Assembly (NCBI GenBank): GCA_029548865.1
Contig: JAKPMO010000020.1
Location: 1 to 20,836, forward strand
DNA length: 20,836 bases
Source of the DNA: Caldisericota bacterium
Lineage (GTDB): Bacteria > Caldisericota > Caldisericia > JAAYUI01
Direction: 5' to 3'
Part shown: piece by piece, positions 1-20,836 of the stretch
Layout of the letters: each line of letters begins with the position of its first letter
How positions within the stretch are numbered: position 1 is the stretch's first letter
Translations under genes and position numbers: made by a program
The notes under the pieces: generated by a model
The model's database searches: none
What the model saw: only the letters and a program-made list of their open reading frames with translations
Told to the model about the DNA's origin: nothing

Positions 1-1085
1 CAAAGATCATGAGATTCATATCAAGAGACTTCAACCATGGTTCACTCACAAACACCATGTCCCAGAACCTCTACATCCACTGCTACAACAACCCCATAGG
101 CTACAAAGACCCCTCTGGCTTCTCACCCTCCTGTGGTGGACACAGCAGTTTCAAGGGGAATAATGATACCGGAGAAAGCTCGATGCCAGAGGATAATAAT
201 GATATTTTATCAACTAATGACCCCTCCTATTATATTCAAGACAACGCCATGGAAGAAACATGGAAATTCTGTTTAGAGAATAATATTTTCAAAGATACTA
301 AAGAAGATATGGAAAAATTTGTATCCTTATGGAATCAAGCAAATAATGTTAGGACAAGGATGCAAAAATATGGCGGTACGGATGATAAATATGATATGAA
401 GATTGCTTTCTGGACCTGTTACTGGAATGATAAAGCTAAGTTGGGGCTTGAAGGAACAGAGCTGGTTTCGATGGCGAATTTAATGAAAGGGATAATGTAT
501 GAAGAGTCAACAATGGGTGCCACTGCACATCATAATGAAGGCTTAATGCAAGTCAATACATTTGGCGCGATGTCCGAAACACATTGGGTAGAAGATGGTT
601 TTTATAAGAAATGGAATGGACGTCTTGGCGAAGATGATAACGCAGGTATATATGCAGGTATAGCCCATTGGTGCATGGATTATAGCGGTTTTGCGTTTGG
701 TCCGGATCAATTAAACAGAGATTTTAATGATTTTATTGGAGATATCAAAAGTGGCAAAAATCCAATTCACAATAAAAGCATATGGAAGAAAGCCACTTAC
801 AGATATGGCGCTGGAAGTGATAATGATCAAAGAATAAAAGCTATTGATCCCAATCTTAATTATAGCGATCTAGTTTTTGATCTCGTAGAAAAAGGAAGGG
901 ATCCGCATTTCCATCAGGAAGGCAGCAGATGGGTAAGAAATACAAGTCAGGTTTGGAATACAAAAAGAGGAACTGGCATCAATATGTACAACCCTGTGAT
1001 ATATGAAGAAATATATAAGAGGCAGGATTTAACAGCAAAACAGAAGAATGAATTGATGAATGATGCAAATATTGATTTGCCATGA
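1..1085 (+). CDS. RHS repeat-associated core protein, 5'-truncated by window edge; C-terminal lytic transglycosylase/lysozyme-like toxin domain
   Basis: Frame is open to the window edge: KIMRFISRD...SQNLYIHCYNNPIGYKDPSG matches the RHS core end (RFxxxD...NLYxYxxNNPxxxxDPxG; DPSG at 108-119). Downstream SLT-like motifs: MKGIMYEES (E at 504-506), GLMQV (540-554), WKKATYRYGAG (~783-815). Confidence 0.85.
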   Translation, partial: KIMRFISRDFNHGSLTNTMSQNLYIHCYNNPIGYKDPSGFSPSCGGHSSFKGNNDTGESSMPEDNNDILSTNDPSYYIQDNAMEETWKFCLENNIFKDTKEDMEKFVSLWNQANNVRTRMQKYGGTDDKYDMKIAFWTCYWNDKAKLGLEGTELVSMANLMKGIMYEESTMGATAHHNEGLMQVNTFGAMSETHWVEDGFYKKWNGRLGEDDNAGIYAGIAHWCMDYSGFAFGPDQLNRDFNDFIGDIKSGKNPIHNKSIWKKATYRYGAGSDNDQRIKAIDPNLNYSDLVFDLVEKGRDPHFHQEGSRWVRNTSQVWNTKRGTGINMYNPVIYEEIYKRQDLTAKQKNELMNDANIDLP

Positions 1086-1099
1086 AGGAGGTGCAAGCA

Positions 1100-2437
1100 A
1101 TGTTCAAAATGAGGTCGCATTATTATGGTATTTTGAAAATTACAGCTTTAGCAATAATCATTGCCCAATCTGCTTGTGGTGGCAACAATTTAAATAAGAT
1201 TGAGAGCATACCGTTGGTCAATAATAATTCTGAAAAGGTAAAAACAATCTCTCCCCAAGAGTATAATCCTGAATCGTACTTTAGTTTTATTCCTACAGAA
1301 AAATTGTCGGAATGGGCTCCTAAAAATAACAAAACCATCAATGAAAAAATTTCAGCACAGTGGGTGCCGAAGAAGTTTTTTGGTAAAAACAAACTTGAAA
1401 TGCGATGGTCTCATCAAATAACAACAGAAGGATCAAATCCTAGATATTCTCCTACGATCAGTTTGCCAACAGGTTGGTTGATAAACTATCAGGCAAAAGC
1501 TGATGGCCAGAAATTGCATGCAATGATAAATCCAGAAAATGGGGAAATAAACAGTTTAGATGAAACACTGTGCGGTGGACAAACTGATGGCAAATATGTT
1601 TTTGGCTATAGCCAAACCGTAGTGGGCAAAGCAGTTTGTTGGGACCTAAACAATCAGGAGATTTACTGGGAAGGTATGATGGGTTATTTAGACAATCCAT
1701 TAATGATAGTCAACGATAAATTGATAGCTATAAATGGTGATGATTTGATGACAAACAGAGTGATGAGTGGTGATCCTGAAACTGGGAAAATATTGTGGAT
1801 GCTTGAAGGAAAACAAGGATTAAACATATCAAGTTGGACAATTCAGGGCAACAAACTTTGGGCTGTCATCGAAAATGGAGAGTTATATGAAATCAATCTG
1901 GAAGATGGCCATCACAAGAAAATTGCTCTATCCAACAAATCACAACCTTTGGGAATAGAATCTAGCAACAATTGCATATGGATATTCTACTCCGATGGTT
2001 ATTTAATTTCATATGATGCTGATAGCTTCTCTACAAAAAGTGAGGCAAGGATAGGGCGAGAACTCGGAGAGCCAGAATTACTCGAACTAAATCTGGATTC
2101 GTTTGATAACCATCTCCTTCTCTCTATCAAATCCTATAAAACCTATAAGAAAGAATATCATCTAATATATGAAACAAACCCTCCAAAAGTAAAAATGCTT
2201 GAGCAGATTGAAAATGAGCCAGTTTGCTGGCCACCGTGCCCAACTTGGGTGGTGTTGAACGGGGCGCTAGTTAACCAGTCCAATGGCCAAATCAAAGAGG
2301 TGGATCCAAGCACATTGGAAAACATTTGGTGGATTGATGAAAAAGATGTCGGACCAAATCCAAGGGTCAATATTCTTGACTGGCGAGGAGTTTGCGTTAT
2401 CTCTGATACCAAAATAATGTGCTTTGGCCCAAAATAA
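1100..2437 (+). CDS. Lipoprotein with PQQ-like/BamB-type beta-propeller repeats; candidate immunity protein (445 aa)
   Basis: AAGGAGGT SD at 1085-1092 before ATG 1100. Signal peptide ending IIIAQSA-C. Propeller-type W motifs: DLNNQEIYW, DPETGKILW, DPSTLENIWW. Lies immediately after the RHS toxin gene. Confidence 0.75.
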   Translation: MFKMRSHYYGILKITALAIIIAQSACGGNNLNKIESIPLVNNNSEKVKTISPQEYNPESYFSFIPTEKLSEWAPKNNKTINEKISAQWVPKKFFGKNKLEMRWSHQITTEGSNPRYSPTISLPTGWLINYQAKADGQKLHAMINPENGEINSLDETLCGGQTDGKYVFGYSQTVVGKAVCWDLNNQEIYWEGMMGYLDNPLMIVNDKLIAINGDDLMTNRVMSGDPETGKILWMLEGKQGLNISSWTIQGNKLWAVIENGELYEINLEDGHHKKIALSNKSQPLGIESSNNCIWIFYSDGYLISYDADSFSTKSEARIGRELGEPELLELNLDSFDNHLLLSIKSYKTYKKEYHLIYETNPPKVKMLEQIENEPVCWPPCPTWVVLNGALVNQSNGQIKEVDPSTLENIWWIDEKDVGPNPRVNILDWRGVCVISDTKIMCFGPK

Positions 2438-2628
2438 TTAACCTCCAATCAGTCCTGGCGTCCCCTCCCTCCACTTTTGAAGATGCCCTGGCAGAATTTT
2501 GCTGGACGAATCAGCATTGAAGTTTGCCGTAATATTGAAAAAATCATGCCAATTTTCAGGATTGAGAAAATATCTCCTCCACGTAGGGGAGAATGTTTCA
2601 ATGTAGAAGAAAACTCAAACATCTAGTG

Positions 2629-2634
2629 TATAAT
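2629..2634 (+). promoter_or_regulatory. -10 element upstream of GNAT gene
   Basis: Perfect TATAAT about 95 nt upstream of the likely TTG start; no convincing -35. Confidence 0.4.
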
Positions 2635-2727
2635 AATTTGTATGAGAAGAATGAGTTTCATTCAACGATAAAGAAAGGCATTTTGAAACTGGCACGATCC
2701 AATTTTGAAACATTTGGGGTGAACAAA

Positions 2728-3318
2728 TTGAATATTGTAAAAACACATTGCATAACTCTTTTTGGAAAAACTGACAAATATGATATAGTCCTAAAACCTT
2801 TAAATGATGAGCATCTTCCGCTTTTATACAAATGGTGTGCGGACCCCGAGGTCCTATATTGGACTGAGGGTGGTGAAGATGCCGATCTTTCCTATGACAA
2901 GGAGACGGTACATGCTATCTATGGTGGAGTTTCGCAGAACGCATACTGTTTTCTGATAGAGGCAAACGGCGTTCCCATTGGAGAGGGCTGGCTTCAAAAG
3001 ATGAATTTGCCTGAAATTCTGGCCATGTATCCAAAAACGCTTGATGTCCGAAGGATCGACATGTCTATTGGCGAAAAAGACTATTGGAACCAGGGTATCG
3101 GATCGCAGTTCGTACACATGATGGTTGAATTTGCTTTTGCTAGCGAACATGTTGATGTTTTGCACTGCATATGCGGGGGCTACAACAAACGCAGCCAACG
3201 TGTGTTTGAGAAAAATGGTTTTACCCTCATGCAGATGGATGGACCACCCCAACCACAAGAGGAACAGATTGAATATCACTATATACTTACAGCACCAGAA
3301 TATTTTAGACAAAAATAG
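2728..3318 (+). CDS. GNAT family N-acetyltransferase (RimJ/AAC(6')-like, 196 aa)
   Basis: Acetyl-CoA motif IDMSIGEKDYWNQGIGS and C-terminal NKRSQRVFEKNGF. Likely start is TTG 2728 behind GGGGTG SD (2716-2721) rather than ATG 2593. Confidence 0.85.
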   Translation: MNIVKTHCITLFGKTDKYDIVLKPLNDEHLPLLYKWCADPEVLYWTEGGEDADLSYDKETVHAIYGGVSQNAYCFLIEANGVPIGEGWLQKMNLPEILAMYPKTLDVRRIDMSIGEKDYWNQGIGSQFVHMMVEFAFASEHVDVLHCICGGYNKRSQRVFEKNGFTLMQMDGPPQPQEEQIEYHYILTAPEYFRQK

Positions 3319-3348
3319 GGATCAAGATATGTATCCCAATCCCTATTT
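3313..3348. terminator. Possible bidirectional hairpin between convergent genes
   Basis: 10-bp inverted repeat AAATAGGGAT (3313-3322) / ATCCCTATTT (3339-3348) with a 16-nt loop; each arm contains one gene's TAG stop. Confidence 0.35.
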
Positions 3349-3600
3349 ATAGACAATCTTCCGTATAGTTTCCGGTGAAAGAAAATATTCATCGGCAAGT
3401 TCGTCTACGCTTACTTTGTGGGAGAATTTATACCGGATTTCCTCGTTTCTCTGGGCAAAAAATCTTCTTGCACCAGAATTGTCGCCCCATTTCTTTCGTT
3501 CCTTATCTAATGGGATATACAATGATTCACCTGAAATATATTTCTGTACTTCCTGCAGAAGCTCATCAGGCAATATATCGGCTGCATTTTTATATTTCAT
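3343..3600 (-). CDS. CD3324-family / Mor-like small HTH protein (85 aa)
   Basis: MKYKNAADILPDELLQEVQKYISGESLYIP N-terminus and RNEEIR...SVDELADEYFLSPETIRKIVY HTH typical of this family. Confidence 0.85.
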   Translation of the reverse strand: MKYKNAADILPDELLQEVQKYISGESLYIPLDKERKKWGDNSGARRFFAQRNEEIRYKFSHKVSVDELADEYFLSPETIRKIVYK

Positions 3601-3618
3601 TGTAAATTTGCTGGTGTC

Positions 3619-4659
3619 CTATGAATTTTTCTTTATAAAATCTTCTACCGAGTCATACTTGTCCAATATAACGCCCTGTTCCTCGATTTTTCCAACAATA
3701 TACTTTTCAAGTTGCTCGGTGTGATTGTGGAAAACCGTTAAATCCTTCGAGCTGAATTTGCCAAGCAAATCCATTTCATCAAGACCGAATTCTTCTTTGA
3801 CTATATCAAGCTCTGATTGAAGGAAACAGCCCCACATAAAGCTTTTTACCTTACCATTCTGATCGCACCAGTAATAGATTCTTCTCCATGTATAGCTAAG
3901 TTCCTGATACCAATTTGCCAAATCTTTAAAATTTTTGTTGTAGTTTCTATTTTTGGTACAGGGTTTTTTTGCATTCAAAAATTTCCGTGTATTGTAAATC
4001 ATTTTGTGACACAATTTTTTCAATTCATCTACAGAATCAGCATTAACAATAGCTTCATAAGTCCCAATAAAATCCTTAGGTATACTTTTCATTGCCGATA
4101 GATCTGAAATTTGGTTTGTCTGCCCATTTTTAAAGTATGTCTGGTTTGAAAAAGCAACAGCTATAGATAGGAAATCGGCAATATACCCTGACGCTTTTCT
4201 TACCTTGCCTATGGATTCCTCAAACATCATTGTTTGATATATTTCCATTGCTACATTCATTTTTTCAAGAGCTTTCTTAAACATAAACTCCCTATTTTGC
4301 AAATTTTCTTGCAGTTTTGTTTGTAATGCGACAAAGCGCTTTTCATCTTCCGGATTCCTGCAATATAGTATTTGCACATCCCCCAAACAGGATGTGTTGT
4401 TGTCATCCAGATTGGATAACCTTTCCAATCGTCCCCAGGACATTGGAAATAAATCATAACCTATACCATTAATGATGAAGGTTTTTGCAAACCCATATGC
4501 ATTTTCCGTGGCAGGAACAAAATAGCTCATTGACATACCCGCCATATCCTTTTCCAGTTTCAAGGTGTCATGCGCCACCAACAGACATATATCATCTTTG
4601 TATTCTTTCTCAATTTTTGCCAATGCCCAGTCAATTAATTTCTCATTTATCGTCTTCAT
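3619..4659 (-). CDS. Hypothetical protein, probable nucleotidyltransferase-like (KNTase-type) fold with degenerate active site (346 aa)
   Basis: SD AAAGGTGG before ATG. N-terminal helix-IEKEYKDDICLLV-strand pattern and GIGYDLFPMSW followed by a helical domain resemble Pol-beta NTase + helical bundle proteins; the canonical GS/DxD motifs are not visible. Confidence 0.55.
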   Translation of the reverse strand: MKTINEKLIDWALAKIEKEYKDDICLLVAHDTLKLEKDMAGMSMSYFVPATENAYGFAKTFIINGIGYDLFPMSWGRLERLSNLDDNNTSCLGDVQILYCRNPEDEKRFVALQTKLQENLQNREFMFKKALEKMNVAMEIYQTMMFEESIGKVRKASGYIADFLSIAVAFSNQTYFKNGQTNQISDLSAMKSIPKDFIGTYEAIVNADSVDELKKLCHKMIYNTRKFLNAKKPCTKNRNYNKNFKDLANWYQELSYTWRRIYYWCDQNGKVKSFMWGCFLQSELDIVKEEFGLDEMDLLGKFSSKDLTVFHNHTEQLEKYIVGKIEEQGVILDKYDSVEDFIKKNS

Positions 4660-4703
4660 ATTGAAATTCCACCTTTCAGATAGTTTGGGTTGCTTACGAC
4701 CAA

Positions 4704-4732
4704 ATTCTATATTGGATAAAAAAATGTTTCAA
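4704..4732 (-). promoter_or_regulatory. Sigma70-type promoter for the 4659-3343 operon
   Basis: Minus strand TTGAAA (4732-4727) - 17 nt - TAGAAT (4709-4704), about 45 nt upstream of ATG 4659. Confidence 0.65.
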
Positions 4733-4931
4733 TGCCAAGATCTCTTCTAAAAATTCTCTACCAGACATTAAAGATGGTATTTTTTGCTTTGTTTATATTG
4801 GTAATCCACTATTCATGGCATCGATTCCACTCATGCTGCAAATTATGGCGGTGTTTTGTCAAAATTGTTTGTTTTTAAAAGTTTCAATTCACAAACATTC
4901 AAAAAGATGTCCCAAAACAATTCTCCCAAGT

Positions 4932-4960
4932 TTGGTTTTTTTGATTAAACCGCATAAAAT
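4932..4960 (+). promoter_or_regulatory. Putative sigma70 promoter giving a leaderless hydrolase mRNA
   Basis: TTGGTT (4932-4937) - 17 nt - TAAAAT (4955-4960), then 7 nt to GTG 4968; no SD. Confidence 0.4.
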
Positions 4961-4967
4961 CCCCAGT

Positions 4968-7151
4968 GTGAAGTCGAATAGAATATTGATAATCATTCTA
5001 ACAATCATCCTCGTGCTGGTGCCGTTTGGGCCGGCTCCCAGAAAAACAGATGCGGCGTCATATTATATCGGTGGCAGGCTGGTGCCTGGCCCTCTCCCGC
5101 CTTCGTTTTATGCCCCTTTGCCACCACTGAATGTCAGGCTGAACCTGAACTACGCCGGCTCGGCAAATAGGTGGCAGACACTGGATTTTGCAAAGCCCGT
5201 CATGTGCGCGTCTCAAAAAGTCCCGGTCATTGCTTATGTCCACGGTGGATGGTGGCTGGGTGGGAGCAAAACAGGCGCAATCTATTCCATGCCGGCCAGG
5301 CTTGCATACCAGCTTGGTTTTGCTGTTGTCTCGATCGAGTACAGGCTCGCCTCGTCCACAAACCACCACCCAAACCTGATAAATGACTGCAAGCTGGCAA
5401 TCAGATATCTGAGGGCAAATGCTGACATGCTTGGCATTGACCCAAACAGGATTGGCATCTGGGGCGGTTCGGCTGGTGGCCACCTTGTTTCACTGATGGG
5501 AACAGCAGGAGATGACGATGGGCTGGAGGGTCCGGGATTTGAGGGCTATTCGAGCAGGCCAAATGCTGTTGTCGACCAGTGCGGCATTGAAGATCTTACA
5601 AAACCTTGGGACAATACCTCAAGAATGGTTTTCGGCATTTTCCTCGGGTGCGCATACAATGTTTGCACAGACAAGGCGCAGGAGGCCTCCCCTGTGTACC
5701 AGGCCAGCCCTGATGACCCACCAATCATGATCATGCATGGTGACCATGACAATGTCGTTTCATACACGCAGGCTGAAGAGTTTGCCAGAGCCTTGAAAGC
5801 AAATGGTAATAACGGGTCTTTTATCAGGATAGTCAATGGAAACCACGGTTTTGGATCGTACAACGGCCGTGACCTTGTGTCACCAAACTGGACTGTGCAA
5901 AATCGTCTCGTAATTTCCCATCTGGCAAGATTTATTGAGCCGGGGCTGATGTGCGACCTGAACATGGACGGAAGGGTTGACCAGAGGGATGCAGATGAGC
6001 TTTGGATTCATCTTGGCGAGTCAGGTTTTGGCCCGAATGCTGAACCGACAGTGGAATCATGGAACCCTCTTGCAGATATTCATCCTGATGGAAAAATCGA
6101 TTACAAGGACATCCAGAGCTTTTGTGGCCAAATTGCAAAACCTGTAACAGTCGAGAAAAAGGTCATCCTGCCAAAAAACAGCCAGAAGATATACGAATTT
6201 GACATCGAATTATCAAACAATGGCCCGCTTGGCGTTGGCAACATAACAATTACCGACTCTTTCCCGAAGGAGCTTGTTTTTGTGTCTTCTTCCCCTCAAG
6301 GGGCCCTCAAGGGCAACAAGATCATCATCGAAAACTTGTCCCTGCCAGCAAATTCAAAATTTACAGCAAGAATTCTCTTCAAATTGTCAGATGGCTACAA
6401 ACAGCCAGAAGAGGGCGCCATTTTATCAAACAGCGTCTCCATTTCCTCGCCCGATATTTTTAACATAGAAGATCAGGTGACTTTTGCACTGCCCGGGATA
6501 AGAATCAGAAAGACCTCAAAATCTTTCAATGTCGCAGAGGGTGGATTGGCAGTTTTTCAGGTGACCGTCACCAATCCAAGCGCCCGCAGACTCACAGGGG
6601 TTGAGGTCACAGACAGTTTCCCGCGAGAACTGGCTTTTATATCATCAAGACCCTCCGGTGTAGCCTCCAATAAATCAGTGAAATTTGAGGTCGGGGACCT
6701 TGGCCCCGGTGAATCCAGAATTTTCATGCTCAATTTCAGACTTCCCAAGCTCGCCTCAACAGGCGAGGGCCAAACCATCACAAATACTGCCTCTGCATCT
6801 TCAAATGAATTGCACCCTGTTTTTTCAAGCGCCAGCATTTTCTGCCCAAAGAAGGAGCAGGGTGGAGGAGAGCTGAATATTGATATTGTCTGGAAAGGGC
6901 CCGATTCAAAGGGGAGAATCGCTGTCGGAGAAGAGATCGAGATGACAATGCAGGTAACAGGTGGCAGTGCCCCTTATGATATCTCGATTGATTTTGGCGA
7001 CAGGACAAGAAAATTGTTCTCGCTTGATGGGGAAAGAGCAGTGGAGATTGCGCACTCTTACAGCGAACCAGGCGAATATGCTGTGAAGATTTCAGTTTCG
7101 GACGCTTATGGGCGCTCCAGGGTTGTTCAGCGAAAGATAATTGTCAAATAA
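4968..7151 (+). CDS. Secreted alpha/beta hydrolase (HSL/BD-FAE-like esterase) + dockerin-type duplicated EF loop + 2x DUF11 + PKD (727 aa)
   Basis: Signal peptide after GTG 4968. HGGWW oxyanion loop, GGSAGG nucleophile elbow, HGDHDNVV Asp, NGNHGF His. DLNMDGRVDQRD / DIHPDGKIDYKD dockerin loops. Two 'N...TDSFP.EL.F.SS' DUF11 repeats. DFGD...HSYSEPGEY PKD motif. Confidence 0.85.
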   Translation: MKSNRILIIILTIILVLVPFGPAPRKTDAASYYIGGRLVPGPLPPSFYAPLPPLNVRLNLNYAGSANRWQTLDFAKPVMCASQKVPVIAYVHGGWWLGGSKTGAIYSMPARLAYQLGFAVVSIEYRLASSTNHHPNLINDCKLAIRYLRANADMLGIDPNRIGIWGGSAGGHLVSLMGTAGDDDGLEGPGFEGYSSRPNAVVDQCGIEDLTKPWDNTSRMVFGIFLGCAYNVCTDKAQEASPVYQASPDDPPIMIMHGDHDNVVSYTQAEEFARALKANGNNGSFIRIVNGNHGFGSYNGRDLVSPNWTVQNRLVISHLARFIEPGLMCDLNMDGRVDQRDADELWIHLGESGFGPNAEPTVESWNPLADIHPDGKIDYKDIQSFCGQIAKPVTVEKKVILPKNSQKIYEFDIELSNNGPLGVGNITITDSFPKELVFVSSSPQGALKGNKIIIENLSLPANSKFTARILFKLSDGYKQPEEGAILSNSVSISSPDIFNIEDQVTFALPGIRIRKTSKSFNVAEGGLAVFQVTVTNPSARRLTGVEVTDSFPRELAFISSRPSGVASNKSVKFEVGDLGPGESRIFMLNFRLPKLASTGEGQTITNTASASSNELHPVFSSASIFCPKKEQGGGELNIDIVWKGPDSKGRIAVGEEIEMTMQVTGGSAPYDISIDFGDRTRKLFSLDGERAVEIAHSYSEPGEYAVKISVSDAYGRSRVVQRKIIVK

Positions 7152-7182
7152 TTTGATTGCATTGAGTAATTAGATTTTTTCA

Positions 7183-8424
7183 TCAATCCTGGATTTTTAT
7201 GCGAAACCCGTAGATATCCCAGTCCAGGCCATTGTCTTCTGCCCAGACAATGTTGTCCCCGAAAATTCTAGCCCAGCATCTTTTGATTGGTTCCCTATCA
7301 TTTTGGCCTGTGATGTCAAAAATTTTCAGGTTGCCATTGCTGTCCATGATCGCCAATCTTACACCGGGTGTTTTGTACCATTGTTCATTTTCCGAGCGAC
7401 GATTCTCAATCCATACAATTTTCCTTCCAAAACCGCACTCGCTTACAATGCTGATGCAATCTTCCTGAAGCCACGGAGTGATGTCAAAAAGCATTGATTT
7501 TACTGGTTCAAAACCCATTAGCTTTTCTCTGCCGTTGTCAAAATTAAAGACTTTCACGACAAGAATCTCTGACTCAGGGCTAAACATAAGCGTGAGGAAA
7601 TAATCATCAGGATTGTTCCAGACATCAAAAGTTTCACCAGTCGAGATCTTGTGGCCTTTTATTTTTCCAAAAGAGTCCAGACTTAGTGAACAGGAGGTAT
7701 AGTATACATAGTCACCCTGTATCACAGGATTTTTCTCAAAAACCGCAGGATCTCCAATACTGTAGGTTATTTTTGTTTTTATGTCATACAACTTTATGTC
7801 TGAATCTGCGCCATCAAAAGACTCGTATGCCACCTTGCCATCATAAACCACGGGCCAGCACCACTGATCGTTGACAATAAAGTCGTATATGCGTGTTTTG
7901 CCTGATGGGTTTGTAATATCGGCGATATAGATTCCAGGATTTGAAACATCTGTTTCAGTCCATACAGCATATTTGTCCCAAATTGAAACACAATCTCTGG
8001 TTGCTGGGGTGTCCGAGATGGTAGTTGTGGTCTTGCTCTTGAAATTATATGCGGAAATCCAGCTGGAGCTGGAGGAGCAATTTGAATTTTTCAAAGTTAC
8101 GCAATAATCCTGGCCGATATAGCACAACTCGTCGGATGGAAATGAAGGCGCGCCATTCTTATCATCAAATATTGCTGAGAGCGATCCATCAGGGAGATTG
8201 AATGATTTTGCGCTGGTGATTCCGCCACTTTTTTCACTGAAAATTGCAAAATCTGAATTGATAAATGGCGAATACTCATCTGACGAGCTCCGCGCTATTG
8301 TAAATTCATCACCAAGAGAAATATTCATAGAAGAAGCTTTTGTGCCTGGACAGAGAAAACAGGCAGTGACGACTGTCAAAACAAGCAAGGATAATACTTT
8401 AATCTTTCCACCCCATGCCAACAT
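7183..8424 (-). CDS. Secreted TolB-like beta-propeller repeat protein (413 aa)
   Basis: AAGGAGG SD before ATG 8424; signal peptide. Repeats of the type PVVYDGKVAYES...DSDIKLYDI, PVIQGDYVYY, IFGDNIVWAEDNGLDWDIY. Confidence 0.75.
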   Translation of the reverse strand: MLAWGGKIKVLSLLVLTVVTACFLCPGTKASSMNISLGDEFTIARSSSDEYSPFINSDFAIFSEKSGGITSAKSFNLPDGSLSAIFDDKNGAPSFPSDELCYIGQDYCVTLKNSNCSSSSSWISAYNFKSKTTTTISDTPATRDCVSIWDKYAVWTETDVSNPGIYIADITNPSGKTRIYDFIVNDQWCWPVVYDGKVAYESFDGADSDIKLYDIKTKITYSIGDPAVFEKNPVIQGDYVYYTSCSLSLDSFGKIKGHKISTGETFDVWNNPDDYFLTLMFSPESEILVVKVFNFDNGREKLMGFEPVKSMLFDITPWLQEDCISIVSECGFGRKIVWIENRRSENEQWYKTPGVRLAIMDSNGNLKIFDITGQNDREPIKRCWARIFGDNIVWAEDNGLDWDIYGFRIKIQD

Positions 8425-8492
8425 ATTTTCCTCCTTTTGGGCAGGTATTCCCAATGACACATTTTATAGAAAGCATTTTCCAGAAATATAAA

Positions 8493-8510
8493 CAAAATGT
8501 CTACATTTTG
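8493..8510. promoter_or_regulatory. Palindromic operator candidate
   Basis: Perfect CAAAATGT-ct-ACATTTTG (8-2-8) in the intergenic region upstream of the propeller gene. Confidence 0.35.
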
Positions 8511-8520
8511 ACCATTTTTC

Positions 8521-11500
8521 CTACGGGTACGTTATCACAACCTGCCTGGCAGAGGCCTCCCAGAGCGTCTTTGCACCGAGTGCGTCGGAGACAAACCTCA
8601 CCGGAATAAATGTTCGGCCATCCTTTATTGTTGCCGGCGGATCCATTGTCATGAGTGTCCCGTTCACCTCAGCTTTTGACTCCCCAATCTTTATCCTGAC
8701 GGTTGTCCTGCCCCTTTTGAATGTGACTGTTTTTGTGTAGTCGTCGTAATCGACCTTTGCAAAGAGGTTTTCCCCGATAAACCTGAAAGGCACCATCGTC
8801 TTTCCCTTTGTGATGTAGGGTGGTGCATCCAGTTCCACTGTGCTGTCGTTTACAACGGCCGTTTTTATTCCCACCTTCATCATGATGACCACTTGCGGGG
8901 CAGAAGGTGATGATTCAGCCATTCTGGGGATTCCATCACCAGATGGCCAGACCGGGACCACTTTGTAGTTGTAGACAGACTGTGGGTCAAGGTCACTGTC
9001 CAGAAATTCGTTTTTCCCTGACGGAGACTCAAAGATTTTTTTCTCTGGCAGGAGTTTCCCCCTGTAATACTCAGTCCTTTCAATCCTGTAGCCCTTGAGT
9101 TCCTCGCCCCTGTATGTTGGAGGTAGCCATGAAAGTTTGATTGCAAAAGGCATTGGCTCTGCAATCAGATTAGACACAAACTTGAATTGTGGCCCGATCT
9201 CTGGAACATTCAGCGAGATTTCAATGTAGAGGGTCCCGATTGCCGATTTGACCATTATCCTGCCAAAATGCTGACCTGTTGCCAGATCTTTTGTCACTTC
9301 AATTCTGATGTCTGCAGATTTTCCCTGCTGGAGCACCAGCTTGTCTGGCAAAGCTGCAAGGTAGTCCGGTTCGGGTTTTATTTCACAAGAGAAATCGCCA
9401 GGGCCGGAATTCTTTACTTTGAAGGTGGCGTATGCGCCCTTTGTGTTTTGCATGGAACCAAGGTTGATTGACGTTGGTGCTATTTCAATTTTTGGGTAGG
9501 GCTGTTCCTGTTTTCTGGGCACTGTTGTCGCCAGTGCTGATGATGGCCCAAGCGAGCCATCGGGGCATGTGACCCTGACGTAGTAAGAATACGACATGCC
9601 ATTTGTCAGGCCGGTATCTTCGAACTGCCTGGCATTTGCGGGGAGAGGTATGGGCGTCAGGAGCTTTGGTGCATTGTTGCCCTCAATCCTGTATACAAGA
9701 AAGCCATTGGCCTGGGTTGATGGCTCGCTCCACATGACTGTGGCCGCCGAATCCCCTGGCTTGACCGACACCTTGACTGTTGTTGGGCAGGTTTTTTCGA
9801 CCATTTCGCCTGTTATTGTAAACGCCAGGTCAAATGGACTTTTGTCCTGTGCCATCGGGTTGACTGATGACATGCAGACGACATAAAAAGATAGTGATTT
9901 TGGGTTTCCAATCATTTCCAGAGGAACAGGCACAAGGAGCTTCCCATCTGTAAATACAGTCCCTTCCAGCTCTGCCACTTCAGAGATCGGGCCGTTTTGT
10001 GCAGAGAGGAGCCTGCAGATGACATTTCCACCCTTCATATAAACGTTGACGATGAAGTCTTCTCCGCCCGGGCTGCCGTTCTCTGGAAACATCCCTGTTG
10101 ATGCGTCCTGGTCAGAATTTATGAATATTGAGACCTGGACATCGTTTCCGGAGGCAGTCGGGTCTTTGTAAAATCCGACCTTGAAGAGAACATTACCTTT
10201 TGAAGGGTTGTTTGCACACTCTATTGTTTTCATGTCGACCGGGAAGCTTGGGTCTTCATTGTCCTCGAAAATGGTTGTGAAAACCGGAGTGTCCGACTGG
10301 ACAAGACTTGAGGAAACGGGGCCTGCAATGTCCCAGTCTCCCTCAGGTGCCTTCCACCCGCCACATGCAACGCGGAATGATATGTTTTTTGGAGTTCCGA
10401 TCCTCTTTAGTCCCACAGAGAACTGGACTGTGCCGCTTTCTGCATTGCAGACAAGATCAGTCAGCGGTGAATTCCTGAACCCCCCGATACCTTCCTTGTA
10501 GTTCCACACATTTGAAACGAGCCTGCCAGATTCTGTTGCAACCTCAAAAATGTAGTCCTCGTTGCCTTTGCAAAACCTCTCATTTGAAAATCCGCCGGTT
10601 TTGGGGTCAGTATCGGCCAAAACAAGTATTTTTTTGTCATAGTTACCCATTCCGGAAAGTCCGTCCCAGAAGTCTATTCTGAAGTGCACCCTCTCCTGGT
10701 CCTGCATCAGGAAGATATTTTTGATGCACATTCTTTTGAAGAGAACTGGCGGGTTTCTTGCGAGCAGCTGCCAGGGCGGCGTGACCTTCTGCTCGGCCTC
10801 GACGTAGTTTGCCACGCAGGCAAACTTTCCGGAGAGCCCGACATGAACCCTGTGGATGCCCACCGAAACCTGTGCCGGAAAGTCAAAATATGCAAAGGTT
10901 TTGCCCTTGGCCTTTTCCGTTTTTGCTTCAATGGAGGCTTTTGCGCCTACCATCGTGTATTTGAGGTGGTCTGGAGAAAGGTCCGGGTTGGTGTCCTGGA
11001 ATGTCCTCGCAACAAGCTTAAAATCAATATTTGATGGCTCGCCAATCGCCCTTCTCGGGATGGCAAAAGAGATGGTATCACCTTTTACTGTTCCAAACCC
11101 CAACCCGCCTGTCTCGACAGTATCTGGCCCGACCCATCTGTCCAGAACAAACTTATCAGCGCCATGTTCCCTCGAATACCTGGCAAAAAAATCCTCCCCA
11201 CCCTGGTTGTATGACCTGTCGTTTGCTTTTGGCATGCCGGTTTTTGGGTTGCCATCCACGTCCATTGCGATGGAGATGAAAACATCGCCATCAACTGGTT
11301 TGTATAGCATTATTCTTGCCCATACATACAGGCTGTCATGTTTCATCTCCAGGCTCTTCACATCAACCGGTTTGGTACTATCGGCATCGGAGGTGAAAAT
11401 TGTTTCGTAGTCTTTTGTTTCGCGATCAAAATATACGGAAGCGTCTGAATCTGATTCAAAACCAAACTCCACCCTTGCTTTTCTCGCCTCGCCAAGCGCA

Positions 11501-11601
11501 GAAATGGTCACTTGTGATGAAATATCGGCGCAGAGGGCTTGCGGCACAGCAAGCACCTGGAGCACAAGAGCAAGGCACACAGAAAAGCTGAGGGCTTTCA
11601 T
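8521..11601 (-). CDS. Large secreted surface protein: three repeated beta-sandwich domains, two FN3, one Ig-like domain, C-terminal copper amine oxidase N-terminal ('stalk') domain (1026 aa)
   Basis: GGAGG SD before ATG 11601; signal peptide. FN3 signatures (VMWSEP...GFLVYR...FEDTGLTNGMSYSYYV; LSWLPP...GYRIER...FLDSDL...YNYKV). Stalk domain LDAPPYITKGKTMVPFRFIGE...GRTFIPVRFVSDALGA. Confidence 0.85.
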   Translation of the reverse strand: MKALSFSVCLALVLQVLAVPQALCADISSQVTISALGEARKARVEFGFESDSDASVYFDRETKDYETIFTSDADSTKPVDVKSLEMKHDSLYVWARIMLYKPVDGDVFISIAMDVDGNPKTGMPKANDRSYNQGGEDFFARYSREHGADKFVLDRWVGPDTVETGGLGFGTVKGDTISFAIPRRAIGEPSNIDFKLVARTFQDTNPDLSPDHLKYTMVGAKASIEAKTEKAKGKTFAYFDFPAQVSVGIHRVHVGLSGKFACVANYVEAEQKVTPPWQLLARNPPVLFKRMCIKNIFLMQDQERVHFRIDFWDGLSGMGNYDKKILVLADTDPKTGGFSNERFCKGNEDYIFEVATESGRLVSNVWNYKEGIGGFRNSPLTDLVCNAESGTVQFSVGLKRIGTPKNISFRVACGGWKAPEGDWDIAGPVSSSLVQSDTPVFTTIFEDNEDPSFPVDMKTIECANNPSKGNVLFKVGFYKDPTASGNDVQVSIFINSDQDASTGMFPENGSPGGEDFIVNVYMKGGNVICRLLSAQNGPISEVAELEGTVFTDGKLLVPVPLEMIGNPKSLSFYVVCMSSVNPMAQDKSPFDLAFTITGEMVEKTCPTTVKVSVKPGDSAATVMWSEPSTQANGFLVYRIEGNNAPKLLTPIPLPANARQFEDTGLTNGMSYSYYVRVTCPDGSLGPSSALATTVPRKQEQPYPKIEIAPTSINLGSMQNTKGAYATFKVKNSGPGDFSCEIKPEPDYLAALPDKLVLQQGKSADIRIEVTKDLATGQHFGRIMVKSAIGTLYIEISLNVPEIGPQFKFVSNLIAEPMPFAIKLSWLPPTYRGEELKGYRIERTEYYRGKLLPEKKIFESPSGKNEFLDSDLDPQSVYNYKVVPVWPSGDGIPRMAESSPSAPQVVIMMKVGIKTAVVNDSTVELDAPPYITKGKTMVPFRFIGENLFAKVDYDDYTKTVTFKRGRTTVRIKIGESKAEVNGTLMTMDPPATIKDGRTFIPVRFVSDALGAKTLWEASARQVVITYP

Positions 11602-11666
11602 AAAAACCTCCGGCAAAAGTTTGCACATCATTGACCTTTGGGTCTCTACACATAAAACTATCATAC

Positions 11667-12728
11667 ATGGCAAACAGGTTCAAAATTATTTTAGCACTTT
11701 TCGGGTCAGCCGTTTTTATGCTCTCCTGCGGTGCACAGGGTCAGCATACCAAAAATCTTTCCCTTGTCCCGTCCCACCTCGTGCAAAAGTCCGAGGAAAC
11801 CCAGAATAACATGGTGGTTTTTTCGTTTGACGTAAAGGCCATGAGGGAAACGGCAAAGGTGACTTCCAGACAGCCAAAGGTTGTTGCAGAACAGATCGGG
11901 CTTGTCCTGTCAAAAGCGCCTTCCGGCAAGGACTCTCCTCCGTCGCTTGACCCGATGAAAATGGAAGGGTTTGCCATTTGCCCGCAGTATGACCTTCAGG
12001 CAATGACAAGCACTGAAGGCTTGGCAGATTTCCTCTCCAAAAATGGCTACATCTCCGAGGAGAGTGGTAAGCTGAAGACCTACTCCAGAAAATACATGCC
12101 TGGCGAGACAGTTGAATTGCCCCCATACCAGCTTGTTTCGGGCAACGGCGCAATCCAGGTAACGACAGAAAACAAATCAGTTGCAGACTACTCAAAATAC
12201 CTCCTTGATGGTGAAGACAATCCTGTCACAAGCTACAGCGCGGTGCAGGAAGTTGTCGCCGGCCTTGATGATTTTCCGGCAATTGCCCTGATTTTTCCCT
12301 TTGAATCCTTCGCTGGGAAGCAGGACACAAGGCTCATCATTTCAGGGCTGAGGCCAGACGAGCTGTCCGAAATGGCAGGCAGCTACAAGTCCTGGGGAAG
12401 GCCGGACAAGATAAAGATGATGGGTGTAGGTTCAAAGGTTGAGGGCCTGACAGAAACCGTCAAAATGGTGTTCCTGTACAAGGACGAAGAGGCCGCCGAA
12501 GGCGACCTCGAAGACCTCAAAAACGCATGCCTGAATGCCAGGAGTGTGATCGATGGCACGCCGTGGGCGGCAAAAATGGGCCTTGGCAGGGCAGTAGTCA
12601 TACGCGACGGAAAAATGATTGAGGCCACATTCCCGCTTGACAGGGGAGGCCGGAGTGGATACCGGTTCCCGCAGGCGCTTGATGTTGCCTTCAGGATAGG
12701 TGATTACGGAGTGTTCTGGAAAAAATGA
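11667..12728 (+). CDS. Hypothetical lipoprotein (353 aa)
   Basis: MANRFKIILALFGSAVFMLS-C lipobox; long ORF; paralogous to the next gene. Confidence 0.75.
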   Translation: MANRFKIILALFGSAVFMLSCGAQGQHTKNLSLVPSHLVQKSEETQNNMVVFSFDVKAMRETAKVTSRQPKVVAEQIGLVLSKAPSGKDSPPSLDPMKMEGFAICPQYDLQAMTSTEGLADFLSKNGYISEESGKLKTYSRKYMPGETVELPPYQLVSGNGAIQVTTENKSVADYSKYLLDGEDNPVTSYSAVQEVVAGLDDFPAIALIFPFESFAGKQDTRLIISGLRPDELSEMAGSYKSWGRPDKIKMMGVGSKVEGLTETVKMVFLYKDEEAAEGDLEDLKNACLNARSVIDGTPWAAKMGLGRAVVIRDGKMIEATFPLDRGGRSGYRFPQALDVAFRIGDYGVFWKK

Positions 12729-13924
12729 GAAAATATACCCTTGTTGTTTTTGCCGTTTTGGTGTCCTTTTTGGCTGCCTCATGCGGGGCTGGTCCGTCCC
12801 ATGTGCCGCAAAACCCTTTTCAGGTTGCACTCTCCAGGATGCCAAAAAAAATAATGGAAGTGCAGACACGAAAACTCTGGATGAAGGGCTTTGTCTTCAA
12901 TGACATGAGGGCAACCGCCAAATCGAGGGGTCTTGCCACACACCAGCTCCTTTCGATAGAAGACCTCAAGGACTGGCTCCTCTCCATGGGTCACAATGCC
13001 TCATCCTCGACAGACTCGGCAGTTGACCTTGGCACCTGGAGACACACCGAATTTCTTAATCCCAGCACCTGGCTTTACAACTGCTATGACATCTCAAGGG
13101 ACCACGAGCTGATAAAGACAGAAGCCAGCATCCCGGATTTCAAGGTATGGATGGAGAGGCACAACTATGCGACGGTGGCCACCCAGCCTGTCCTTTATCT
13201 TGCACAGAGCGGGTTCCACAGGGACTCGGTCGTTTTTGGCTCCGGTGTTGTGGTTGGTGAAGACGGTGCGGCGTTCATCTGCCGAGAAGTACCAGGTGAC
13301 GGGACGCTTGAGGCTGCCTTTGGCATGTATGACGACAATGAACCTTCCCTGCTAGATGTGGATGAAATAAGGGAGATGACCGGCAGGATGCCGGAGGGTC
13401 TGTTTACTGGCCTTGTGTGCAAGTTGGATTCATCCGTTTCTGACTACAATCACATAACAGGCGGTGACGACACCGGCATGTCAGGTGTGCCACTCACCAG
13501 TTCCCAGACAGCCTATTTTTTTGAAAATGGAAGACCAAAGACGCTTTCCTGGTTTTCTGTTGCCCATGTGGCAAGGAAAGGCGCCCAAGGCCTCCAGTGG
13601 GAGTTCATGTACGACAATGAGGAAGAGGCTGGGAAAGATTTGCCCATTCTTGAAAAGGCTATTCTGGAAACAAAGGGGCGCTTCACAGGCAAGAACTGGT
13701 GGAGCGAGGACCTTCACCTTGGCAAGCCAGAGATCACAAGGGACGGAAAATTCATAAAAGTCTGGGCCGAGTTCAATATTGATGGCAAAACAAAAGAAAA
13801 ACTTGCATCAGGCAACATGACACCGACAGAAAAGAAAGACCTGTGGTTTGAGGTCAGGGCGCTCTTTGATCTCTCTGACAAGTTTTTGCGCAGGGACTAT
13901 GGCATCCTCTGGCAGGGATATTAA
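12725..13924 (+). CDS. Hypothetical lipoprotein (399 aa), paralog of upstream gene
   Basis: MRKYTLVVFAVLVSFLAAS-C lipobox; ATGA overlap with upstream stop; shared C-terminal motifs. Confidence 0.78.
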   Translation: MRKYTLVVFAVLVSFLAASCGAGPSHVPQNPFQVALSRMPKKIMEVQTRKLWMKGFVFNDMRATAKSRGLATHQLLSIEDLKDWLLSMGHNASSSTDSAVDLGTWRHTEFLNPSTWLYNCYDISRDHELIKTEASIPDFKVWMERHNYATVATQPVLYLAQSGFHRDSVVFGSGVVVGEDGAAFICREVPGDGTLEAAFGMYDDNEPSLLDVDEIREMTGRMPEGLFTGLVCKLDSSVSDYNHITGGDDTGMSGVPLTSSQTAYFFENGRPKTLSWFSVAHVARKGAQGLQWEFMYDNEEEAGKDLPILEKAILETKGRFTGKNWWSEDLHLGKPEITRDGKFIKVWAEFNIDGKTKEKLASGNMTPTEKKDLWFEVRALFDLSDKFLRRDYGILWQGY

Positions 13925-13936
13925 GGAATAACGTTT

Positions 13937-13980
13937 ATAACAAAAAGCCGAACAGCAGATGCTGTTCGGCTTTTTGTTAT
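13937..13980. terminator. Bidirectional rho-independent terminator
   Basis: Perfect 21-bp inverted repeat ATAACAAAAAGCCGAACAGCA-ga-TGCTGTTCGGCTTTTTGTTAT with A/T tracts on both sides, between convergent genes. Confidence 0.9.
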
Positions 13981-13990
13981 CAGATGCTCA

Positions 13991-14842
13991 TCAAAGTTTG
14001 ACTACAAGTTCTGTAGATTTGAAAGGGTTAGAGTAAAGATTTGTCTCCAAATCTTTAGATGCCATTAGAATAATTCTGTACGTTTCACCCTTTTCCAACT
14101 TCACATCGCATTTGTCGCCAGTATCCAGAAGTCTGGAAAAATCCAATACAGTAACTTTGTTTGTACCAAATATCTCAAATGAATCTTTTGTTAAAATGGA
14201 GTTTTTCCCACCTTTATCTATGTCTGATCCCAATGATTTATTTGTGAAATACCCATCGGTGACCACTGTTTCTTTGCTTTTATCATCTTTAAGACCGCCG
14301 TAAAAGTCTATACCTGATATTAAAGGTTGCACTTTATCTATAATATTTTTTTGATCAAGTGGAATTATCATCATGCCAACCCACCCATTTGTCGGGTAGC
14401 TTATCGAAAACTTGATGTATGGGGACGAGATGGTTTCGTTTTTGTCCGGTTTTATGATTCGATATTCAAGCGAGAAATCATCTCTTTTGTACTGGACCAG
14501 CCCTTTGTATATGTCGATGCCAGTCATCATCAGTGTTGCATTCGAGCCATCCTCATAGGTGGCAGTCATTGTTGCCGAGTATGAACCCTCTTTTTCAAAC
14601 GTGTGCTTTGGGTTCTGGCCGGTTGCAGTGCCACCGTCGCTGAATTTCCAGTCCCAGGACTTTGGTTTTGCACTTGAGCCGGCATTGAACTGCACCTCGC
14701 AAGGTGGGCTCAAAAGTGTCGGGTTTGACGTAAGATGTTGTATTTCAAACCAGCAGTTGTTTTCATCTGCAATTGTTTTCCCGCATGAAGCACAAAGTGG
14801 CACTAGCATTACAAAAACAAGAATAAAAGCTATTTTTTTCAT
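13991..14842 (-). CDS. Lipoprotein with PKD domain and DOMON-like domain (283 aa)
   Basis: GGAGAGGGG SD before ATG 14842; LCAS-C lipobox. PKD: WDWKFSDGGTATGQNPKHTFEKEGSY. DOMON-like: TNGWVGMMI...VTDGY...GGKNSIL...FSRLLDTGDKCD. Confidence 0.8.
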   Translation of the reverse strand: MKKIAFILVFVMLVPLCASCGKTIADENNCWFEIQHLTSNPTLLSPPCEVQFNAGSSAKPKSWDWKFSDGGTATGQNPKHTFEKEGSYSATMTATYEDGSNATLMMTGIDIYKGLVQYKRDDFSLEYRIIKPDKNETISSPYIKFSISYPTNGWVGMMIIPLDQKNIIDKVQPLISGIDFYGGLKDDKSKETVVTDGYFTNKSLGSDIDKGGKNSILTKDSFEIFGTNKVTVLDFSRLLDTGDKCDVKLEKGETYRIILMASKDLETNLYSNPFKSTELVVKL

Positions 14843-15026
14843 AGCATACCCCTCTCCGTTTTTATGTTTGCTCTTCCAGCCTGACATTTCACCCGATTAT
14901 CCCTAGTGTGTTTTGGGTGTGATTGTTCCGGCCAAATGTTGCCAAATTGTCAACGGATTTCTTTTGCCAGTTCAAACAGCACTGTCATAAGCGTTCTTGT
15001 CCTCACGTCGTCCCGCGAGCTGTTCA

Positions 15027-18000
15027 TTATTTCAAAATGTCAGTATCTGGTCCAGTCCAATCTTTGCAAAGTAATTCTGCTTGTTCTAGGACCGTTTGTG
15101 TGGCCTTTTCTTGTTTATCTGGTGGGTAACCATGTTTGCGAAGAATATGCTTCACCATAACTCTGAGTTTGGCACGAGCACTTTCTTTGATTGTCCAGTC
15201 GATGGTAACATTACGGCGGATAGTCTCTAGAAGCTCCCTGGCGATTGTTCTTAAAGCGTTATCACCTAGTATTTTGACAGCACTATCATTAGTCTCCAAA
15301 GCATCATAAAAAGCCACCTCTTCTTCTGAAAGGCCCAGATTTTCCCCTCTTTTATTGGCTTCCCTGATATCTTTGGCTAATTTGATAAGCTCTTCAATAA
15401 CTTGCGCGGTTTCGATGCCCCTATTCTGATAGGCTCTTATAGATCTCTCAAGTACTTCAGCAAAAGATCTTGCTTGTACAAGGTTTTTGCGCGCACGTGT
15501 TTTAATTTCTTCATCCAGTAATTTTCGTAATAACTCTACTGCCAGATTTTTCTGTGGGATATTTCGAACCTCGGACAAGAACTCATCAGATAAGATTGAA
15601 ACATCCGGTTTTTTAAGCCCTGCGGTTGTGAAAATATCAACTATTTGGTCAGATGCAACAACTTTTGATACGAGTTGTCTAATTGCATGATCAAGGTTTT
15701 CTTCTGGTTTAGAATTTAATGCACTTGATTTTGACAAAGAAGTGCGAACTGCTTGAAAGAAAGCTATATCATCACAGATTTTTAAGGCTTTTTCATTAGG
15801 AACCGCCAGTGCAAATGCTTGAGAAAGTTCTGTAACAGCTTTAACTAGACGATCTTTACCATCATTCTTTGCTAGAATATGCTCTTGAGCATTTGGCAGC
15901 AGGTTGATTTTTTGAGCAGAGTTTGTCGTCCAACTGGACCAGTCAAACCCATGAAAAAGGTCACGACAAATTTCATATTTACTCTGCATTATTGCAACGG
16001 CTTCTTCTTGATCTATGGCAGTTTTTCCCTTGCCACCACTTTCTGTGTAATTGGCAAGCGCCTTGCGGAGATTATCGGCAAGTCCAAGATAGTCTACAAT
16101 CAAGCCGCCAGGTTTATCCTTGAATACACGGTTCACTCGAGCAATTGCTTGCATGAGGTTATGCCCACTCATCGGTTTGTCGATATACATCGTGTGAAGG
16201 CATGGCACATCAAATCCTGTAAGCCACATGTCACGCACAATCACTATCTTGAGCTGGTCACGAGGATCTTTGAAACGTTTTGCGAGTGCCTCTCTCCCTT
16301 GCTTGTTTCTTATGTGGGGCTGCCATTCTGATGGGTCTGTGGCTGAACCAGTCATTACGATTTTAATTGAACCCTTTTCATCATTTTCGTGGTGCCATTC
16401 TGGTCTCAGGGTCACGATAGCATTGTAAAGGTCAACACAAATACGTCGGCTCATACAGACAATCATTGCCTTGCCATCCATCGCTTCAAGGCGGTGCTCG
16501 AAGTGATTGATAATGTCTTTGGCAATAAGCTTAATGCGTTTTTCTGTTCCGGCTACAGCCTCCAGTGCCGCCCATTTGGTTTTTAGTTTTTCTTTTTGTG
16601 CTGCCTCTTCACCTTCTGTTATTTCTTCAAATTCCTCGTCCAAGTGAGGTTTCTCTGCCTCGTTGAGTTCCAGTTTGGCTAGACGACCTTCATAATAGAT
16701 GGGCACAGTTGCCCCATCTTCTACCGCGCGTTGGATATCGTAGATACTGATATAATCTCCGAAAACTGCCCGAGTGTTTTTGTCAGTCAAATCAATTGGG
16801 GTTCCAGTGAAACCAATAAAAGAAGCGTTTGGCAGGGCATCTCGCATGTGTCGTGCAAAACCATCAATAAAATCATATTGGCTCCGGTGGGCCTCATCTG
16901 CAATAACCACGATGTTTTGTCTGTCGGAAAGCTTTGGGAACGCATTGCCTTTTTCTTCTGGGAAAAATTTCTGGATTGTTGTGAAGATAATGCCCCCAGA
17001 AGCCACATTCAGCATTTCGCACAAGTGGACACGGCTCTCTGCCTGGATCGGTTTTTGGCGCAAAAGCTCGTGGCAACGTGAAAATGTTCCAAACAGCTGG
17101 TCATCCAGATCGTTGCGGTCCGTGATAACAACCAGTGTTGGATTTTCCATTTCTGGGCAAAGAACAATTCGTCCGGCGTAAAAAGCCATTGTCAGGCTTT
17201 TCCCGGACCCCTGGGTGTGCCAGACCACTCCGACACGGTGGTTGCCAGGCTTGCTGTCCCCATGTTGGCTTGTGGTAATTTTGCAATTGCAGGCGCGGAT
17301 TGTTTCCTGAACAGCTTCATTGACTGCATGGAACTGGTGGTATCCGGCGATTTTTTTAATGACCTTTCCGTTGCCTTCGTCCTCAAAAACAACAAAGTGC
17401 CGCAAAAAATTCAAAAAACGCTTTTTATCGAAAAGCCCTTTAAACAAAACCTCCAGCTGCGGCATTCTTGAAGATGCAGGCTCCTTGCCTTCAATGGTTT
17501 TCCAGGGTGAAAATCTCTCCCGGTCTGCTGTGAGCGATCCCACCCTTGCCGCTAGCCCGTCCGAGATGACCAGAAATTCGTTGAAAGTGAATAGTGACGG
17601 AATCTGGTTCTTGTAGGTTTGGAGCTGATTGAAGGCACCCCAGATGGTTGCGTTCTCGTCTGCCGCGTTTTTGAGCTCCACAACGGCGACAGGCAAACCG
17701 TTCAGGAAAAGGACAATGTCAGCCCTCCGGTTGTGCTGGCCCTCGACAACGGTAAACTGGTTCACTGCCAGAAAATTGTTGTTCTCCGGTTTTTCAAAAT
17801 CGGCCACCCTCACCTTGTCGTGGACTGTTCGTCCATTGGCCTGGTACTCAACATCAACCCCTTCGGTGAGCATCCGGTGAAACATCCTGTTGCACTGGAC
17901 AAGCGAGGGCGAGTCTGGCCTGGTGATTTTGCGGAAAGCATCTTCTATTGCATCTGCTGGGACCTTTGGGTTAAGGGAGGCCAAGGAATCAAGCAAGCGC

Positions 18001-18152
18001 CTGGAAAGAACAACGTCGTTGTAAGTTTTCCTCTCGGCGCTTGCCCCGTCTGGCGCGATGTTCGGGCCCTTTGCTGTCAGCCAGCCAGTGGTCCAGAGAT
18101 ACTCCATTGCGACTTCTTCGACTTCAGATTCGGTGAGGGATGTTATTTTCAT
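15027..18152 (-). CDS. hsdR: Type I restriction endonuclease subunit R (1041 aa)
   Basis: Nuclease motif [18 protein letters not shown], Walker [14 protein letters not shown] box, [23 protein letters not shown]3387-type C-terminus ([20 protein letters not shown]). Confidence 0.97.
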
Positions 18153-19903
18153 TAGAAAATATGCCAGCTTTCTCTTATCTCAGAGACAATTTTTTCAAAT
18201 TCAGCAAGGACATGTATACATTCTACATCAGTTTTACCAAAAATCCTGCTTGTCACAAACGGGGAATCATTTTCGTAGTTATTTAGTGAGTATCTTATTT
18301 CGTCTAATATCTGCTTTTCTTGTTCTTTTTGGTATATAAATCTTCCAGGAGGTGCGTAATTAGGAGAATTTGTGTCATTATGTCTGAAACTAAGTGCAAT
18401 TAGAACTTCGAGTTTGTTGAATGTATATTCGTAAGAACGATCATCGGGAATAATTTGTTTTACATATTGTCTCAAAATCTTATAAAAATGATCATTAAGA
18501 GACGTCTCACGATCAGATACCCCATCATCAACATACAAGCTTATTCCTTTTAAATGTTCGTTCAGAGGAGATAATGGTGGTAAATATTCTATTGCTAAGA
18601 TATTTCCACGAATATTCCTATGGATGTTTGTTGTGAACAGACGATTGAGAAAATAAAGTTTTTCACCTGCTACTGCACCAAGGCCAAGAATGTAAAACAA
18701 TAATGCTTTTAAATAATTCTCTAATTCTATGCTATAACTGAAATTATCTTTTAGCGACATACGCATTAAGGCTTTCTGCCATATATGCCAATGCTCCTCT
18801 TTTCTTGCATAAAAAGCGCCAATGGGCGCCATTGACAGTAAAGTTGAGCATAAAGCCTCATATTTGCGCACCCTTGTTGTTGGATCTTCTAGATTTTTAG
18901 GTTTTACATTGAAATCCTCGCCTGATATTGCTTCAACAATCTTGTTCACTGTTTCATCAACAAGGTCTCCAAACTGGATGTCATATTCAGATTTGGAAAG
19001 ATAGCGTTTCATATTTGCAACGGCCAGCTCGGTTGAGAGCGGATGGGGTTTTGAATATTTCTCAATGGCATCAACGCCATCGGCAATTTCCTGAAAGAAT
19101 GTATCTGCATCCTTGATTTCAATTTTTTGCGCATCGCGTAGCCCAATCAATTTGCTGGCCTGCTCTTTAAGCTCCCCACGAATCGCCCAGCATGTTGTAA
19201 AACGCCTTGTTTTGACACGCGACAGTGCATCGCATAATGCAGTGTCCCACTCTGCAGACCAGCCACACACTATAAGGCCGTATTCATCAAAAATCTGGTC
19301 AAGCATCTTGTTGAATTCGACAGGATATTCTTCAAGCTCGGAGGGTGTGTTTCTAATTCGATTGTCCTGGTAATCGCCGTTGATTTTAAGGATTTGGCAG
19401 CTTTTGTTTTGCGTCAATGGCAATGCACCATTGATTTGATCGGGTGTGCTTATCACCGTAGGCTTGACACCAAGTTCATCCAAGGCATTTTCCAGCAAGC
19501 GATCAAAATTTGTTGTTATGATGACTTTTATGAAACCTTTTGCAACCAGTGAGGCAATGGCTTTATGGGCTTTGGTCGGCCGTTTGTCGCCCTCATTGTT
19601 TGCGCTGTTGGGTTCAAAATATGACCGCAAAAGCTGCTGCCTTTCAGTTTTAGTTTTTGCAAGTTCCTCTAATAATTTTGAATAGTCTGGTTCCTTGCCA
19701 AATTTCTCACAATACCAGGTTTCAGGGTCAGGCTCGCATTTCTCTTTTTTTAGAACAGCTAGCCTTTGTATCAAATCTTCTGTTATTTCCCAGCCTGTTG
19801 GAATGTTGGCAGCCCTGGAAATGCCAGATCCAAGCAGTAACGCATATGTTCCAGGATTGGACTGGATTGCAAAAATTAGCGACTCGATTGGTTCAATCCC
19901 CAT
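18152..19903 (-). CDS. SIR2-like domain protein (SIR2_2 type) with uncharacterised helical C-terminal region (583 aa)
   Basis: ALLLGSGIS...IPTGW (GxGxS), [22 protein letters not shown] (usually KxHG), LIVCGWS...D. SD GGGAGG lies inside the hsdS 3' end; TAATG overlap with hsdR. Confidence 0.9.
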
Positions 19904-20836
19904 TGTGTTGTTCCTCCCTCGTTTGTTTTACCCGCAATTCCCCGGAAATGAGTTTTGGCAACAGTGTGTCACGTAAGACGGTAAGAGTGCGAGATTGGTA
20001 TTCATTTATTTCGATACATTTATCAATCGAAGATAATTCTTTTTCATAATAGATAACTAAATTATTCGGTGGTGCTAAACAAGTTATGGCATTAAAATCT
20101 TTTTTCCCAATTGATCCAAAAACTGTACCTTCAGCTTCAAAACATAGAAGTTTCCCATTTAATGCACGCATAAATTGATATGTGTATGACTGATTGCCTG
20201 TTTTATGACAAGCAGCTGCAACACCACGTCCTATAGCACAATCTTCCGAAGCCATATTAATATCGCCCACAGGTGCCCTTACGCTTACGAGTGTTTCTCC
20301 TTTTTTAGCGAACCTGCTTGGTGCTGTACAGTAAATACGGCGAATTGGAAAACGGAAACTAAAATCTGAGCAACCTTGATAAAATGGCAATCCTTTGCCG
20401 TCATCATTATATGTTTTACCTGGTGGAGATTGTCCCATTATTATATTAAATTCATCAATAATATGGCTTATCCTCCAGCCTTCGGGGATCTCGCCGAGTT
20501 CGGAGTCCACAAGCCGGTCCGGGAAAAGGTCAAAAAGATGGGCCGGGAGACCGGGGAGCGACTGGCCGCGGCGCCACCGCCCCTCCATCTTGGCGCGCAC
20601 CGGCCCGAAGTCCACAAACCAGAACTTGAACAGCGCCTGTGCCATCGCCTCCAGCGTTTCGTTTGTCCGCCGGTTTAGCTCGATTTTATCATCCAGCGTC
20701 CCCAGTATGTGCGCTATAGCCCTTTGCTCTTCAATTCTATTGGGTATACTAACAGGGAGCGGGTGAATATGATTTCTATTAAGTGTAGGTACCCCACTGC
20801 CAGAGTTAAAGCTAGATAAATCGAGCGATTTTAATA
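19893..20836 (-). CDS. hsdS: Type I RM specificity subunit S, 5'-truncated by window edge
   Basis: Frame is open to the edge (LKSLDLSSFNSGSGVPTLNRN...EEQRAIAHILGTLDDKIELNRRTNETLEAMAQALFKFWFVDF). Central conserved region DSELGEIPEGW, TRD2 MGQSP...SVRAPVG...IGRG, C-terminal LRDTLLPKLISGELRV. Confidence 0.95.
   Translation of the reverse strand, partial: LKSLDLSSFNSGSGVPTLNRNHIHPLPVSIPNRIEEQRAIAHILGTLDDKIELNRRTNETLEAMAQALFKFWFVDFGPVRAKMEGRWRRGQSLPGLPAHLFDLFPDRLVDSELGEIPEGWRISHIIDEFNIIMGQSPPGKTYNDDGKGLPFYQGCSDFSFRFPIRRIYCTAPSRFAKKGETLVSVRAPVGDINMASEDCAIGRGVAAACHKTGNQSYTYQFMRALNGKLLCFEAEGTVFGSIGKKDFNAITCLAPPNNLVIYYEKELSSIDKCIEINEYQSRTLTVLRDTLLPKLISGELRVKQTREEQHNGD

Follow-up and report, generated by a model that had tools for sequence, protein, structure and literature searches.

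Between hsdS and hsdR of a type I restriction-modification (RM) locus in a Caldisericota bacterium (assembly GCA_029548865.1) lies a gene for a SIR2-domain protein, in the slot that the anticodon nuclease gene prrC holds in EcoprrI. The question raised by this arrangement is whether the protein guards the restriction enzyme, as a preliminary description had proposed, or only lodges in its operon. The window, that is, the whole stretch of DNA analysed, covers 20,836 nt (contig JAKPMO010000020.1). We consider it probable that the protein, a member of the PADLOC family PDC-S65, is a self-contained one-gene anti-phage system, carried as an exchangeable passenger in the hsdS-hsdR slot and likely independent of the restriction enzyme. 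Its helical C-terminal tail would likely sense a phage product and then switch on the SIR2 domain, which would destroy NAD+ and so abort the infection, and recombination in the conserved 3′ end of hsdS and 5′ end of hsdR would spread the gene.

Layout of the locus and family identity

The three genes are all encoded on the minus strand (Table 1), the reading frame of hsdS covering 19893-20834. The gene order and both overlaps that had been reported agree with the coordinates and the sequence: the SIR2 ATG lies 11 nt inside hsdS, together with its Shine-Dalgarno-like motif, and the SIR2 TAA and the hsdR ATG have one base in common. The hsdM gene is outside the window, hsdM, rhuM and the 5′ part of hsdS being located on another contig (C1) of the same genome, and the complete operon, in the order hsdM-rhuM-hsdS-SIR2-hsdR, is present in an assembly (L081) carrying a 100%-identical SIR2 gene. 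A promoter and terminator scan of the latter was uninformative (18 and 15 sites, respectively, versus 17.0 and 11.1 in shuffled sequences). The tight junctions are genuine, yet they are not special; five other hsd operons of the phylum were inspected, and in all five this slot is filled by different genes that abut both hsdS and hsdR.

Table 1. Features of the SIR2 gene and its neighbours in the window
Feature	Position	Strand	Basis
hsdS, 3′ two-thirds (TRD1 end, central conserved region, TRD2), truncated at contig end	19893..20836	-	PF01420 Methylase_S, PADLOC Specificity_I
GGAGG, Shine-Dalgarno-like, 9 nt before SIR2 ATG, within last hsdS codons	19913..19917	-	sequence
PDC-S65 family gene, 583 aa: SIR2 domain and helical C-terminal domain	18152..19903	-	PDLC05061
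SIR2 (defence NADase-type) domain, residues 1-283	19055..19903	-	Pfam SIR2_2 E 1.2e-10; SPARSA Sir2 match, residues 4-283
Asn132 of TTNFD, aligned to GsSir2 N142	19508..19510	-	alignment
Asn175 (AAC), position of catalytic His (GsSir2 H186)	19379..19381	-	alignment
Helical C-terminal domain, residues 285-583, likely sensor	18155..19051	-	predicted structure; no Pfam family
Strain-exchanged block, about residues 368-517	18351..18800	-	DNA comparison of near-identical strains
TAATG, SIR2 stop overlapping hsdR start	18150..18154	-	sequence
hsdR, 1041 aa, HindI-like type I restriction subunit	15027..18152	-	Pfam HSDR_N/T1RH-like_C; PADLOC REase_I E 0; TIGR00348

The protein matches the PDC-S65 model PDLC05061 over almost its entire length (E 9.5e-194, residues 3-575 on model positions 16-588 of 592) and the second model of the family, PDLC05060, with an E-value of 2.1e-130, and the tail alone matches both (E 1.7e-42). 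It resembles PDC-S65 in every essential respect, that is, in the full-length match including the tail, in being a single gene and in being embedded in a type I RM locus. A putative SIR2 effector does sit in the RM operon, as had been claimed, but the idea of a new system gave way to this named candidate in the PADLOC run. The PDC class holds candidates picked for their embedding in BREX, DISARM or type I RM, which are described as untested, and the main text of the paper names neither S65 nor SIR2 (Payne et al. 2024, bioRxiv 10.1101/2024.01.29.577857). A literature search found no member of PDC-S65 that had been studied experimentally, no paper with the term PDC-S65 and nothing under the name 'Sirona'. 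The locus itself is ordinary, a known cargo slot occupied by yet another catalogued candidate, and it shows no new RM-guard system. A homolog search counted 4979 homologs among 8000 candidates scored.

Searches with Pfam, PADLOC and NCBIfam gave only SIR2-type matches in the 583-aa protein. Its SIR2 domain has a Rossmann-type fold with the GSGxS and TTNFD motifs, the latter including the catalytic Asn, and the assignment to the NADase type is supported by the best structure match, the SPARSA Sir2 chain 8y80_E (Z 24.8, rmsd 3.7, 271 aligned residues); GsSir2 is the best match in both sequence and structure. SPARSA Sir2-APAZ (GsSir2), ThsA, KomC and Avs5 belong to the same SIR2 NADase subfamily, but their likeness to the window protein ends at about residue 285. 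In Thoeris ThsA the SIR2 domain is joined to SLOG/STALD, and SLOG is an alpha/beta domain, whereas the tail of the window protein is helical in prediction and without a Pfam match. As noted earlier, none of the known SIR2 partners is visible. That is, the neighbours are hsdS and hsdR rather than the pAgo or HerA gene adjacent to SIR2 in SPARSA and SIR2-HerA, the operon lacks the ThsB TIR partner of Thoeris, and a profile search of the 93%-complete genome gave no match to TIR_2, ThsB_TIR, Piwi or DUF87, the zero for DUF87 being a weak one as all 14 control genomes give matches. By analogy, the closest working model would be DSR2/DSR1, in which an N-terminal SIR2 domain (Z 19) and a helical C-terminal region are likewise combined in one gene; the reported trigger of DSR2 is the tail tube protein of a phage. 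However, DSR1 and DSR2 measure about 1000-1260 aa, the window protein scores 16.6 bits against a cut-off of 1400 with the Dsr1 model NF041818, and their structural alignments to it cover mainly residues 1-287. Whole-model Foldseek alignments to DSR2-type structures are long, with an rmsd of about 20.

Genomic context of the homologs

The neighbourhoods of homologs were surveyed at 67 genome loci whose flanks each extended to 5 kb or more. The gene was embedded between hsdS and hsdR in 16 of them, accompanied by other type I traces in 11 and located near MmeI, IIG, III, ISP or BREX genes in 12, and no RM was nearby in 28; some RM or BREX gene or remnant was thus found near 39 loci. The enrichment of homologs in hsd operons is real and a defence role remains likely, as had been suggested, but most homologs are outside type I operons, and the survey, which had been set as a test of the guard role, spoke against it. 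At 17 of the 28 RM-free loci there was also no neighbouring PADLOC match, so that a defence role rests on domain content and mobility. Among 13 full-flank metagenome loci eight were embedded, a count that includes L081, the twin of the window strain, and an annotated hsd operon surrounded none of the five best plasmid hits. One copy on a viral contig (L181) lies beside genes resembling phage structural genes, as judged without a family search. The context is labile, the type I label requiring 16 changes on an 85-row tree, 10 of them forced by well-supported branches; compared with 28.5 changes for shuffled labels, it is at the same time clustered on the tree (a FastTree reconstruction only, with long-branch warnings).

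Several loci show the slot exchanging its content. In a genome of the same genus (G059; HsdR 94% and HsdM 97% identical), which has no SIR2 match, the slot is occupied by PDC-S19, equally tightly joined. Duplicated hsdS-3′ or hsdR-5′ scars were present in nine of 160 loci, and an hsdS-3′ scar even precedes the PDC-S65 gene in a locus without hsd genes (L029). The duplicated hsdR 5′ fragments had been considered as decoy partners and were read instead as recombination scars. No conserved partner gene was found, the commonest non-RM neighbour occurring in eight of 80 loci; an unannotated 378-aa protein (cluster 4, eight of 80 loci, mostly from one clade) was rejected as a partner, having no family or structure match and being missing from most loci.

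It is very improbable, in our judgement, that the protein is a PrrC-like guard, which would bind the type I complex, be held silent and fire when a phage inhibits the enzyme. The likeness to PrrC in EcoprrI consists of a toxic-type effector in the hsdS-hsdR slot of a type I operon; this position, as described earlier, and its tight junctions would suit a guard, as would the fact that 38 of 160 loci have an hsdS 3′ end at most 150 nt upstream and the HindI-like HsdR type common to all embedded loci compared. However, one homolog (G035) is inserted between hsdM and hsdS in a locus with another type of HsdR, and the slot also accepts unrelated genes, including RloC-like AAA_13 genes. Furthermore, PrrC combines an ABC-ATPase with an anticodon nuclease, neither of which was found in the window protein with Pfam, PADLOC or NCBIfam, and prrC is described as always RM-linked (PMC3458546), in contrast to the RM-free PDC-S65 loci. 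RloC, described as rarely RM-linked in the same paper, is the closer precedent for the context. The SIR2 distances do follow those of HsdR and HsdM (rho 0.54-0.76 in a mirror-distance test of 23 loci), a correlation attributed to linkage and kinship; it is the tail that correlates least with HsdR, at 0.54 versus 0.88 for HsdM-HsdR. The tail differs while HsdM and HsdR remain 97-99% identical, and in one strain (L084) it has been exchanged though HsdR, HsdM and even TRD2 are unchanged. Nor does decay of the hsd genes take the PDC-S65 gene with it, since it is intact beside hsd remnants in three loci (L002, L061 and L067). A contig from an RNA library (X15) spans the SIR2-hsdR junction, weakly in favour of a guard, as it may be of DNA origin and the RNA evidence consists of contigs at a small share from one of six RNA runs. 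A match to a named system and homologs located mostly outside type I operons were both outcomes that the preliminary description had itself held to refute its proposal, and both were found, which leaves the guard role unsupported.

The C-terminal tail and what it may sense

The AT-rich helical C-terminus of about 300 aa reported earlier was recovered: GC is 0.35 versus 0.44, and the predicted structure is almost wholly helical (pLDDT 93). No Pfam family was found in the window copy, and three single-member Pfam matches among 131 tail members were taken as chance. The tail had no match in the PDB by sequence, a VIA fold search of 48,161 chains gave a best Z of 7.6 with none of 8 or more, a Foldseek search gave none at E ≤0.001 and ESM Atlas leads reached only 0.77-0.80. 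Such weak structural matching is not proof of a new fold.

Two properties support the sensor-like character that had been assigned to the tail. It is modular: among the 150 best profile hits, 13 carry it behind a non-SIR2 N-terminus, which is TIR_2 in six, and one TIR fusion has four relatives at 77-84%, with a tail 57-61% identical to SIR2-fused tails. Conversely, the same SIR2 domain is fused to NB-ARC in another protein (L164). Fusions to HicB, PilZ and DUF4143 are known from single records and may be read-through accidents. The tail is also a mosaic. Between near-identical strains the DNA identity of the exchanged block is 54-79%, versus 91-100% for the SIR2 domain and the hsdR 5′ end; residues 376-480 show 39-46% identity in strains with SIR2 domains 88-100% and HsdR 97% identical, and a second block allele occurs in run X8. 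Neither the modularity and mosaicism of the tail nor the His/Asn dimorphism described below appears in the main text of Payne et al. 2024. A tail without a clear structural match is common to two unrelated NADase folds, in a large family for which the literature search found no test; the tail profile matches 3476 of its representatives (50% clustering). The lineage offers natural allele pairs whose sole difference, in a near-identical background, is the tail block or residue 175 (His or Asn), so that both the trigger and the catalytic question can be directly tested; family size, portable tail and allele pairs together make PDC-S65 worth a bench test.

If the tail senses something other than the state of the restriction enzyme, two readings besides a phage product in general can be weighed. 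In one, which we regard as unlikely, phage anti-restriction proteins such as DNA mimics are themselves the direct trigger of the tail, which does not contact Hsd, in a PARIS-like manner, and the stand-alone gene would be most useful beside RM or BREX. The several types of RM or BREX in the survey, the modular and polymorphic tail and the Ocr-triggered embedded systems discussed by Payne et al. 2024 are consistent with it, but the same paper presents RM loci as general sinks for defence genes, the cargo of the slot is diverse and hypervariability at block level would suit many other triggers equally well. In the other, which is highly doubtful, the ligand of the tail is a signalling nucleotide supplied by a separate enzyme, following Thoeris or CBASS logic, and the gene encodes an effector orphaned from the other half of a two-part system. 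SAVED and other second-messenger sensors likewise occur in fusion with many effectors, and a ThsB-TIR and 8xMP pair lies downstream in four of 80 genome loci; against this stand the missing conserved partner, the genome without TIR_2 or ThsB matches and the ThsA models, which cover residues 106-181 only, and block swaps may be more easily explained by a protein ligand than by a small molecule. A bolder combination, still improbable though slightly less so than either, would make the tail a new portable immune sensor fold, combined in thousands of proteins with SIR2, TIR or other effectors, re-tuned by block exchange like hsdS recognition domains and sensing phage anti-restriction proteins, with Asn175 a second active form of the NADase site. 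By sensing these proteins themselves, such a tail would provide a backup for any RM or BREX system with no need of contact.

The position of the catalytic histidine

The preliminary description took the SIR2 domain for that of an NAD+-depleting effector and overlooked that, in the window copy, the His of the Asn-His dyad (GsSir2 H186) is replaced by Asn175; the activity of this copy is therefore uncertain. In an alignment of 277 rows, which is a redundant set, N132 is unchanged in all rows, whereas the catalytic-His column holds His in 231, Asn in 45 and Ser in one. A sequencing error was ruled out, Asn175 being present also in L081, L082, L085 and contigs of runs X8 and X12, and the residue is a recurrent natural variant.

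That the window copy is dead or weakened, and carried as a passenger or as a mere NAD+-binding scaffold, is quite improbable. Ala at the aligned His abolishes activity both in GsSir2 (PMC10781750) and in KomC (H146A; PMC13454610), one KomC structure was obtained with an H146N mutant, and the four closest relatives (73-95%) retain His (CAC). However, the His of GsSir2 has a hydrogen-bonding and water-gating role (PMC10781750), which Asn might preserve. Moreover, Asn arose with at least seven changes on the tree, and it is the form found in six of nine viral-contig homologs and also in SIR2-NB-ARC fusions. The Asn carriers keep the 22 other active-site columns (six deviations in 990 versus 20 in 5082), and 43 of the 45 are full length.

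Operon structure and family of the SIR2 protein

All the junction features claimed in the preliminary description, that is, the 11-nt overlap between hsdS and the SIR2 gene, the GGAGG motif within hsdS and the TAATG junction to hsdR, are present in the sequence (coordinates are in the table). The window takes in contig C24 from end to end, and contig C1 of the same genome carries hsdM, a RhuM-family gene and the 5′ half of hsdS. The two contigs end in the same conserved hsdS region with differing TRD1 sequences, a difference that probably caused the break in the assembly. The complete operon is seen at L081, a locus from another assembly in which the SIR2 gene is 100% identical to the window copy. 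hsdS recognition domains are shuffled in the lineage, with five TRD1 and two TRD2 alleles among six contigs. Like the RhuM-family gene, two genes of a second type I system lie between its hsdM and hsdS.

Coordinates of the features described in this section and below
Feature	Location	Strand	Basis or remark
hsdS	window 19893-20834	minus	reading frame, open at contig end
SIR2 gene, 583 aa	window 18152-19903	minus	reading frame
hsdR	window 15027-18152	minus	reading frame
ORF	window 3-1085
Lipoprotein-like beta-propeller gene	window 1082-2437		overlaps ORF 3-1085
Hairpin	window 13942-13977		between convergent genes
RhuM-family gene	C1 689-1825; L081 5517-6650		between hsdM and hsdS
Second type I system	C23 11839-18977
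Shuffled hsdS recognition domains	window 20700-20836; C1 3-692; L081, L083, L084, L085
SIR2 domain with Asn at the His site (L169)	G066 C1 976704-980999		related genome
Homolog on viral contig	L181 5001-6773		full-length, Asn type
378-aa gene	L003, L015, L020, L025, L056, about 6859-7995		unannotated
PDC-S19	L207 5813-6883		genome G059
Tandem cargo cassettes	L089 6061-9064; L090 1915-6885; L096 9746-12250		split by repeated hsdR 5′ ends

The feature is real, and its family is an already known candidate: the PADLOC model PDC-S65 covers the protein end to end (E 9.5e-194), whereas every other SIR2-system model matched the N-terminal part alone. The PDC class comprises 145 candidates whose defining trait is a position inside BREX, DISARM or type I RM loci (Payne 2024, bioRxiv 10.1101/2024.01.29.577857); S65 and SIR2 are unnamed in the main text of that preprint, of which most was covered together with a term search, and its supplements may bear on novelty. 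A literature search, with subscription papers thinly covered, found no paper naming PDC-S65 and none describing a SIR2 RM guard. The SIR2 domain, residues 1-283, is of the defence type, and structure comparison gave the SPARSA Sir2 as its nearest match (Z 24.8, rmsd 3.7, 271 aligned; sequence match E 1.2e-14). Residues 285-583 are predicted to form a helical domain of confident fold (pLDDT 93, pTM 0.93), with no Pfam family found for this tail in a Pfam search of the window copy. The GC content of the gene is 0.44 over the first 280 codons and 0.35 beyond.

Asparagine at the catalytic histidine position

N132 pairs with N142 of GsSir2, the SPARSA Sir2, and is invariant across 277 aligned rows (120 proteins, the window, and those loci, 156 of the 160, whose frame reaches 300 aa). 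Position 175, Asn in the window copy, pairs with GsSir2 H186. Excerpts of the two source papers report that changing H186 to Ala abolished NADase activity (PMC10781750), and that H146A in KomC caused the same loss (PMC13454610). Asn175 is no sequencing error, since identical letters occur in three other assemblies and in contigs of runs X8 and X12. His, Asn and Ser occupy the position in 231, 45 and 1 of the 277 rows, which are redundant, and the His/Asn state changed at least seven times on an 85-row tree. Because the change is recurrent and the remaining active-site columns are kept in Asn carriers, Asn at 175 is, judging from the alignment, a tolerated natural variant, but its NADase activity is putative. 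SIR2 domains of the same subfamily with Asn at this site also occur in related genomes (L164, L169 and L170), and genome G066 has two long SIR2-subfamily copies in tandem.

Genomic context and the hsdS-hsdR slot

Eighty loci each were surveyed from genomes (the top matches out of at least 570) and metagenomes (the top matches out of at least 340), both sets skewed to close relatives, and tblastn searches with Hsd and other RM sequences were used to screen them. Sixty-seven genome loci with at least 5 kb on both sides were kept and 13 short ones dropped. A scripted first classing gave 17 embedded (between hsdS and hsdR), 10 one-sided, 10 with other RM or BREX and 30 with none; L067, which holds remnants only, was moved from embedded to type I traces, and after PADLOC scans L023 (BREX) and L074 (type IIG-like) were taken out of the last class. 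Of the 234 ORFs of at least 230 aa, 194 went through these scans, 37 more were named via Pfam or PADLOC, directly or by cluster mate, and 3 were left out.

The preliminary description had proposed that the protein guards the type I enzyme as PrrC does, an idea that the survey of homolog neighbourhoods did not bear out. Only 16 of the 67 full-flank loci (drawn from the top 80 genome matches out of 570 or more) are embedded, while 11 show type I traces of another kind (perhaps as many as 4 of them embedded operons extending beyond the flank), 12 have other RM or BREX, and 28 have none, with another PADLOC match near 11 of these 28. The 13 full-flank loci among the best 80 metagenome matches comprise 8 embedded, 2 by other RM and 3 by none; hsd genes occur at 2 of 9 viral-contig loci, and none of the best 5 of 46 plasmid matches lies within an annotated hsd operon. 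As linkage of prrC to RM is described as constant in the part of the source covered (PMC3458546), the family is strongly RM-enriched yet far from such linkage. Moreover, the SIR2 gene is intact at three loci (L002, L061, L067) where the adjoining hsd genes are internally deleted or remnant.

The slot also holds other cargo at homolog loci, including Abi_C, RloC-like AAA_13, ThsB-TIR with 8xMP, Fic, KAP NTPase and McrBC. Among 93 genomes of the phylum, 19 have this HsdR type and 8 a match to the SIR2 query, mostly to the SIR2 domain alone; different genes fill the slot in all five hsd operons examined with this HsdR type. In G059, of the same genus, the flanks are alike (HsdM 97%, HsdR 94%), and PDC-S19 replaces the SIR2 gene, starting 5 nt past hsdS and having 4 nt in common with hsdR. 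The hsdS 3′ or hsdR 5′ end is duplicated at 9 of the 160 loci (best 80 of each set), in some of them as tandem cassettes (L089, L090, L096). This suggests recombination within the conserved ends as the route by which cargo arrives; tight junctions would then be explained without functional coupling. A PrrC-like guard role is very improbable, and a putative stand-alone sensor-NADase is the likely reading, held with moderate confidence. Some results go against the latter: loci with type I context group together on the tree, one HsdR type is common to all embedded loci in the two sets of 80, and SIR2 distances track those of HsdR and HsdM. A guard role confined to the embedded subclade is conceivable.

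Several neighbours were also recorded. A 495-aa protein among the tandem cassettes has what we take, from a motif, to be a deaminase-like N-terminus. A ThsB-type TIR and 8xMP membrane protein pair lies downstream of the SIR2 gene within hsd operons at L001, L031, L045 and L051, and the gene stands tail to tail with a SIR2-HerA system at L057 and L065. The viral-contig homolog at L181 has no RM gene in its flank, and its neighbours look like putative phage tail and capsid genes. The 378-aa gene abuts Asn175-type SIR2 genes, often following a DUF4365 gene; it had no Pfam or PDB match, and its ESM Atlas clusters are unnamed.

The tail as a putative portable sensor

A profile built from 131 tails matched 3476 representatives (50% clustering). 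Ahead of the tail, the best 150 matches have a SIR2 domain in 87, another N-terminus of more than 60 aa in 13, and little or nothing in 50; with 48 of the 150 scanned by Pfam, the 13 were named as six TIR_2 (one SEFIR-like), one each of AlbA_2, DUF4143, HicB and PilZ, one weak CBASS-TIR and two unassigned. The TIR fusion P0136, with four relatives at 77-84%, has a tail that shares 57-61% identity with SIR2-fused tails; this suggests a rather recent exchange of effectors. The SIR2 domain, for its part, is joined to NB-ARC in related genomes (L164). In a single record, P0166, which is possibly a deletion product, the tail is preceded by a C5 methyltransferase N-terminus and part of a SIR2 domain.

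Near-identical strains differ in the tail as well. At L084, DNA identity to the window is 60-79% in residues 368-517 and 91-100% elsewhere, and despite the divergent block TRD2 does not differ and HsdR identity is 97%; at L083 divergence runs from residue 368 to the C-terminal end. In run X8 the window allele occurs together with a junction of the L084 type. Such a mosaic would not be expected of a surface binding constant HsdR and HsdM, but would be of one meeting changing phage proteins. The tail thus behaves like a portable, putative sensor, and the modest value of the locus lies in the tail and these natural allele pairs.

Elsewhere in the window, the ORF at the 5′ end, without a Pfam match, has near its start what is presumably an RHS-core-like motif, and with the beta-propeller gene is possibly a polymorphic toxin-immunity pair. 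The hairpin lies between runs of A and T and is likely a bidirectional terminator.
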